A stretch of DNA of 64,000 nt from Candidatus Nanoarchaeia archaeon (GTDB lineage: Archaea; Nanobdellota; Nanobdellia; Woesearchaeales; ARS49). The stretch lies in assembly GCA_041488275.1 (NCBI GenBank), contig JBGPOY010000003.1, positions 14,092-78,091 on the forward strand, given 5' to 3'. This document shows, piece after piece, positions 1 to 64,000 of this stretch. The notes under the pieces were generated by a model that worked only from the letters and a program-made list of their open reading frames with translations, searched no databases and was not told where the DNA came from. Position 1 is the stretch's first letter. Each line of letters starts with the position of its first letter. The translations under genes and the position numbers were made by a program.

Positions 1-145
1 ATGGTCTTCTGCTGCTGTTCAAATGACATCTCGTCGTTCGGCTGCGCTTTCCCGCGCCACGCGTTCAAACAGAAACCGCAATTAAGATTGCAGGCGTATT
101 TGACAAGAAAGGTTGCGCTTTTCAGTTCCCGTCCCGCCTGAGCGC

Positions 146-207
146 TGCCCCGGGGAGTTGGAAGCGGGTTGTGCAAGTCAGAATGCAAACCTACCATCCT
201 GCCTGGG
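146..207 (+). repeat. Copy A of dispersed palindromic intergenic repeat family (core GTTGTGCAAGTCAGAA; right end CCTGCCTGGG)
   Basis: gttgtgcaagtcagaa at 168-183 and cctgcctggg at 198-207 match copies at 22778, 31772, 33857 and 36663. It lies just 3' of the Vps4-like gene. Confidence 0.7.
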
Positions 208-228
208 CCGGACTCATGCGCAGCAGGG

Positions 229-1371
229 TTATTGAGGACGGGCAGCATGGGTCTCGAGCGCGGCGGAAAGTTCGTCGTCAGGGAGTGCGCGTAAGTGGCG
301 CTGCACGAGCGAAAACCAAGGCCGCGTGCTGGGCGTTTTCTTCGCCAGCGCGTCCTCGAAGTCGTCCATCGTGATATCGCGCGTGCGTTTGGTGACGAGG
401 AACTCCTTGAGCGGGATGTCCGTCGCGGCTTCTGCAAGAGAAACAATGTCGGCACCCGAGAAACTTTCTGTAACCTGCGCCAACTTGGCAAAATCGATGT
501 TCTTCGCCAGCGGGCGTTCTTTCATGCGGGACGCGAGAATGCTGGTGCGCGCTTCTTCGTCAGGGGGAGGAACAAAGACCGTCGTTCCGAAACGTCCTTC
601 GCGGCGGAGCGCGATGTCAATCGCCCAAGGCACGTTCGTCGCCGCGATGAGCAGAATACGTTGGTGCTTGTTGCCGACGCTGTCCATTTCCGTGAGCAGT
701 TGGCTGACAAAATTGCGCTCATGCACGCCTGCCGTGTCGCGCTCGCCCCCCAGCGCCTCAAATTCGTCGAAGAAAATAATGGCGCCGCGCGGCTGTTCGC
801 GCGCGGCTTTGAACAACGCGGCGATGTTTTGCTCGGTTTCACCGACGTATTTGCTTTTCAAGTCGGATGCCTTGACGTTGAAGAACGCGACGTCGGCTTC
901 TCCTGCGGTTGCCTCGGCGAGCAGCGATTTTCCGCAGCCGGGCGGCCCGAACATCAGAATACCGCCGCCGACTTTCTTGCCGTATTTCTTGAAAACTTCC
1001 GGGTGTTTGAACGGCTCGATGATTTTGAGGCGGATGTCCTGCTTAACTGACTCGAGTCCGGCGATGTCCTTGAACCGCGTCTGCGGCTTGGCAATCAGCA
1101 TGCCTTTGATGCGCTCGTCCACGGCGGACGCGCCGCTTTCGCCGGCGACCTGCACGCCGCCGTCAAGCGTTTGCGCGCGCCAGTAGAGCGCGTTCGCGAC
1201 GTCAACGTAACGGCTCTTCGCTTCGGTGACGGTGGACTGCTTGCTCGCGTCCACGAGCAGTTTGGCAGCGGTGAGAAACGAGCGTTTTGCATCAGGCGAG
1301 CCTTGCTGTTCGAGTTGCTGCGCGTGCACGATGTACTGTTTCGCGTTTGCAACGAGCGTCAGTTCGTCCAT
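229..1371 (-). CDS. Vps4/CdvC-like AAA+ ATPase with N-terminal MIT-like helical domain
   Basis: 380 aa. Walker A GPPGCGKS and Walker B IIFFDEFE. About 70 aa of helical N-terminus precede a single AAA module. The ATG lies 1 nt after the stop of the upstream ORF. Confidence 0.8.
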   Translation of the reverse strand: MDELTLVANAKQYIVHAQQLEQQGSPDAKRSFLTAAKLLVDASKQSTVTEAKSRYVDVANALYWRAQTLDGGVQVAGESGASAVDERIKGMLIAKPQTRFKDIAGLESVKQDIRLKIIEPFKHPEVFKKYGKKVGGGILMFGPPGCGKSLLAEATAGEADVAFFNVKASDLKSKYVGETEQNIAALFKAAREQPRGAIIFFDEFEALGGERDTAGVHERNFVSQLLTEMDSVGNKHQRILLIAATNVPWAIDIALRREGRFGTTVFVPPPDEEARTSILASRMKERPLAKNIDFAKLAQVTESFSGADIVSLAEAATDIPLKEFLVTKRTRDITMDDFEDALAKKTPSTRPWFSLVQRHLRALPDDELSAALETHAARPQ

Positions 1372-1372
1372 C

Positions 1373-1906
1373 TTAGCTCCTCAACACGTCGCTGATGCTT
1401 TGTGACGGCAGGAATGCCTGCGCGATTCTGTTTTCGAGCAGACGCTGCTTTGCGTAGACGTCGTCGAGCTGGGTAAGTTCACGGATTGCATCTCGCGAGT
1501 CATACCGTTCGACTCTTGCGATGGCATGCTCACTTTTTCCGACAACGCTTTCAATCGTTGTAGGGGAGAATGTGCGGGGAGCGTCTCGTGAAATCGAGTA
1601 CACGCGTTCCGGTTCCGCAATCGCGGGCGTGCTGACGTAGATGCGCTCCGCGGCGTAACTGCGCCCCGTCTGCGTTTTCGGCAGCGGCGAGTCGTTTCCC
1701 GCGTACCGCATCGATACGGCGTAGTTGAACGTCTGTCGGGCCGCGCCGTCGCTTCCTTTGTAGCTTTCGTGCGCACTGGTTCCGGGCGTGCAGCCGCAGG
1801 AGCCCAGATCGCCGTTCAGCAGCGCGCTGCCTCCGCACGACATCAGTTCCTCGGGACGGACAAGTTCGTCATACCTGGTAGGAAAGACGTCTAGAAACAA
1901 AAGCAA
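1373..1906 (-). CDS. Hypothetical protein translationally coupled to the Vps4-like ATPase
   Basis: 177-aa ORF. The codon at 1906 is TTG and the first ATG is at 1843. The junction reads TAA-G-ATG. No recognisable domain. Confidence 0.5.
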   Translation of the reverse strand: MLLFLDVFPTRYDELVRPEELMSCGGSALLNGDLGSCGCTPGTSAHESYKGSDGAARQTFNYAVSMRYAGNDSPLPKTQTGRSYAAERIYVSTPAIAEPERVYSISRDAPRTFSPTTIESVVGKSEHAIARVERYDSRDAIRELTQLDDVYAKQRLLENRIAQAFLPSQSISDVLRS

Positions 1907-1995
1907 TTGTGCGTTCCGCGCGACAGCGGTGGGACAAACGAATCATCGTCTCGACGATACTCATTTTTATAAACCCGCAGAACGACAGGAGCAGT

Positions 1996-2919
1996 ATGGG
2001 TGAGATGCCGAAGGGGCTGAAGCAGCATGAAATCCAGCAGCAGGTAGACTGGACGCTCACGGACGAGGTCAAACAGCGCGCCCAGCACTATTATGACCTG
2101 CACCTTATCACCGACCTCAACAAGTACACCCTGTTTCAGTGCTCGATGTTTTCCGTTCTTGCCGCGCGGCAGGATTACAAGAATCACGTCAAAACGTACG
2201 CGCGTCTGCTGAGCCACGGCTACGGCGACCCCGCAAAGATTGTGGCCGACCAGAAAACGCTGCACTGGCACCGTCTCACGTCAGGATTAAGCGCGCCCAA
2301 CCAAAAACGCAAGTACCTCATCGGTTTGGCGAATTACTTTCTCAAGTCTCCTTTACCTGCGGAAATTGTCGCAGACGCGACGAACGGGCAGCACCGCGAG
2401 TTTGAGCTCCGCGACCAGTTCGCGCGCGAGGCTCCGGGAATCGCGGACAAGGGCTCCTCGATGCTGCTCGGACACATTGGGTACGAAAATGTCGTGCCTA
2501 TTGACACGTGGATGGTCAAGTTCCTCCGCGAACACGGATTTCCCGAGGTCAAACAGCCCAATTACCGCACCACTTCAGGACCGAAACACGACGTCTACCT
2601 GCGTTTGGAGACCGCCATCACGGAGCACGCCGAAAAGAACGGGCTCACGCCGTTCCGATGCCAAGTGTCCCTCTGGGTTGCGGCAACGCGCTGGACGCCG
2701 CAGAAATTCATCAATCCTCAGGACTTCATGAACACGCAGCAGCACGAATTGTGGATGCCGCGCACGCTTGAAGACGTACTGCCTGACGGCAAAGTCCCGC
2801 CGAAACCGTTCGAACACTTCAAGACCGACCGAAAAATCCAGCGCGCGGGCATTGAGGAAAAGGTGAAGACCGTCGATGCGTCTGCATCACAATTATTATT
2901 ATATAGTTCTCTCGACTAA
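1996..2919 (+). CDS. HhH-GPD DNA glycosylase/lyase, archaeal Ogg2-like
   Basis: GIADKGSSMLLGHIGYENVVPIDTW matches the Ogg2 helix-hairpin-helix region, including the catalytic Lys and downstream Asp. I prefer the ATG at 1996 (TATA tttttataaa about 25 nt upstream, aggag before the ATG) over the ORF-track start at 1909. Confidence 0.6.
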   Translation: MGEMPKGLKQHEIQQQVDWTLTDEVKQRAQHYYDLHLITDLNKYTLFQCSMFSVLAARQDYKNHVKTYARLLSHGYGDPAKIVADQKTLHWHRLTSGLSAPNQKRKYLIGLANYFLKSPLPAEIVADATNGQHREFELRDQFAREAPGIADKGSSMLLGHIGYENVVPIDTWMVKFLREHGFPEVKQPNYRTTSGPKHDVYLRLETAITEHAEKNGLTPFRCQVSLWVAATRWTPQKFINPQDFMNTQQHELWMPRTLEDVLPDGKVPPKPFEHFKTDRKIQRAGIEEKVKTVDASASQLLLYSSLD

Positions 2920-2934
2920 ACAGGCGCGGGGCGT

Positions 2935-4998
2935 ATGTTACTCAAATCGCTGTCGCTAAAAAATATTCGGAGCTATGTCGAACAGCAGGTGGAGTTTCCG
3001 TCCGGCACGCTGCTGCTCGCCGGCGACATCGGCTCGGGCAAGTCAACGATTCTTCTCGCGATTGAGTTCGCGCTGTTCGGACTGCTCCGCGGCGACGTCG
3101 ATGGAAGCGCGCTGCTCCGCAACGGCAGCCGCGAGGGTTTTGTCGAGCTCACGTTCACGCTGGACAGCAAGGAGCACGTGCTGCACCGCGCGCTGAAGCG
3201 CCAGAAGGAGCGAGTCAGTCAGGAAGCGGGCTGGATGCAAACGGATGGCGTCCGCAAGGACGGCACCGCCCAAGAGCTGCGCGCGTGGGTGCTCGACCTG
3301 CTCGGCTATCCGAAGGAGTTTCTCACCAAGAGCAAGAGTATGCTGTTCCGCTATACGGTTTTCACGCCGCAGGAAGAGATGAAACGCATTCTGTTCGAGG
3401 AAAAAGACGCGCGCCTTGAGACGCTGCGCCGCGTGTTCAACGTCGATAAGTACAAGCGCATCAAGGAAAACGCCGCAATCTACGTGCGGGAACTCCGGGA
3501 AGAACGCCGCTCGCTGGAAGGGCAGACAATTGACCTCGAATCAAAACGCAACGCGCTGGCGCTGAAACGCGAAGAATCCGACGCGGTCAAAGAACGCTCG
3601 GAACGCGTCAAGCACGCGCTCGAGATTGCGCGGCAACAGACGCAGGCGCAAAGGACAGTCGTTGTGCAGCACGAAGAGAGCGTGAGAAACGCCCAGCGCA
3701 TCCGCACCGATCTTTCCGTCGTACAGACCAGCGTCCTGCACCAGGAACAAACGCTCCAGCGCGCGCAGGCCGACCGCCAACGGCTGCTTTCCCAGCAGGA
3801 AACACTTGCCAAGGAACTTCCCGCGTCGCTTCCGCCGATTGAGCACGCGCGAGCGGCTGTCGCGCAGAAGGACGCGCAGCTCGCCGAGTTGGAGAAGACG
3901 ATTCGCAACTTCCACGCGGCAATAGCCCAGATTAGCACGATGAAGAAAATGTCGGAAGACTTGAAGCAGAAAGTCGCGTCCATCTCCAATTGTCCGACAT
4001 GCCTGCAAGTGGTCACGCAGGAGCACAAGAACCGCATCGCGTTTGGCGAGGACCAGAAACTGCACGAGCACGAGAAGCACCTTACCTATAATACTGCGAC
4101 CAAGGAACAGCTCGAGACGCAGTTGGTCATCATGCGGCAGGAACTGCAAGGGTTGCGTCTGCAGGAACAGCAGGCGTTGCTCGCGCACGCCAAGCAAAAG
4201 GCGCTCGCGGACCTCGCGCAGCAGGTCGCGGCAAAGGCGGAGCAGATAACGCAGTTCCACGACGCGCTCGAAGGATTACGGCAGAAAAAGACCGAACTCA
4301 TATCGATGGTTGAAGCGAACGCCAATACGGAGCAGGCGGCGACAAAAGCGAAACAGGCGCTCGATGTTCTGCTTATCGAGGAACGGAAATATGACGTCGA
4401 TTTCGCGCGGCTGACGCAGGATTATCACAGCATTGAGAAATATATCGCGTCGCTTGCCGATGAGCTCAAGCTCAAGGAACAGGCGCGCGAGAAACTGCAG
4501 CGCATCGCCGGCGTGCAGGCGTGGCTCACCGACCAGTTCTCCAACTTAATGGACGTGATGGAAAAGCACGTGCTCTCGCGCGTGCATCACGAGTTCAACG
4601 ACTTGTTCCAGCGCTGGTTCGGCATTCTGGTCGAGGACGAACTGCTCTCGGCGCGGCTGGATGACGCGTTCAGTCCGATCGTGGTGCAGAATGGGTTTGA
4701 AGTTGACGTATCTCATCTGTCCGGCGGAGAAAAGACCGCATGCGCGCTCGCGTATCGTTTGGCGCTGAACAAGGTCATCAACGACGTCATCGGCAGCATC
4801 CGCACGCGGGACGTCCTCATTCTTGACGAGCCGACGGACGGCTTCTCGAGCGAACAGCTCGACAAGGTGCGCGACGTGCTGGAACAACTGCATCTGGGTC
4901 AGGTGATTCTGGTCAGCCACGAAAGCAAGATTGAGTCGATGGTTGACTCCGTGCTGCGCGTGCAGAAGGACGGGCACGTGTCCCGCATCGCTGCGTAG
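2935..4998 (+). CDS. rad50: Rad50-type SMC-like ATPase (short form)
   Basis: Walker A GDIGSGKST, central zinc hook CPTC within a long coiled coil, signature SGGEKT, Walker B LILDEPTDG, and an H-loop-like SHES. 687 aa. Confidence 0.85.
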   Translation: MLLKSLSLKNIRSYVEQQVEFPSGTLLLAGDIGSGKSTILLAIEFALFGLLRGDVDGSALLRNGSREGFVELTFTLDSKEHVLHRALKRQKERVSQEAGWMQTDGVRKDGTAQELRAWVLDLLGYPKEFLTKSKSMLFRYTVFTPQEEMKRILFEEKDARLETLRRVFNVDKYKRIKENAAIYVRELREERRSLEGQTIDLESKRNALALKREESDAVKERSERVKHALEIARQQTQAQRTVVVQHEESVRNAQRIRTDLSVVQTSVLHQEQTLQRAQADRQRLLSQQETLAKELPASLPPIEHARAAVAQKDAQLAELEKTIRNFHAAIAQISTMKKMSEDLKQKVASISNCPTCLQVVTQEHKNRIAFGEDQKLHEHEKHLTYNTATKEQLETQLVIMRQELQGLRLQEQQALLAHAKQKALADLAQQVAAKAEQITQFHDALEGLRQKKTELISMVEANANTEQAATKAKQALDVLLIEERKYDVDFARLTQDYHSIEKYIASLADELKLKEQAREKLQRIAGVQAWLTDQFSNLMDVMEKHVLSRVHHEFNDLFQRWFGILVEDELLSARLDDAFSPIVVQNGFEVDVSHLSGGEKTACALAYRLALNKVINDVIGSIRTRDVLILDEPTDGFSSEQLDKVRDVLEQLHLGQVILVSHESKIESMVDSVLRVQKDGHVSRIAA

Positions 4999-5003
4999 TC
5001 ATT

Positions 5004-5020
5004 CGTAATGTTTATAAATA
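5004..5020 (+). promoter_or_regulatory. BRE/TATA promoter for the 5043 gene
   Basis: gtttataaata lies about 25 nt upstream of the gaagaagg-ATG. Confidence 0.5.
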
Positions 5021-5042
5021 AAGACGCGCATACGGAAGAAGG

Positions 5043-6482
5043 ATGGCAAAGAGGGTGCTGCAGACAATTCTATTGCTTGCCACGGTTCTCGCTCTCGCCT
5101 CGGTTGCCTTCGCGTTTGAATTCCACGTGGACATCCAGCCCAGCGAAGCCAGCACCAAAATCGGGCAGTCCGCCAACTATACGCTCACCATCTCGCACGA
5201 CTCTCAGAAAACAGAATCGTTTGACATTTATTCTCCCGACGTTGAATGGGACATCACGACCGACGTGCTGCGTCCGGTCGCGGTCGCGAAAGGCGAAACC
5301 AAGATCGTGAAGCTGATGGTGCGCCCGCTGTACGCCACGCCCGGCTATTACGCGTTCGCGCTGCACGTCCGGCACGCCGGCACGGGCGACTTGATTAAGA
5401 ATGTCATCATCATCGGCGTTCAGCCGAAGAACTACGTTCCCGGACAGTACACTCCCGCCGTGCGCATCACGCCCGTCATCGCGCCTTCCGTTGACCCGCG
5501 CGAACCGATTGTCGTCACGCTGAACGTCAACAACGCCAACAACCGCGACCTCAAGACCGTCGCGTTCAAGATTCGCAGTAATCTTCTGAATACTGACACC
5601 ATCATCAATCTGAACGGACTGGAAAAGAAACAGCTCGTCTTCCCCATCAGGATTCCCGCCGACACGCCGCCGCAAAAGGACACGCTCCGCGTCACCGCGC
5701 TCGTGCCTGACGGCGACGAAATCATCCCGTTCACCGCAGAACCTGTCGACTATGCCGTGATGGAATACGGCGAGATTGCCTCTTCCGTCGCGGAGAAAGA
5801 CACGTTCCTCAAGCGCGAGTGGGTCTACACGCTCACGAACAACGGCAACGCGCCGAAAACGACCGAATACAAACTCCGCAGCAACTTCTTCCAGAGCTGG
5901 TTCACGACCGCACCCGGAAGCCACGAAATCAAGCTCGCTGACGGACGCTACAACGCATGGGACATCAGCCTCGGCGTCGGCGAACACACGACTGTCGCCG
6001 TCACGACCAACTATCGCCCGCTCCTGATTATTTTCCTCATCGTCGCCGTCGCGCTGGGCGCGTACTACCTGTTCCGCAGCCCGCTCGTCGTGCGCAAGAG
6101 CGCCGTCGTGATTGCCGCCCGCGAAGGCGGCATGAGCGAATTGAAAGTCCTGATTGAAGTCTCCAACCGCAGCGGACGCCCCGTCAAGAACGTCCAAGTG
6201 CTGGACAAAGTGCCGCACATCGCCTCGGTCGTGCGCGACTTTGACGTCGGCACCATCCGCCCGGTGAAAATCGCCCATGACGACAAGAAAGGAACGCTGA
6301 TGAAGTGGGCGTTCGAAGAACTCGACGCGGGCGAGGAACGAGTCATCGCGTACAAGATTCGCAGCAAGCTCAGCATCCTCGGTCAGATGAGGCTGCCTGT
6401 TTCCGTTACGAAGTGCGAGACGTCTCCCGGACACGAAAGAAGGACGAAGTCGAACATTTCTCAGATTGGGTTCGGGCAGTGA
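5043..6482 (+). CDS. Predicted cell-surface/membrane protein (signal peptide, Ig-like repeats, one TM helix)
   Basis: N-terminal hydrophobic signal LLLATVLALASVAFA and an internal TM segment LLIIFLIVAVALGAYYLF. No catalytic motifs. Confidence 0.65.
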   Translation: MAKRVLQTILLLATVLALASVAFAFEFHVDIQPSEASTKIGQSANYTLTISHDSQKTESFDIYSPDVEWDITTDVLRPVAVAKGETKIVKLMVRPLYATPGYYAFALHVRHAGTGDLIKNVIIIGVQPKNYVPGQYTPAVRITPVIAPSVDPREPIVVTLNVNNANNRDLKTVAFKIRSNLLNTDTIINLNGLEKKQLVFPIRIPADTPPQKDTLRVTALVPDGDEIIPFTAEPVDYAVMEYGEIASSVAEKDTFLKREWVYTLTNNGNAPKTTEYKLRSNFFQSWFTTAPGSHEIKLADGRYNAWDISLGVGEHTTVAVTTNYRPLLIIFLIVAVALGAYYLFRSPLVVRKSAVVIAAREGGMSELKVLIEVSNRSGRPVKNVQVLDKVPHIASVVRDFDVGTIRPVKIAHDDKKGTLMKWAFEELDAGEERVIAYKIRSKLSILGQMRLPVSVTKCETSPGHERRTKSNISQIGFGQ

Positions 6483-6706
6483 CCCTCTCGCAAAAAGAAT
6501 GGAACGAGCGCAGACAGCAGCTCTTGGATTCCATGACTATTTCGGTTCAGGAGAGCGGCGGAAAAATCGTCACGAAGACGGTCTACTTTCCCAACAACGA
6601 TGTGCCTGAATTTCTTGAACGGTTACAGGCATTTGAGCGGCGCAGCAGACGTTCCACGCTCCAAATCGGTCCGTGCTACGACCGCAACGGGAAGTATTTG
6701 CACTAG
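6479..6706 (+). CDS. Possible small hypothetical protein
   Basis: An in-frame GTG overlaps the stop of the upstream gene (GTGA). This is the downstream part of ORF 6305-6706. There is no homology signal. Confidence 0.3.
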   Translation: MTLSQKEWNERRQQLLDSMTISVQESGGKIVTKTVYFPNNDVPEFLERLQAFERRSRRSTLQIGPCYDRNGKYLH

Positions 6707-6716
6707 CTAGAAAATA

Positions 6717-7094
6717 TTATTTCTCCCAGCTCTTGAAAATGTCGTAGAAGACCAAAGGACCGCGCTTTTCTTTGCGGTCGTATTCCGCTCGCTGTGACTG
6801 AGACATTGCCGCCGTTTCTCGCTTGTGGTCTTTCACGAGCATATAGCCGATGCCGAGCCACATGCTTCCCAAGACCGCGCCGATGAACAGTGTTTCGGCA
6901 ATAGGGTTCCAAACGTATTCGCGCTTGGGCGCAGGAGCGCGAGTGACTGGAAGAGGAGCGGGCATCGCCGTTGCAACGCGCACTTCAAGCGCAGCATCGG
7001 GCGCAGAAGTCGCTTGTTCGCTCTGCCCCATCCCAAAATCTTCAGGACAACAGCACGGGTACCAATAATCCTCAACATGCCCCATAAAAATCAT
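6717..7094 (-). CDS. Hypothetical small membrane protein
   Basis: 125-aa ORF with one clear TM helix (LFIGAVLGSMWLGIGYML). Confidence 0.5.
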   Translation of the reverse strand: MIFMGHVEDYWYPCCCPEDFGMGQSEQATSAPDAALEVRVATAMPAPLPVTRAPAPKREYVWNPIAETLFIGAVLGSMWLGIGYMLVKDHKRETAAMSQSQRAEYDRKEKRGPLVFYDIFKSWEK

Positions 7095-7142
7095 GAAATG
7101 CCCTGAACATAATAAATCTTTTGACGAAAAAGGAAGAAAATA

Positions 7143-7270
7143 TCCCCTTGCCCGGATTTGAACCGGGAACCTTGCGGGTTCTGCTGACTCACTGTCATCC
7201 TTGGCGTTGCGCCACGTCGGTGAGTGACTCTCGTCTACAGCCGCACGCTCTGCCGTTGAGCTACAAGGGG
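7143..7270 (-). tRNA. tRNA-Tyr(GTA) with a ~53-nt intron 3' of the anticodon
   Basis: Acceptor CCCCTTG/CAAGGGG carries C1-G72, the archaeal Tyr identity pair. D arm GCTC..GAGC, anticodon stem TGCGG/CCGCA with loop CTGTAG interrupted, T arm CCCGG-TTCAAAT-CCGGG. No encoded CCA. Confidence 0.85.
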
Positions 7271-7293
7271 CTGAGTGCTGATTTCGGGGATTT

Positions 7294-7310
7294 CCTTTTA
7301 AAGGTTGCTA
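7294..7310 (-). promoter_or_regulatory. TATA promoter for tRNA-Tyr
   Basis: cctttaaaagg (minus-strand reading) lies about 28 nt upstream of the tRNA 5' end. Confidence 0.5.
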
Positions 7311-7322
7311 CGCGGAGTTACC

Positions 7323-7337
7323 ATAACGTTTATATAG
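7323..7337 (+). promoter_or_regulatory. BRE/TATA promoter for tRNA-Asp
   Basis: aacgtttatata lies about 25 nt upstream of position 7361. Confidence 0.55.
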
Positions 7338-7360
7338 CGTCTGCTGAAAACGAAGGTCAT

Positions 7361-7432
7361 GCTCTGGTAGTCTAGCGGTCAGGATGGGACCCTGTCGCGG
7401 TCCCGACCCGGGTTCGAATCCCGGCCAGGGCG
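7361..7432 (+). tRNA. tRNA-Asp(GTC)
   Basis: Full cloverleaf folded by hand. Acceptor GCTCTGG/CCAGGGC, anticodon stem GGACC/GGTCC, loop CTGTCGC, T arm CCGGG-TTCGAAT-CCCGG. Confidence 0.95.
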
Positions 7433-7451
7433 TTTTATTATTCTTCACACC

Positions 7452-7781
7452 ATGGCACTGCTCATCCGGGATGTCAACGATGAACGATTGGACGAGATTG
7501 TGAAGTCGTCGGCATCCACCGTGATTGGGATTGCGTTTCTCGGCTCGGAGTCCGAGCCGTGCAAGAAGTTCGTGCCGGAATTGGTCGCGGCGGCGCAGCG
7601 GCTGGAGCATTCGATGACGTTTTACCGCATCGATGCGCTTGAAAATCCGGACATTACGGATAAGCACGGCGTGAAGGCGGTGCCGACCCTGCTGATTTTC
7701 AAAAACGGAAAGGAAATAGGAAAATATGAGGGACCGTACAGCAGAGAAGCGCTTTACGCGCGCATCACAAAAATCTTGTAG
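7452..7781 (+). CDS. Thioredoxin-fold protein with monothiol SEPC site
   Basis: 109 aa. The Trx-like AVPTLLIFKNG cis-Pro region is present. The WCGPC position reads SEPCK, so the first Cys is replaced by Ser. Confidence 0.7.
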   Translation: MALLIRDVNDERLDEIVKSSASTVIGIAFLGSESEPCKKFVPELVAAAQRLEHSMTFYRIDALENPDITDKHGVKAVPTLLIFKNGKEIGKYEGPYSREALYARITKIL

Positions 7782-7789
7782 AGGAAACC

Positions 7790-8263
7790 ATGAAAACCGA
7801 ACTGGCGACGTTTGCGATGGGCTGTTTCTGGCACGTCCAGCTCGTGTTTGACCAGGTGCCGGGCGTCATCAAGACGCGCGTCGGCTACACGGGCGGCGCG
7901 ATGAAGAACCCGACGTACGAAAACGTTTGCTCCGACGAAACCGGCCATGCGGAAGCCGTCGAGGTCGAGTTCGACCCGTCAAAAGTTGATTACGGAAAAC
8001 TCCTTGACGTCTTTTGGCGCAATCACGACCCGACGACCGTCGACCGGCAGGGTCCTGACGAAGGTTCGCAGTACCGCAGCGCGATTTTCTATCACGGCGC
8101 CGCGCAAAAAGCTGCGGCGGAAAAGTCAAAGGCGGCCGCGCAAAAGAAGCTCGGCACGAAGAATGTCGTGACGCAAATCGTCGAGGCAGGGCAGTTCTAC
8201 GCCGCCGAGGAATATCACCAGAAGTATCTGGCGAAGCGCGGGCAGACGACCTGCCGCATTTAG
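7790..8263 (+). CDS. msrA: Peptide methionine-S-sulfoxide reductase
   Basis: GCFW active-site motif, and GYTGG...HAEAVEVEFDP typical of MsrA. Confidence 0.9.
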   Translation: MKTELATFAMGCFWHVQLVFDQVPGVIKTRVGYTGGAMKNPTYENVCSDETGHAEAVEVEFDPSKVDYGKLLDVFWRNHDPTTVDRQGPDEGSQYRSAIFYHGAAQKAAAEKSKAAAQKKLGTKNVVTQIVEAGQFYAAEEYHQKYLAKRGQTTCRI

Positions 8264-8329
8264 CCACCATTCGGCGATTACAGAGTATTATATAATGTCA
8301 AGACGTAGGACGAACCAAAGGTGGTATCT

Positions 8330-8557
8330 ATGCTCGGCTGTAGAAAATGTCAAGGAATTGCGGGATGCATGTTCCTCGTGCTCGGAGTCCTCTTCTTGCT
8401 GAGAGACTTCAACGTGTGGAACTTCTGGAACGTCTCGTGGTGGAGCGCAGTGCTCGTCGTGTACGGCATCACCGTGCTCGCCCAGCGTTCGTGCGGTGAC
8501 TGTCAGGCGTGCATGGGCTGCGGTCCGTCTGCCTCGATGGCCATGAAGAAGAAGTGA
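8330..8557 (+). CDS. Small Cys-rich membrane protein, hypothetical
   Basis: The ATG at 8330 is preceded by aaggtgg, with TATA tattatataa about 35 nt upstream. Two TM helices and a CGDCQACMGC tail. Confidence 0.5.
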   Translation: MLGCRKCQGIAGCMFLVLGVLFLLRDFNVWNFWNVSWWSAVLVVYGITVLAQRSCGDCQACMGCGPSASMAMKKK

Positions 8558-8560
8558 GCG

Positions 8561-8582
8561 TTCCTTCGTGTTTTTTATTTGG
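8561..8582 (+). terminator. Oligo-T terminator
   Basis: The T-runs ttttttattt lie directly after the stop codon. Confidence 0.4.
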
Positions 8583-8603
8583 CTTCTCCAAAACAACGGT
8601 TGG

Positions 8604-8621
8604 AACGAAACCTTTATAAAC
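8604..8621 (+). promoter_or_regulatory. Consensus BRE/TATA promoter (aacctttataaacaaccccc)
   Basis: Same ctttataaaC..cccc box as the L7Ae (40321) and EF-1alpha (46170) promoters. There is no ORF downstream before tRNA-Lys. Confidence 0.5.
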
Positions 8622-8639
8622 AACCCCCTTGTTTCCCGT

Positions 8640-8655
8640 ATTGCAGTTTATATAG
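8640..8655 (+). promoter_or_regulatory. Second TATA box upstream of tRNA-Lys
   Basis: gtttatata lies about 100 nt upstream of the mature tRNA-Lys 5' end. Confidence 0.4.
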
Positions 8656-8754
8656 ATTGAGTGCGCACACATGGAGGGAAGGTTCATCGGTTCTGGCAGG
8701 GGGAGTCGGCTCATTCGCAATCACGCAAAACTATCTGGCGTGGTTTGCATTAAA

Positions 8755-8828
8755 GGGCTGCTAGCTCAACCTGGCAGAGCAGCTGGCTTTTAACCAGCGG
8801 GTTAAGGGTTCAAATCCCTTGCAGCCCG
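8755..8828 (+). tRNA. tRNA-Lys(TTT)
   Basis: Acceptor GGGCTGC/GCAGCCC, anticodon stem GCTGG/CCAGC, loop CTTTTAA, T arm AAGGG-TTCAAAT-CCCTT. Confidence 0.95.
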
Positions 8829-8884
8829 TCAAGTGACGGGGTGCAAGCTCACCGAGCGCAACTCGGTGTTTGCTTGCAGCCCGT
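8818..8884 (+). repeat. 12-nt direct repeat of the tRNA-Lys 3' end bracketing a 43-nt hairpin-bearing insert
   Basis: cttgcagcccgt occurs at 8818-8829 and 8873-8884. The hairpin CACCGAG-CGCAA-CTCGGTG lies at 8850-8868. Confidence 0.7.
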
Positions 8885-8962
8885 TCCATTCATCGGCACA
8901 TCCGCGCGGGGCAAAAGGCCCAATAGTCCGTCAAGTTCATAGCAAGTGGGGAAGACACGCGA

Positions 8963-9205
8963 ATGAAAGCTAAATACGACGTGACCAAGCACATCCTGGT
9001 GCCAAAGCACGCCAAGGCCAGTGAAAAAGAGAAGAAAGACCTTCTTGAGTCCTACAAAATCACCATCCGCGAACTTCCGCGCATGGTCAAATCCGATCCC
9101 GCGCTCCAGCTTCTTGACATTGACGAGGGCGACGTCATCAAAATCACGCGCCCCTCCCCGACGTCGGGCGAGACCGTCTTCTATCGCCGCGTGGTGAACG
9201 GGTAA
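8963..9205 (+). CDS. rpoH: DNA-directed RNA polymerase subunit H (Rpo5)
   Basis: 80 aa. HILVPKH...LPRM..DP...G.VIKI.R.S motif set and the conserved position ahead of rpoB. Confidence 0.9.
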   Translation: MKAKYDVTKHILVPKHAKASEKEKKDLLESYKITIRELPRMVKSDPALQLLDIDEGDVIKITRPSPTSGETVFYRRVVNG

Positions 9206-10684
9206 ATGGCAAGCTACAGCAAGCTCCTCTTCGAGAAGTATTTCCAGGAGAACTCGCTCGTCGCCAGCGACATCGAGAGCTTCAACCACTTCCTCGAAAA
9301 GACTTTGCAGCGCGTCATTGACGAAAACAAGATTATCGAACCGACCATCATTCCGCCGAACGTCGAATCCTTCAAAATCCGTTTGGACAAAATCATCGTC
9401 GAGAAGCCGGAAATCACGGAAGCCGACGGCAGCAAGCGTCCGATTTATCCCATCGAAGCGCGCCTGAGAAAAATCAGTTACGCCGCTCCCATTTATCTCG
9501 AAGTCTCGAGCCACATCAACGAAGTCCAGCGCGAAAGCATCACGACGCAAATCGGCTCGATGCCCATCATGCTCAAGAGCAATCTCTGCCACCTCAGCAA
9601 GCTGTCGCACGACGAACTCATCGAAAAGGGCGAAGACCCCAACGACACGGGCGGCTACTTCATCATCAACGGCACCGAACGTGTCCTCGTCAACGTCGAA
9701 GACCTCGCGGCGAACCGCATGATGGTCGAAAAAGACGGAAGCGACACCATCGGCAAGATTTTCAGCGAGTTCGGCGCGTACAAGATTCCGCACACGTTCG
9801 AACGCCTCAAGGACGGACTGTTCTACATCAGCTTCACGCGCGTCAAGCGCGTCCCGCTCATCATGCTCATCAAGGCCCTTGGTCTGACGAAGGACGAAGA
9901 CATCGTCAACGCCATCAGCAAGGACCGTCAATTCGACGAAGTTCTCATCAACCTGTTCGAGTTTGTCAACCTCAAGGATCCGGAAGACGCGATTGACCAA
10001 ATCGCGAAACGCATCGGCATCACGCAGGCCAAGGACGTCCGCATGGAGCGCATGGACGAACTCATCGACAAGTTCCTGCTCCCGCACATCGGCACGACCA
10101 AGGATGCCCGCGCGAAGAAGGCGCTCAACCTGTGCAAGATGCTCAAGAAGATGATTCTCGTCAGCCTCAACGAAGCCCCTGTCGACGACAAGGACCACTA
10201 CTCGAACAAGCGCCTGAAGCTTTCCGGCGACTTGCTCGCAGACTTGTTCCGCGTCAACCTCAAGGTGCTCATCGGCGACCTGATGTACAACTTCCAGCGC
10301 ATCGTCAAGCGCGGCAAGTTCCCGAGCATCAAGGTCATCATCCGCGAGAAGCTCCTCACGTCGAGAATTTACAGCTCGATGGCGACCGGCAACTGGGTCG
10401 GTTCGCGCAAGGGAATCTCGCAGCGCATCCAGCGACTCAACCACTTGAACACGCTTTCACACTTGCAGCGCGTCGTTTCCCCGCTCAGCTCGAGCCAGGA
10501 AAACTTCGCCGCACGTGAACTCCACGCGACGCACCTCGGACGATTGTGCCCGTCGGAAACGCCGGAAGGTACGAACATCGGTCTGAGAAAGAACCTCGCC
10601 CTGCTCGCGCAAGTGTCGCGAGGCATGGAAGACGCTGAAGCCATCCAACTGCTCAAGCACGCCGGTCTCAAGGAGGCCCACTAA
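9206..10684 (+). CDS. rpoB2: RNA polymerase subunit B'' (N-terminal half of split Rpo2)
   Basis: 492 aa with GGYFIINGTERV and RLCPSETPEGTNIGL motifs. Its stop overlaps the next start. Confidence 0.95.
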   Translation: MASYSKLLFEKYFQENSLVASDIESFNHFLEKTLQRVIDENKIIEPTIIPPNVESFKIRLDKIIVEKPEITEADGSKRPIYPIEARLRKISYAAPIYLEVSSHINEVQRESITTQIGSMPIMLKSNLCHLSKLSHDELIEKGEDPNDTGGYFIINGTERVLVNVEDLAANRMMVEKDGSDTIGKIFSEFGAYKIPHTFERLKDGLFYISFTRVKRVPLIMLIKALGLTKDEDIVNAISKDRQFDEVLINLFEFVNLKDPEDAIDQIAKRIGITQAKDVRMERMDELIDKFLLPHIGTTKDARAKKALNLCKMLKKMILVSLNEAPVDDKDHYSNKRLKLSGDLLADLFRVNLKVLIGDLMYNFQRIVKRGKFPSIKVIIREKLLTSRIYSSMATGNWVGSRKGISQRIQRLNHLNTLSHLQRVVSPLSSSQENFAARELHATHLGRLCPSETPEGTNIGLRKNLALLAQVSRGMEDAEAIQLLKHAGLKEAH

Positions 10685-12483
10685 TGGCGAGCGAAGTCTA
10701 CCTGAACGGCCGTTTTGTCGGCGACATTGAAGACAAGGACGGATTTGTCAAGCACTTGCGCGCCGAGCGCAGAAAGACGCAGGGCACGATGAACGTCCGC
10801 TACGACGAAGCCCTCGACCAAGTGATGGTCGAGACGACGCACGGACGCCTCAGACGCCCGCTCATCATCATCAAGGACGGCATCCCGACGCTCACGGAGA
10901 AGCACATCAAGCAGCTCCAAAAGAACGAACTCGGCTGGAACGACCTCATCGAGCAGGGAGTCATCGAATTCCTCGACGCGGCTGAAGAAGAAAACGCGCT
11001 CGTCGCGTTTAACGAAGCCGACCTCACGCCGGAACACACGCACCTCGAAATCTCGCCGCTCGCGATGCTCGGCTTGACCGCGTCGTTGATGCCGTACGCA
11101 AACTATTGCCACGCTCCTCGCGTCATCATCAACGCGCGCAACCTGCGTCAATCGATTGGACTGTACACCGCGAACTACCACGTCCGCATGGACATGGACG
11201 TCAACCTGCTTCACTATCCGCAGTCGCCGATTGTGAAGAGCATCACGCACGACCTTGCCAAGTACGACAAGCACGCGGCGGGACAAAACATTGTCGTTGC
11301 GGTGATGAGCTACCGCGGCTACAACATGGAAGACGCCGTCATCATCAACAAGGGCAGCATCGAGCGAGGATTCGGACGCAGTAGCTATTTCCGCCCCGCG
11401 GCGACCGAAGAACTTCGTTACTCGGGCGGCCTGATGGACCAAATCGGGATTCCCGACAAGGAAGTCAAGGGCTACAAGTCCGAGAAAGACTACCGCCTCC
11501 TCGAAGAGGACGGCATTATCTATCCTGAAGCAAAAGTCAAGGAGGAAGACGTCATCATCGGCAAGTCCTCACCTCCGCGATTCCTCTCATCGCTCGAAGA
11601 ATACTCGCTCGCCGGCAACGTTCGACGCGAATCCAGCGTTGCGTTGCGACACGGCGAAGAAGGCATCGTTGACTTCGTCCTCATCACCGAAAACGAAGAA
11701 GGAAACAAGCTCGTGCAGGTCCGCTTGCGCGACCACAGAATTCCGGAAATCGGAGACAAGTTCACGTCCCGCCACGGACAGAAAGGAGTCGTCGGACTCA
11801 TCGTTCCGTCCTCGGACATGCCTTTCACGTCAAACGGTCACGTTCCTGACTTAATTTTCAGCCCGCACTCCGTTCCTTCGCGTATGACGTTCTCCCACTT
11901 GATTGAGCTCGTCGGCGCAAAGGCAGGCGCGCTGGGCGGACGCTACATCGACGGCACCGCGTTCGACGCCGAACCCGAAGAAGCGCTCCGCAAGGAATTG
12001 CTCACGCTCGGCTTCCGCGAAAACGGCGTCGAGACGATGCACAACGGCCTCACGGGCGAACAGTTCCAGGCCAAGATTTACGTCGGTCCGATGTACTACC
12101 TGCGCCTGAAGCATATGGTCGCCAACAAGATTCAGTCCCGCGCGCGCGGACCCATCCAGCTCCTCACCCGCCAGCCGACCGAAGGCCGCGCGAAAGAAGG
12201 CGGTCTCCGCTTCGGAGAGATGGAGAAGGACACGCTCGTCGCGCACGGCGCCTCGATGCTGCTCAAGGAGCGCTTCGACTCCGACAAGACGGTCGTTCCG
12301 GTCTGTGAAAACTGCGGCGTCATCGCGATTCACGACCCGTACAAGAACAAGCGGTACTGCCCGATTTGCGGCGAGAACACCGAAGTCAACGACATCGAAA
12401 TCAGCTACGCGTTCAAGCTCATCCTCGACGAATTCAAGTCGATGGGCATCTATCCGAAATTGATGCTGAAGAGCAAGTACTAA
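10684..12483 (+). CDS. rpoB1: RNA polymerase subunit B' (C-terminal half of split Rpo2)
   Basis: 599 aa with GYNMEDA, GDKF.SRHGQKGV, GGLRFGEME and a C-terminal Zn ribbon CENCG...CPICG. Confidence 0.95.
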   Translation: MASEVYLNGRFVGDIEDKDGFVKHLRAERRKTQGTMNVRYDEALDQVMVETTHGRLRRPLIIIKDGIPTLTEKHIKQLQKNELGWNDLIEQGVIEFLDAAEEENALVAFNEADLTPEHTHLEISPLAMLGLTASLMPYANYCHAPRVIINARNLRQSIGLYTANYHVRMDMDVNLLHYPQSPIVKSITHDLAKYDKHAAGQNIVVAVMSYRGYNMEDAVIINKGSIERGFGRSSYFRPAATEELRYSGGLMDQIGIPDKEVKGYKSEKDYRLLEEDGIIYPEAKVKEEDVIIGKSSPPRFLSSLEEYSLAGNVRRESSVALRHGEEGIVDFVLITENEEGNKLVQVRLRDHRIPEIGDKFTSRHGQKGVVGLIVPSSDMPFTSNGHVPDLIFSPHSVPSRMTFSHLIELVGAKAGALGGRYIDGTAFDAEPEEALRKELLTLGFRENGVETMHNGLTGEQFQAKIYVGPMYYLRLKHMVANKIQSRARGPIQLLTRQPTEGRAKEGGLRFGEMEKDTLVAHGASMLLKERFDSDKTVVPVCENCGVIAIHDPYKNKRYCPICGENTEVNDIEISYAFKLILDEFKSMGIYPKLMLKSKY

Positions 12484-12484
12484 C

Positions 12485-15265
12485 ATGCCAAAAGCAAAAG
12501 CAAGCGCGGAAACGAAGAAGGACATCGCCGAGATGACGCCTGACGTCGCCGAAACGGTTGACGAAGACGAAGTCATGCTGAAGTCCGGAGACGTCGGCGC
12601 GGGAATGACGTCCGAGGAAGCCGCGGCTCCGGTCGCGGAAGTCTCTACGGATGCGGTTGAAAGCGCGAGCGCCGCTCCTCGTCGAGAACTTCCGATTGCC
12701 GCGCCTCAATACATTTTCAAGCAGGTCAAGTCCTTGGTGTTCGGCGTTCTCTCGCCGAAGATGATTAAGAAGATGGCGAGCGCCAAGATTGTCACTCCTG
12801 AACTCTATGACAAGGAGGGGTATCCGGTCGACGGCGGCCTTATGGACATCCGCCTCGGCGTCATCGACCCCGGCCTGCGCTGCAAGACGTGCGGCTGCAA
12901 GTTGAAGGAGTGCATCGGTCACTTCGGCTACATCGAGCTTGCACGACCGGTCGTCCACATCAAGTTCGTTCCCGTTATCCTTTCATTGCTCCGCAGCACC
13001 TGCCACGAATGCGGCAAAGTCCTGATTCCGAAGGAAAAAATCGAGAAGGCGAAGAACGTCCTCTCCAAGATTGAGCGCGAAGGCGGCTTGCGCGCGCGCA
13101 GAAAGGCCATCAAGACGATTATTGATTCTCTCAAGGCGGGCGCGAAGTGCGCGCACTGCAACGCGAAGCAGGCGAAGGTCAACCTCGAAAAGCCCACGAC
13201 GTTTGTCGAGGGAGAACGCCGCGTCTCGCCCATCGAAGTCCGCGCCCGTTTGGAAAAGATTCCCGACGAAGACGCGGCGTTGTTCGGATTGAACCCGAAG
13301 ACCGCGCGTCCGGAATGGATGATTCTCACGGTCTTGCCCGTTCCGCCGGTCACGATGCGACCCAGCATCACGCTCGAAACCGGTGAGCGTTCGGAAGACG
13401 ACCTCACCCATAAGATGGGCGACATTGTCCGTATCAACCAGCGCCTGTTCGAAAACATCAACGCGGGCGCTCCCGAAATCATCATTGAAGACTTGTGGGA
13501 CCTCTTGCAGTATCACGTGACGACGTTCTTCGACAACGACGTCGCGCAGCTGCCTCCCGCCCGCCACCGCAGCGGTCAGCCGCTGAAGACGCTCACCGAG
13601 CGCATCAAGAGCAAGGAAGGACGCATCCGACACAACCTCGCCGGAAAGCGCACCAACTTCTGCGCCCGTACGGTTATCTCTCCTGACGCCCGCATCAAGG
13701 TCAACGAAGTCGGCGTTCCGAAGGTCATCGCGATGAAGGTCACCGTGCCCGAAGTCGTGCAAGCGTGGAACATGGTCTACTTGAAGAAGTTCATCGAGCG
13801 CGGTCCGCACACCTATCCTGGCGCGAACTACGTTGTCCGTCCTGACGGCAAGAAAAAGAAGATTACCGAGGAAACCAAGGAAGCCGCGATTGAGGAGCTC
13901 CAGCCCGGCTACGTCGTCGAACGCCACATGATGGACGGCGACATCACGATTTTCAACCGACAACCGTGCCTGCACCGCATGAGCACGATGTGCCACCGCG
14001 TCAAGGTCCTGCCTGGACGCACGCTGCGATTGAACCCGACCGTCTGTGCCCCGTACAACGCGGACTTCGACGGTGACGAAATGAACCTGCACGTTCCTCA
14101 GACCGAAGAATCGCGCGCCGAAGCCGAAATCCTGATGGACGTCCAGACGCAGATTATTTCTCCGCGTTACGGACTGCCGGTCATCGGCGGCTTGCAGGAC
14201 GCGCTGTCGGGCAACTTCGCGCTCACGCGCGGCGGGGAAATGCCCCGCGAGGAAGCCATCGAATTCCTGATTCACATCGGTCTCACCGACGTCAGCAAGC
14301 TGCCGCACAAGAAGACCGTCAACGGCCGCGAGATTTTCAGCGTGCTCATGCCGGACGACTTCAATTTCAACGGCACCTCGCGAGCCGGAACGCCCGTTGT
14401 CATCAAGGACGGCAAGCTCGTCGAAGGAGTCATTGACGAAAACTCGCTCGGCGAGGGTTCGGGACACTTGCTCCGCGCGCTCCACCGCCAGTACGGTTCG
14501 GAAAAGACGATTGACCTGCTCTACAAGATTTTCACGCTCGGCAACGAATTCCTGCAAAAGACGGGCTTCAGCTGTCACATCTCGGACTACGACCTGCCCT
14601 CGTTCGTGCAGGAACAGATTGAAGCGACCATCAACGAGGCCGAAAACGAGATTCAGGGCGTCATCCAGCAGTTCCACGACGGCAAACTGGAAGCGTTCCC
14701 CGGACGCTCGATCGGCGAGACGCTTGAGTTCAAGATTCTCGAATTGCTCAACAAGGCGCGTAACAAAGCCGGACAGATTGTCCGCGAGCACGCCAAGAAG
14801 GACACGGACACCCGAATCATGGTCGACTCCGGCGCCCGCGGTAACATTCTCCAGCTCTCGCAAATCTCCGCCATCGTCGGCCAGCAGGCATTGCGCGGCA
14901 AACGCATCGAGAAGGGCTACCGCGGACGCACGCTGTCGTGCTTCAAGCGCGGCGATATTTCGCCGTTGGCTCGCGGCTTCGTGCGCAACAACTTCAAGCG
15001 CGGCTTGACTGCCCAGGAGTTCTTCTTCTGCAGCATCACGGGTCGCGACTCGCTGATGGACACCGCCCTGCGTACGCCGAAGTCAGGTTATCTCTATCGC
15101 CGCTTGGCGAACGCCATGCAGGACTTGCGCGTCGAGTACGACGGCACGGTCCGCGACGCGACGGGCAAGATTATCCAGTTCGCCTACGGAGAAGACAACA
15201 TCGACGTCTCGCGCAGCGAGGCCGGCAAAATCAACATCAAACGCATCATCGAATCGGTGGACTAA
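12485..15265 (+). CDS. rpoA1: RNA polymerase subunit A' (Rpo1N), with a possible ~75-aa acidic/Ala-rich N-terminal extension
   Basis: CKTCG...GHFGYIEL zinc region and the NADFDGDEMN catalytic loop. Homology to A' starts near residue 76. The ATG lies 1 nt after the rpoB1 stop. Confidence 0.93.
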   Translation: MPKAKASAETKKDIAEMTPDVAETVDEDEVMLKSGDVGAGMTSEEAAAPVAEVSTDAVESASAAPRRELPIAAPQYIFKQVKSLVFGVLSPKMIKKMASAKIVTPELYDKEGYPVDGGLMDIRLGVIDPGLRCKTCGCKLKECIGHFGYIELARPVVHIKFVPVILSLLRSTCHECGKVLIPKEKIEKAKNVLSKIEREGGLRARRKAIKTIIDSLKAGAKCAHCNAKQAKVNLEKPTTFVEGERRVSPIEVRARLEKIPDEDAALFGLNPKTARPEWMILTVLPVPPVTMRPSITLETGERSEDDLTHKMGDIVRINQRLFENINAGAPEIIIEDLWDLLQYHVTTFFDNDVAQLPPARHRSGQPLKTLTERIKSKEGRIRHNLAGKRTNFCARTVISPDARIKVNEVGVPKVIAMKVTVPEVVQAWNMVYLKKFIERGPHTYPGANYVVRPDGKKKKITEETKEAAIEELQPGYVVERHMMDGDITIFNRQPCLHRMSTMCHRVKVLPGRTLRLNPTVCAPYNADFDGDEMNLHVPQTEESRAEAEILMDVQTQIISPRYGLPVIGGLQDALSGNFALTRGGEMPREEAIEFLIHIGLTDVSKLPHKKTVNGREIFSVLMPDDFNFNGTSRAGTPVVIKDGKLVEGVIDENSLGEGSGHLLRALHRQYGSEKTIDLLYKIFTLGNEFLQKTGFSCHISDYDLPSFVQEQIEATINEAENEIQGVIQQFHDGKLEAFPGRSIGETLEFKILELLNKARNKAGQIVREHAKKDTDTRIMVDSGARGNILQLSQISAIVGQQALRGKRIEKGYRGRTLSCFKRGDISPLARGFVRNNFKRGLTAQEFFFCSITGRDSLMDTALRTPKSGYLYRRLANAMQDLRVEYDGTVRDATGKIIQFAYGEDNIDVSRSEAGKINIKRIIESVD

Positions 15266-16414
15266 ATGCACGCTGACCTGAAAGAATACGAAGGCAAAGT
15301 TCCGGACAAGCTTCTCCGAGACCTCGAGGAACAGTGCCCGGCAGGCAAGCTGAAGAAGGCAGCAAAGAAGCTGCACGAGGAATATCTTCACGCGAAGATT
15401 GACGCCGGCGAAAGCGTCGGCATCGTCGCGGCCGAATCCATCGGCGAACCTTCCACGCAAATGACCCTCAACACGTTCCACTTCGCGGGCGCCGCTGAAA
15501 TGAACGTCACCGTCGGACTGCCGAGAGTCGTCGAACTGCTCGACGGCCGCAAGGAAATCAAGACGCCGATGATGGAAATCTATCTCAAAGCCCCGTACAA
15601 CAAGGGCAAAGACTTGAGAGAGCTCGCGCTGGCGCTCAAGGAAACGAGCTTCAACGAACTCGTCAGCGAATTCAACCTCAACGTCGTCGACCTCAAGATT
15701 GAGTGCAAGCTCAAGAACGACAAGATGAAGGAATTGAGCGTCACGGCGAACACGATTGCCAAGGCGCTCGAGAAGGCGGTCAAGGGCATCACGATTAAGG
15801 AAGGCGACGGCGAAATCACCATCAAGCTCAAGGGTGCGGAAGACAAGAGCCTCAACGAACTGTACAAGGTCAAGGAAGCCGTGCGCAAGGTGTACGTGTC
15901 GGGCATCAAGAGCATCTCGCAAGTCCTGCCCGTGCGCCGCAAGGAAGAATTCATCATCATCACCGCGGGCTCGAACCTCAAGAAGGTCCTCGAGCTCGAC
16001 TTTGTCGACGCAACCCGCACGACGACCAACGACGTGCAGGAAATCCGCGAAGTCCTCGGCATCGAAGCCGCCCGTCAGTCTGTCTTGAACGAAGTCACGC
16101 GCGTGTTCGAAGACCAGGGTATCGACATTGACATCCGCCACATCATGCTGGTCGTCGACACGATGACCGTCTCCGGCGACGTCAAGGGCGTCACGCGCTA
16201 CGGAGTCATCAGCGAAAAGAGCTCCGTCTTGGCCCGCGCGTCGTTCGAAACTCCCATTTTGCACATCATTGAAGCCGCGCTCGTCGGCGAAACGGATGAA
16301 CTCAACTCCGTCGTCGAGAACGTCATGCTCAACCAGCCCGTTCCGATTGGCACCGGTCTTCCGGGACTCGTGGCAAAGGTCGAGAAGAGCAAGCTCAAGG
16401 AAGCAAAGGAATAA
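15266..16414 (+). CDS. rpoA2: RNA polymerase subunit A'' (Rpo1C)
   Basis: 382 aa. [27 protein letters not shown] trigger-loop region. Confidence 0.93.
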
Positions 16415-16418
16415 TCTC

Positions 16419-16688
16419 ATGGCAACGCACACAACCGACATCAAGAAACTGCTCGACGCGGGCAAGCTCGTCATCGGCGGCGAGCGCACGCTCAAACTGC
16501 TCAAGCAGGGCCACGCGAAACACGTTTACCTTTCCAAGAATTGCAACGCGGACATGTGCGGCGACGTCAAACGCTACGCGCAGATGAGCGGCACCGAAGT
16601 CAGCCAGCTCAATGAGTCCAGCGAAGAGCTCGGCGCGCTGTGTCGAAGACCGTTCGGCATCAGCATCATCAGCGTCGCGAAGGAGTAA
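16419..16688 (+). CDS. rpl30e: Ribosomal protein eL30 (L30e)
   Basis: 89 aa from the internal ATG at 16419. GKLVIGGERTLKLLKQG...ELGALCRRPFGISIISV matches the L30e fold, and the gene sits in its conserved position after rpoA2. Confidence 0.85.
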   Translation: MATHTTDIKKLLDAGKLVIGGERTLKLLKQGHAKHVYLSKNCNADMCGDVKRYAQMSGTEVSQLNESSEELGALCRRPFGISIISVAKE

Positions 16689-16704
16689 GTCTTCTCGTGG
16701 TTGT

Positions 16705-16792
16705 CAGAAATTGCGTTAAGGAAAAAGAAGAGACGCAATTTCTGAACATGCTCCCAACTTGCTCCAATTGGGATGGCAGGTGAGCAAGTTGG
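16705..16792 (+). promoter_or_regulatory. Two tandem perfect hairpins in the L30e-nusA spacer
   Basis: cagaaattgcgt (16705-16716) pairs with acgcaatttctg (16733-16744), giving 12 bp. ccaacttgctc (16754-16764) pairs with gagcaagttgg (16782-16792), giving 11 bp. Confidence 0.6.
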
Positions 16793-16809
16793 GACATATC
16801 AAGTTCGGC

Positions 16810-17205
16810 ATGGACGAAATGAAGTTCATGGCGTTGCTTGAACAAATCTCCGGCGTCATTCCGAAAGACGTCATTGTTTCTGAAGAACGCATTGTCTTTA
16901 TCGTTCCCGCGCAAAGCATCGCCCGCTGCATCGGCAAGGGCGGTGTGATCGTGAAGAAGCTCGAGAACCTGTTGAAGAAGAAGGTCAAGTACATCGAGTA
17001 TTCGGACCAATTGCCGCAGTTCGTGCGCAACGCGGTTGCGCCGCTGGAGCTCGCGAATGTCGAGGAAGAAGACGGCGTCGTCACAATGCACGCAGCCGAC
17101 CACCAGACGCGCGGATTACTCATCGGACGCTCCGCAGGCAACCTTCGTTCGACGGAAGCCCTCGTGCAGCGCTATTTCCCTATCAAAGAGCTGAAGGTAG
17201 CGTAA
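16810..17205 (+). CDS. nusA: Archaeal NusA-like KH-domain protein
   Basis: Two KH-like modules (IGKGGVIVKKLE, IGRSAGNLRS). The ATG at 16810 is preferred because the longer ORF (16759) runs through the second hairpin. Confidence 0.8.
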   Translation: MDEMKFMALLEQISGVIPKDVIVSEERIVFIVPAQSIARCIGKGGVIVKKLENLLKKKVKYIEYSDQLPQFVRNAVAPLELANVEEEDGVVTMHAADHQTRGLLIGRSAGNLRSTEALVQRYFPIKELKVA

Positions 17206-17233
17206 TCTTTAAATACCCCCTCTCGGGGTGTGA

Positions 17234-17677
17234 ATGACAATGGCAAATAAGGCAAACGGACTGAACGTGGCGAAATCGCTTATTGCCAGGCGCCACGCCG
17301 GCCGTTGGCACTCGAAGAAGTACGTCAAGCGCATTCTCGATCTCAAGACCAAGGCCGACCCGCTCGAAGGCGCGTCGCAGGCAAAAGGAATCGTTCTGGA
17401 AAAGGTTCAGCTCGAAGCCAAGCAACCGAACTCCGCGATGAGAAAGTGCGCCCGCGTCCAGCTCATCAAGAACGGCCGCCAAGTGACTGCGTTCATGCCG
17501 GGCGACGGCGCGCAGAAGCTCATCGACGAACACGACGAAGTCATGATTGAATGCATCGGCGGAAAGAAAGGACGCGCGAAAGGCGACATCCCCGGAGTCC
17601 GCTGGCAGGTTATCAAAGTCAACGATCAAAGCCTCGACGCATTGCTCGACGGCAAGATCGAGAAGGCACGAAAGTAA
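17234..17677 (+). CDS. rps12: Ribosomal protein uS12
   Basis: [15 protein letters not shown] and GDIPGVRW motifs. 147 aa. Confidence 0.95.
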
Positions 17678-17678
17678 T

Positions 17679-18299
17679 ATGGCAGACGAAGTTGCAGCCC
17701 ACTCCGGAATTCTCGCGTTCAACACGTGGAACACCGAAGGTATCGTGGTCGAGGACCTGGGCTTGCAGCGCTACATCATCACCCAAGCGCGTATCGTTCC
17801 CAAGACCGGCGCGCGCTACGCGGGCCACAACTTCCACAAGAGCAAGGTCTTCATTGTCGAACGCCTGATTAACAAGGTCATGAACCCCGGCACGAAGTCG
17901 GGCAAGCACTGGCACAGCTCCGGCCACATGACGGGCATGGCTCCGCAGGCGTACGACATCGTCCGCCGCGCGTTCATCCTGATTGAACAGCGCCTGAAAG
18001 AAAACCCGATCAAGGTCTTCGTCAAAGCGTTGGAAAACGCGGCTCCGAGAGAAGAAATCGTCACGATTGAATACGGCGGCGCCCGCTATCCGAAAGCGGT
18101 CGAGTGCGCTCCGCAGCGACGCATTGACATCGCATTGCGGTACTTCACGCAGGGCGCGTACGGCAAGAGCTTCAACTCCAAAGTCTCCATCGAAAGCGCG
18201 CTCGCCGACGAAATCATTTCCGCGTACCGGCTCGACCAGAAGTCAACCGCCATCCAGAAAAAGCTGGAATTGGAACGACAAGCGGACGCGAGCAGATAA
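17679..18299 (+). CDS. rps7: Ribosomal protein uS7
   Basis: Starts at the internal ATG 17679, 1 nt after the S12 stop. REEIVTIEYGGARYPKAV and IDIALRY are typical of archaeal S7. Confidence 0.92.
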   Translation: MADEVAAHSGILAFNTWNTEGIVVEDLGLQRYIITQARIVPKTGARYAGHNFHKSKVFIVERLINKVMNPGTKSGKHWHSSGHMTGMAPQAYDIVRRAFILIEQRLKENPIKVFVKALENAAPREEIVTIEYGGARYPKAVECAPQRRIDIALRYFTQGAYGKSFNSKVSIESALADEIISAYRLDQKSTAIQKKLELERQADASR

Positions 18300-18445
18300 T
18301 TCTTGCGACTTCGTTGAACTAAGAGAAGAGTCTTAATCCTGACTGCGAAGCAGTCAGTTATGACCTGCTTCTCGCAGTGGAACGAGGAGCAATTTGCTCA
18401 AGCTTTTCGAAAGCTTGCGACATGCGGACGCGAGCAGATAATTCT
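18282..18445. repeat. 22-nt direct repeat of the rps7 3' end (gcggacgcgagcagataattct) flanking a 120-nt insert
   Basis: Exact copies at 18282-18303 and 18424-18445. Weaker similarity continues for about 15 nt beyond each copy. Confidence 0.8.
18309..18420 (+). repeat. Copy 1 of a ~110-nt structured repeat (second copy at 46053-46165)
   Basis: Collinear similarity to 46053-46165 with no gaps over the first 88 nt. Central hairpin CTGACTGC-GAA-GCAGTCAG at 18339-18357. Confidence 0.75.
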
Positions 18446-18493
18446 GACTCTTCGTGCATAACTCTTTAAAGACCACTCTTCGGCGCTTCTTCC

Positions 18494-19723
18494 ATGAAGT
18501 TTGGGAAGAAAGTCATCGCCGGCGCGCTCGTGGCCGCCGCAAGTCTCTTGTCGCCTGCCTACGCGCAGAATGAGCCGGAAGTCTACGACAAGAACCCGTC
18601 GATTTCCGTCCCGATAAAGAGCCCCGTCACCAACGCCGACGCGAACACGCTCTTCAACGCGGGCGCGAACACCGCAACAGGCCTGCTCCTCAAAACACTG
18701 TCCAATGCGATTGACGTGGACAGCCCATGGTACCGCGGCGGCGAAACACTGACGCAGGTGTCCATCGACTCGTTGACCGCGGCAGTCTTTCACGAATTAG
18801 CCCATTACCGCGAAGCAGGCAACTTGGATAACTCTCGGCCCGGATTGCACGTGACGCCGCAGTTCGACCTTCGCCCCTTCGCGTACGGCATCTTCAGCGG
18901 AGGCGAGACCTCAATGATTGCCCAATATGATACTCCTGCCGTCCTGCCCGTAAGCGCCGCTGAACTGCTGGGCGTCATCGTTGCGGGACCCAACCAGCAG
19001 CACTTGAACGCGGCGCACATCTGGCGCACGAGCCGCGCACCGACGCGCACGTATCAGGATTCGGCGTTCCTGCTGTCGCAGCTTGCGGAAACAACCAGCC
19101 TTTTCTTCGACCCGCTCGCCAACGATGTCGTCGTGTACGGCAGTTTGATGAACCAGACTGGCATCCCCGTCAGCACCGCGCGGCTCAAGCGCAGCTCCGA
19201 AATCATCACCTTGCTCAATCTGCCCGTCTATGAATCCATCGCGCACTTGGTGGATTTCATCGCGACCGGAGAGCGCGAACACACACCGCTCAGTTTAGAA
19301 TTGGGCGACTGGACCATCTACGCGCCGCTCTTCACCAAATACATGACCGCGAAAGGCGAATTCGCGAACATTGAATTGCTCATCGACGGACCGGTGAAGT
19401 TCGACATCTCGTTCGGGAGAGACCTGAAGTTTAACCAACCGAGTGCGCCGCTCGACTGGATGCGGTTTGGCGGCACGGTCACGATTCCGCTGGACGGCAT
19501 CAGGCCGGGATTGACCGTCGCTCCGTTTGTCTACCTCAACAGCAAACGTTCGCAGCTGACGTATGAAGGCATCGCGACCGGGTTCGGCGTGTCGTATCCT
19601 CTGGTGCCGCGGTTTATGATTGATGGAATGGTTGAATACCAGAATAAAGACATCATTGAGCGCGTCGTCAAGAACTACCAGCAGCACTTTCAGTTCTTGG
19701 CGGGGTTCAGCCTGCGCTTCTAA
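18494..19723 (+). CDS. Secreted protein with bacterial outer-membrane beta-barrel-like C-terminal signature
   Basis: Sec-type signal peptide ending AYA-Q. The C-terminus HFQFLAGFSLRF has alternating hydrophobics and a terminal Phe. TATA ctttaaag lies about 25 nt upstream of the ATG. Confidence 0.6.
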   Translation: MKFGKKVIAGALVAAASLLSPAYAQNEPEVYDKNPSISVPIKSPVTNADANTLFNAGANTATGLLLKTLSNAIDVDSPWYRGGETLTQVSIDSLTAAVFHELAHYREAGNLDNSRPGLHVTPQFDLRPFAYGIFSGGETSMIAQYDTPAVLPVSAAELLGVIVAGPNQQHLNAAHIWRTSRAPTRTYQDSAFLLSQLAETTSLFFDPLANDVVVYGSLMNQTGIPVSTARLKRSSEIITLLNLPVYESIAHLVDFIATGEREHTPLSLELGDWTIYAPLFTKYMTAKGEFANIELLIDGPVKFDISFGRDLKFNQPSAPLDWMRFGGTVTIPLDGIRPGLTVAPFVYLNSKRSQLTYEGIATGFGVSYPLVPRFMIDGMVEYQNKDIIERVVKNYQQHFQFLAGFSLRF

Positions 19724-19771
19724 AGGTTTAAATACGCCACGCGACAGAGCAGAGACCGCAAAGAGGTACTT

Positions 19772-20929
19772 ATGAAGTTCCAGGTCTTTTGGGAGAATCC
19801 GCAGTATCGCCCGCGAAAAAAACTCTCGGAAGATATCAGTTGTGATTACCTTATTGTCGGTGGCGGGCTCACGGGCGTGTCTCTTGCGTATTTCTTGCAC
19901 CGTTCCAAAAAGATTGTGCTGATCGAGAAAGACACCGTCGCAAGCGGTGCTACGGGCAGGGCGGCAGGAATCCTCACCCTGAAAGGCGAGCTGGATCTCC
20001 AGGACATCATCCAAAAATTCGGAAGAAAGCAGGGACTCATTTTTTGGAAGGGCAATCATCAGGGGCTGCGGCTCGTCAAGAATATCATCACGAAAGAGAA
20101 AATCTCTTGTGACTTTGAGCCCCAAAGCACCATTTACGCCTGTTCGGAGAGCCACGAAACGAGCCCGCACGTGCTGGACGAATACATCACCGAGAAAGAC
20201 ATCGAGCGGTCAACGAAGCTCGTGGTCGGCAAAGAGTTGGAAAAGGAAGTGAAGACGCCGGTGTTCCGCTACGCCATCCTGTCGAAAGGACACGCGGCAT
20301 CCATCAATCCCCTGAAACTGACGCAAAACTTATCCAAGGTCGTCGAGCGAAAGGGCGTCCGGATATACGAGCACACCCCGTTCACGCATCTTCTCGGGCA
20401 TACCGCCGTAACGCCCCGGGGCAAGATTCATTTCAAAAAAATCATCTTCGCGATGGACGCGGACACGCGCAACAAGAAAATCAAACGAATCGAGTCGACG
20501 ATTGTCGTCACCGAGCCGCTGACCCGCAAAGAACTGCACAGCATCCACCTCGACAAAAAGAAGATTATCTGGGACTCGAAGAAAATCTATAACTACCTGA
20601 AAGTCACTCCTGACCGCAGGATTCTTCTCGGCTACGGAGACCATCCGGTGGGCAGACACCATCACAACAAGGGACCGCACGCGCCGCATCTCGCGAGAAT
20701 CAAGCTCTTTTTGGCGCGGCTCTTTCCCGATCTGCACGAGCGCATCGAGTACGCCTGGTCCGGCACGTTCGGCAAAACCGACAACAAGGTGCCCATCATT
20801 GAATGGAAACGAGACCGCATCGTCGTTGCCGGTCCTGCTTCGCAAGTCGTCAGCGTGCTGACCGCAAAGCACGTCGCAGACCTGCTTCAAAACAAACGCT
20901 CCGTGCTGGAAGGATTTTTCAGGCGTTAG
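19772..20929 (+). CDS. FAD-dependent oxidoreductase (DAO/glycine oxidase-like)
   Basis: N-terminal dinucleotide fold DYLIVGGGLTGVSLAYFL. 385 aa. Confidence 0.75.
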   Translation: MKFQVFWENPQYRPRKKLSEDISCDYLIVGGGLTGVSLAYFLHRSKKIVLIEKDTVASGATGRAAGILTLKGELDLQDIIQKFGRKQGLIFWKGNHQGLRLVKNIITKEKISCDFEPQSTIYACSESHETSPHVLDEYITEKDIERSTKLVVGKELEKEVKTPVFRYAILSKGHAASINPLKLTQNLSKVVERKGVRIYEHTPFTHLLGHTAVTPRGKIHFKKIIFAMDADTRNKKIKRIESTIVVTEPLTRKELHSIHLDKKKIIWDSKKIYNYLKVTPDRRILLGYGDHPVGRHHHNKGPHAPHLARIKLFLARLFPDLHERIEYAWSGTFGKTDNKVPIIEWKRDRIVVAGPASQVVSVLTAKHVADLLQNKRSVLEGFFRR

Positions 20930-20932
20930 AAA

Positions 20933-21199
20933 CTACTTTCTCTTCCGCTCAAACGTCCACTTCATCGCCGCGAGGACGATGATGCAGACGCCGACGAACG
21001 CGTTCAGAAACGTGATGAAGAAGTCGCCGAGATGCAGTCCGTAAAAGAAGAACAGGGTTGCGCCGGTGATGCCGAAGAACGTCAAAAGCCAGTTGAGGTC
21101 CTTCAAATGCTTGGTTTTCCACGCCTGCCAGAGCTCGGGAATCCATTGGAGCAGGACACAGATGCTTCCCAGCGTGGCAACGACGTCCCAGACGTTCAT
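20933..21199 (-). CDS. PQ-loop / SemiSWEET-like three-helix transporter
   Basis: 88 aa with three TM helices. LLQWIPELWQAWKTKHLKDL resembles the PQ-loop motif followed by a basic stretch. TATA tatttatagg lies about 24 nt upstream, so the transcript is probably leaderless. Confidence 0.55.
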   Translation of the reverse strand: MNVWDVVATLGSICVLLQWIPELWQAWKTKHLKDLNWLLTFFGITGATLFFFYGLHLGDFFITFLNAFVGVCIIVLAAMKWTFERKRK

Positions 21200-21252
21200 G
21201 CTCCCAAAGGAGCGTTCTCCCTATAAATAGGCTTGGTTTGTTCGTGGAAAAC

Positions 21253-21270
21253 CGTAACCTTTATATATAA
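21253..21270 (+). promoter_or_regulatory. BRE/TATA promoter of the surface-protein gene
   Basis: aacctttatatataa lies about 50 nt upstream of the ATG at 21321. Confidence 0.5.
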
Positions 21271-21320
21271 ACCATCACTCCTGATGAATAACAACACTAG
21301 TATTAGTGGGGGTAACGCAC

Positions 21321-22688
21321 ATGAAGAATCTGACTCTGTTGTCCATCGTGATGCTCGTTGCCATCGCGCTCTTCTCCGTCGGCGCAAGCGCACAGCTTGC
21401 AGTCACGGGAACGACGCTCGGCAGTGACAGCACCAAGGCAGGACAAAACGTCACCGGCACGATTACGTTGACCAACAACGGCAACGTGACCATCAATAAC
21501 ATCGCACTCTCCAGCACCGCTGCGAGCAAGTACTTTATCGGCTTCACGGGAGCACCCACGAGCCTCGCTGCGGGCGCAAGCGCGACCATCAGCATTTCGG
21601 GATTCCTCTCGAAGGATCTCGACGCGGTTGACACCTCGTTCAACCCGCTGCAGCAAAACGTCGGCAACGTCGTCGCCACGGGCACCGGCTCCGCGACCGC
21701 GAGCGCTCCGATTTTGATGCAAATCCGCAACGTGCTCCACATCAAGAAAGTCGTGGTCACCGTCAACGGTCAGGACGACAAGAGCCTGAACGACGGAGAC
21801 ACCATCAAGGCCCTCAAGCCCGGCGACTCCTTGACCATCAAGGTTGAAGTCGAAAACCAGTTCAGCACCTCGAGCTCCGAGGACCGCGACCTGGAAAACG
21901 TCCGCGTCACGCTTGACAGCGAGAACGACATCGACCTCAGCGACACCGAACAGACGATTGACAGCATCTCCGCCGACAGCACCGAAGACCAAACCTTCGA
22001 CGCGACCGTCACGGACGCCGCCTCCGGCACCTACCGCTTGCAGGTTACTGCAGACGGCAACGGCCAGAGCCCGTTCACCGGACGCTACGCGGAACGCATC
22101 GTCGTCTTCCTCAAGGTTGAACGCGAAAGCCACGAGCTCGCCATCCGCTCGGCCTCAATCAGCCCGAGCATCCTCGCCTGCGGCGCAACCCGCAACGTCG
22201 ATGCCAAGGCGCACATCGTGAACACCGGCAAGAGCAACGAGAACGACGTCTCCGTCGAACTCGCCATCCCTGCGCTCGGCATCAGCGTCAGAAAGGACGC
22301 CATCAAGCTCGACAAGAGCGACGAAACGACCCGCACCATCAGCGCGACCCTCCCTGACTCCGTCAAGCCGGGCACGTATGAAGCGGACATCGTGACGTAC
22401 TTCGCCGGCACCAGCGAAAGCGACCGCAAGGCCCTGACCCTCAAGGTCGAGGACTGCGCCGCCCCTGCGACGACGCCGACGCCGGTTGTCACGCAGCCGA
22501 CGACGCCTACCACGCCTCCGGTCACCGCGACGCCTCCGACGGTTGTCTCGAGCACCAAGGCAAGCGCCACGTCGTCCTTCTGGGACAGCGGCGCGGGCAT
22601 CGCGACGCTCGTCATCGGCATCCTTGTTGCGGTTGCAGTCATCGTGCTTTTGGTCACGATGATTACCCGCAAGCCGACGGCTGAATAA
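21321..22688 (+). CDS. Cell-surface (S-layer-like) glycoprotein candidate with C-terminal membrane anchor
   Basis: Signal peptide MKNLTLLSIVMLVAIALFSVGASA, many N-x-S/T sites, a Pro/Thr linker TTPTPVVTQPTTPTTPPVTATPP, then a TM helix and a basic tail. Confidence 0.7.
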   Translation: MKNLTLLSIVMLVAIALFSVGASAQLAVTGTTLGSDSTKAGQNVTGTITLTNNGNVTINNIALSSTAASKYFIGFTGAPTSLAAGASATISISGFLSKDLDAVDTSFNPLQQNVGNVVATGTGSATASAPILMQIRNVLHIKKVVVTVNGQDDKSLNDGDTIKALKPGDSLTIKVEVENQFSTSSSEDRDLENVRVTLDSENDIDLSDTEQTIDSISADSTEDQTFDATVTDAASGTYRLQVTADGNGQSPFTGRYAERIVVFLKVERESHELAIRSASISPSILACGATRNVDAKAHIVNTGKSNENDVSVELAIPALGISVRKDAIKLDKSDETTRTISATLPDSVKPGTYEADIVTYFAGTSESDRKALTLKVEDCAAPATTPTPVVTQPTTPTTPPVTATPPTVVSSTKASATSSFWDSGAGIATLVIGILVAVAVIVLLVTMITRKPTAE

Positions 22689-22692
22689 GCAT

Positions 22693-22729
22693 CTCTTCTT
22701 TTTTCTTTTTCTTATTTCTCGTTTTTTAT
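22693..22729 (+). terminator. Oligo-T terminator tract
   Basis: cttcttttttctttttcttatttctcgttttttat lies directly after the stop codon. Confidence 0.55.
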
Positions 22730-22777
22730 CATACCAACGACGACTTGAATTCACTCCGTTGAGCGCTCCCGTTTCTT

Positions 22778-22840
22778 CCCAGGCAGTACGGCCGTAGGCG
22801 CCCGTCAAGAGTCGCACAACTAACGACAAACCTGCCTGCG
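22778..22840 (-). repeat. Copy E of the palindromic intergenic repeat family
   Basis: cccaggcagt ... gagtcgcacaac ... cctgcctgcg. This is the reverse orientation relative to copies A and B. Confidence 0.65.
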
Positions 22841-22938
22841 TCCCGGAAACGATTGCCCATCCTACGCATGACACTGCCGTGAAAACCACGGATTTCTCTC
22901 AGGAACGCATTTGAATCCTGTCCTGCGTCATTCAGGCA

Positions 22939-23679
22939 ATGAAAAACGCGGTGTGGGTGTTGGCGGCCTTGCTGGCGACGTCGTTCGTGACGGGCATCAC
23001 GGTTCCCTTGACGCTGGCCGTTGAGCCGGGACCGTTCTCCATCGTCAGCGCGAGCGTGAACATGCCGCGCGTGACGCTTGCAGCAGGGCAGGGCGCGGAC
23101 GTCACCGTGACGACGCAACTTTCGTCGCCCGGGACGGTCGTGATGACCGCGTTGAATACGGTGGCCGACTCGAACAGCACGACCGTCTTTACTGCCTCGT
23201 TCCACGTTCCGTTTACGTTTCCGTCCGGCAATTATACCGTGACGCTGACGGCAAGCAACGGCACGGACACCGTGACAGCCGCGCTGCCACTCGAGATTCT
23301 TCCCCTCACCGCGGTGGGCCTTGATGCGCCATCGCTTCTTCGGCATCTCACCCCGGGAAGCACCCTCGCCCTCGAGGGAGATGCCGATTTTTCCTCACCC
23401 AGCAAGCCGACGCTGCAGAACCTCGGCAACGTGCCGATTGATTTGACCATCAGCGCCGATACGCCCACAACAGGAAGCCAGAAAGTCGCGCTTTCCAACA
23501 TACTGCTGTCCGTGGACAACGCGACGTTCATCACGCTGAAAACGTCAACGCAAACGCTGAGCGTGAATCTGCTGCCTAATCAAACAATTCCTTTGTATTT
23601 GAGAATTACCGTACCGGACACGACATCGCCGGGGAACTACACCGGAGCCCTGCACGTGAGTGCGAAGCGCGCCGGATAG
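22939..23679 (+). CDS. Secreted hypothetical protein (signal peptide, beta-rich)
   Basis: N-terminal signal VWVLAALLATSFVTG. 246 aa. No catalytic motifs. Confidence 0.6.
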   Translation: MKNAVWVLAALLATSFVTGITVPLTLAVEPGPFSIVSASVNMPRVTLAAGQGADVTVTTQLSSPGTVVMTALNTVADSNSTTVFTASFHVPFTFPSGNYTVTLTASNGTDTVTAALPLEILPLTAVGLDAPSLLRHLTPGSTLALEGDADFSSPSKPTLQNLGNVPIDLTISADTPTTGSQKVALSNILLSVDNATFITLKTSTQTLSVNLLPNQTIPLYLRITVPDTTSPGNYTGALHVSAKRAG

Positions 23680-23684
23680 AAGAA

Positions 23685-23810
23685 TTACTTGCGGTTGCGG
23701 AAAGAAACCAGGCACGACTGCTTAATCCAGCATTGCGTGCATTGCTCAATCAGCTCGTGTTTCTTGCCGAAACACGGGTCGTTCACCAGCTTCAACATCT
23801 TCACTGCCAT
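23685..23810 (-). CDS. Possible 41-aa four-Cys mini-protein
   Basis: My own translation gives MAVKMLKLVNDPCFGKKHELIEQCTQCWIKQSCLVSFRNRK. It is below the ORF-track size cutoff and lies downstream of the 147-aa gene on the same strand. Confidence 0.25.
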   Translation of the reverse strand: MAVKMLKLVNDPCFGKKHELIEQCTQCWIKQSCLVSFRNRK

Positions 23811-23865
23811 GGTTCTCTTGTCGACGGGAGGCTATTTAAGTGTTTCGGCGTTGGGCACCAGAAAG

Positions 23866-24309
23866 CTATGCCGCGGTGCGGTACTCAGAATTCTTCGTGA
23901 AAACCTTGAACGGGTTCGGCGTGCCTTGCATCTCGAACGGCGAAGGAGCAACCACGTGTTTCGCGGCTTCGTTTTGGAACGTTTCGTCGACCGGCAGCAC
24001 CGGCTCCGCGTAGACAGTCGCGGGCGCGAGGCGGTGTTCCGCGGTTTCGTCGAACTTATTCGTGTCTTCGAAATGCGCGAACGAGCGCTTGATGCGAATT
24101 TCTCTCTGCGCTTCGCGGGCGGCGGGAATGTAGTCCATCAGCGCGCGGCGCAGGTAGGAACTTTCGTTGTCGAAGGTCAGCAATTTCTTTTCGCCGGTAG
24201 CTTTGACTTCAACATGCAACGATTTCAGAAATTCGGCGACGTCAGAGCGGCTGAGCGTTGATGTGTCCGAACGAACAATTGCGTCAATGGTTTTTGATTC
24301 CCCCGACAT
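23866..24309 (-). CDS. Hypothetical protein
   Basis: 147-aa ORF with ordinary composition and no motif recognised. Confidence 0.45.
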   Translation of the reverse strand: MSGESKTIDAIVRSDTSTLSRSDVAEFLKSLHVEVKATGEKKLLTFDNESSYLRRALMDYIPAAREAQREIRIKRSFAHFEDTNKFDETAEHRLAPATVYAEPVLPVDETFQNEAAKHVVAPSPFEMQGTPNPFKVFTKNSEYRTAA

Positions 24310-24397
24310 AGTTCTGACTCTCGCTGCGCCGTATTTAAGCTTTTATCTTTACGAAGCGTCACAAACATTTAAAACCGCAGACGCTCGCTTCCCTGCT

Positions 24398-24991
24398 ATG
24401 CGAACGTTCATCCTGCGCGCGCGGAAGTCCAGTACATCTCCCAACTTTAACCTCAGCGACCTGCCGAAGGCGGGAAGAATGGAGATTGTGGCGTCGTGCA
24501 TCGGCAACGCGCTGTGGGTGAGCAACAACGTGCGCAGCGACACCGTCATCCACGTCGTTCTGGAAGGACCGCCGACGCCGCCGAAGACCGTCACGTTCAC
24601 GGGCGGCAGCATCGAAGGCTTGAGCGTCGACGAGCGCGGCATCGCGTGGCTCGTGCAAAAGGCATTGCGGAAAGCCATCAAAATGGGCAGCAGCGAGACG
24701 AAGGACGTCGCGCCGGGCGTTATCGTGTCGTCCGCAAGCTTTGAGGAAATGGTCAAGCGTCACGCCGAGCACGGCACGGTGTACTATTTGCACCCGAAAG
24801 GAAAGGACATTCGCACTGCGGAGCTGCCGGAAGACGTCACGTTCGTGTTCGGCGACTACATCGGCATGCCGGAAAAATCAGAATCCTTTCTCGAAAAAAT
24901 CGGGGCGCAAAAACTCACGCTCGGACCCGTTACCGTTTTCGCGTCGCAGTGCGTCACGATTGTGCAGAATGAGTTGGACCGGAGAAATTAA
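24398..24991 (+). CDS. trmY: tRNA (pseudouridine54-N1)-methyltransferase, SPOUT family
   Basis: From the ATG at 24398, the sequence MRTFILRARKSSTSPNFNLSDLP...GPPTPPKTVTF...VYYLHPKGKDI...FVFGDYIGM is collinear with the Mj1640/TrmY family. TATA gtatttaag lies upstream. Confidence 0.8.
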   Translation: MRTFILRARKSSTSPNFNLSDLPKAGRMEIVASCIGNALWVSNNVRSDTVIHVVLEGPPTPPKTVTFTGGSIEGLSVDERGIAWLVQKALRKAIKMGSSETKDVAPGVIVSSASFEEMVKRHAEHGTVYYLHPKGKDIRTAELPEDVTFVFGDYIGMPEKSESFLEKIGAQKLTLGPVTVFASQCVTIVQNELDRRN

Positions 24992-25446
24992 CGCGCGGGC
25001 TTGAGTTCGGCGAGCCGCTTTTGGTAATCGCGAGTTGCCTGCCACACTTTCTTTTCTGCACGGAAATACGCTTTCAGCGTTTTTTCCAGTTCTCTTTCTT
25101 CAGGAGCAAGTTGGAATTGCGCGTGTTTTGCCGTGATCCGTTCATATTTAACGCCTGACGTACGGAGTAGTCCTTCAAGCGCACTGATTTCATCCTTGTT
25201 TCGTTCTGCAAAAGGAGTTGCCACGCTGACAAGTACGTATGGTTTCTGGTCCTTGAATCCGTAGAAGTGTTGCGCGCGAACCGTTGTTCCGCGCGACTCG
25301 GCTAGGCACATCGACTCGTGACCATAAATCTCTTTTCCATGCTTGTGCGGGCCGGTTGCGGACGTGACTTCGAGCGGCGCTTTGAGCGCGAGACGCACTT
25401 CTTTCTCCACAACTTCCTTCAGCCCTTTTTCCGTCGTAATCGTCAT
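24988..25446 (-). CDS. Hypothetical protein downstream of nreA
   Basis: 152-aa ORF on the same strand as dinB-nreA. No motif recognised. Confidence 0.45.
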   Translation of the reverse strand: MTITTEKGLKEVVEKEVRLALKAPLEVTSATGPHKHGKEIYGHESMCLAESRGTTVRAQHFYGFKDQKPYVLVSVATPFAERNKDEISALEGLLRTSGVKYERITAKHAQFQLAPEERELEKTLKAYFRAEKKVWQATRDYQKRLAELKPAR

Positions 25447-25493
25447 GCCGTTCCGATAGAGAACGCGCTATTAAATGATTTCTATCCTGCTGA

Positions 25494-26645
25494 CTAGAAT
25501 TCCCACAGCGTTTTCTGTTTGCCGATGGTGTTGACGAGCTGCATGCGGTCGGTGTGGTACTGGATGCCCATTTTGGTTTTGGTGTCGATGTAGTGCATGG
25601 CTTCGGAACGTGTTTTGAACGACAACGGTTCGGTTTGCATTGCTTTTCTCGTGAGTTCGCGGCACACCCAGACTCCCGTCGGAACGTAGCCGTTCGTGAC
25701 TTCGCGGAAGACGAATGCGCCGGCTTGCGCGTCCTGCTGGCGCAGATGGTCGGCGACGACCTGCCGCTGCGCGTAATAGCATCCGCCCATGCCGGAGTAC
25801 TGCTTGCGTCCGTAGTAGCTTTCGTAGTCGCTGAACGAGAAGGTCTTGTCACCGAGAATCTTGTCGAACACTTCGATGGCTTCGTACTGCCATTGCGACG
25901 GTGTCAGCATGACTGCGAAATAGTTGTTGAGTCCGGCGCTTTCGTACACGCGGTAGTCCTTGATGAGTTCGTTCTTGCGGACGTCCGCCATCGCGTCCTT
26001 GCCGATGATGTCATCGGTGGCCGTGATGCTCCAGCGCGTCGGGACAAGTTTGCGGTTTTTCGCCATGCCGAACGCGCCTGTGGAGAGTGCTTTCTGGATG
26101 GGCGTGAAGTCAAGTCCTTTCTGCGCGAGTTCGAGCACGGCGCCGCTCGCTTTCAGGTCGGTGTCGTAATGCGCCTTTTGCATGTCCTTCTGCCATTTTG
26201 CGGTTTCTGTTTCCAACTGCGTGAGTGTCGCGGACGGTCCGAACGGTGAGTGGTCTTCGTTGAATGTTACGCCTTGCGGGGCTTTCTCGAACTCGGCGTG
26301 CGTCATGAGCGAGGTTTTGGAGAGCGCTATTTCCTGCAATTGCTGGATGAATCTGCCGCCGACGTCCGTGACGGGAACGGGTTTCATTCCTCTGAGAAGC
26401 TGCATGCGAAAGTTGATGATGCTGTCGCGGTCGTACGTGCCGAGCCAGTGTTCCGGCGAGTCGTACGAAAAGCTGTCGGGCGCCTGCGCGAGCATCGGTC
26501 CGGCGAACACTTTCGGGTAGTTTGCCTGCCCGATAAACACCGACGGCGGAGAACTGCCCTCGAAGGAGTTGCCCTTGAGCGTGAGCGTCGGCATGTTGTA
26601 CTTGTTTGCCGTGATTTCCTTGAGGAACGCGTGTTTGCCGATCAT
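25494..26645 (-). CDS. nreA: Nre-family archaeal DNA repair protein with C-terminal PIP box
   Basis: 383 aa. PSVFIGQANYP, KLVPTRWSITATDD and GGCYYA motifs of the Nre family. The C-terminus QKTLWEF fits Qxx(L)xx(F). Overlaps the dinB stop by 4 nt. Confidence 0.75.
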   Translation of the reverse strand: MIGKHAFLKEITANKYNMPTLTLKGNSFEGSSPPSVFIGQANYPKVFAGPMLAQAPDSFSYDSPEHWLGTYDRDSIINFRMQLLRGMKPVPVTDVGGRFIQQLQEIALSKTSLMTHAEFEKAPQGVTFNEDHSPFGPSATLTQLETETAKWQKDMQKAHYDTDLKASGAVLELAQKGLDFTPIQKALSTGAFGMAKNRKLVPTRWSITATDDIIGKDAMADVRKNELIKDYRVYESAGLNNYFAVMLTPSQWQYEAIEVFDKILGDKTFSFSDYESYYGRKQYSGMGGCYYAQRQVVADHLRQQDAQAGAFVFREVTNGYVPTGVWVCRELTRKAMQTEPLSFKTRSEAMHYIDTKTKMGIQYHTDRMQLVNTIGKQKTLWEF

Positions 26646-27721
26646 ACCGCCTCGGGCTTGAAGTCGCGCACGCTGACGCCGACAAGCCGGATGTTTCTCG
26701 TGTCGGAAAGGAACGGCTGGAGCAGCGAGAACGCGGTGTTGCGCAGCGCTTCGATGTTGTCGAGGTGGTCGATGAGGTTGCGTTGTTTTGTTTTGGTGTC
26801 AAAGTCGTCGTAGCGGACTTTGACCGTGATGGTCTTGAAGCGGAGTTTTTCGGAGCGGATTTGCTCGTGGACGTCCTGAATCATCGCGTCGAGAAGTTCG
26901 CGGACGCGCTTCGTGTCTTTCGTGTCGTGCTCGAACGTGCGCTGGCGCCCGATGCTTTTCGCCTGCCATTCCTCGACGAGGTGCGTGCTTCCTTCGCCTC
27001 TTGCTTGCCAGTAAATGCTTTCGCCGAACGAGCCGAGCGTCTGGACGAGTTGCTCGCGCGTGAAGCGGTGCACGTCTTGCACTGTGTTGATGCCGAGCTG
27101 GTTCAGGATAGTCTTGGTTTTCGGTCCGACTCCGCGCAGCACGGAAATGTCCTGCGGCGCGAGGAATTCGATGGCTTTTTCCTGCGGAACAACCGTGAGC
27201 CCGTCGGGCTTTTGGAAGTCGGACGCGACTTTTGCGATAAGTTTGTTCGGACCGATACCGACGCTGCACGCCAATCCTTCCTTGGTCTTGATGTCATCCT
27301 TGATAGTTTGGGCGAGCGTCTTTGCGGCTGCGTAGCTTCCGGTCTGCGAAACGTCAAGGAACGCCTCGTCAATCGAGACTTGTTCGATGGCGTCGGTGTG
27401 CGTTCTGAGAATCTGCATGACTCGCTGTGAGGTTTCTGCGTAGAGTTTGTAGTTAACCGGCGTGAAGATGCCCTGCGGGCACAGCCGGTAGGCTTTGCTG
27501 ATGGGCATTGCCGAATGCACGCCGAACTTCCGCGCGGCGTAGTTGCACGTCGCGACGACGCCTCGTCCGCTGCCTGCCTTCGGGTCTGCCCCGACAATCA
27601 CGGGCTTGCCCGCGTACTCTGGGTGGTGGCGTTCCTCAACGGCTGCAAAGAACGCGTTTAAGTCCAGATGCAGAATGATGATTGGGGCAGGCTCCATACG
27701 AAGCGAAGAACAATCGGACAT
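26642..27721 (-). CDS. dinB: Y-family DNA polymerase IV (DinB/Dpo4)
   Basis: ILHLDLNAFFAAVE, SIDEAFLDV and HhH GVGPKT motifs. 359 aa. Confidence 0.9.
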   Translation of the reverse strand: MSDCSSLRMEPAPIIILHLDLNAFFAAVEERHHPEYAGKPVIVGADPKAGSGRGVVATCNYAARKFGVHSAMPISKAYRLCPQGIFTPVNYKLYAETSQRVMQILRTHTDAIEQVSIDEAFLDVSQTGSYAAAKTLAQTIKDDIKTKEGLACSVGIGPNKLIAKVASDFQKPDGLTVVPQEKAIEFLAPQDISVLRGVGPKTKTILNQLGINTVQDVHRFTREQLVQTLGSFGESIYWQARGEGSTHLVEEWQAKSIGRQRTFEHDTKDTKRVRELLDAMIQDVHEQIRSEKLRFKTITVKVRYDDFDTKTKQRNLIDHLDNIEALRNTAFSLLQPFLSDTRNIRLVGVSVRDFKPEAV

Positions 27722-27836
27722 TTAAAAGATTGCGAGCCCGTGTCCAGTGAAGCATTGGCTCGCGAGTGAAGTTCGTGAAGGAATAGACCGTCCGAGAAGG
27801 TAGGGGTTTTCAGACTTGTTTGAGCAGCAAAAAGTT

Positions 27837-28250
27837 CTAATAAATAATTCGGTTCTGATCATTTTTCAACGTCTTAATCAGGGATGCTGCCCTGACTATG
27901 GTGGGACATCTTTCACACCCGCCCAAAAGATGATGATAGACACCTTCTTTTACATCATTAAGGTGTGTTCTATCTTGCCAGTTCTGTTCAAGCAATGCTT
28001 TCAGTGCGTCATCACACTCCATGCTTTTTACGGGAGGGACGAGCGTGGCAAGATTTTTCGCAATAGCTTCCAATCCATCGAACTGCGTTCCACCGATGAC
28101 TCCACCGATGACAAGTTGTGGTCTTGGGGCAGGAATGTTGTCTTGGACGTACTGTACGTCAAGCTTTCTGCTCAAAGCATACGTGATAAGCCCTTGCACA
28201 ACATACGTTTCAAGCCCTTCAGGTCCAGGTCGAAAAATAATATTTGCCAT
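27837..28250 (-). CDS. Hypothetical protein in an AT-richer islet
   Basis: 137-aa ORF. The local base composition is visibly lower in GC than the flanks. No motif recognised. Confidence 0.45.
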   Translation of the reverse strand: MANIIFRPGPEGLETYVVQGLITYALSRKLDVQYVQDNIPAPRPQLVIGGVIGGTQFDGLEAIAKNLATLVPPVKSMECDDALKALLEQNWQDRTHLNDVKEGVYHHLLGGCERCPTIVRAASLIKTLKNDQNRIIY

Positions 28251-28339
28251 TTCAGCAAGCTATTTGCTTCATTTGTTTAATAATTTTCACCTTCTCAGCA
28301 AGTCTGAACAAAGCGTCGTCTCACTGCGCAGAATACGAG

Positions 28340-29152
28340 TTATTTATGCTTTTCAACCAATTTTCGCATGCGTTCGACGAAGTCTTCGGCCATGGCTTGG
28401 TACTTCGTGTACTCGTCGCCTTTGATTTCCTTGATTTCGTGGTGGATAATCATCTTGGACAGACTGTAGAGGTAGCGCATCACGTGTGTGTACTTGGGTT
28501 CGAGCTGGTGGGTTTTGACGAAGTGGGTTTCCAGCAGGTCGGCGACGTGGTCGGGGCTCGGCGGGATTTCGCCGGCGCTCATGAGCGCGGCGTGTGCCGA
28601 GTCGATGGCTGCCCAGTAGAGGTCGAGCGTGGCCTGCATCACGTGCCATTTGCTGTTGTGCAAGGTCGTGGGCGCGCGCATGTAGTAGTTCCAGATGCTT
28701 TCCTGTGACGGGCGGATTCTGCCCTGACGCAGCAGGAGTTGCAACGGGTCGAAGAAGCCCGTGTCGAGCAATGCGACGCCGTCGCGGAGAATGTTGATGC
28801 CGACGGGGTCGCCTGCGCGAACGTATTCCCAGAAGCTGGTGAGCCGGAGCGTCGTGACGTGAAAGCGAGGCGTAATGTCGGTCACGACCTTTTCCACGAT
28901 GACGCGGTAGGCGGTAATCATTTCGTGGCTGAGGTTGATGGTGACATCGTCCACGACGACGAGAATGTCGATGTCGCTCTTCGACGAACGTTTTTCGCGA
29001 GTTGCTGCGCTGCCGAACAGGACGACCGCCTTCAGAAAGTTGCCGAACTCCTTGTAGAGCCTTGTGGCAAACGTGCGCGCCAGCTCGCGGTCATCTTTGG
29101 AGTAAAGATTGATGGCTGGATTTTCTCGCGGGTAGATGTTGAATTCTGCCAT
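28340..29152 (-). CDS. Nucleotidyltransferase (Pol-beta/MNT fold) fused to a HEPN/KNTase-C-like helical domain
   Basis: GSAATREKRSSKSDIDILVVVDD (the GS...DxD NTase motif) at the N-terminus. The C-terminal half is helical. Confidence 0.7.
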   Translation of the reverse strand: MAEFNIYPRENPAINLYSKDDRELARTFATRLYKEFGNFLKAVVLFGSAATREKRSSKSDIDILVVVDDVTINLSHEMITAYRVIVEKVVTDITPRFHVTTLRLTSFWEYVRAGDPVGINILRDGVALLDTGFFDPLQLLLRQGRIRPSQESIWNYYMRAPTTLHNSKWHVMQATLDLYWAAIDSAHAALMSAGEIPPSPDHVADLLETHFVKTHQLEPKYTHVMRYLYSLSKMIIHHEIKEIKGDEYTKYQAMAEDFVERMRKLVEKHK

Positions 29153-29219
29153 TCCCAGCTCGCTAACGCCTTCGGCGCTTTAAGAACATTTATCACCATC
29201 GCAGAAGGGTAAAAACAGC

Positions 29220-31118
29220 TTATTCGAGCCCGAGTCCCGACCAGAACGGGCTGCCGCGGTATTCTTCAGACAACGCCATCTCGCCGAACAGGAAGTAGGG
29301 CGGATGGTTTTGGGCGAAGTAGGAGTGTTGGGCGGTGTTCCAGTCAATTCTCTTCCCGCCGGGAGCGGAAAGCCCGTAAATGCTGTGCCCGAAGAGCTTC
29401 CAGCCGCCGTAGAGAGCTTCGTACTGCTTCGCGGGGTCTTGCGCGCCGGGTTCGACGACTAAGTCGATGGGCTTGCCTTGCTTTTCGGCGGCGGCTTTCA
29501 TGAGTTGGACAAATTCCTTGATGGGCGCGCTGCCCATCCCCGGCGTCAGGTGTTCGTCTTGGTAGCCGAAGTTGTCGGAAATGTGCAGGTGCCCGACGAC
29601 CTTGTGCTTGTTGAGGTCGTCCATTTCGGACAGCAGCCACTTGTTGAAGCGCTTGTCCGAGTCAGCAATGCTTTCGCCGGGCTTGGACTGGAAGTACTTG
29701 CGCCAGACGTTCACGTGTCCGACGTCGACGGTCGCCTTGATGTGTTTCTCGGCTTCCGAATACGCAGCGTCGGGCGACATTCCTTTTTGGTCCTGCAACA
29801 GTTTTGCCATCCGCGAACGGGATTCGAGCACGAGCGTCTTGATTTCCTGCGGGTGCGAGCCGTACGTTTCGGGAAAAATGCCTTCGGGCGCGACGAACAA
29901 GTCCTTCTTGAGCTTCTTTTCCTTCTCGATGTTGTACGCGAACATACCCAGTTGAGCGATGGATTCTGCGCTCTTTTTCACGGCAAATTCGGTGATGGGT
30001 TTGAGCCGCTGGAATTGGTCGTCAAAGTCCTTGATTTGTTCCTGATAGGAAAGCGCGGACTGCTGGATGCGCGAGAGCTGGCGGTCGAGATGGTCTTTCG
30101 CAATCTTCAGTCGTTCTGTCGGGAGTCCTCGCTCGGGCATGACCAAGTCGGGAGGGACTCCTTCTTCGTGGAATTCCTTCATCAGGTGTTCCTTGTCCTT
30201 GCCCGCCATGTGCTCGAGCTTCTGCCACTTGGTCATCGCTTCTTCAACGCGCTTCTTCCTCTCAAGAAGACGGTCGTAGTCCTGCAAGTGCCAGAGGCGT
30301 TCGCCTTCCGCCTGCAGCGTGCGGGCGTTGACGAGTTCCTTGTAATAGATTTGTTCGGGCTTGAGCTTCTGGTCAGGATGCCCCGCGTTCCAGTCCTCGG
30401 TTTTCTTCTCGATGTCCTTCCATTCCAGCGTCTGGAGCTTGAACTTCTTGTTCTTGACATCGTATTCAGGAATCGGGTTGCCGAACGAGTCAGATTTCAG
30501 CGTGCCGTCGGGGTTTTTCTCGTACACGGGCGCGTTGATGGGGACGTTCTTGCGCACGGTCGTGACGACGTCGCCGGTGCGCTCGTCAACGAGGTACAGC
30601 GCGGCTTCGGTTTTTTCGTTCGGGTGCGCGAGGAACTCGACGTCGGCGCGTTTGTCCACGTCGAACAAAGGACGCGCGAATTCCTGCGCGTGAATCGTGA
30701 CGGCTCCGCCTTGCGCGGTGTCTGCCGCGAACTCGATGGCGCGCTTGATTTCCTGCATGTTTTGGACGCGCGAGTTCTCGTCAAAGCCGCGGTTGCCGAA
30801 GCCCGCGAAGCCTCCGGTTCCTACGGTAGCGTGCGTGCTCAGTTCGACCTTGTTGACTTTCGCGATTTCGCGAATCGTGCGGCGCTGTTCCGAGTCAATG
30901 CTTTCGGGAGTGATTTGCCCTGAGAAAATGCTGCCCTTGCCGGCTCCGAGAAAACCGATTTCGACTTTGCTCGCGCCCTCGCGGATTTTTGCGATGAGCG
31001 GCTGAACCGCGTCCTTGGTCGCGATGATGCTGATGCCGATGTCGCGGATGGGGATGAGCGCGTCTTCATTGTAGTCGCGGTCCATCGAGTGATAGTAGCC
31101 GCGGTCGGGACCCGCCAT
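29220..31118 (-). CDS. Xylose-isomerase/endonuclease-IV-like TIM-barrel protein interrupted by a ~250-aa helical insert
   Basis: N-terminal half: ELSTHA...GGAVTIHAQEF. C-terminal half: VDVGHVN...VGHLHISDNFGYQDEHLTPGMGSAPI...VVEPG. These are separated by a Lys/Glu-rich region. The ATG abuts the stop of the 203-aa ORF. Confidence 0.6.
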   Translation of the reverse strand: MAGPDRGYYHSMDRDYNEDALIPIRDIGISIIATKDAVQPLIAKIREGASKVEIGFLGAGKGSIFSGQITPESIDSEQRRTIREIAKVNKVELSTHATVGTGGFAGFGNRGFDENSRVQNMQEIKRAIEFAADTAQGGAVTIHAQEFARPLFDVDKRADVEFLAHPNEKTEAALYLVDERTGDVVTTVRKNVPINAPVYEKNPDGTLKSDSFGNPIPEYDVKNKKFKLQTLEWKDIEKKTEDWNAGHPDQKLKPEQIYYKELVNARTLQAEGERLWHLQDYDRLLERKKRVEEAMTKWQKLEHMAGKDKEHLMKEFHEEGVPPDLVMPERGLPTERLKIAKDHLDRQLSRIQQSALSYQEQIKDFDDQFQRLKPITEFAVKKSAESIAQLGMFAYNIEKEKKLKKDLFVAPEGIFPETYGSHPQEIKTLVLESRSRMAKLLQDQKGMSPDAAYSEAEKHIKATVDVGHVNVWRKYFQSKPGESIADSDKRFNKWLLSEMDDLNKHKVVGHLHISDNFGYQDEHLTPGMGSAPIKEFVQLMKAAAEKQGKPIDLVVEPGAQDPAKQYEALYGGWKLFGHSIYGLSAPGGKRIDWNTAQHSYFAQNHPPYFLFGEMALSEEYRGSPFWSGLGLE

Positions 31119-31730
31119 TTAGAACTCCTGCCGCTGTTTCGGGCGGTCTTCGTCGTCGAGCTTGCGCGTCTTGTACGCTTCGATTTGGTGAATTGCTTTT
31201 TCGGTGCGGGTCATGAGGTCTTTGGCTCGTTCGTCACGGATGTACGGCGCGGCTTTCTCGAATTCGTGCACGAGTTCGCCGTAGCGTTGCAATGATTCTG
31301 TTTCTGCGCGGGTCAACTGCTCGCCGGTCGCGACTTTGTCGCGCAGGTTGGCGATGCGGTCGTAGCCGTGGTGTTCGCGGAACTCGTACACGGCGGCGAC
31401 GATGTCGTGCCGGACGTAGTCCCGAGCGTGTTCGCGCGTTTCCGTACGAGGCGCGTTTTCGACGGCGGTTTCGAGCGTCTCTGCCTTTTTCGGGCGCCGG
31501 AACAATCGTTCGACTTCGACCGGGCGCGATTCGGGAACGCGGACGCGTTCGAGCGCTTCGAGTTCGCGATTGGTTTCGCGTTCCAGCGCGTCGAGCGAGG
31601 ACGTCGCCTTCTGCGCAGCCTGTTCGGCGTGCTTCAGCTCGTCGCTCACCCGCTTGCGGAGGGCGCGAATCTGGTCCAATCGCTCGTCGGGGGACGCTGC
31701 GCGGAGTGCCTGAATATCAATGGTGACCAT
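31119..31730 (-). CDS. Hypothetical coiled-coil protein coupled to the TIM-barrel gene
   Basis: 203 aa, charged and helical. Its stop is immediately followed by the next ATG. Confidence 0.5.
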   Translation of the reverse strand: MVTIDIQALRAASPDERLDQIRALRKRVSDELKHAEQAAQKATSSLDALERETNRELEALERVRVPESRPVEVERLFRRPKKAETLETAVENAPRTETREHARDYVRHDIVAAVYEFREHHGYDRIANLRDKVATGEQLTRAETESLQRYGELVHEFEKAAPYIRDERAKDLMTRTEKAIHQIEAYKTRKLDDEDRPKQRQEF

Positions 31731-31771
31731 TGATGTTCGTCAGTGAGTTTGAAGTAATAACCGTATCTACG

Positions 31772-31859
31772 CTCGCGTCGTGCCAGGCTCTCAGGCAGTT
31801 TTGTCGTAGGTGAAAGTTCTGACTCGCACAACCAACGACCATACTGCCGGGGACGCGAG
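31772..31859 (-). repeat. Copy C of the palindromic intergenic repeat family, with extended outer stem
   Basis: ccaggctctcaggcagt ... ttctgactcgcacaac ... actgccgggg, flanked by ctcgcgtc (31772) and gacgcgag (31852-31859), which are exact reverse complements. Confidence 0.7.
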
Positions 31860-31909
31860 ACACGGACATCATACAAGACTCCTTGCTTTTTCTATGTTTT
31901 GGGACAATT

Positions 31910-33508
31910 TCACCATGACTGCATGCCGTACGACTTCTTGAAGTTCTTGTAGTGGAGATAGCACAGTTTCTTGGAAATCTTGTTGACGGAATCGAACGCG
32001 CGCTTCATGTCGTCGCTGCCGGGCGCGCCTTTGGCAACGCCGGGCCAGAATGACTTCGCGATGTCGCCAGTGCCTCCGACCACGGCTCCGATGGCTTCGC
32101 GCGCGCCGGAAAAGACTGCAGCTGCGGGTTCGAAAAATCCTTCGAAGCTCGGGACGCGGGGCTTTTCCTCTTTCGGCGCGGGCTTGCCGAACGCTTCCTT
32201 GTCCGCCTCATCGAGAAATTTTTGCAGGTCTTCCTCGACGCCTTCGAGCGCGAATTTGAGTGTTTCGTTGATGCCTTTGAGCAGGTCGATGTCTTCTTGT
32301 TCTTTGAGGCGTTTGTACGCTGCGATGTGTTCTTCGCTCCACGCGTAGCTGCGCCACGTGACTTCTGCTTCGCCGACGTGAACCGGTCCTCGATGCTGGA
32401 AGTCTGACGTCGTGATGGACATGGACGGCTTGGTGCGGTACTGGAACGTCATGAGAATGCAGTTGTACGGCGCGCCCTTGCCGTACTTCTTGTCCGTGTC
32501 TTTCTCTGCCTTGCGCGCGAGGACTTCAATCTCGACGAGTGAGGTCTCGAACGCGCGAATCAGTTCCGCACGAGAATTACGCTCGATGTCGAGCCCGAGC
32601 CGTTTAACCGTGCGGAGGTACGGCTTGACCCATTGCATGTAGAGCTTGATGGTGCTGTAATACTGCCGCATGTACTTGAGCAGGTAGTTGCGACGCTGCA
32701 CGAGTTCGCGCTGCGAATGTTCCTTCCACGTGTAGTACTGCGTGAGCTTGCGCTTGAGCGTCGTTACGACCGAAGGGTTGAAGTCATTCTCGAGTTTGCC
32801 CACGCGCGCCCAGAACGTGTCGTCGCTTTCGCCGGGGAACTTGCGCGTCTGGAAGAAGAGGTCAGGCAGCACCGCGAAGCTGAGCTGTTGCGAAAGTCCG
32901 AAGACGCTTGCCGGGCTTTTCGCGCCGCCTTCCACGAGGTCGACGTACATTCCTTTCAACGTGATTTCGGCGCTGTCGGCGTTGGCGGGCTTCTTACCTT
33001 CTTCTGCCTTGATTCCGTCGGGGTCTTCCCACGGCGCGAACTTGCCCGAGCTATTGTAGTAGTAGCCGAGCCTCTCGCGGATGGCGCGCAACTCGCGGAC
33101 GTAGACGGGAATGCTGCGCACCATGTCGTGGATGATTCTGAGAAACTGCATGACTCTATCCTGCGTGAGCCCGAGCCGTTGCTGTCCTGCTCCGAACAGG
33201 CTGGATGATTCGGACGCGCTGAAGACGTCCGAGATTTTGTCCACCAACGGATAGCCGATTTGGCGGAATTGCGTGAGACTCCAGAAATAAATGCCTTCGA
33301 TGCTCGCGTTCGGTCCTTCGAGAATGACGCGGAACCGGTTGTTCGGCAGGGGGTACGCGCCCTGCGGCGGAATGCTGCCGTCCTTTGCGGGAGCGTAGGA
33401 AACGAACTGGTCTTTGGTGACCTCAGCGGAGTCCCATTTCTTGAAGACGTCCTTGGGGTCGCGCGGCTTGTCCGCTGCCGGTTTTCCCTCTTTTTTTGGC
33501 GCTGCCAT
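31910..33508 (-). CDS. Large hypothetical protein (532 aa), no recognisable domain
   Basis: Long ORF with ordinary composition. Basic AKP-rich N-terminus. Its own TATA (ctttaaatacc) overlaps the yhbY stop. Confidence 0.6.
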   Translation of the reverse strand: MAAPKKEGKPAADKPRDPKDVFKKWDSAEVTKDQFVSYAPAKDGSIPPQGAYPLPNNRFRVILEGPNASIEGIYFWSLTQFRQIGYPLVDKISDVFSASESSSLFGAGQQRLGLTQDRVMQFLRIIHDMVRSIPVYVRELRAIRERLGYYYNSSGKFAPWEDPDGIKAEEGKKPANADSAEITLKGMYVDLVEGGAKSPASVFGLSQQLSFAVLPDLFFQTRKFPGESDDTFWARVGKLENDFNPSVVTTLKRKLTQYYTWKEHSQRELVQRRNYLLKYMRQYYSTIKLYMQWVKPYLRTVKRLGLDIERNSRAELIRAFETSLVEIEVLARKAEKDTDKKYGKGAPYNCILMTFQYRTKPSMSITTSDFQHRGPVHVGEAEVTWRSYAWSEEHIAAYKRLKEQEDIDLLKGINETLKFALEGVEEDLQKFLDEADKEAFGKPAPKEEKPRVPSFEGFFEPAAAVFSGAREAIGAVVGGTGDIAKSFWPGVAKGAPGSDDMKRAFDSVNKISKKLCYLHYKNFKKSYGMQSW

Positions 33509-33537
33509 CGCTGAATACTCAGCGTCGTTGTTGGTAT

Positions 33538-33771
33538 TTAAAGCTTCGTGGTGCGCTTCAGAACGACGACAAACCCGACTTTGCTCGTCACGACCGCGCC
33601 CACTTTCGACGCGAGCCCCTCTACGAGCTCGCGGCGCTGTTCAGGCTCGCCCGCGCCGGGAAGGAGCTTCACGCGCACTTCGCCGTGGCGCTTCAGCTGT
33701 TTCTGGATTTCGGCGACCATGTTCTCAGTCAGGCCTGCCTTTCCGACGTTAATCGTGGGGAGCATAGTCAT
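33538..33771 (-). CDS. YhbY/CRM-domain RNA-binding protein
   Basis: 77 aa. VGKAGLTENMVAEIQKQLKRHGEVRVKL matches the CRS1/YhbY signature. Confidence 0.8.
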   Translation of the reverse strand: MTMLPTINVGKAGLTENMVAEIQKQLKRHGEVRVKLLPGAGEPEQRRELVEGLASKVGAVVTSKVGFVVVLKRTTKL

Positions 33772-33824
33772 GAATGGAGTTTTGACCCGTTTTTAAGCGT
33801 ATGCCTCGGAAACAGGCGTTCGTC

Positions 33825-33960
33825 GTGACCATGAGGCACGGCCGTCGTTCACCGTGCCCAGGGGCGTTGGAAGAGGGTTGTGCAAGTCAGAACGACAACC
33901 TACGACAATACTGCCTGAGAGCCTGGTACGACAGCCAAACGGCCTGTGCCTCATGGTTAC
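33825..33960 (+). repeat. Copy B of the palindromic repeat family, nested inside 21-bp terminal inverted repeats (MITE-like)
   Basis: Outer TIRs are gtgaccatgaggcacggccgt (33825-33845) and acggcctgtgcctcatggttac (33939-33960). The inner core is 33857-33926, with gttgtgcaagtcagaa at 33877-33892. Confidence 0.75.
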
Positions 33961-33965
33961 GGGGA

Positions 33966-34655
33966 TTAGATGATGTACCAAATCATCCAGATGCCGAGGG
34001 CGAGGAGCACGACGCCGGTGATGAGCCGCATCGCTTCCTTGTGCTTGTCGCGCCACTTGTGCATCTCTTTCGAGCTGACGCCCTTGTACATCGCGTAGAC
34101 GATGATGGCGAGCGGCAACACGAAGATGACGTTGTACAACAGCAACTGCGAGACGTTGCGCACGGTGAAGCCCGTGATGGACATGATGGCGAGCACGGCA
34201 AGATACACTGCGCCCGTGCACGGGAGCTCGACGAGCGCGACGAAGATGCCCAGCCCGAACGCCGTAAACAAGTTGTCCGAGATTTTTCGGACGTACATCT
34301 TGATTCTGACCGCGTCGTCAGGCGCGATTTGCAGGGAGAACCATTTCCCGTAAAAGAAATAGTCCTTGATTTCTAACAGTCCTGCGATGATAATCAGCGC
34401 CGCAATGATGATGTACGCGTAGACGCTGAACCTGCCCAGACTGCGGATGACGGGCAGCAACAAAAGCCCTGCGGAAAGATACGTCACGTAGACGCCGAAA
34501 ATATAGACGCCTCCGTGGATGAGCAGCTTGTTGGGCTGCTTGAACCGCTTGGTGAGATACGCGAGCAGGAAAATCAGGACGCCAAAGGCGCACGGGTTGA
34601 TGCTGTCGACGAGCGCGGCTCCGACGAGAATGGGGAGGCTGATTTCGGCGACCAT
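33966..34655 (-). CDS. ccdA: CcdA/DsbD-family transmembrane thiol-disulfide electron transporter
   Basis: Polytopic membrane protein with the two family Cys motifs: DSINPCAFGV in TM1 and ELPCTGAVY in a later helix. Confidence 0.8.
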   Translation of the reverse strand: MVAEISLPILVGAALVDSINPCAFGVLIFLLAYLTKRFKQPNKLLIHGGVYIFGVYVTYLSAGLLLLPVIRSLGRFSVYAYIIIAALIIIAGLLEIKDYFFYGKWFSLQIAPDDAVRIKMYVRKISDNLFTAFGLGIFVALVELPCTGAVYLAVLAIMSITGFTVRNVSQLLLYNVIFVLPLAIIVYAMYKGVSSKEMHKWRDKHKEAMRLITGVVLLALGIWMIWYII

Positions 34656-34656
34656 G

Positions 34657-34722
34657 TCAGCAGAACTCGCACGATTGTTTCTTGGGTTCCTTGGTTGATT
34701 TTGTCTTTTTCTTTGCAGCCAT
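34657..34722 (-). CDS. Possible 21-aa mini-ORF ending CEFC
   Basis: My own translation gives MAAKKKTKSTKEPKKQSCEFC. A GGTGA sits 5 nt upstream of the ATG, and the stop lies 1 nt before the ccdA ATG. Confidence 0.25.
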   Translation of the reverse strand: MAAKKKTKSTKEPKKQSCEFC

Positions 34723-34732
34723 CAGATTCACC

Positions 34733-35263
34733 TCATCCGAACGTCAGTTGAATAACATCGTGGTCGCTCCACACGTAGTCGGTATACTCCGTGGAAGCGT
34801 TGCCGTTGACCGTCATCGTGAGCTTGCCGGGGACGCCGTTGCACAAATCGCCGTTGCACTTGTCTGCGATGCACGTGCTCGTGAAGCGCACGCCCTGCAC
34901 CTTCATGAACTCGCCCAACTGCATCTTCGTTGTGTCGGTGACGCGCCCCGCGACCGGGTCGTAGGGAAGCGTGACGTGCAAGTGAATCTTGTTGCGCTCC
35001 TTGTGCGTGTGCGGTTCGTCGAGCGGGCCGGTTTCGAGCGGGAGCTTGTACGCGCTGCCGCAAATCGTGATGGGAACGTCCGCGTGGACGTGCACCGAGA
35101 GCTTGCAGTTCTGGTTGTTCGCGTCGCAGGTCATGATGCCGCCTTCGGCGTTCTCGCCGTAGAACTGCTGGAGACTGTACGCGAAGTAACCGATGATGGC
35201 GATGACAACGGCACCTATGAGAAACTGAAACAGGTGATTCTTGCGCGGGGTCTTGCGGGCCAT
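34733..35263 (-). CDS. Membrane-anchored Cys-rich extracytoplasmic protein, hypothetical
   Basis: N-terminal TM anchor LFQFLIGAVVIAIIGYFAY followed by several Cys. TATA gtttatata lies about 30 nt upstream. Confidence 0.55.
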   Translation of the reverse strand: MARKTPRKNHLFQFLIGAVVIAIIGYFAYSLQQFYGENAEGGIMTCDANNQNCKLSVHVHADVPITICGSAYKLPLETGPLDEPHTHKERNKIHLHVTLPYDPVAGRVTDTTKMQLGEFMKVQGVRFTSTCIADKCNGDLCNGVPGKLTMTVNGNASTEYTDYVWSDHDVIQLTFG

Positions 35264-35304
35264 CTCTTTTTCAATTCGTGTTCTGCGCGCGTGCTATATA
35301 AACG

Positions 35305-36090
35305 TTACGCGCCCGCCACTTTGACGTCTCCTGGAGGAAGGGCGCGGATAATCTCGTCAAGGTCTCCCCCGCCAAGGTGTTTTTGGACTTTCTTGGCGGC
35401 GTCGCTCGGTTTGTCGCTGCCGTGCGTCACAAGCATGACCTTGGCGCAGTGCTTCCTTACCGCTCGTTCCGGACCGCCCATGATTCTTCCATCAGGCAGC
35501 AACCCGATGGCAAGTTTCAGCGACACACGCAGCGTTTGGCGCTTGCCGCGCACCATAAAGCTGCCCTTGCTCATGAATTCGCCGGACTGCGCTTCCTTGC
35601 TCACTTGCTCAGGAGTGACGCAGTACGCGTCCATCACCGTGACGCCAAGCTTCCAGCCGCGGGAATAGCTTGCCGTCGCTTGACTTGCCTCTTCCACCGT
35701 TGCCGGCTGAGGCGGGTTGCCTTCGGTCTTGATGACGAAGAACGGACTGCCGGGAGCTTCAGTATGACAAAGAAGGTCGTGCGGCTCGGCGTGTTTTTTG
35801 ACAATCACTTCGTTCGAGCCGGCATCCCTGCCGCCGACGCACAAGTAACCTTCGCTCGAGAGAAACCAGCGGAACTTTTCGTACCAGAGCCGCGACTTTG
35901 TTTCTTTGATGGTGACGGTCTTTGTGGGCGCAGAAGCGGAAGGGCGGGATTCGCGCGCGGCGAGCTGCGCCTTGAATTTCGCGACGGCAACGCGCGCGCC
36001 TTTGGCTTTGTTCTTCAGTTTTTTGGCGTGCTCGAAATACTCTGCCGCATTCTGCTCAACAGTCTTGCGCAAATCGAGGACGATACGCAT
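35305..36090 (-). CDS. Stand-alone NFACT-R (DUF814)-type protein related to the RqcH/NEMF C-terminal part
   Basis: WYEKFRWFLSSEGYLCVGGRDAGSNEVIVKKH...H.E.PGSPFFVIK is the NFACT-R signature. At 261 aa it lacks the N-terminal NFACT-N domain. Confidence 0.7.
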   Translation of the reverse strand: MRIVLDLRKTVEQNAAEYFEHAKKLKNKAKGARVAVAKFKAQLAARESRPSASAPTKTVTIKETKSRLWYEKFRWFLSSEGYLCVGGRDAGSNEVIVKKHAEPHDLLCHTEAPGSPFFVIKTEGNPPQPATVEEASQATASYSRGWKLGVTVMDAYCVTPEQVSKEAQSGEFMSKGSFMVRGKRQTLRVSLKLAIGLLPDGRIMGGPERAVRKHCAKVMLVTHGSDKPSDAAKKVQKHLGGGDLDEIIRALPPGDVKVAGA

Positions 36091-36091
36091 A

Positions 36092-36574
36092 TCAGCAGGC
36101 GCGGACGTCCTCAGTGAGAATCGCTTTGTCCGGACAGAACACTTGCCCCGCGTCGGTGTTCAGCACGGGAGTAAGCTTGATTTGCTGCGGCGTGCCGACG
36201 CCGGCGATGGAGAACATCGTCTTGAGCGCGCCCGCGGGAGCGATCGGCTGCTTCAGAATGTTGGGTGTCAGCGCGATGTTGTCCGTACCGACGACTCTCG
36301 CTTGCAACGCGTCGATGCGCGCGCCCGGACCGTTGTCGAGCGAAAGTTCCACGTTGGCGCCGTTGACGCACAATTGCGGAACGCCCTTGACGTTGATGAG
36401 CTGGAGGTCGACGGATTCACAGACGTTGGAATTCACTTCCGGCGTGCCTTGCACGAACGTCGCTTGCTGTTCGACATAGTCCTGTCCGTAGCTCATCACG
36501 ACCGCGCCGAGCGCGATGGAGAACCCAATCAGGAGCAGTGTCGCGAACAGGGGAGAAATGCCTCGTTTGTTCAT
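36092..36574 (-). CDS. Archaeal type IV pilin-like protein (class III signal peptide)
   Basis: MNKRGISPLFATLLLIGFSIALGAVV is a canonical prepilin N-terminus. SD gggaggg and TATA ctttatata lie upstream. Confidence 0.8.
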   Translation of the reverse strand: MNKRGISPLFATLLLIGFSIALGAVVMSYGQDYVEQQATFVQGTPEVNSNVCESVDLQLINVKGVPQLCVNGANVELSLDNGPGARIDALQARVVGTDNIALTPNILKQPIAPAGALKTMFSIAGVGTPQQIKLTPVLNTDAGQVFCPDKAILTEDVRAC

Positions 36575-36662
36575 GGTCGCCTCTTTTCCCTCCCTGTTGA
36601 AATCGTGCTATATAAAGATTGCTTCAGGTAGAGTGTAGCGTCTGAGCTCTCCACACGTTCAG

Positions 36663-36764
36663 CCCAGGCAGGATTGCCGTAGGTAGTAGTTTTGAACCGC
36701 GCAACGAACGATCAGACTGCCTGTGCCTCATGGTGACGACGAACCAAACTGCCTGAGAGCCTGG
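36663..36764 (-). repeat. Copy D (composite) of the palindromic repeat family in a divergent promoter region
   Basis: cccaggcagg...gcgcaac (reverse core), then actgcctgtgcctcatggtgac (matches the outer TIR of copy B), then actgcctgagagcctgg. Confidence 0.65.
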
Positions 36765-36819
36765 CACGGCGACACATTTGAGGCAACATTTATAACCCTC
36801 GACAAAACAAATCGGAGTG

Positions 36820-37521
36820 ATGGCTGCCGACGAGCTTCCTGAGGAATTGCGCAATCTCAGTCCTGAGCAGCTGCGCGACCTGCAGAAAAAGCAGTGCGTC
36901 TTCTGCCGCATCGCTGAAGGGGCAGTCCAAGCAAGAAAAATCTACGAAGATGACAGCTTCCTCGCGGTGCTGGACATCAATCCCGCGACGCCCGGTCACA
37001 TTCTTGTGCTGCCGAAGGAGCACTACAGCATTCTTCCGCAGTTTCCCGAAGAACAAATCGCGCATCTTGGGATGCTGGCGAAGCATCTTGCGCAGGCCGC
37101 GCTGCCCGCGTTGAAAGCGCACGGCATCTCCATCGTCGCTGCGAACGGGCTTGCCGCAGGACAGCGCGCGAGCCACTTCCTGCTCCATATCATCCCGCGC
37201 ATGGAAGACGACGGCGCCGGAATCACGCTTCCCGAAAACAAAATCTCTGGCGCGGACTTGCAAAAACTGCGCGTTCAGCTGCAGCCGTTTGTCAACCGCG
37301 CGCTCGGCAAGGACGTCGAGCAGGAACCGACACTTTCTCCTGCGGAACTTCCGCTGCTCGAAAAGAAATCAGCACAGAAAGAAGAGAAGCCCGCGAAAAA
37401 GACCGAACCGAAAACCGAGAAACGCACCGAACAGAAAGAATCCGACTCCAAAAAGGCATCCAAGCCCAAAAAATCCAACCTTGACGAGATTGCGGACTTC
37501 CTCGCAGGTGACAGGAAATGA
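36820..37521 (+). CDS. HIT-superfamily protein with non-canonical HxLxH triad and Lys/Glu-rich tail
   Basis: CVFCRI...TPGHILVLPKEH...AAGQRASHFLLHIIPR. The middle His of HxHxH is Leu. Confidence 0.75.
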   Translation: MAADELPEELRNLSPEQLRDLQKKQCVFCRIAEGAVQARKIYEDDSFLAVLDINPATPGHILVLPKEHYSILPQFPEEQIAHLGMLAKHLAQAALPALKAHGISIVAANGLAAGQRASHFLLHIIPRMEDDGAGITLPENKISGADLQKLRVQLQPFVNRALGKDVEQEPTLSPAELPLLEKKSAQKEEKPAKKTEPKTEKRTEQKESDSKKASKPKKSNLDEIADFLAGDRK

Positions 37522-38045
37522 GCTGCTCCCTGTGCGACCGGATTCAGAAAAAGGAAGGGCTGCTGTTCGAGGACAGCGATGTCGCAGCATTGCTCGCTCC
37601 GGCGCCGGCAAGCGCCGGTCACATCGTGGTCGCGCCGAAGCAGCACAGCGTTCTGCTGACGCAAGTGCCGGACTGGATTACGGGCAAACTGTTCACGCTC
37701 GCCAACAAGCTCAGCATCTCGCTCTTTGAAGGGCTCGGCGTGCACGGCACCAACCTGCTCATCCCGATGGGCGAGCCTGCAGGACAAACATCGCCGCACG
37801 TCGGCGTCCACGTCGTTCCCCGCACGGAAAACGACGGCATCAACCTCCTCTGGCAGCCCCGACAGCTTTCGGAAGAAGAAATGAGCGCGGTCGAACTGAA
37901 ACTGAAAGACGAAGTCAAATCCGTCGGCAGTTTCCAGAAAGAACCGCCCAAACCGAAAACCGAGCCGCCGAAAGCAAAGAAAGTCGAGCTCAAAATGAGC
38001 GAAGAAGAAAATCATTTGATTCGCAGTCTGAAAAGGATACCGTAA
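37518..38045 (+). CDS. Second HIT-superfamily paralog with HxGxH triad
   Basis: CSLCDRI...SAGHIVVAPKQH...GQTSPHVGVHVVPR. The middle His is Gly. Overlaps the upstream HIT gene by 4 nt. Confidence 0.75.
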   Translation: MSCSLCDRIQKKEGLLFEDSDVAALLAPAPASAGHIVVAPKQHSVLLTQVPDWITGKLFTLANKLSISLFEGLGVHGTNLLIPMGEPAGQTSPHVGVHVVPRTENDGINLLWQPRQLSEEEMSAVELKLKDEVKSVGSFQKEPPKPKTEPPKAKKVELKMSEEENHLIRSLKRIP

Positions 38046-38231
38046 TTATTGTTCGGTCTTGCGTTCTAAATCGCGGGCGTACACAATGCGTTCCGTACCG
38101 TTTTTGAAGTCGTAGATGATGGTCGCGATGAGCTTGCCTTCAGAACGTATCGGCGTTTCCGTGGGCGGAAGACATGCCGGACTTCGATACGGCCGCTCGA
38201 ATGCCCGAGTTCCTTCGTACAAGTCAAACAT
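38046..38231 (-). CDS. Small hypothetical protein, probably leaderless
   Basis: 61-aa ORF. TATA tttttatatt ends about 20 nt upstream of the ATG. Confidence 0.4.
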   Translation of the reverse strand: MFDLYEGTRAFERPYRSPACLPPTETPIRSEGKLIATIIYDFKNGTERIVYARDLERKTEQ

Positions 38232-38271
38232 ACATCGCCCGAGGAAGCTCGAATATAAAAATTATTGGATA

Positions 38272-39192
38272 CTAAAGAAGCAGCAGCGGATTGCCCATCA
38301 GCAGCGTCGCGACGAACGCGAGCAGGAACGACGGCACGAACGGAATGCCGTACTTGACCGGCACGAGAATTTTGTGGTGTTTCGCGAGTGTTTGTAATTC
38401 AGCGATTTGTTTTTTCGTGATGCCCAAGTCTTTCGGTCCGGCGATGCGTTTGCCCGCGACAACGACGTCGGTGACAATCCAGTCGCCTTCCATCAGCTGG
38501 TCGGGAGTAATCTGTTTCACCATGCACGCTTTCTCGACGGTGCGGACGATCATGAAGAACCAGAGCGTTGACCAGCCGATGGCGCCCAGCACCACGACCA
38601 AGAGTTTCGTGCGGGTATCGGGCATCAGCGTCAAGGCAATCACGACGCTGCCGAAAAGAAACACGTACGCGCCGATACGCATCAGCCGGAACGTCAGCGT
38701 TTTCGCGTTTTTCTCAAACGCAGAGGAAAATTCTTTGCCGTTTCGGACCGCGATGATAATCACCGCGACGACGCCGTAAATCGCGCCCCAGATGAGCGCG
38801 TTTATCAGAAATGAAATGGAAAAGTCCGTGAGCGAGAACTGCAGTCCAAAGATGCTGCCGAGCGCCATCATCATTTTGCTGTCGCCGCCGCCCCATTGTC
38901 CGGCGTAATACATCGCGAAGCCGAGCGCGACAAACGCAACAAGCCCGAGCGCGCAGTCCAGCAGCGGATGCCAGTCCCAAGCAACGATTGCCTGAATCAG
39001 ATGCAACCCGACTCCTGCGGCGATGCCCGCGAAGTTGAGCCAGTCCGGCACTTCGGTCGTTCGCAAATCAGTGATGGTGCCGATAACGAGAATGACTCCC
39101 GCGATGATGAGCGCCAGTTCGAGCATACCCGCACGCAAGCAGGCGCGTTTATAAACTCTGCGTTCCGGTTTTTCCGTCGCTATCGTCCTCAA
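38272..39192 (-). CDS. A24-family prepilin/preflagellin peptidase
   Basis: Polytopic membrane protein with both catalytic Asp motifs (ITDLRTTEVPD and GGGDSKMM). 306 aa. Confidence 0.8.
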   Translation of the reverse strand: MRTIATEKPERRVYKRACLRAGMLELALIIAGVILVIGTITDLRTTEVPDWLNFAGIAAGVGLHLIQAIVAWDWHPLLDCALGLVAFVALGFAMYYAGQWGGGDSKMMMALGSIFGLQFSLTDFSISFLINALIWGAIYGVVAVIIIAVRNGKEFSSAFEKNAKTLTFRLMRIGAYVFLFGSVVIALTLMPDTRTKLLVVVLGAIGWSTLWFFMIVRTVEKACMVKQITPDQLMEGDWIVTDVVVAGKRIAGPKDLGITKKQIAELQTLAKHHKILVPVKYGIPFVPSFLLAFVATLLMGNPLLLL

Positions 39193-39224
39193 AGTTTATT
39201 AATGATGAGCGCATAGAAACGCCT

Positions 39225-39944
39225 GTGCTGAAGGGGTTGGTGGCAGGATTACGGAAGCGTCCGAAGGCCGCGAACTTCCCGCGCCACATCGCCATCGCGG
39301 GTTCGGGTTCTCGTGCGTTCGCGCAGTCGCATCGCTTGAGTTTTGAGCAGGCGAGCGCGCTGAAGTTCCGCAACATCAAGGGCTGCATCGAAACGTGCGT
39401 CAAGCACCAAATTCCGATGCTCACGATTCATCTGCTGCCGCTGAACAGCGAGACCAACACCCTGTTTCCGCGCCTCATGGACGCGCTTGCCGTGTTCTTC
39501 GCCGATTTGAAATCGTGGGCGCCGGTGCACGCGCACCAAATCCGCATCAGCGTGCTCGGCAAATGGTACGATTTGCCCGGGCGAGTCGTGGAAAGCATCA
39601 AGGACGCGGTGCAGTCGACGCGCGACTACGACGCGTTCCACGTGAACTTCTGCGTGAACTATGACGGGCACGAGGAAATCGTGGACGCGTGCAAAATCGT
39701 CGCGCGGCAAGTGCTTGCAGGCAAGCTCGACCCCGACCACATCGACGCGCGGCTCATCAAGGAAAATAGTTACAGCTCAAACTTCGTTCCTCCCGACTTG
39801 CTCGTGAGGATGGGCACGCCGAAACTCGGCAGTCTCTTGCTATGGGACGCGCCCAGCGCGAAAATCTACGTTTCTTCTCACGCGTGGCAGGAATTCACTG
39901 CAAGGGATTTGCTTGCCGCCGTTGCGTGGTGGCAGAAAAATTAA
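39225..39944 (+). CDS. cis-Prenyltransferase (UppS)-fold protein lacking catalytic residues
   Basis: Collinear with UppS (HIAIAGSGSRAFA versus HVAIIMDGNGRWA; VNYDGHEEI; DLLVRMGTPKLGSLLLW versus DLVIRTGGEHRISNFLLW). The Asp, Arg and Ser positions are substituted. Confidence 0.65.
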   Translation: MLKGLVAGLRKRPKAANFPRHIAIAGSGSRAFAQSHRLSFEQASALKFRNIKGCIETCVKHQIPMLTIHLLPLNSETNTLFPRLMDALAVFFADLKSWAPVHAHQIRISVLGKWYDLPGRVVESIKDAVQSTRDYDAFHVNFCVNYDGHEEIVDACKIVARQVLAGKLDPDHIDARLIKENSYSSNFVPPDLLVRMGTPKLGSLLLWDAPSAKIYVSSHAWQEFTARDLLAAVAWWQKN

Positions 39945-40273
39945 GGGAACGGTCCTTCTGATGCGGGGCTTTGTTTGAGCAGTTCTTCCAGATTGATGTT
40001 GATGTACTCAACTTCGTACGTGGAGTTCTTTGTCTTGAAAATAAGCGTGTTGTCTTTGAGGTCAACAGCAACAACTGACGAAGTGCGCAGGGGCGCCTGG
40101 TTCTCGCGCAGGATGCACAGCTGGTCGCCCACTTTCGTGTTGTGCTGGAAGTACCGGAGATGGTCCGCGAGCGAGCCGCCCGCGCCGGAACGGCGGCTGA
40201 CCCGCGCGATTTCTTCGCCGTTCTTGCGGTACACGATTTCCTGACCGTCCCTAAAGATTTCCCCCACGAACAA
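39941..40273 (-). CDS. Hypothetical protein
   Basis: 110-aa ORF with a TTG or GTG start. TATA ttattatag lies nearby. No motif recognised. Confidence 0.4.
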   Translation of the reverse strand: MFVGEIFRDGQEIVYRKNGEEIARVSRRSGAGGSLADHLRYFQHNTKVGDQLCILRENQAPLRTSSVVAVDLKDNTLIFKTKNSTYEVEYININLEELLKQSPASEGPFP

Positions 40274-40313
40274 CAGAGAGAATAACGTCTATAATAATGT
40301 TGCACGCCTCCAG

Positions 40314-40330
40314 CCGTAAGCTTTATAAAC
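40314..40330 (+). promoter_or_regulatory. BRE/TATA promoter of the L7Ae-S28e-L24e-ndk cluster
   Basis: gtaagctttataaaccacccc lies about 110 nt upstream of the L7Ae ATG. Confidence 0.6.
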
Positions 40331-40354
40331 CACCCCTCTGGAACAAAGGTATCT

Positions 40355-40369
40355 CTGATGAGATGATGA
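40355..40369 (+). promoter_or_regulatory. K-loop-like D'/C' motif (CUGA-UGAGA-UGAUGA) in the L7Ae 5' leader
   Basis: ctga tgaga tgatga, followed by the 8-bp hairpin ccctcggc-aat-gccggggg. Confidence 0.5.
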
Positions 40370-40437
40370 CCCTCGGCAATGCCGGGGGGAATTGAGGGGG
40401 ATTGCGTTTCTACGTATTCCTCAGGAGGAATCAACTT

Positions 40438-40764
40438 ATGGCAAATGAAATGGCCGACAACGCGTTGCAGGCGATTGAAGTCGCCAAGACGACCGGCAAA
40501 ATCCGCAAGGGCGCGAACGAAGCGACCAAGGCAGTCGAGCGAGGCATCGCCAAGCTCGTCGTCATCGCCAAGGACGTCCAGCCCGCAGAAGTCGTGATGC
40601 ACATCCCGTTGATTGCGAAGGAGAAAGGCATTCCCTGCGTCATCGTTGACAGCAAGGAAGAGCTCGGTCAGGCAGCCGGCATCGGCGTCCCGACCTCCGC
40701 CATCGCGATTGTCGAGGAAGGCGACGCGAAGAAACTGATTGCAGAGATTAAGGCAAAGGCATAA
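40438..40764 (+). CDS. rpl7ae: Ribosomal protein L7Ae (eL8 family, K-turn binder)
   Basis: [31 protein letters not shown]...EKGIP. SD caggagg lies 8 nt upstream of the ATG at 40438. Confidence 0.93.
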
Positions 40765-40768
40765 TCCT

Positions 40769-41128
40769 ATGGCAGACGACAAAGCCAAAAAACCGGACGC
40801 GGCAGCGAAACCGGCCGCAGCTCCTGCGGCAAAACCCGCAGTTGGCGCTCCCGCGGGCAAGCCCGGCGCGAAGCAGACCGAACAGCGCGGCGCGGAAGCG
40901 GTGCGCTTCACGATGAGCTTCCCCTCGCGGGTTGAAGAAATCGTTGGTCGTACCGGCTCGCGCGGCGAAGCCATCCAAGTGCGTGTCCGTGTCCTGACGG
41001 GACGCGACCAGGACAAGGTCCTGCGGCGCAACGTCAAGGGTCCTGTCCAAAAGGACGACATCCTGATGCTCCGCGAAACGGAAATGGAAGCGCGGCCGCT
41101 CGGCAAGGGCGGACGCGGAAGCGTGTAA
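40769..41128 (+). CDS. rps28e: Ribosomal protein eS28 (S28e), possibly with a 48-aa Ala/Lys/Pro-rich N-terminal extension
   Basis: The [23 protein letters not shown]...RRNVKGPV...[13 protein letters not shown] core is present. An alternative canonical start, ATG 40913 (MSFPSRV), would remove the extension. Confidence 0.85.
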
Positions 41129-41130
41129 CC

Positions 41131-41352
41131 ATGGCAAAATGTTCCTTTTGCAGAAACACCATTGAGCTCGGCACGGGCAAGATGCTTATCCTGAAGGACG
41201 GACGCACGTTCAACTTCTGCTCGCGCAAGTGCGAGAAGAACCAGGTCAAGCTCGGGCACGTCGGCCGCGAGACCAAGTGGACGCTCTCCTACCGCCTCGA
41301 AAGGAAAGCTGCGGGAAAGAAGCACGAAGTAAAGAAAGAAGCTGCAAAGTAA
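41131..41352 (+). CDS. rpl24e: Ribosomal protein eL24 (L24e)
   Basis: MAKCSFCRNTIELGTGKM....DGR...FCSRKC zinc-ribbon signature. Confidence 0.9.
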   Translation: MAKCSFCRNTIELGTGKMLILKDGRTFNFCSRKCEKNQVKLGHVGRETKWTLSYRLERKAAGKKHEVKKEAAK

Positions 41353-41365
41353 GGTCTGCTCGACC

Positions 41366-41929
41366 ATGATTGAACGAACACTCATCCTTGCGAAACCCGA
41401 CGCGGTACAGCGCGGGCTCGTGGGCGAGATTCTGAAACGTTTCGAGCAGCGCGGCTTCCGCATTGTCGCCTTGAAGCTCATCAACCCGACCGAACAGCAT
41501 CTCGGCATGCATTACGCCGACGATCCGGTCTGGAAAAGGAGCGTCGGCACCAAAACACGCGCGTCAATGCTCGCGAAGGGCATCGTGATGAAGGAAACGG
41601 ACGAAGAAATCGGGGCTCGCGTGCGGCGCTGGAACATGGAATGTCTGCGCGCGCCGATTGCGGCGATGGTCTTCGAGGGCGAATCCGCGATTGAGGGCGG
41701 CAGAAAACTTGTCGGTTCAACGGAACCGAAGTCCGCGGCACCGGGAACGATTCGCGGCGATTACTCCAACGACAGCTACGGATTGGCGGACAAGCAGCAG
41801 CGCGTGTTGCGCAACCTCGTCCACGCGTCCGGCAGCGTCGAGGAAGCGAACAAGGAAATCACGGTCTGGTTTACGGACAAAGAATTGTACAATTACGAGA
41901 AACACGATACCAAAGTACTCTACGGGTGA
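41366..41929 (+). CDS. ndk: Nucleoside diphosphate kinase with an internal ~45-aa insert
   Basis: ERTLILAKPDAVQRGLVGEI..RFE.RGF.IVALK, TIRGDY, and NLVHASGS containing the catalytic His. Confidence 0.8.
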   Translation: MIERTLILAKPDAVQRGLVGEILKRFEQRGFRIVALKLINPTEQHLGMHYADDPVWKRSVGTKTRASMLAKGIVMKETDEEIGARVRRWNMECLRAPIAAMVFEGESAIEGGRKLVGSTEPKSAAPGTIRGDYSNDSYGLADKQQRVLRNLVHASGSVEEANKEITVWFTDKELYNYEKHDTKVLYG

Positions 41930-41935
41930 TACGAC

Positions 41936-44131
41936 ATGGCAGAAGATACAAAACTCCAACGCGCGCAAAAACTCTCACGAGAGCAGAAGAACATCCGCAA
42001 CATCGCGACTTCTGCGCACATTCACCACGGCAAGACCGCGTTCACCGACAACCTGCTCTCTGCAGCGGGCTTCATGTCCAACACCGCCGCGGGCGACCTC
42101 GACAAGGGCATGGCCACGTGGCAGCACAAAGACGAGCAAGAACGCCTGATGACGGTCGACGCCGCGAACGTCTCCATGGTTCACACGTTTGACAATCAGG
42201 AATATTTGATTAACTTAATCGACACGCCCGGACACATCGACTTCGGCGGCAACGTCACGCGCGCGATGCGCGCCATTGACGGCACCGTCGTTCTCGTCTG
42301 CGCGTCGGAAGGCATCATGCCGCAGACCGAAACCGTGCTGAAGCAGGCCTTGCGAGAACGTGTCAAGCCCGTGTTGTTCATCAACAAAGTGGACCGCCTC
42401 ATCAAGGAGATGCAGTACACGCCGGAACAGATTCAGGCGCGCTTTGTCAAAGTCATTCTGGAATTCAACCGCCTTATCGAGCAGATTGCGGAAGGAGAAT
42501 TCAAGCAGAAGTGGAAGGTCAACATCCAGGACGGCAGCGTCGCGTTCGGAAGCGCGCGCGACAACTGGGCGCTCTCGCTCCAATACATGCAGAAGAAGGG
42601 AGTCTCGTTCAAGGACATCCTGAAGCTCTACGACATGGACGAGAAAACGCGCCAGGACTGGGTCTGGAAGAACGCTCCCCTGCACGAAGTCATTCTCGAC
42701 ATGGTCATCAAGCATTTGCCCGACCCGGTGGAAGCGCAGAAGTACCGCATCCCGAAGATTTGGCACGGCGACCAGGAAAGCCCGCTCGGCAAGAGCCTCA
42801 TGACGTGCGACCCGAACGGAAAACTCGCGTTCGTCATTACGCGCATTTTGATTGAACCGAAATCCGGAAGAGAAATCTCCGCCGGAAGATTGTACAGCGG
42901 CACGATGCGCGAAGGCATGACCGTCTACCTGAACAACGCAAAGCAAGAACAGCGCGTCGGACAGGTGTTCCTCTATCAGGGCATCAAGCCCGAACTCATT
43001 GACTCCGTTCCGGCGGGAAACGTCCTCGCGATTGCAGGAGTCACCGGATTCGCGGGCGAGACCATCACGATGGAGCCCGACCAGCCGTTCGAGGAATTGA
43101 AGCACATCTTCGAACCCGTCATCTCGAAGGCAATCCTGCCCGTCAAGCCGCAGGACTTGTCGAAACTTGTTGAGGTTCTGAGAAAAGTCAGCAAGGAAGA
43201 CCCGTCGGTCAAGATTGAAATCAACCAGGAAACCGGCGAAAACCTCCTGCACGGCATGGGCGAACTTCACCTCGAAATCATCGAGAACAGAATCATCACG
43301 GAAAAGGGAGTCCAAATCAAGACGTCGCCTCCGATTGTTGTCTACCGAGAAACCGTCTCGAAGGCGAGCGCGGAAGTCGAAGGAAAGTCGCCGAACAAGC
43401 ACAACAAGCTCTACTTCAAGGTCGAACCGCTGGAACCGCACATTTCCGAACTGATTCGGAAGGGCGACATTTCGGAAGGCAGAATCAAGAAGAAAGACTT
43501 GGTCTTGCGAGACACGCTCGTGGACGCGGGCTACGACAGCGATACGGCGTTGTCCATCAAGGACATTTACAAGGGCAGCATCTTCATGGACGCCACGCGC
43601 GGAAACGTGCAGCTCTCTGAATGTATCCAGCTCGTCATTGAAGGATTCGAGCAAGTGATGGACGCGGGTCCGCTCGCGCGCGAACCGTGCTTCGGCATCA
43701 AGGTCACGCTCACCGACGCTCGCTTGCACGAAGACGCGATTCACCGCGGCCCCGCCCAGATGTACCCCGCCGTGCGCGAGGGCGTCCGAGGCGCGATGAT
43801 GCAGGCAGGTCCCGTCATCTTCGAACCTATCCAAACGCACTTGCTGGAAGCTCCGATTGAATTCACGGGCGACCTCACGAAGCTCGTGATGAACAAGCGC
43901 GGACAGATTTTGGAGATTAACGAAGTCGGCACGCAAACGAACGTCAAAGCGAAGCTGCCGGTCGGCGAAATGCTTGGCTGGAGCTCGGACTTGCGTTCCG
44001 CGACCGGCGGACGCGGACAAAGCTCGCTCGTCGACCAGACCTTCGAGAAACTCCCGAACGAACTGCAGAACAAGATCACCGCGCAAATCGTGCAGCGGAA
44101 AGGCTTGACTGCGGGACAATTGGGCGCGTAA
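41936..44131 (+). CDS. fusA: Translation elongation factor 2 (aEF-2)
   Basis: G-domain AHIHHGKT, DTPGH, NKVD, and the diphthamide-loop DAIHRG. 731 aa. Confidence 0.95.
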   Translation: MAEDTKLQRAQKLSREQKNIRNIATSAHIHHGKTAFTDNLLSAAGFMSNTAAGDLDKGMATWQHKDEQERLMTVDAANVSMVHTFDNQEYLINLIDTPGHIDFGGNVTRAMRAIDGTVVLVCASEGIMPQTETVLKQALRERVKPVLFINKVDRLIKEMQYTPEQIQARFVKVILEFNRLIEQIAEGEFKQKWKVNIQDGSVAFGSARDNWALSLQYMQKKGVSFKDILKLYDMDEKTRQDWVWKNAPLHEVILDMVIKHLPDPVEAQKYRIPKIWHGDQESPLGKSLMTCDPNGKLAFVITRILIEPKSGREISAGRLYSGTMREGMTVYLNNAKQEQRVGQVFLYQGIKPELIDSVPAGNVLAIAGVTGFAGETITMEPDQPFEELKHIFEPVISKAILPVKPQDLSKLVEVLRKVSKEDPSVKIEINQETGENLLHGMGELHLEIIENRIITEKGVQIKTSPPIVVYRETVSKASAEVEGKSPNKHNKLYFKVEPLEPHISELIRKGDISEGRIKKKDLVLRDTLVDAGYDSDTALSIKDIYKGSIFMDATRGNVQLSECIQLVIEGFEQVMDAGPLAREPCFGIKVTLTDARLHEDAIHRGPAQMYPAVREGVRGAMMQAGPVIFEPIQTHLLEAPIEFTGDLTKLVMNKRGQILEINEVGTQTNVKAKLPVGEMLGWSSDLRSATGGRGQSSLVDQTFEKLPNELQNKITAQIVQRKGLTAGQLGA

Positions 44132-44140
44132 AACGTAGTG

Positions 44141-44162
44141 TTATTCTCTTATTTTTTTCTTC
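44141..44162 (+). terminator. Oligo-T terminator after EF-2
   Basis: ttattctcttatttttttcttc. Confidence 0.5.
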
Positions 44163-44203
44163 CCAGCACAACCTATTAATATGCGTCTGCCGGTCGAGCG
44201 AGT

Positions 44204-44662
44204 ATGACCACCGCGAAATTGAAGGAGTTTCTCGCGACGCACGCGATTCCTCACGAATTGAAGGAGTTCCCTATGTCCGTGCACACCGTCGAGATGGCCG
44301 CCGGAGCCGTGCACGTCGCGCTGGACCGCATGGTCAAGACGTTGATTCTGATTGACAAGAAAGACGACCTGTACTCTGTGCTCGTGCGCGGCGACGACCG
44401 CGTCTCCATCATCCGCGTCGGGTTTAACCTGAAGCTCGACAATCTGCGCTTGGCGAAAGCCGATGAAGTGTTCGCGCGCACGGGTTACTCTATTGGCGGC
44501 GTGCCTCCGCTCGGGTTCCCGGCAAAGTTCGTGATGGACATGAAAGTCAAGGAAATGCCGTTCTTCTGGGCGGGCGGCGGCAGCGACAAGGCGCTCGTGA
44601 AGCTCATTCCCGCGGACGTCATCAAGGCGACGAACGCCGCCGTGACGCGAGTGACCGTGTGA
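44204..44662 (+). CDS. YbaK/ProX-type aminoacyl-tRNA trans-editing deacylase domain protein
   Basis: 152 aa. KTLILIDKKDDLY.VLV.GD.RV....GY.IGGVPPLGF pattern. TATA cctattaatat lies about 22 nt upstream. Confidence 0.65.
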   Translation: MTTAKLKEFLATHAIPHELKEFPMSVHTVEMAAGAVHVALDRMVKTLILIDKKDDLYSVLVRGDDRVSIIRVGFNLKLDNLRLAKADEVFARTGYSIGGVPPLGFPAKFVMDMKVKEMPFFWAGGGSDKALVKLIPADVIKATNAAVTRVTV

Positions 44663-45339
44663 CGCTCGCGGCGCTACGAAATGAACTTAAGGCGAACGTC
44701 GAACAGCCATACAAGAAAGGCGCAACGAATTTCTTCAAGGAGCCGATTAAGCCGTATGGAGTTCGTACGCCTATCGTGAGGAAGATTGCCCGAAAATATT
44801 TTCCGAGACATCTCCCCCCATCCTCCATCCTGAAACTCTGCGACGAACTGTGGAAGTCCGGCTGGTTCGAGGAAGGCGTCGTGGCGATTGAGTGGGCGCA
44901 CCGCGCAAAAGTCGAAGACCTTGCCGTGTTCGAGTCGTGGCTGCACAACTATATCTCCAACTGGGCGCACGTGGACGGCACGTGCGGGCAGCTTATCGGA
45001 CCGTTGCTGGAACAGAAGCCGGAATGGATTCCCCGCATCAGGACGTGGATAACGTCAAAGAATCGCTGGGTGCGACGAGCGTCCGCGGTCGCGTTCGTCG
45101 TTCCGGGCAGGCACGGCAAGTACTTGGACGAGATTTTCTCGACGGCAAAGAAACTGATGCGCGACCCCGACGACCTCGTGCAAAAGGGTTACGGCTGGAT
45201 GCTGAAGGAAGCCGCCAACGCGCACCAGCACAAAGTGTTTGAATTCGTGATGCAGCACAAGAAGCAGATGACGCGCACCGCGTTGCGGTACGCTATCGAG
45301 AAGATGCCGAAGGCAATGAAGCAACGGGCGATGGCGTAG
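44659..45339 (+). CDS. AlkD-like HEAT-repeat DNA alkylation repair protein
   Basis: 226 aa. W.HVD...NRWVRRASAVAFV...KGYGWMLKEA resembles the DNA alkylation repair enzyme family. Confidence 0.55.
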   Translation: MTLAALRNELKANVEQPYKKGATNFFKEPIKPYGVRTPIVRKIARKYFPRHLPPSSILKLCDELWKSGWFEEGVVAIEWAHRAKVEDLAVFESWLHNYISNWAHVDGTCGQLIGPLLEQKPEWIPRIRTWITSKNRWVRRASAVAFVVPGRHGKYLDEIFSTAKKLMRDPDDLVQKGYGWMLKEAANAHQHKVFEFVMQHKKQMTRTALRYAIEKMPKAMKQRAMA

Positions 45340-45386
45340 TCTCCAGACGATAAAAGTTATTATAGATGTACAACTCGCATCTCCGC

Positions 45387-45980
45387 ATGGAACTCAAACC
45401 TCAAAAGATTGTCTTCGTGAACTACGACATCGCAAAGCGGCTTCTTGATGACACGCACGCGCTCACCCAGAACCCGCTGGACATCCAGTACAGCGCGCTG
45501 CTTCCGCCCGCGACGCTCGAGACCGCTTCGAAGGCAGCAATGGGCGCCGCATACGCCGTCATCGCGGATGCACTGCACCTGAAGCCTGAGGACATCCCGC
45601 AGCCGCTGCCGCACAAAATACAGAACGCGCTAACCGATCACTGGGTTGTTGAAAAGGATTTCTTTGCCGGCACGAACAAGACCGACCGCTGGGTACGCAT
45701 CAAGACGCCTGCAAACAAGTCCCCGATTGAAATCATCACGCAGGGCGCCATCCGCGCCGAAATCTGTTATTCTTCGCCTCATCGGTTCAAGCAGAACGAT
45801 GCGTACCGCCTGTTTGAAGTGCTGGGCGTGCGCGAAAACAGCGAGTTCCAGATACGCCTCGCGCCTTCCGGCCAGCGTCTCGCGGACTCCCGCTTCCTTG
45901 ACAACGAACTGGACGCCACGATGTCCCAGCTCGAAGTCGCGCTGGACAAGTACGTGATGCCGTTTGCGGTTACGCGCTGA
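45387..45980 (+). CDS. Hypothetical protein
   Basis: The ORF-track start is 45366. TATA ttattatag ends at 45365, so the leaderless ATG at 45387 is preferred. No motif recognised. Confidence 0.45.
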   Translation: MELKPQKIVFVNYDIAKRLLDDTHALTQNPLDIQYSALLPPATLETASKAAMGAAYAVIADALHLKPEDIPQPLPHKIQNALTDHWVVEKDFFAGTNKTDRWVRIKTPANKSPIEIITQGAIRAEICYSSPHRFKQNDAYRLFEVLGVRENSEFQIRLAPSGQRLADSRFLDNELDATMSQLEVALDKYVMPFAVTR

Positions 45981-46052
45981 GTCGTTCGTCGTTTTCCAAC
46001 TCAATCCGAGCTGCGACTCGGATGAGCCACAGGACGCATTGCGTCCTGTGTG

Positions 46053-46165
46053 CTTCGTGAAGCAGAAAGAAGGGTCTCAATCCTGCTTGCGAAGCAGGCA
46101 GTTATGGCTTGCTTCTTGATGCTGAACGAGAAGGAATTTGGCCAAACTTTACCAAAGGTTGAGCG
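46053..46165 (+). repeat. Copy 2 of the ~110-nt structured repeat (first copy at 18309-18420)
   Basis: Hairpin CTGCTTGC-GAA-GCAGGCAG at 46083-46101 has paired substitutions relative to copy 1. It lies immediately upstream of the tuf promoter. Confidence 0.75.
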
Positions 46166-46179
46166 GAAGCTTTATAAAC
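46164..46179 (+). promoter_or_regulatory. BRE/TATA promoter of tuf-rps10
   Basis: gaagctttataaaccccc. SD ggagggg sits before the ATG at 46232. Confidence 0.6.
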
Positions 46180-46231
46180 CCCCTACTTGTTCTCGAATAT
46201 CACTACCAATCATAGTTTTGGAGGGGCATAT

Positions 46232-47515
46232 ATGGCAAAAGCAAAACCGCACATTAACGTTGTTTTCGTCGGTCACGTTGACCACGGCAAGTCCACGACT
46301 GTTGGACGACTCTTGTTCGATGCTGGCGCAGTTCCTGAACAGGAAATGCGCAAGCTGAAGGAAAAGGCAGAGGAAATGGGCAAGGGCGGATTCGAGTTCG
46401 CCTTCGTCATGGACAACCTCAAGGAAGAGCGCGAACGCGGCGTCACCATCGACTTGAGCCACAAGAAGTTCTCGACTCCGAAGTACGACTTCACCATCAT
46501 CGACGCGCCCGGTCACCGTGACTTCATCAAGAACATGATTACCGGCGCCTCGCAGGCAGACGCGGCAGTCATCGTCATCGGCTCTGAAGGAGTTCAGGCC
46601 CAGACGAAGGAACACGCGTTCCTCGCCAAGACCTTCGGCGTCGGCCAGGTTATCATCCTCTGTAACAAGCAGGACCTCAACAAGTACGACCAGGCCAAGT
46701 TCAACGCGACCAAGGCTCAGGCAGAACAGCTCTTGAAGAGCGTCGGTTACAAGACCGAAAACGTCAAAATCATTCCGGCAGCATCGTACCTTGGCGAAAA
46801 CATCGTCAAGCGCTCGCCGAACATGCCGTGGTACACCGGCCCGACGTTGATTGAAGCGTTGGACCTGCTCACGGTACCGGTCAAGCCGACCAACCTTCCG
46901 TTGCGCATGCCGATCCAGGATGTCTACAGCATCACGGGCATCGGCCTCGTTCCGGTTGGCAAAATCGAAACGGGCATTTTGAAGGCTGGCGACAAGGTCA
47001 TCATTGTTCCCGGCCGTGAAGGCAAGGGAGTCAGTGGAGAAGTCAAGAGTATCGAAATGCACCACGAAATGATTACGGAAGCTGAGCCCGGCGACAACGT
47101 CGGCATCAACTTGCGCGGTCCCGAAAAGAAGGACCTCGCGCGCGGCGACGTCTTGGGTCACCCCAACAACGTCCCGACCGTCTCGACCGAGTTCACCGCG
47201 AACATCATCGTGCTGAACCACCCGACCGTCATCACCGTCGGCTACACGCCCGTGTTCCACATCCACACGGCGCAGGTCGCTTGCCAAATCACCGAGATTG
47301 TCAAGAAGATCAACCCTGCGAATGGAGAAACCATCCAGGAACACCCGGACTTCATCAAGAACGGAGACGCTGCGGTCGTCAAGATCAAGCCGATGCAGCC
47401 CCTCGTCATTGAGAAGAACAAGGACATCCCGCAGATGAGCCGATTCGCAATCCGAGACAGCGGCGTCACCGTCGCGGCCGGCATGTGCATCGACCTCGTC
47501 AAGAAGGCGATGTAA
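46232..47515 (+). CDS. tuf: Translation elongation factor 1-alpha (aEF-1A)
   Basis: [17 protein letters not shown] and NKQD G-motifs. 427 aa from the internal ATG. Confidence 0.95.
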
Positions 47516-47521
47516 GTCGTA

Positions 47522-47539
47522 TTGATTTTTATTTTTTCC
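47522..47539 (+). terminator. T-rich tract between tuf and rps10 (possible attenuating terminator)
   Basis: ttgatttttattttttcc. Confidence 0.35.
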
Positions 47540-47584
47540 ACGGCGAGCCGGGCGTCGTCGTGAGCAGCACACCGCACAACCACC

Positions 47585-47899
47585 ATGCAAAAAGCACGCA
47601 TCAAACTGGCAAGCACCGACATCGACAAGTTGAACCAGGTCTGTGCCTACATCAAGGACATCGCCGACAAGACCGGCGTTGACATGCGTGGTCCGATTCC
47701 GTTGCCGACCAAGAAGTTGAGAATGGCGACGCGAAGATGCCCGTGCGGTGACGGTTCTGCGACGTGGGAGCGCTTCGAAATGCGCATCCACAAGCGCCTG
47801 ATTGACTTGGGCATTGACGAACGTGCCCTCAGACTCGTCATGAAGGTTCCTATTCCTGAAAGTCTCAACATTGAGATTGAAATGATTGACCAAGCATAA
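47585..47899 (+). CDS. rps10: Ribosomal protein uS10
   Basis: 104 aa. RIKL.S.D...L......I.....G....GPIPLPTK...RMEIHKRLID pattern. Confidence 0.92.
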
Positions 47900-47901
47900 G
47901 G

Positions 47902-48312
47902 GTGATTTCTGTGAGTGAAGAATTACGAAACCCGAAGTTGCACGACTTTTACAACGCGATTATGAAAGTCGGCGTGCCCGGTTACGACCGGGAATCGTTT
48001 GCGGTTGACTCGATTCACGTCGAGCACTCGCGCGGCAGCATTGCGCTGAGCAAGTCCGAGCTGACGACGCTGGACACGCTGGCGGGCGCCGTCGCTCGCT
48101 GGCGCGACATCGAAACGCTCCGCGCCGACAGCCCGAAGGAAGCGAAGCACATCGAAGACACGCTCGTTCCCACGGGACTTGTCGAACGCGATCCGACTGC
48201 GGTGCGCGGCACCATCTACCGCGTGACGCGGTTCGCGCTGAAGCAGGTGCGTTATGTCGCCGTGCTGTCGGAAAAGCCGGCTGCCGTGAAAACGGAAGTC
48301 AGCACGGTTTAG
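47902..48312 (+). CDS. Hypothetical protein downstream of rps10
   Basis: 136-aa ORF with a GTG start 3 nt after the S10 stop. No motif recognised. Confidence 0.45.
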   Translation: MISVSEELRNPKLHDFYNAIMKVGVPGYDRESFAVDSIHVEHSRGSIALSKSELTTLDTLAGAVARWRDIETLRADSPKEAKHIEDTLVPTGLVERDPTAVRGTIYRVTRFALKQVRYVAVLSEKPAAVKTEVSTV

Positions 48313-48344
48313 AACGCATGTTTTATTTTTCAAACCGGTGAATC

Positions 48345-48851
48345 ATGACTGAAATGCTTGACGTTGTTGACAAAAAGGGACGCTTTCTCAAGGCAATGCC
48401 CCGCGCGGAAGTGCATGCGAAGGGTTTGCTGCACCGCGGCGTGCGCGTCCTGATTTTCAACCGCGCGGGCGAGATGTTTATCCAGCAACGAGCGTTAAGC
48501 AAAGACGTCAATCCCGGATTGTGGGAGGGCTCGCTTGCCGGTCATCAGGATTTTGGCGAGAAGCCGCTGCAGACCGCGATGCGCGAGACCAAAGAAGAGC
48601 TCGGCCTGAACGTGTCGCCGAAGCGCTTCCGCACGCTGGGCAACTTCCGGACGAACAACGCGCGCGAGCGAATGTTCTACACGCTCTTTGTCGTTCATAA
48701 TGTCAAGAAAACGCCCACGCTTGACGCGCAGGAAGTCCTGCAAGGACACTGGGAGACTCCTGTTGCCGTGTCGCGCCATCTGCGCGAGCACCCGGAGAAG
48801 TACACGCCCGGCTTCCGGCTCGCGTGGCAGATATTCTCGAAAAAGCGCTGA
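48345..48851 (+). CDS. NUDIX hydrolase
   Basis: Nudix box GHQDFGEKPLQTAMRETKEELGL. Confidence 0.8.
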   Translation: MTEMLDVVDKKGRFLKAMPRAEVHAKGLLHRGVRVLIFNRAGEMFIQQRALSKDVNPGLWEGSLAGHQDFGEKPLQTAMRETKEELGLNVSPKRFRTLGNFRTNNARERMFYTLFVVHNVKKTPTLDAQEVLQGHWETPVAVSRHLREHPEKYTPGFRLAWQIFSKKR

Positions 48852-48914
48852 GTGCGACGTTCGCATCATACAGAACCATAACCTTTATATACGAATCTTA
48901 ACGATAGTTAAGAA

Positions 48915-49286
48915 ATGGGGTTGAAGGTACTGCATCCGCAAGAGTTGGAAGTGTTCTACCTGCTTCCAGCACTCAGAAAGGAGTTCGCCGCCTGCCTGAA
49001 AGCGCAGGGAACCAGCCAAACCGTGATTGCCGGCATTCTCGGCGTCACCGATGCGGCGGTCAGCCAGTACTTCAGCCAAAAACGCGCCCAAGACGTTTCG
49101 TTCCCTGCCGAAGAAAAGAAGCTCATCGCGAGCGCGGCAAAGAACCTCACCACGCAGGCGCAATTCATTTTCGAATCGCAAAAACTGCTCGATCATTTTG
49201 TCAAGACGAAGTTCACGTGCCAGCTGCACAAACAAGTGAACGCGGACACACCGTCCAACTGCAACGTCTGTTTTGAGGGCAACTAA
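48915..49286 (+). CDS. HTH transcriptional regulator with C-terminal Cys cluster, upstream of suf
   Basis: HTH segment SQTVIAGILGVTDAAVSQYF. The C-terminus reads CQLHK...NCNVC. TATA ctttatata lies about 23 nt upstream, so the transcript is probably leaderless. Confidence 0.6.
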   Translation: MGLKVLHPQELEVFYLLPALRKEFAACLKAQGTSQTVIAGILGVTDAAVSQYFSQKRAQDVSFPAEEKKLIASAAKNLTTQAQFIFESQKLLDHFVKTKFTCQLHKQVNADTPSNCNVCFEGN

Positions 49287-49287
49287 C

Positions 49288-50067
49288 ATGCAAACCACTA
49301 CAACTACTTGGAATTGCGCCGACTGCGGCTGGGAATTCGATGAAAGCAAAGGAAATGATGCCATCGGCATCTCCGCAGGAACCGACTTCGCCGCAATCAA
49401 AGGCGTCCAGTGCCCGGACTGCGGCAACCGTCATTTTGAACAGAAATCATCGGAGGAACATACCATGACCGTCAAGAAACAGGAAACCGTCACCACGACG
49501 GAAGGACCGATTACGCGCGAGACCAACATCCAGCACCTCGCGAACACGTATCCGGAAGCTGTCATCGTGATGATGGAACGCGGACTGCACTGCTTCGGAT
49601 GCCACGCGAGCGCGTACGACACCGTCGAAGCCGGCTCCAAAGGGCACGGCTTGCCTGACGAGGAAATTGATAAGATGGTCAGCGAAATGAACCAGATTGT
49701 CGCGACCCGTCAGACCGCGAAAGCAAGTCCGCAGGAAATCAAGAAAGACGTCACGCTGACCGAAAAGGCGGCAAAGAAGCTCGTCGAGCTGATGGCCGCG
49801 GAACAGAAGCAGGGCTACGGACTTCGCGTCCAAGTGGTTCCGGGCGGCTGCTCGGGGTTCAGTTACGGCTTGGACTTTGACAACAAGGCGAACAAGGACG
49901 ACACCGTTCTTGACCGCCACGGCGTCAAGGTCTACATCGACGCAGAAAGCATGAGCCAGCTCACGGGCGCAACTATCGACTACGTTGACGGCTTGCAGGG
50001 TTCGGGCTTCAAGGTTGAAAACCCGAACGCGCACTCTTCGTGCGGGTGCGGGAAGAGCTTCGCATGA
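49288..50067 (+). CDS. Three-domain fusion: rubredoxin-like Zn ribbon + DUF1858-like redox-disulfide domain + A-type Fe-S carrier (SufA/IscA)
   Basis: WNCADCGW...CPDCG, then ERGLHCFGCHAS...HGL.DEEIDKMV, then GLRVQVVPGGCSGFSY...SSCGCGKSF. Confidence 0.75.
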   Translation: MQTTTTTWNCADCGWEFDESKGNDAIGISAGTDFAAIKGVQCPDCGNRHFEQKSSEEHTMTVKKQETVTTTEGPITRETNIQHLANTYPEAVIVMMERGLHCFGCHASAYDTVEAGSKGHGLPDEEIDKMVSEMNQIVATRQTAKASPQEIKKDVTLTEKAAKKLVELMAAEQKQGYGLRVQVVPGGCSGFSYGLDFDNKANKDDTVLDRHGVKVYIDAESMSQLTGATIDYVDGLQGSGFKVENPNAHSSCGCGKSFA

Positions 50068-50792
50068 CCTTGGAAATTAGGGATTTGCACGTCACGGCAA
50101 ACGGCGTGCCTATCCTCAAGGGTGTGAATCTCACGCTCCGGAACGGCGAACTCCACGCGCTGATGGGACCGAACGGCTCGGGCAAGAGCACCCTCAGCTG
50201 CGTCATCGCGGGACATCCGGGCTACCGCGTCGAGCAGGGAGACATTCTTGTCGACGGCAAAAGCATCCTCGCGATGAAGCCCGAAGACCGGGCAAAGGCA
50301 GGCTTGTTCCTCGCGTTCCAGCATCCGGTCGAGATTCCGGGCGTGACGCTCGGAACGTTCCTGTTCACGCTCTTCAAACAAAAATTTCCGAAAGGCAGCG
50401 CCGCGACGTTCCAGAAAGAACTCGCCGCGCTCCGCGCGCAACTGGGACTCGACGCTGCGTTCACCGACCGACCGCTCAATGCCGGCTTGTCCGGCGGCGA
50501 AAAGAAGCGCGCCGAAATGCTCCAAATGCTCCTGCTTCGTCCGAGCATCGCAATCCTCGATGAAACCGACTCGGGGCTGGACATCGACAGCCTGAAAATC
50601 GTCTCGAACGCCATCAACGCGCTCCGCTCTCCGCAGTTTTCGGGGCTCGTCATCACCCACTACAACCGCATCCTCGAATACGTCAAGCCTGACCACGTGC
50701 ACGTCCTCGTAGACGGCAAAGTCGTGCGCAGCGGCGACGCGACGCTCTCGCTGGAGCTCGAAAAGAAGGGATACGCCAAGGTGGGCGCGTGA
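50064..50792 (+). CDS. sufC: Fe-S cluster assembly ATPase SufC
   Basis: [17 protein letters not shown] and [10 protein letters not shown] motifs. Overlaps the upstream stop (ATGA). Confidence 0.93.
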
Positions 50793-52189
50793 ACGCGGAA
50801 ACCATCAACGCAGGATACGCGGAAAAATACGGCTTCCACGACGAGGAACGCGCGATGTTTAAGACGCCGAAAGGGCTGTCCGAAGACGTCGTCCGCCAGA
50901 TTTCAGCCAGAAAGAACGAGCCTGCGTGGATGCTCGACCTCAGACTCAAAGGATTGCAGGCGTTTCTGGATAAGCCGATGCCTGCGTGGGGCGGCGACTT
51001 GAGCACGATTGATTTTGACAACATCACCTATTATTTCAGTTCAAACGAAAAGACCGAGCACACGTGGGACAAAGTTCCCGCCGATATTAAGCGCACGTTC
51101 GAAAAACTCGGCATTCCGGAAGCGGAGCAAAAATTCCTCGGGGGCGTCGGCGCGCAATACGAATCCGAAACGGTTTATCACAAGTTGCGCGACGACCTCG
51201 CGGCGCGCGGCGTTGTCTTCCTCGACACGGACACCGCACTCAAAGAACACCCTGAAATTTTCAAGAAGTACTTCGCAAGCGTTGTCCCGATTGACGACAA
51301 CAAGTTCGCAGCCCTGAACAGCGCGATGTGGAGCGGCGGCTCGTTCATCTACATTCCTCCCGGAGTCAACGTCGAAGTTCCGCTCCAAGCCTATTTCCGT
51401 ATCAACGCGAAGAACGTCGGACAGTTCGAGCGCACGCTTATCGTCGTCGACAAAGACGCAAGCATCACCTACATCGAGGGCTGCACGGCTCCGGTGTACA
51501 GCACAGACTCACTGCACGCAGCCGTCGTCGAACTTGTCGCCCTCCCGGGCAGCAAGGTCCGCTACGTCACGATTCAGAACTGGAGCAGCAACGTCTACAA
51601 CCTCGTCACCAAGCGCGCCATTGCGCACGAGAACTCGGTCGTGGAATGGATTGACGGCAATCTCGGCAGCAAGCTCACGATGAAGTATCCTGCGGTCATT
51701 CTCAAGGGCGACAACTCTCGCGCGGACATCCTCAGCATCGCGTACGCGGGCAAGGGACAACACCAAGACGCGGGCGGTAAAATCACGCATCTCGGCAAGA
51801 ACACGCAGTCCCGCATCGTTTCCAAATCCATCAGCAAAGACGGAGGCCGCACGAGTTACCGCGGCCTGCTCCGCGTCGCGAAGGGATGCACCGGCGTGAA
51901 GAGCACGGTGCGCTGCGACGCGCTCCTGCTGGACGACCATTCGCGCTCGGACACGTATCCAACGATGCAAATCGACGAACAGACTGCAACGGTCGCGCAC
52001 GAAGCCACCGTCGGCAAAATCGGAGAAGACCAGCTGTTCTACCTCACGAGCCGCGGCCTGAGCGAAAGCGAAGCGATGGCAATGATTGTGCTCGGCTTCA
52101 TTTCCGATTTCACCAAGGAACTCCCGATGGAGTACGCGGTCGAGCTGAACAAGCTTATCAGGCTGGAAATGGACGGTTCGGTGGGATAA
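50789..52189 (+). CDS. sufB: Fe-S cluster assembly scaffold SufB
   Basis: 466 aa. The conserved SufB C-terminal beta-helix region is present (IEGCTAPVY...[14 protein letters not shown]...HEATVGKI). Confidence 0.92.
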
Positions 52190-52980
52190 TGGCAGTCGTC
52201 CTTTCGCTGACGGATGAAGCCCGCGCCGCAGGCGTTTTGTGGGATAACCGCACGCTCCGCGTGCCGAAGAACACGCGCCTCACGGAACCGCTGACCTACA
52301 CCGCGACCGGCGACACGCCGTTCACCGTCGAGCTTGACGCGAACGCGCGGCTCACACTTATTGAAACGCTGACCAAGGACAAGAGCGTCAACCTCAGCAC
52401 GACGCTGACGCTCGGCGAGAAAGCGCAGCTCCAACTTATCAGCGTCGGCACGGAGAGCAACATCAACGTGCAGCGCTCCGTGAAACTCGCGGGCGCGGAC
52501 AGCGCGTACCGCGAACACGACGTCTTTGTCGGCACCGGGCAACAGGGGTTTAGTATCGCAACGACCGTCGAGAATGCCGCCCCCCGCACATCGGCAGAAG
52601 TACAGATGCACGGCGTGCTCGACAACGCCGCCACTGCCTCGTGCACCGGACGCATGACGATTCCGAAAGGCGCCGTGAAAGCGCGTTCACGCCTCGCCCA
52701 GCACGTGCTCCTGCTCAGCCCGAACGCCAAGGCAGAAACGTTTCCCTATCTTGAGATTGAAGAGAACGACGTGCAGGCGGGCCACGCCGCAACGGTTCGG
52801 CCGCTCGACGCCGACAGCCTGTTTTACTTGCGTTCGCGCGGCTTGCCTGACGGCGAAGCGCGCGCACTCCTCATCAAGGGCTTCCTCGCGCCGTTCCTCG
52901 CCGCGCTCACGCCTGAAGCGCAAACGCTCATCTTGAGCCACATCAACCAGAAACTCGACCATGCACTCGCAACTCAGTAA
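52189..52980 (+). CDS. sufD: SufD-like protein (short)
   Basis: From the ATG overlapping the sufB stop (TAATG). The C-terminus ...HAATVRPLD...LFYLRSRGL....A..LL..GF is typical of SufB/D. Confidence 0.75.
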   Translation: MAVVLSLTDEARAAGVLWDNRTLRVPKNTRLTEPLTYTATGDTPFTVELDANARLTLIETLTKDKSVNLSTTLTLGEKAQLQLISVGTESNINVQRSVKLAGADSAYREHDVFVGTGQQGFSIATTVENAAPRTSAEVQMHGVLDNAATASCTGRMTIPKGAVKARSRLAQHVLLLSPNAKAETFPYLEIEENDVQAGHAATVRPLDADSLFYLRSRGLPDGEARALLIKGFLAPFLAALTPEAQTLILSHINQKLDHALATQ

Positions 52981-54190
52981 GAACCCAAAGACGGAATTGA
53001 ACGTCCGCGCAGATTTCCCTATCCTCGCGCAGCCGGTAGTCTATCTCGACAGTGCTGCAACGAGCCAGAAACCTGCTGCAGTCATCCGCACGCTCGAACA
53101 GTTTTACAAAACAACGAACGCCAACGTGCACCGTGGCGTGTACCAATGGAGCGCGCAGGCGACTTCCCTCTACGAAGGCGCGCGCAAGAAAGTGGCGGGC
53201 TTCATCAACGCGCAGCCGCACGAAATCGTGTTTGTCCGCAACGCGACCGAAGCAGTCAACCTCGTCAGTCACAGCTGGGCAGGATATCGCCTCAATAAAG
53301 GCGACCGAATCCTTTTGACGGCAATGGAACACCACAGCAACATCGTCCCGTGGCAAATTGCAGCAAAGTGGAAAGGCGCAGAAATCGACTATATCCCTCT
53401 CACGAAAGAAGGCACGCTCGACATGACTGAAGCGAAGAAGCTGCTCGCCAAGAAACCGAAACTGCTCGCACTCACGCACGTTTCGAACGTGCTCGGCACC
53501 ATTAACCCTATCAACGAGCTCATTACGCTGGCGCATGCGCAGGGAACAAAGGTTCTCATCGACGCGTGCCAGAGCGTTCCGCACCTTCCTATCGACGTGA
53601 AGGCGCTTGACGCTGATTTCCTTGTCTTTTCGGGGCATAAGCTGTTCGCGCCCAGCATCGGCGTCCTGTACGCCAAGGAAGCGCTCCTCGAAAGCATGGA
53701 GCCGTTCCTGACGGGCGGCGATATGGTCAAGGAAGTCACGCTCGCGAACGCGACGTGGAACGCAATCCCGTGGAAGTTCGAGGCAGGCACGCCCGCCGTT
53801 GCCGAAGCGGTCGCGCTCGGAAGCGCGGTTGACTATCTCAACGCAGCGGGAATGGAAAATGTCCAGCAACACGATCAAGCACTTATTCGCTACGCGCAAG
53901 AACAGCTTGCGCAGATTCCAGGCATCACTATCTACGGTCCTCGCGATGCCTCTCAGCGTTGCGGTGTCGTCGCGTTCAACCTCGCGGACGTGCACCCGCA
54001 CGACCTCGCGAGCGTGCTTGACGAGCGCGGCGTTGCCGTGCGTTCGGGACATCATTGCGCCATGCCGCTCCACGCAGCTCTTGGAGCTCCGGCCACGTGC
54101 CGCATGAGCATCGCACTCTATAACACTCACGAAGACATTGATGCGCTGGTTACAGCGCTGCGCGAAGCGCGGAGCGTCTTCAAACTATGA
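52961..54190 (+). CDS. sufS: Cysteine desulfurase SufS (class V aminotransferase)
   Basis: 409 aa. Collinear throughout with SufS/CsdA, including the SGHK PLP-lysine and RSGHHCA active-site Cys loop. Confidence 0.9.
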   Translation: MHSQLSKNPKTELNVRADFPILAQPVVYLDSAATSQKPAAVIRTLEQFYKTTNANVHRGVYQWSAQATSLYEGARKKVAGFINAQPHEIVFVRNATEAVNLVSHSWAGYRLNKGDRILLTAMEHHSNIVPWQIAAKWKGAEIDYIPLTKEGTLDMTEAKKLLAKKPKLLALTHVSNVLGTINPINELITLAHAQGTKVLIDACQSVPHLPIDVKALDADFLVFSGHKLFAPSIGVLYAKEALLESMEPFLTGGDMVKEVTLANATWNAIPWKFEAGTPAVAEAVALGSAVDYLNAAGMENVQQHDQALIRYAQEQLAQIPGITIYGPRDASQRCGVVAFNLADVHPHDLASVLDERGVAVRSGHHCAMPLHAALGAPATCRMSIALYNTHEDIDALVTALREARSVFKL

Positions 54191-54591
54191 GCGAGATGTT
54201 CACCGAGATTATCTTGGACTATTACCGGCACCCGCGCAACCGCGGAGTCATTGCGAACGCTGACGCGAGCGCGCGCGACACGAATCCGCTGTGCGGCGAC
54301 GTGCTCACGATGAGCCTGAAGCTCGACGGAACGACGGTCGCGGACGCGAAGTTTGACGGGCATGGCTGCGCCATTTCGCAGGCGGCGGCAAGCATGCTCG
54401 CCGAGCACGCACAAGGCAAGCCGCTCGACGCAATTCGCACGCTTGCGAAGCAGGACGTGCTCACGATGCTCAACATCCCGATTTCGCCGGTGCGGCTGAA
54501 GTGCGCGCTGCTCGGACTTAAAGTACTGAAGCTCGCCGCCTACCAAAAACTGGGCGCGCAGCTGACGCGAGAGGAGGCAGAACTCGTATGA
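54187..54591 (+). CDS. sufU: SufU/IscU-like sulfur acceptor
   Basis: NPLCGD, GHGCAIS and LKCALLG Cys motifs. Confidence 0.85.
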   Translation: MSEMFTEIILDYYRHPRNRGVIANADASARDTNPLCGDVLTMSLKLDGTTVADAKFDGHGCAISQAAASMLAEHAQGKPLDAIRTLAKQDVLTMLNIPISPVRLKCALLGLKVLKLAAYQKLGAQLTREEAELV

Positions 54592-54776
54592 CTGACGAAA
54601 AGAAAGACACGAAGAAACGGAAAGTCGAAGTAAAGGTCGCCGGCCCGAATTATCAGGAAAAGGACCCGATGCTGGCGATTATCGAACAGCTCGACCAATA
54701 CGACGAAGGCACGCCGAAACGCAAGCACGAGTCGATGTGCAACAACCCCCATCATGACCACGCCGACGTATCTTGA
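54588..54776 (+). CDS. Small charged hypothetical ORF between sufU and the second desulfurase
   Basis: 62 aa. Overlaps both neighbours. No motif recognised. Confidence 0.25.
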   Translation: MTDEKKDTKKRKVEVKVAGPNYQEKDPMLAIIEQLDQYDEGTPKRKHESMCNNPHHDHADVS

Positions 54777-55884
54777 CGCAAGCGCCACGACTCCGGTCGA
54801 CCCCGGCGTTCGCACGGCGATGGAACCGTTCCTCTCGCGCGAGTTCGCAAACCCTTCTTCGCTGCACGAGGCAGGACAGCATGCGCGTGATGCGGTTGAG
54901 CTCAGCCGGCTCGCGATTGCGCGCATCCTGAACTGCAGTCCGAGCGAGATTTTCTTCACGTCCGGCGGCACGGAAAGCATCAACTGGGCGCTCAAGGGCG
55001 CGCTGAAGGCTTCCGCGAAGAAGCACATCATCACAACGGCGATTGAGCACCACGCCGTTTTGGAAACGTGCGCGTATTTGAAAGCGCACGAAAGCGCGAG
55101 CGTCACGATTGTTCCCGTCGACAAAGATGGCAGAGTCACGCTCTCCACGATTGAACAGGCAATTACTCCCCACACGCTTCTGATTTCCGCGATGTACGTC
55201 AACAACGAGCTCGGCACGATTCAGCCCGTGCAGGACATCGGCGCGCTGGCGCGCAAGCACAAGGTATTGTTCCACGTTGATGCCTGCCAAGCAGGGCTGC
55301 TCGACCTTGATGTCAAGAAACTGAACTGTGATTTGCTTTCGCTCAACGCGAGCAAGCTCGAAGGGCCGAAAGGTGTCGGCTTGCTGTACGTTCGCAGCGG
55401 CGTGAAACTGGTTCCGTTGCTGCACGGCGGCGGGCAGGAACACGGACAGCGTTCCGGCACCGAGAACGTGCCCGGCATTGTCGGGTTTGCGAAAGCGCTT
55501 GAGCTCGCGCAGGCGCACCGCGGCAGGGAACTGACGCGTATGAAGCAGCTGCAGCAGACGCTTGAGCAGGGGCTCGCCGAAGCGGGCGCGACCATCAACG
55601 GCGCAGCCGCTCCTCGCACGGCAATCACGAGCGCGACGTTCACGGGGAGCGAAGCAGAATCTTTGCTCTTGCAGTTGAGCGACCGCAAGGTGTTCGTGTC
55701 AACCGGCAGCGCGTGCGCGACCAAGCAGCGCGAACCTTCTCACGTGCTCCGCGCCATCGGTCTGTCGCCGAAGGACGCCCACGCGACGCTCCGCTTCTCG
55801 CTGAGCAGGAACACGACCGTGCAGGACATCGAGCGCGCAGTAAATGCTGTGAAGGACGTTCTGCTTGTTCGTAACGTTTATTAA
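54754..55884 (+). CDS. Second cysteine desulfurase (NifS/IscS-like)
   Basis: YLDASATTPVDP, the SLNASKLEGPKG PLP-Lys region, and STGSACA active-site Cys. Confidence 0.88.
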   Translation: MTTPTYLDASATTPVDPGVRTAMEPFLSREFANPSSLHEAGQHARDAVELSRLAIARILNCSPSEIFFTSGGTESINWALKGALKASAKKHIITTAIEHHAVLETCAYLKAHESASVTIVPVDKDGRVTLSTIEQAITPHTLLISAMYVNNELGTIQPVQDIGALARKHKVLFHVDACQAGLLDLDVKKLNCDLLSLNASKLEGPKGVGLLYVRSGVKLVPLLHGGGQEHGQRSGTENVPGIVGFAKALELAQAHRGRELTRMKQLQQTLEQGLAEAGATINGAAAPRTAITSATFTGSEAESLLLQLSDRKVFVSTGSACATKQREPSHVLRAIGLSPKDAHATLRFSLSRNTTVQDIERAVNAVKDVLLVRNVY

Positions 55885-55906
55885 GTCCTGATTCTCTTTT
55901 CGGTGT

Positions 55907-56377
55907 ATGTTCGACCGTCTCGCGTCGCATGGCGTATTGCACGCCGCAGCCCACGTCGGGTTCTTCTCAGGCATGGGCATGCTCCTGCCGCTCATCACGA
56001 ACGCGTGGACCAAGCACGTCCAGCCGTGGCTGTACTCGCCGTACGGGTTCTACGTCGCGATTGGCTTAATCGTGTTCAGCCTGCTCATTATCGGTTTTCT
56101 TGCCGGCAGCGCGAGCAAGCTGCTCAAGAGCGTCGGCTGGCTGGTCATCGTGCCCGGAGTCCTCGCCATCATGTTTACCGCGTTCGGGCAGGCGACGGTC
56201 GGGGGCTGGGCGCAGGCGCACATTACGGGCTTTACCACCGTCCAGCCGCTGTTTGACGTCTTTGTGGCGCATACGGTTCCCAGTACTGCGGTCGTCGGCG
56301 GGATGTACATCCTTATCGGCATGTCCTGCCTCTGGCTGGGCGGAAAAATCAAGCACGCCGCAAGCCTGATTGGATAA
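55907..56377 (+). CDS. Hypothetical polytopic membrane protein
   Basis: 156 aa with four or five hydrophobic helices. Confidence 0.5.
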   Translation: MFDRLASHGVLHAAAHVGFFSGMGMLLPLITNAWTKHVQPWLYSPYGFYVAIGLIVFSLLIIGFLAGSASKLLKSVGWLVIVPGVLAIMFTAFGQATVGGWAQAHITGFTTVQPLFDVFVAHTVPSTAVVGGMYILIGMSCLWLGGKIKHAASLIG

Positions 56378-56454
56378 CTACAACACCGTTGCAGTTCTCG
56401 CGTGCGCAATGATTATCCTTTCTACAACTCCTTCTGTTGTCTGAGGTGGTCATC

Positions 56455-57282
56455 ATGGCCCGATCCGCATTGAAACCCGCACCGCAACCGACGTTCCAAG
56501 AACTGTTAAAGTCGCACACGCTCCAATCGCCGCCGAACCTTGACGACGAGATTGCCAAGACGCTCGACGGAATGGGGCGTCTGGCGACGCGCGGATTTAT
56601 GCACCAGAACGATGCCAACTACTGGACCTCCATGTCGATGCTCGTTGAGCACTATTTCTCGCTGCAAATCGCGAAGCGAGGGTATGCACCCATCAATAAC
56701 GAGCTGTTCAACATCACGCGGTACGCGACCGTGGACGTGACGTACGAGAAGGACAACCGCGGCGCGATGATGACGCACGCGCATTCTCTTGAACTGCCCT
56801 TGTTCCTCGCCGCGTCGATGGGCGCCGAAAACTGGGAATGGACTCGCCAAGTCAGCCACCAATTCGACGAGTACAACCGCGAGCACGTAGCGCAAGTCAA
56901 GATTACGGCGCCGGTTCCCGCACCGACGAGCGCAGTCCAGCAGAAAGCGCTGGAAGCGAGCGCGGCAGTGCACGAAATCATTGCGCAGTCCCGCCGGGAA
57001 AAAGTGCTGTCAGACTTGCTGATGTTTTCCAAGCAGAAACTTCCGCAGCCGACCGAAGACCTCTGCACCATCTGGATTCCCCGCGATGAGGACGTGAGCG
57101 TCAGCTATTCCGTGACGCGCAAACCCGAACGCGACCCCGCGCTGACGCTGTGGTACCAGAAACGCCACTTTGTCATCACCACGTGGAACGTTCCGGAAGA
57201 GAAGCCGTTCGAGCGCATCCTGCAGGAATACGCAGGGATGCAGAACCTGCAGCCGTTCAAGGACGAACTGAAGCTATCCTGA
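56455..57282 (+). CDS. Hypothetical protein, first gene of the ATPase/CYTH operon
   Basis: The ATG at 56455 is preceded by gaggtgg. Its stop overlaps the next ATG (TGATG). No motif recognised. Confidence 0.5.
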   Translation: MARSALKPAPQPTFQELLKSHTLQSPPNLDDEIAKTLDGMGRLATRGFMHQNDANYWTSMSMLVEHYFSLQIAKRGYAPINNELFNITRYATVDVTYEKDNRGAMMTHAHSLELPLFLAASMGAENWEWTRQVSHQFDEYNREHVAQVKITAPVPAPTSAVQQKALEASAAVHEIIAQSRREKVLSDLLMFSKQKLPQPTEDLCTIWIPRDEDVSVSYSVTRKPERDPALTLWYQKRHFVITTWNVPEEKPFERILQEYAGMQNLQPFKDELKLS

Positions 57283-57851
57283 TGCCCGACTACATCATTG
57301 CAGGCCCGCCGTGCTGCGGCAAGAGCTCCGTCGTGGAGGGGTTGTACTGGCGAGGCTATGGCGTCGTGCTCGAATCCGCACGAGAAGTCATACGCGAGCA
57401 GCAGCCGCTGAAGAACCCTATCCTGCCCGATACGTGCATCGTCGCGTTCCAAGTGCTCGTGTATCAGCATCATCTGCGGGCGTTGGAAAAGTCGCGCAAG
57501 CCGCTGCGATTCCTCGACCGCGCTCCCGCGATTGAAAGTGAAGTGTATTGCCAGATGCAAGGGCAGCGGCTTCCCGAGCACTTCAAGCACGTGCTGGACC
57601 GCCACGTGCGCGGGCGGTACGAAAAGATTTTCTTTTTGGACCCGCTGCCGCATTACGAGAACGACGCCGAGCGCAGGGAAACGCGCGAGCAGGCGTGCCG
57701 GCTGGGAACGTGTCTGGAAGAGGCGTACGTCGCGTCAGGCTGCGATGTGGTTCGCGTCCCGTTATTCCCCGGCACGCCCGAACAATCAATTGATAAACGG
57801 ATACGGTTTATCCTCGACCATGTACGAACACGAACTGAAGTTCCGCGTTGA
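57282..57851 (+). CDS. Small P-loop NTPase/kinase-like protein
   Basis: N-terminal Walker A IIAGPPCCGKSS. 189 aa. Confidence 0.6.
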   Translation: MPDYIIAGPPCCGKSSVVEGLYWRGYGVVLESAREVIREQQPLKNPILPDTCIVAFQVLVYQHHLRALEKSRKPLRFLDRAPAIESEVYCQMQGQRLPEHFKHVLDRHVRGRYEKIFFLDPLPHYENDAERRETREQACRLGTCLEEAYVASGCDVVRVPLFPGTPEQSIDKRIRFILDHVRTRTEVPR

Positions 57852-58299
57852 CGACCTCGCAGCGGTTGAAAAGAAAATTCTGGCGCGCGGCGGCGTCGCG
57901 CACGGCACCCGGAACGAGGACAATTACTTCATCCGGTTCGGCGGCTGGCTGCTTCGCCTGCGCACCGACCCGCCGACGCTCACCGTGAAAGGACCGCAAC
58001 AGAAGAACTCTCCCGTGCGTTCGGCGCTTGAATTCAACGTTCCCGTTCCGCGTTTCTTGCTCGGGCTTGCGGTCGCGCTTTTCCCGAAACGCCACCATTA
58101 CGCCAAAATCAGGAAAGTATTCACGCTCGCGAAGACCGAAGTCGTGCTGGACACGCTCGTTTTCGGCACGTTTGTCGAGATTGAAGGCGCCATTAAGGAC
58201 GTTTTGGCAGTTCAGAAATTGCTCGGACTGAAAACTCCCACCCGCGAAACGTATTCTCGGCTTGCAGAAAGCGCTACGCGTGCTTCTTCGGCGTCTTAG
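57820..58299 (+). CDS. CYTH-domain (triphosphate tunnel metalloenzyme) protein
   Basis: The N-terminal EHELKF carries the ExExK signature. About 159 aa, beta-rich. Overlaps the ATPase gene by 32 nt. Confidence 0.65.
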   Translation: MYEHELKFRVDDLAAVEKKILARGGVAHGTRNEDNYFIRFGGWLLRLRTDPPTLTVKGPQQKNSPVRSALEFNVPVPRFLLGLAVALFPKRHHYAKIRKVFTLAKTEVVLDTLVFGTFVEIEGAIKDVLAVQKLLGLKTPTRETYSRLAESATRASSAS

Positions 58300-59734
58300 T
58301 CGGCAGCGTGAACGTAAACGTGCTGCCCTTGCCCAGTCCTTTGCTGGCCGCGTGGATGGTGCCGCCGTGCGCATCAACGATGATTTTGCACGTGTAAAGC
58401 CCCAATCCGGTTCCGATGCCGGTCTGTTCCTGCACGCGGAAGAATTCAGTGAAAAGCTCGGAAAGCACGTCAGGAGCAATCCCGATGCCGGTGTCCTTGA
58501 ATTCAACCGCCACTGAACCTGCCTTACGGCGGGCAGTAATCGTGATGCTGCCTCCTTGCACATTGTACTTGATGGCATTGTTGAGGAGGTTTGAAATGAC
58601 ATCAGTCATCAGCGATTCATCAACGCGAATGGGCGGCAGAGACGCAAGATTGAGGGTGACCAGCAAGCCCTTTCCTCGCGCAACCTCTTCTTGCCGATTT
58701 ACTTCATTATGGATAATCTGTGGCAGTGAAACCAACGTGCGATTGACGACGACGCCCGTCCTGCGGATTTTTGCGATGTTGAGGAACCGCTGGATGAGCT
58801 CGCGGAGCCTGCGGCTGTCGGACATGATGAGGTTGACCGCTTCCTGCTGACGCGGGGAAAGCTCGCCGTATTTTCCATCAGTCAATAAATCAGCAAACCC
58901 CAAGATGCTCGTGATGGGCGTCGCGAACTGGTGCACGACCGACGCGACGAGCGTTTCCTTGAATGTCTCGGCGCGCTTGCGTTCGGTGATGTCGCGCATC
59001 GTCGCTTGAAGAGTCCCGTCGGGCAGTCGACGCCCGCTGACTTCCGCAGTAAAAACCGAGCCGTCCTTGCGAAGAACGTGCCGCTCGAACCGGACCGGTT
59101 CTCCTGCATTAACTTGGGCGAGGCGTTGTTTCCCTGTGGGAATTTCTGAGGGAAGGTACGTGGCAAATGCAGACATTTTGTACAGCTCCTCCTGCGAATA
59201 GCCAAGCATGGCACAAAACTGTTTGTTGACGAGCAGAAAGTTCGCCTTGGAATCCACCAAATAGATGCCGTCCGCAGCCTGCTCGATAAAGATGCGGTAT
59301 CGCTGTTCGCTTTCCCGTATCTTCTGCTCTGTCTTTTTTTGCTCCGTGATGTCATGGAATAGCTGCTGGATCAAGAGCTTGCCGTCTTCCAGAAAAGGGA
59401 ATGACGTAAACTGCACCATGCGCACGCCTCCATCGAGCTGTTGAATCTGCTGTTCAGTCGCTGGCGCGGGCTGGAAGTTCCGCGACATTTTGCGCCAGCG
59501 GGCATGAAGCACATCGCGGAACCCTTTGCCAAAAAACAAGTGTTCAGGTTTTCCGACAACCTGTCTCAGAGATGAAGCGCCCAGCATCCGCAGCCCCGCA
59601 CGGTTAATGAACACAATCTTGTCTCCGTCCCTAAAGATGACGGGTTCGGAAAAAGTCTCGAGCAGCTTGCGGTACGCGCTTCCGGTGTGAAGAAGTTGCT
59701 CAGACTTTTCGAAAGACGACGTTGAGCGCGCCAT
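58274..59734 (-). CDS. Cytoplasmic PAS-domain sensor histidine kinase
   Basis: Two PAS-like segments, H-box VVHQFATPITSI, and HATPase N/G boxes (NLLNNAIKY, DTGIGI, GTGLGL). Confidence 0.88.
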   Translation of the reverse strand: MARSTSSFEKSEQLLHTGSAYRKLLETFSEPVIFRDGDKIVFINRAGLRMLGASSLRQVVGKPEHLFFGKGFRDVLHARWRKMSRNFQPAPATEQQIQQLDGGVRMVQFTSFPFLEDGKLLIQQLFHDITEQKKTEQKIRESEQRYRIFIEQAADGIYLVDSKANFLLVNKQFCAMLGYSQEELYKMSAFATYLPSEIPTGKQRLAQVNAGEPVRFERHVLRKDGSVFTAEVSGRRLPDGTLQATMRDITERKRAETFKETLVASVVHQFATPITSILGFADLLTDGKYGELSPRQQEAVNLIMSDSRRLRELIQRFLNIAKIRRTGVVVNRTLVSLPQIIHNEVNRQEEVARGKGLLVTLNLASLPPIRVDESLMTDVISNLLNNAIKYNVQGGSITITARRKAGSVAVEFKDTGIGIAPDVLSELFTEFFRVQEQTGIGTGLGLYTCKIIVDAHGGTIHAASKGLGKGSTFTFTLPTKTPKKHA

Positions 59735-60129
59735 CAGCCGAGCGCTTTCTTGACGCGCTTCACCAAGTCCTTGTTGTCAAAGGGTTTGGGAACATAGTCG
59801 CTGATGCGGAGGCGCTTCATTTCCTGCATTGCCTGCAGTCCGAACTCGGCCACGGTCACGAAGATGAGCTTGACCTTGTCCCACTTCTCGTTCTTGCGGA
59901 TGCGCTCGCAGAGCTCGCGCCCGTTCATGTCCGGCATGAAGAAATCGACCAAGACCAAATCAAAGGAACTCTTGCGCATGGCGGCAAGCGCCTCGGCGCC
60001 GCCGAGAACCATCATCGCATCGTACCCTTCATTATCGAACAACGTTTTGAGAAGCTTCAAGACGTTCGGCTCGTCATCGACGAGGAGGATACGTTTTCTG
60101 GTCACCGTTTTTGCCACAGACTGCCTCAA
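59734..60129 (-). CDS. CheY-like response regulator receiver (stand-alone)
   Basis: ILLVDDEP...LVLVDFFMPDMNG...K receiver motifs. TTG or GTG start. TATA tttataaa lies at about 60166. Confidence 0.85.
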   Translation of the reverse strand: MRQSVAKTVTRKRILLVDDEPNVLKLLKTLFDNEGYDAMMVLGGAEALAAMRKSSFDLVLVDFFMPDMNGRELCERIRKNEKWDKVKLIFVTVAEFGLQAMQEMKRLRISDYVPKPFDNKDLVKRVKKALG

Positions 60130-60216
60130 AGGAATACTGTGATTTATCGAAAGGTCGTGAGGCGTATTTATAAACTTTTGCGACGGAAAGTTGACGAAGA
60201 CCGATGCGCCGGACGC

Positions 60217-60708
60217 TCACTCGAACAGTGCCGCGACTGCGCTGAAAAGTCCGCGCATCATCCGCCGCGTCTTTGAGAACATCGGTCCGGAATACATGAA
60301 CGCGAAGAGCAGTCCCAGAATGATGAGACTGGCGTCGTAGGTCTGCCGCGCGAAGTAGTCGCACGCGAGCGCGGGGCTGCTCGTGCACGTCAGGAGCAAG
60401 CCAAACTCATCCATAAACAATCCCATGCCGATGCCGAACAACACGGCGGCCACGTTGAACATGCGCGGACGGTTGGTCGTCAGCGCAATCCAGTTCGCGA
60501 TGGCAATGAGGAAAAAGCCGTAATAAAAATGGTGGATATGGTAACTGCGAATGAACAACCGCAGCCAGGACGGACCGTACATCACCGTCATCCGCGAAAC
60601 AATGAACGACAGGCTGAACGAGACGGCGATGAGGAACGGCGTCATCTTCCTGCGTCGGAGAATATCCTCATAGAAGACGCTTCTCAGCTCGCGAATCCAG
60701 TCCAACAT
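60217..60708 (-). CDS. Hypothetical membrane protein whose ATG lies 1 nt after tRNA-Ser(CGA)
   Basis: 163 aa with about four TM helices. The ATG at 60708-60706 follows the discriminator at 60710 after a single T. Confidence 0.55.
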   Translation of the reverse strand: MLDWIRELRSVFYEDILRRRKMTPFLIAVSFSLSFIVSRMTVMYGPSWLRLFIRSYHIHHFYYGFFLIAIANWIALTTNRPRMFNVAAVLFGIGMGLFMDEFGLLLTCTSSPALACDYFARQTYDASLIILGLLFAFMYSGPMFSKTRRMMRGLFSAVAALFE

Positions 60709-60709
60709 A

Positions 60710-60792
60710 CGCCGCCGGCAGGATTTGAACCTGCAGCCCCTTGCGGGAACGGTTTTCGAGACCGTCGCACTACCGGATTATGCGACAGCGGC
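60710..60792 (-). tRNA. tRNA-Ser(CGA)
   Basis: Acceptor GCCGCTG/CGGCGGC, anticodon stem ACGGT/ACCGT with loop CTCGAAA, long variable arm TCCCGCAAGGGGC, T arm GCAGG-TTCAAAT-CCTGC. Confidence 0.88.
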
Positions 60793-60891
60793 ATTGAAAG
60801 TGTGTACATGCGCCACGGAGGCTCGCTCCCTGACGACTGCCGATGTCGCGACCGCCGAGCGGCCTCGGCGTGGATGCGACAGCGGCATTGA
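60780..60891 (-). repeat. 18-nt direct repeat of the tRNA-Ser(CGA) 5' end plus leader, bracketing a 76-nt hairpin-bearing insert
   Basis: atgcgacagcggcattga occurs at 60780-60797 and 60874-60891. The hairpin gccgag-cggc-ctcggc lies at 60854-60869. Confidence 0.8.
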
Positions 60892-60897
60892 GTGTGG

Positions 60898-61047
60898 TCA
60901 AAATTCCGAGAGCGCTCTATTTGTTCCTTGCGCCTTTGCTTTTCTCAGCTCAGGAACGTTCTTTACGGCATTCGCAACGACGACCTGCTTGATGTCTTCG
61001 AACTGCGTAAGACGCGTGTTTTTCTTGGCTTCTTCGGAACTGACCAT
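60898..61047 (-). CDS. Possible 49-aa protein whose ATG lies 1 nt after tRNA-Glu
   Basis: My own translation gives MVSSEEAKKNTRLTQFEDIKQVVVANAVKNVPELRKAKAQGTNRALSEF. It is below the ORF-track cutoff. Confidence 0.35.
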   Translation of the reverse strand: MVSSEEAKKNTRLTQFEDIKQVVVANAVKNVPELRKAKAQGTNRALSEF

Positions 61048-61048
61048 A

Positions 61049-61123
61049 TGCACCCGGCGGGATTCGAACCCGCGTCGCCGCCGCGAGAGGGCAGCATCCT
61101 TGACCGGACTAGACTACAGGTGC
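61049..61123 (-). tRNA. tRNA-Glu(CTC)
   Basis: Acceptor GCACCTG/CGGGTGC, anticodon stem CTGCC/GGCGG, loop CTCTCGC, T arm GCGGG-TTCGAAT-CCCGC. Confidence 0.9.
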
Positions 61124-61145
61124 GCTCCTCGTTCGTCCTGAGAAG

Positions 61146-61162
61146 GCATTTAAAAAGGTTAC
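61146..61162 (-). promoter_or_regulatory. TATA promoter for tRNA-Glu
   Basis: cctttttaaatg (minus-strand reading) lies about 27 nt upstream of 61123. Confidence 0.5.
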
Positions 61163-61207
61163 TAAGAAAAAAAAGGCGCGCACGAAGCGCGCAAAAAGGA
61201 AGAACAA

Positions 61208-61360
61208 TTACTTTCCCTTGTGGGACATGTGGTGCCATCCTGAGAGCAGGAACAGCAGGGCAAGAACATACAGGCTCCACAAACTGTTGCCGGAGTACGC
61301 GAAGTACCCTGCAACAATACCGCCGATAATGTTCAGCCATCCACGGCTTTTTGAGTCCAT
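61208..61360 (-). CDS. Possible 50-aa two-helix membrane protein
   Basis: My own translation gives MDSKSRGWLNIIGGIVAGYFAYSGNSLWSLYVLALLFLLSGWHHMSHKGK. SD gaggtga and TATA tttatata lie upstream. Confidence 0.45.
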   Translation of the reverse strand: MDSKSRGWLNIIGGIVAGYFAYSGNSLWSLYVLALLFLLSGWHHMSHKGK

Positions 61361-61445
61361 ATCAAATCACCTCTTTCACTCGTAAAATGATTATTCTGTA
61401 TATAAATTAAAGGGTTTTTTGAGAGGGCGCAGCGAGGAGAGAAAA

Positions 61446-61527
61446 GACGCCACCGCCCGGACAAACACCGAGACCGCTCGGTGAGCCCGTGCGGGGCAAT
61501 GTACTTTATGAGACGCCACCGCCCGGA
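61446..61527 (+). repeat. Two 16-nt copies of the tRNA-Ser(GGA) 3'-end sequence bracketing a 50-nt hairpin-bearing insert
   Basis: gacgccaccgcccgga occurs at 61446-61461 and 61512-61527. The last 14-15 nt equal 63378-63391 inside tRNA-Ser(GGA). The hairpin caccgag-accg-ctcggtg lies at 61466-61483. Confidence 0.8.
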
Positions 61528-61638
61528 GCACTAGCGTTCAACGCAGACGCTTACAGGCTGTGACATGATCTAAGTTCTTGAAAACACCCGTGGATGGGAG
61601 CTTCCAGGTCTACTGAGTTTCACAGACGAGAAGTTCTA

Positions 61639-62301
61639 TTAAAGTCTTTTGGCCAGCTCTTGATACGCGACAGTGATGTATGGCAGAGCGAGATTAACAG
61701 TCTTTAGGGGAACGTTAATCATCGGATTATGCACGCCAGTATCCCCGAGGAATTTGACTCCGTTGAGTTCTTCCGCAGTCTTTGGCATCAAATACGGCTT
61801 TGTACCCACTGGATGGCTGCTTGCCATGCCAATCATCGCACCCAAGCCAAGAAGGTGTCCCTTAGCATTCTTCAGCGTATCGAGCTGTTTGTCTCGTGCG
61901 AAGACGTGGAAGATCAATTTTTCCAAGATTTTCCGCAACAAAAAGGCCGTGCAATCCCCACTCACTCCTGCGTTGTGCTTCAAATCGCGTAATTCCGAAG
62001 GACAAATCTTCTGAAGCACGGGAAGCACGTCATCAGGAATAACATCCTGCACAACAACCACTTTTGGCGGATATCTTTGTGCGTATTGCTCTCTATATTG
62101 CCGCAAGTACTTCGCCCTCTTCAGAGCCATGCGCAAGCTGGACGCTGTCGGATGACAGCCGTCCTTGGAAAGAGCTTCGACAATCTGTTGCCTCACCTTC
62201 TCACTCTTGAAGAAGCCGCCGTGCCAAAGACGCACCAAAGATGTCGGTACCGAGTTACTCTTCATCTTCTTCCTCATCCACGTACGGATGCTTCTGGACA
62301 T
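61639..62301 (-). CDS. Hypothetical protein with N-terminal wHTH-like segment (islet gene)
   Basis: 220 aa. IVEALSKDGCHPTASSLRMALKRAKYL resembles the neighbouring 86-aa protein. Confidence 0.5.
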   Translation of the reverse strand: MSRSIRTWMRKKMKSNSVPTSLVRLWHGGFFKSEKVRQQIVEALSKDGCHPTASSLRMALKRAKYLRQYREQYAQRYPPKVVVVQDVIPDDVLPVLQKICPSELRDLKHNAGVSGDCTAFLLRKILEKLIFHVFARDKQLDTLKNAKGHLLGLGAMIGMASSHPVGTKPYLMPKTAEELNGVKFLGDTGVHNPMINVPLKTVNLALPYITVAYQELAKRL

Positions 62302-62515
62302 ACGCGTATTTACCGGGCTTCCCTTTCCGCGTAAGGAACTTAGCTCTCTGCAGGGCCTTCATCAGCCCTTTGTCCGTGAAGTTATAGCCGTCGGCTTCCA
62401 AGGCCTCCTGTATCTCGCCGACATTCTTCAACTTCAGAAATTTCTTTGCCTTCCACAACATCTTGAGCGCATCGGGTGCTGTTTTCGCAATCGTCATCTT
62501 CGCACGTACCTCCAT
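62255..62515 (-). CDS. Small wHTH-like protein (islet gene)
   Basis: 86 aa. IQEALEADGYNFTDKGLMKALQRAKFL, with an acidic tail. Confidence 0.5.
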   Translation of the reverse strand: MEVRAKMTIAKTAPDALKMLWKAKKFLKLKNVGEIQEALEADGYNFTDKGLMKALQRAKFLTRKGKPGKYAYVQKHPYVDEEEDEE

Positions 62516-62883
62516 AACTTATTTTCCTCCATTCTTCGCAGTTCCTTGCGGCGCGTCAGGCCGAGCAATACTCCTGACAACGTTGTAATCGGTACGAACA
62601 CGCCTCTGGATTCGAGTGTTCGCTTTACGTCAACAATACCGATAGGCTTGTCGAATTCACCGTCGACAAGAAGTTCGCGAACATAATCAGTTACCGAATG
62701 CTTTGATTTTCCTGCTTCCGATTTGTGCGGCTTCGTGCTTGGTTTGCTCGCGGTTTCTTCAACTTCAGGTGCGGCGTACTCGCGCATGATTCTTGCGACT
62801 TCGTCGTGGCTTCCCTCGACGACAATGGTCGTACCGTTCTTTGTTTTAATGTGTGCTTTTACCATGTGATAACCACCAAGCAA
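62494..62883 (-). CDS. Hypothetical protein with C-terminal wHTH-like segment (islet gene)
   Basis: 129 aa. VDVKRTLESRGVFVPITTLSGVLLGLTRRKEL. Confidence 0.45.
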   Translation of the reverse strand: MLGGYHMVKAHIKTKNGTTIVVEGSHDEVARIMREYAAPEVEETASKPSTKPHKSEAGKSKHSVTDYVRELLVDGEFDKPIGIVDVKRTLESRGVFVPITTLSGVLLGLTRRKELRRMEENKLWRYVRR

Positions 62884-62986
62884 TATCGCGATAGTGCGAT
62901 ATAAAAACCTTTCGGATTACGAGGGTCAGCAGCCAAGAATAAAGCTCACGCTAGAAGAATCGCAGCCTTCTCCCCTCAGAAGTGCC

Positions 62987-63214
62987 TTAGATGTTTTCCA
63001 GCACTGCGACTACAACGGCCATCACTAGGCAGATGAAAATGACTGCTGCGATGTCCGCCGACGGTGCTATCGCTTGCGCGAGTTGCCAAAATGCGTCGAG
63101 TATTTGGGTAATTGCCGACATTTCTTGTTGTGTACCTCCTTTAATGTAGACCTGAGCCAAACTCAAGCTAACCAACGCAGCGCTATGGCAGGCTTTTAAC
63201 TGTTGAGAATCCAT
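62987..63214 (-). CDS. Small hypothetical membrane protein (islet gene)
   Basis: 75 aa with a C-terminal TM helix AAVIFICLVMAVVVAVL. Confidence 0.4.
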   Translation of the reverse strand: MDSQQLKACHSAALVSLSLAQVYIKGGTQQEMSAITQILDAFWQLAQAIAPSADIAAVIFICLVMAVVVAVLENI

Positions 63215-63377
63215 GTCCAGTGTCCACTGTCGAGCAGCAAGAATCTCTACCCTGAACGCCGCACCCTGACGTTAGGGTGAAAACAGGCAGAAAAACGTGT
63301 GGCGTCTATGGTTGAGACAGGACGCTCACCGTAGAACTGGACCAAAACGCGTCAGGCGTTTGTGGTTCAAAATAGAA

Positions 63378-63461
63378 CGCCACCGCCCGGATTTGAACCG
63401 GGAAATCCTTGCGGAAACAAGCTTTCCAGGCTTGCGCCTTACCAGGTTGGGCCACGGTGGC
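63378..63461 (-). tRNA. tRNA-Ser(GGA)
   Basis: Acceptor GCCACCG/CGGTGGC, 3-bp D stem, anticodon stem CAAGC/GCTTG with loop CTGGAAA, long variable arm, T arm CCCGG-TTCAAAT-CCGGG. Confidence 0.9.
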
Positions 63462-63561
63462 ATGAATGTCAGTGTGAAATGCACAGGCGCGCCGGCGCCG
63501 TGCACGCTGCCGCTGGCCTAGCCCGAGCGGACTCGGGCGTGGGTCACGGTGGCATGAATGT
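63453..63561 (-). repeat. 17-nt direct repeat of the tRNA-Ser(GGA) 5' end plus leader, bracketing a 75-nt hairpin-bearing insert
   Basis: cacggtggcatgaatgt occurs at 63453-63469 and 63545-63561. The hairpin gcccgag-cgga-ctcgggc lies at 63521-63538, and an imperfect palindrome at 63480-63504. Confidence 0.8.
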
Positions 63562-63572
63562 GTACTGGCAAA

Positions 63573-63646
63573 TGGCGGTGGGGAGATTTGAACTCTCGAC
63601 CTGCGGGTTATGAATCCGCCGCTCTACCAGGCTGAGCTACACCGCC
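63573..63646 (-). tRNA. tRNA with CAT anticodon (elongator Met or Ile2 type)
   Basis: Acceptor GGCGGTG/CACCGCC, D arm GCTC/GAGC, loop TTCATAA. There are two A:C mismatches, at 31:39 and 50:64. TATA ctttttaaag lies about 25 nt upstream. Confidence 0.75.
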
Positions 63647-63708
63647 GAGAGAACGCTCTCGAAGGTGCTTTAAAAAGCTTATTATAGAAGTGACAATAGG
63701 ATTCCCGC

Positions 63709-64000
63709 ATGGCAATGCCGAAAGAAGGCGATCCCGCACCGGCGTTTGAGGCGCAGGACCAGAACGGTAAACTGCATTCGTTGAAGCAATACCGCGGCAA
63801 AAAGGTCGTGCTCTACTTCTATCCCAAGGACATGACGACCGGATGCACCGTTGAAGCGTGCCAGTTCCGCGACCGCAAGGCGGACATCGCGAAAGAGGGA
63901 GCCGTTGTCTTGGGTGTGAGCGCGGATTCGGTCGCGAATCACAAGAAATTCGAGGCAAAAGAGAAACTGAACTTCACGTTACTGAGCGACCCCAAGAAAG
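63709..64000 (+). CDS. bcp: Peroxiredoxin Bcp-type (3'-truncated by the window end)
   Basis: My own translation gives MAMPKEGDPAPAFEAQDQNGKLHSLKQYRGKKVVLYFYPKDMTTGCTVEAC..., containing the PxxxTxxC peroxidatic motif. TATA ttattatag lies about 20 nt upstream. Confidence 0.8.
   Translation, partial: MAMPKEGDPAPAFEAQDQNGKLHSLKQYRGKKVVLYFYPKDMTTGCTVEACQFRDRKADIAKEGAVVLGVSADSVANHKKFEAKEKLNFTLLSDPKK

Follow-up and report, generated by a model that had tools for sequence, protein, structure and literature searches.

Within the window, the stretch of 64,000 nucleotides analysed here, which derives from an uncultivated Woesearchaeota-like archaeon, two neighbouring tRNA genes are encoded on the minus strand: tRNA-Met(CAT) at 63573–63646 (ARAGORN; 63.7 bits with Rfam) and an intact tRNA-Ser(GGA) at 63378–63461 (54.9 bits with Rfam; 63377–63462 according to ARAGORN). 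The promoter CTTTTTAAAG (minus strand, ~63669–63678) is the sole TATA-like box upstream of this pair. A 17-nt sequence, CACGGTGGCATGAATGT, is found twice without mismatch, at 63453–63469 and 63545–63561, and a third copy does not exist within the 64-kb window, even when up to two mismatches are tolerated. The sequence consists of 8 leader nucleotides and positions 1–9 of tRNA-Ser(GGA). One copy (63453–63469, minus strand) is functional and contiguous with the intact gene, while the other is a displaced copy of the 5' end (63545–63561, minus strand) that begins 11 nt past the 3' end of tRNA-Met. When one mismatch (at 63544 in the displaced copy) is allowed, the repeat grows to 22 nt (63448–63469 vs 63540–63561) and covers tRNA positions 1–14. 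None of 100 dinucleotide shuffles contained two matches to CACGGTGGCATGAATGT, so the repeat is far beyond chance expectation. A preliminary description of this DNA had reported the 17-nt duplication around a 75-nt insert, the placement of the second copy relative to tRNA-Met, and a minus-strand hairpin reading GCCCGAG-TCCG-CTCGGGC (63521–63538); the repeat search, the shuffles and the tRNA calls confirm all of this.

The 75-nt insert (63470–63544) has no ORF. Written on the plus strand, in the direction leading away from the tRNA, it is composed of a proximal tail (63470–63480), a second GC-rich hairpin (63481–63503), an imperfect inverted copy of the repeat (63506–63520), the hairpin GCCCGAG-CGGA-CTCGGGC (63521–63538), which is common to the other three tRNA-linked inserts described below, and a bulged G (63539). 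The ...GCATTTCACACTG end given in the preliminary description is likewise present. The inner boundary of the repeat is at tRNA positions 9–14, in the D-loop. No template for the insert was found elsewhere within the window, and it has no match in Rfam.

Not included in the preliminary description was the pairing of the inverted copy (63506–63520) with the displaced copy (63540–63553), which results in a long imperfect hairpin (63506–63553, plus strand) with the family hairpin inside. Because its outer stem contains 4 G-T wobbles, this structure forms well on the plus strand only (z = -3.0 as plus-strand DNA, z = -1.5 as minus-strand RNA). When the repeat was swapped for others, the insert paired better with its own repeat (-11.6 vs a mean of -4.3 kcal/mol), again on the plus strand only.

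Such inserts, which were detected by repeat and regular-expression scans and not by a covariance model, occur five times in the window, four being linked to tRNA genes while one is found behind the gene for ribosomal protein S7. At the 5' end of tRNA-Ser(CGA) (60780–60896, minus strand), repeats at 60780–60797 and 60874–60891 (23 nt with 2 mismatches) flank an insert (60798–60873) with an inverted copy at 60838–60850 and the hairpin at 60852–60872. At the 3' end of tRNA-Lys(TTT) (8818–8884, plus strand), the repeat CTTGCAGCCCGT (8818–8829 and 8873–8884) encloses an insert at 8830–8872, with the inverted copy ACGGGGTGCAAGC and the hairpin at 8850–8868. A further mini-insert (61462–61510, with a hairpin at 61466–61483) is flanked by two copies of the tRNA-Ser(GGA) 3'-end repeat AGACGCCACCGCCCGGA (61445–61527, minus strand). 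The preliminary description had likened the focal insert to these three, and in the repeat and motif scans each resemblance proved to be real. The insert at the 3' end of the S7 gene (18282–18445, plus strand) was not among the siblings named there; its 22-nt repeat (18282–18303 and 18424–18445) spans the stop codon, and the 120 nt in between (18304–18423) carry two hairpins.

All four occurrences of the motif CCGAG-N4-5-CTCGG in the window are inside the tRNA-linked inserts (an extra match with a 6-nt loop is located at 46006). Brought into one common orientation, the four tRNA-linked inserts share an invariant AC..CC...CGCTCGG within a wider CMMAC-RCCGAG-NN-CGCTCGGY module, and the Lys and Ser 3' inserts are identical over ~22 nt except for the loop. 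As judged from this similarity, the four inserts are homologous. The repeat of each, on the other hand, matches its own tRNA alone. The window has 10 short-range repeats of at least 12 nt, of which 4 are at tRNA ends, and 4 of at least 17 nt, of which three are at tRNA ends and the fourth is that of the S7 insert.

At the 3' end of tRNA-Ser(GGA), the mini-insert is in tandem with a 1.85-kb island (61528–63374, minus strand), which is flanked by ACGCCACCGCCCGGA at 63377–63391 and 61513–61527. The two share the same flanking repeat, with three core copies between them, a relationship that the preliminary description had missed. The distal end of the island (61513–61566) is organized as in the mini-inserts, with an inverted copy, a hairpin and the repeat. 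Its four ORFs (129, 86, 220 and 75 aa) have no match in Pfam, PHROG, NCBIfam or PADLOC, and no recombinase is among them. For the 220-aa protein, which has at least 236 homologues in bacteria and archaea but no match in IMG/VR, such a role is ruled out by its fold, a winged helix plus a weakly HEPN-like domain. Contigs of 1.8–2.2 kb that encode homologues of this protein were considered as a circular form of the island; they lack terminal overlap and are fragments.

The same anatomy recurs in relatives: an intact gene end is followed by a short variable stretch, often by an imperfect inverted copy of the repeat, by a hairpin of 6–9 bp and by the displaced copy, and at tRNA 5' ends this arrangement is found in mirror image. 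Only the distal end of the insert is conserved, the proximal end being variable. Inserts are 40–130 nt long, with a single cargo-bearing case among ~35, and the repeats range from 12–23 nt. Their inner boundary is at D-loop positions 13–16 in the other 5' inserts and at positions 57–63 (T-loop/T-stem) in 3' inserts. In related contigs, such inserts are present at about one quarter of the tRNA genes. Among loci fetched via neighbouring proteins, the architecture was found at 17 of 57 tRNAs (two of these are coincidental T-loop matches), and among metagenome tRNA-Ser loci at ~12 of 30. In 720 kb of loci, ~28 of the ~40 non-repetitive short-range repeats of at least 14 nt are located at tRNA ends.

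Several comparisons indicate that these sequences have been inserted. One 5' family (CAAACTTTTT..AAAAAGTTTG..GTGGGG..CCCCACGACAT) is found at tRNA-Met and tRNA-Ala in locus L007 and at tRNA-Ser in L055 and L060, and one 3' family at three Ser isoacceptors in L039 and L063. L046 and L055, which are two haplotypes from one metagenome, have unrelated 5' inserts although their flanks and tRNA are 97–100% identical. (In L046, a tRNA 5' half with an intron-like insertion was also noted upstream of the intact gene.) Tandem arrays occur, with at most 2 units, as at tRNA-Lys in L020. In 5 lineages, the tRNA-Lys gene upstream of rpoH has an insert that is lacking in at least 8 others, and tRNA-Ser(GGA) has its promoter directly upstream and no insert in L039, where the tRNA order is the same, and in L007, although for both tRNAs the comparison is with distant relatives. 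The preliminary description had called for empty sites; candidates are seen in distant orthologues, and an empty allele of the focal site was not found, as no polymorphism was detected there, the population contigs that share proteins with the window being 99.98–100% identical. A neighbouring 163-aa protein was tried as a synteny anchor; its homologues are not syntenic, hence it yielded no orthologous Met-Ser site.

The repeats themselves could be target duplications. A transposase or casposase-like integrase would then have made staggered cuts 12–23 nt apart at gene ends, the repeats arising by fill-in around a non-autonomous insert. Each repeat does consist of local sequence, including leader or trailer bases outside the tRNA and, at S7, the stop codon, and casposons are known to target tRNA 3' ends, to integrate in tandem and to produce a 14–15 bp duplication (PMC6563490). 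A range of 12–23 nt is too wide, however, for the stagger of a single enzyme, terminal inverted repeats are missing as only one end is conserved, and neither Cas1 nor a transposase was seen, so that we regard transposition of this kind as unlikely.

We think it very improbable that the inserts arose incidentally during replication or repair of highly transcribed genes, with template switching or snap-back synthesis generating direct and inverted copies together with filler. The succession of a direct, an inverted and again a direct copy is reminiscent of an inverted triplication, the targets (tRNAs, S7) are highly expressed, and in some long inserts inverted T-arm fragments (GGATTTGAAC) directly follow the tRNA. 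Such a process is difficult to reconcile with a hairpin module that is conserved between sites and genomes and not locally templated, and with an architecture that is too regular.

What is conserved in this module is structure rather than sequence, as stems are GC-rich or AT-rich depending on the genome. The inverted copy was significant in just 5 of 25 inserts by a simple shuffle test; the swap test was significant overall and supports most of the compact inserts, while in several longer ones the pairing is weak or absent. In ~14 of 17 3' inserts, the hairpin is closed by a conserved G, and an unpaired TT separates it from the displaced copy. Mismatches between two purines are recurrent (8 A-G, 5 G-G) and often fall on tRNA position 69. 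Among 3' inserts, 15 of 17 fold better on the tRNA-sense strand and G-U pairs are in excess on this strand (37 vs 11), a bias that can come from the G-rich 3' strand of the acceptor; 5' inserts have no such bias (22 vs 22).

These features raise the question of a function in RNA. Selection could maintain the hairpin within the leader or trailer of the pre-tRNA, where it would serve as a terminator, as a minihelix for processing or as a decoy, or to protect the ends, with the copy of the tRNA end kept in concert so that it pairs or competes with the acceptor strand of the tRNA. A pre-tRNA spacer maintained in concert had already been proposed in the preliminary description, and one element of that idea stands: the stems of orthologous tRNA-Lys inserts from three species covary, with compensatory changes that keep the fold, and their distal repeat copy tracks the tRNA sequence. 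Both observations would likewise follow if a folded strand were under selection, a point that counts against att-type integration. The strand preference of the 3' inserts, a T-rich run after the hairpin in AT-rich relatives, and the location of the focal insert in a probable Met-Ser co-transcript are likewise compatible with an RNA. However, inserts at 5' ends are arranged in mirror image, which means that a transcript would there carry the opposite strand of the module, and the focal stem is poor on the strand that is transcribed. In the 5' inserts of some relatives, the truncated copy retains the original promoter, and a new TATA box is found downstream of the hairpin, ~30 nt before the intact tRNA; because the insert brings its own promoter, the hairpin is outside the tRNA transcript. 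One insert is behind a protein gene (S7), most orthologous tRNAs have no insert, tandem copies and a 1.85-kb version with cargo exist, and no Rfam family matches. An RNA function as the origin of the inserts is, in our view, rather improbable.

Of the processes considered, we favour site-specific integration. The 75-nt segment is probably, though far from certainly, a very small integrated element without coding capacity, or what erosion has left of a larger one, that arose by att-type recombination at the 5'-distal part of tRNA-Ser(GGA). Before the event, tRNA-Met would have been followed by 19 nt and tRNA-Ser, with CCATTTGCCAGTACACATTCATGCCACCGTGGCCCAACC as the expected junction of the empty site. 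The incoming DNA would have carried or regenerated the leader and tRNA nucleotides 1–9(14), and it is because of this that the tRNA-Ser gene would have been kept intact, while its original 5' end was presumably shifted 92 nt upstream, to a position beside tRNA-Met. The two repeat copies would represent the attL and attR cores. The conserved hairpin, which abuts the displaced copy, and the imperfect inverted core copy may jointly be a recombination arm, working as a folded single strand or, alternatively, as a palindrome to which a protein binds. As the element encodes nothing, the recombinase would have to act in trans. In the Woesearchaeales, the family would target both ends of tRNA genes, the stretch between T-loop and terminus on the 3' side and that between leader and D-loop on the 5' side, and in occasional cases the 3' end of a protein gene.

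The preliminary description had suggested an att-type insertion, and the evidence for insertion is now broader, with families at different tRNAs, haplotypes that differ, arrays, the island, the S7 case and distant relatives without inserts; the mechanism is inferred, as are a recombinase, the direction of the event, a mobile or stump-like status of the minis and a role for the hairpin. A recombinase acting in trans, for which a search had been recommended, was not seen in the minis, the island, the annotated parts of the window or the annotated loci of relatives, and for the two hairpin modules that were searched, IMG/VR contains no free or viral copy. Some features count against att-type integration. 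To our knowledge, circles of 60–150 nt are not substrates of integrases, and an attP does not normally include an inverted copy of the core such as the one within the insert. The narrow size range (40–130 nt, with the one cargo case) is odd if the inserts are derived from large elements by random erosion.

A special form of this att-type integration is also conceivable. The att site may be a folded single strand, in which inverted copy, hairpin and repeat fold so as to mimic the double-stranded end of the tRNA gene; one strand exchange with the target, followed by replication, would insert the circle, as happens when integron cassettes (attC x attI) or the CTX phage (hairpin attP x dif) integrate. 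The minis would then correspond to cassettes without cargo, and the 1.85-kb island to one that is loaded. In integrons, cassettes are laid out as core, ORF, inverse core, stem and core, and their attC sites contain the boxes R'' (RYYYAAC) and R' (GTTRRRY), which are paired in the folded strand. The inserts follow the order of an integrated cassette (repeat, variable part, inverted copy, hairpin, repeat), with only the distal end conserved. The variable sequence of a retained structure with covarying Lys stems, the conserved G with the unpaired TT, the recurrent mismatches, the focal stem that pairs on one strand only, and the existence of arrays and of a version with cargo would all fit. Against a folded site stand the missing boxes, the GTT that frequently follows the hairpin being unpaired, without an AAC partner and without a subsequent RRRY; the weak or absent pairing in several longer inserts; the lack of a wobble bias in 5' inserts and its possibly compositional origin in 3' inserts; and the annotated loci, in which there is neither an IntI-like nor any other recombinase. 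Precedents are available in the integrons of Nanoarchaeota (PMC9668308) and in the single-strand integration of CTX (PMC3442271). A folded att site is a minor possibility. By extension from these analogies, it is conceivable, if doubtful, that the Woesearchaeales harbour undescribed cassette-like elements with a folded hairpin site that imitates a tRNA-gene end and for which any tRNA end could become the target, most being empty cassettes of 45–130 nt and a few carrying genes, and that their insertion at D-loop and T-loop positions directly gives rise to tRNA fragments and displaced promoters, perhaps also to split tRNA genes and non-canonical introns in DPANN archaea.

If the inserts are mobile or integrase-dependent mini-elements, they would be the smallest att-flanked integrative units described, and about one quarter of the tRNA genes would be touched in one of the major DPANN lineages, whose genomes are very small. 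They shift promoters off tRNA genes, and partial tRNA copies are left at D-loop and T-loop positions. In addition, they reveal tRNA ends as sites of entry for foreign gene modules, the 1.85-kb module having bacterial homologues. The origin of fragmented, intron-bearing and split archaeal tRNA genes thereby becomes testable with existing complete genomes and reads. On the practical side, tRNA annotation and integration-site calling can both go astray where tRNA ends are duplicated.

Several known structures were considered for the insert and rejected. It is not a bulge-helix-bulge intron, as the tRNA is contiguous and reaches 54.9 bits unspliced, and the predicted folds, which have 1x1 and 1x3 loops, lack two 3-nt bulges 4 bp apart. 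A C/D-box sRNA or a K-turn was rejected from the sequence, which has no box motifs. A primer-binding site of the retroviral type would be a complement of the tRNA 3' end, and CCA pairing is lacking. Mimicry of a T-arm by the hairpin (CTCGG-N7-CCGGG) fits tRNA-Ser only and not tRNA-Lys. In a comparison with the covariance models of Rfam 15, the gathering score is reached by the tRNAs alone, without a credible further match at E <= 1. The disrupted tRNA genes of DPANN and other archaea (BHB introns, split genes, 5' fragments) similarly involve partial tRNA copies next to structured inserts, but the tRNA considered here needs no splicing to be intact and the predicted folds contain no bulge-helix-bulge.

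MITEs are likewise small, non-coding, structured, present in multiple copies and dependent on an enzyme supplied in trans. They differ in their 2–10 nt repeats, whereas the inserts have repeats of 12–23 nt (17 nt in the focal case), are strictly targeted to gene ends and lack terminal inverted repeats, the focal ends CAGTGTGAAA... and ...GGGCGTGGGT not being inverted repeats of each other. Casposons resemble the inserts in their use of archaeal tRNA 3' ends, in tandem copies and in duplications of ~14–15 bp; the inserts are tiny by comparison, have no ORFs and hence no Cas1 or PolB, have no terminal inverted repeats, and their repeats vary in length. With integron attC sites and the CTX phage attP, a hairpin that recombines with dif as a folded single strand (PMC3442271), the inserts share a conserved 3' end only, an imperfect hairpin with extrahelical bases and variable sequence, arrays, and cargo without a recombinase. 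They are distinguished by a stem that mimics 12–17 nt of a tRNA-gene end instead of a 7-bp core or dif, and by targets scattered over tRNA genes; an IntI integrase, an attI platform or attC clusters were not found in the annotated loci.

The closest parallel is with elements that tyrosine recombinases have integrated into archaeal tRNA genes, among them eroded remnants and CIME-like elements, which have att sites on both sides but lack an integrase. Att sites of archaeal tyrosine recombinases have a median length of 17 bp and are 3'-distal in tRNA genes, rarely 5'-distal, or 3'-distal in coding sequences, and sites are re-used in tandem (PMC6563490). A 1.8-kb element that encodes a recombinase and leaves a 5' tRNA fragment has also been documented (PMC3293823). 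The repeat lengths and targets of the inserts equal those reported for archaeal integrases (PMC6563490). Both have direct repeats that rebuild the target gene (8–25 bp in known elements; PMC6563490, PMC3293823), both are found 3'-distal and rarely 5'-distal in tRNA genes and at the 3' ends of protein genes, and both show tandem re-use. Known elements have empty sites in related genomes, for which the insert-free tRNA genes of distant relatives are candidates here. As expected for att sites, the inserts are flanked by direct repeats and the target gene is intact, and the block of identity extends from a tRNA loop (the anticodon, T or D loop in known elements) to the gene end. They are unlike such elements in their narrow size range of 40–130 nt without any gene or integrase, in a hairpin that always abuts the displaced copy and often has an inverted core copy beside it, and in the proportion of tRNA genes affected. 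The preliminary description knew of no element of this size and architecture, and our searches of the literature and of Rfam agree with this. The inserts apparently constitute an undescribed family of tiny, hairpin-carrying insertions that duplicate tRNA gene ends in archaea of the Woesearchaeota type (DPANN).

The 17-nt sequence CACGGTGGCATGAATGT occurs exactly twice in the window, at 63453–63469 and 63545–63561, and none of 100 shuffles of the window contained two matches to it; the repeat grows to 22 nt if one mismatch is allowed. Judged from its extent and from the position of tRNA-Ser(GGA) (63378–63461, minus strand), it consists of 8 leader nucleotides and nucleotides 1–9 (1–14 in the longer version) of that tRNA. 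The preliminary description of the 75-nt insert between the copies (63470–63544) is correct: the repeat lies where it had been placed, its upstream copy begins 11 nt behind tRNA-Met (63573–63646, minus strand), the hairpin GCCCGAG-TCCG-CTCGGGC and a second GC hairpin are present, and so are the three similar inserts reported at the 5' end of tRNA-Ser(CGA), the 3' end of tRNA-Lys(TTT) and the 3' end of tRNA-Ser(GGA) (61445–61527). Positions 63506–63520 pair with 63540–63553, with four G-T wobbles, enclosing a hairpin at 63521–63538; this long stem pairs well on the plus strand only, and the fold scores z = -3.0 as plus-strand DNA versus z = -1.5 as minus-strand RNA. As the insert contains no TATA-like box, a shared transcript of tRNA-Met and tRNA-Ser(GGA) is probable. 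No source copy of the insert was found elsewhere in the window.

The window is from an uncultivated archaeon, encoding an archaeal histone, RpoH, split RpoA and RpoB genes and a tRNA-Tyr(GTA) with a 56-nt intron (7143–7270, minus strand). MAGs labelled Woesearchaeota or Nanoarchaeota are the nearest genomes by RpoB'' comparison (65–80% identity), and homologues of a neighbouring protein are labelled likewise. Public contigs sharing proteins with the window were all 99.98–100% identical to it.

The four tRNA-linked inserts can be aligned once all are oriented towards the tRNA, the order being a displaced repeat copy, the module CMMAC-RCCGAG-NN-CGCTCGGY, a variable part, the functional copy and the tRNA; 5'-end inserts are the mirror image of the 3'-end arrangement. 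The module is identical, loop excepted, in the tRNA-Lys and tRNA-Ser(GGA) 3' inserts. A common right-hand end had been proposed for every insert; the variable part terminates in ATGTAC or CACACT in three of the four, and the fourth departs from this. Across all inserts, including those of related and metagenomic contigs, repeats are 12–23 nt long, with the inner boundary at tRNA positions 13–16 in 5' inserts other than the focal one and 57–63 in 3' inserts, and a 6–9 bp hairpin lies 0–7 nt from the displaced copy in essentially all cases. In most compact inserts the hairpin is also flanked, towards the tRNA, by an imperfect copy of the repeat in inverted orientation; all three parts, inverted copy, hairpin and displaced copy, make up a single long hairpin there.

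Statistical tests of the inverted copy gave unequal support. When duplex energies were compared with those of shuffled inserts, just 5 of 25 inserts reached significance. When repeats were swapped, 10 of 17 3' inserts were stabilised by their own repeat beyond those of other tRNA types (Wilcoxon p = 0.0007); 5' inserts gave a mixed outcome, and the focal insert was stabilised by its own repeat on the plus strand only. Wobble pairs in 3' inserts favour the tRNA-sense strand (37 versus 11), a bias which may be compositional in origin, while 5' inserts show none (22 versus 22). The sequence of the hairpin stems changes from genome to genome, and the stems of orthologous tRNA-Lys inserts covary, which suggests a single strand that folds and not an invariant site for protein binding.

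Such arrangements are frequent in relatives. Among 57 tRNAs in loci retrieved via neighbouring proteins, 17 show a duplicated end and a short insert; in two of the 17 the match is a coincidental one in the T-loop. Metagenomes supplied 30 tRNA-Ser loci: 3' inserts occur in about 12 of these and 5' inserts in at least three (L040, L046, L055), or probably five if L060 and L065 are counted. In loci totalling 720 kb, some 40 non-repetitive short-range repeats of ≥14 nt were counted, of which about 28 lie at tRNA ends. Relatives L012–L037 possess tRNAs interrupted by at least one long intron, in some cases within the T-loop. Hairpins resembling those of the inserts occur in these introns, and the L019 intron also copies the adjacent exon (GTTCAAATCT).

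The preliminary description had left open whether the sequence was inserted or is a functional pre-tRNA structure. Insertion is better supported, by family spread, haplotypes, tandem units and empty orthologues in distant relatives, and we consider the pre-tRNA structure decidedly unlikely. One 5' family has members in L007 (tRNA-Met and tRNA-Ala) and in L055 and L060 (tRNA-Ser in both), with a repeat specific to each copy, and one 3' family occurs at three Ser isoacceptors, two on the same contig. L046 and L055, tRNA-Ser(TGA) haplotypes from metagenome Ga0247727, are 97–100% identical in the tRNA and both flanks and have unrelated 5' inserts. The tRNA-Lys of L020 has a tandem pair of differing units. 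Five lineages carry an insert at the tRNA-Lys upstream of rpoH, and at least eight lack one. Likewise, no insert is found at the 5' end of tRNA-Ser(GGA) in L039 and L007, where the promoter is directly upstream. In L007, L040, L046 and L055 the original promoter remains beside the truncated upstream copy, and in L007 the insert supplies the intact tRNA with a new TATA box, located some 30 nt ahead of it. Two further observations concern the haplotypes: L055 has an additional 146-nt insertion at the 3' end, which contains perfect inverted repeats of 14 bp (CAAGAACCACTTGC) and lacks an obvious duplication, and in L046 a 5' half (nt 1–35) containing a 50-nt intron-like insertion precedes the intact tRNA.

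L039 (552–3163) shares with the window the order Ser(GGA)-Glu(CTC)-Ser(CGA) of its tRNAs, but the genes between them are unrelated (in L039 a nuclease, membrane proteins and a PIN/AbrB toxin-antitoxin pair); this tRNA cluster is a hot spot of gene variation. A family-1-like structured region precedes the tRNA-Glu of L039. In the window, a 1.85-kb island (61528–63374) is flanked by a 15-nt tRNA-Ser(GGA) 3'-end repeat, the same as in the mini-insert at 61462–61510, with three core copies in a row, and its distal end shows inverted copy, hairpin and repeat as in the mini-inserts. Its four small ORFs, all on one strand (129, 86, 220 and 75 aa), have no match in Pfam, PHROG, NCBIfam or PADLOC. The 220-aa protein has at least 236 homologues (40–48% identity) in bacteria and archaea, usually preceded by similar small winged-helix genes and in one bacterial contig adjoining a tRNA-Ala 3' end. 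Its structural model (pLDDT 86) combines a winged helix with a domain that weakly resembles HEPN proteins; the protein is cargo and not a recombinase. The island has the appearance of a promiscuous toxin- or defence-like module.

A fifth insert of the same architecture (120 nt, two hairpins; repeat pair 18282–18445) lies downstream of the ribosomal protein S7 gene, its 22-nt direct repeat spanning the stop codon. The TATA box of tRNA-Lys (TTTATATA, within 8648–8754) precedes the mature 5' end by about 100 nt, compared to about 30 nt for other tRNAs; a 5' insert that has since decayed could account for this long leader. The 14-mer GCTCACCGAGCGCA from the hairpin of the tRNA-Lys insert recurs at 13591–13604 in the rpoA' coding region (chance expectation about 0.02), and an inverted 14-mer of the tRNA-Lys T-loop/acceptor junction (CAAATCCCTTGCAG) is found at 39898–39911, distant from predicted tRNAs.

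The inserts have no Rfam match, their hairpin modules are absent from IMG/VR, and searches of the literature turned up no comparable element, in agreement with the earlier statement that none of this size and architecture was known. Their topology is that of integron cassettes (PMC9668308) or of CTX-phage integration via a folded single strand (PMC3442271), but they lack the attC consensus boxes and no integrase was detected. A folded att site of this kind appears unlikely, a transposon generating target duplications is quite unlikely, and an origin as by-products of repair we regard as highly improbable. On balance, and with some reservation, we favour the focal insert being a new variant of att-flanked integrated elements, miniature or eroded, that would need an enzyme in trans. 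Archaeal tyrosine-recombinase elements have att repeats of 8–25 bp (median 17), target the 3'-distal and rarely 5'-distal parts of tRNA genes, or 3'-distal parts of protein genes with the stop codon, and may re-use one site in tandem (PMC6563490), and a 1.8-kb recombinase-encoding element has left a 5' tRNA fragment behind (PMC3293823). Although the inserts differ from these in their size (40–130 nt), lack of a recombinase, obligatory hairpin and frequent inverted copy, they fit them in repeat length, targets, tandem re-use and the 5' tRNA fragment.
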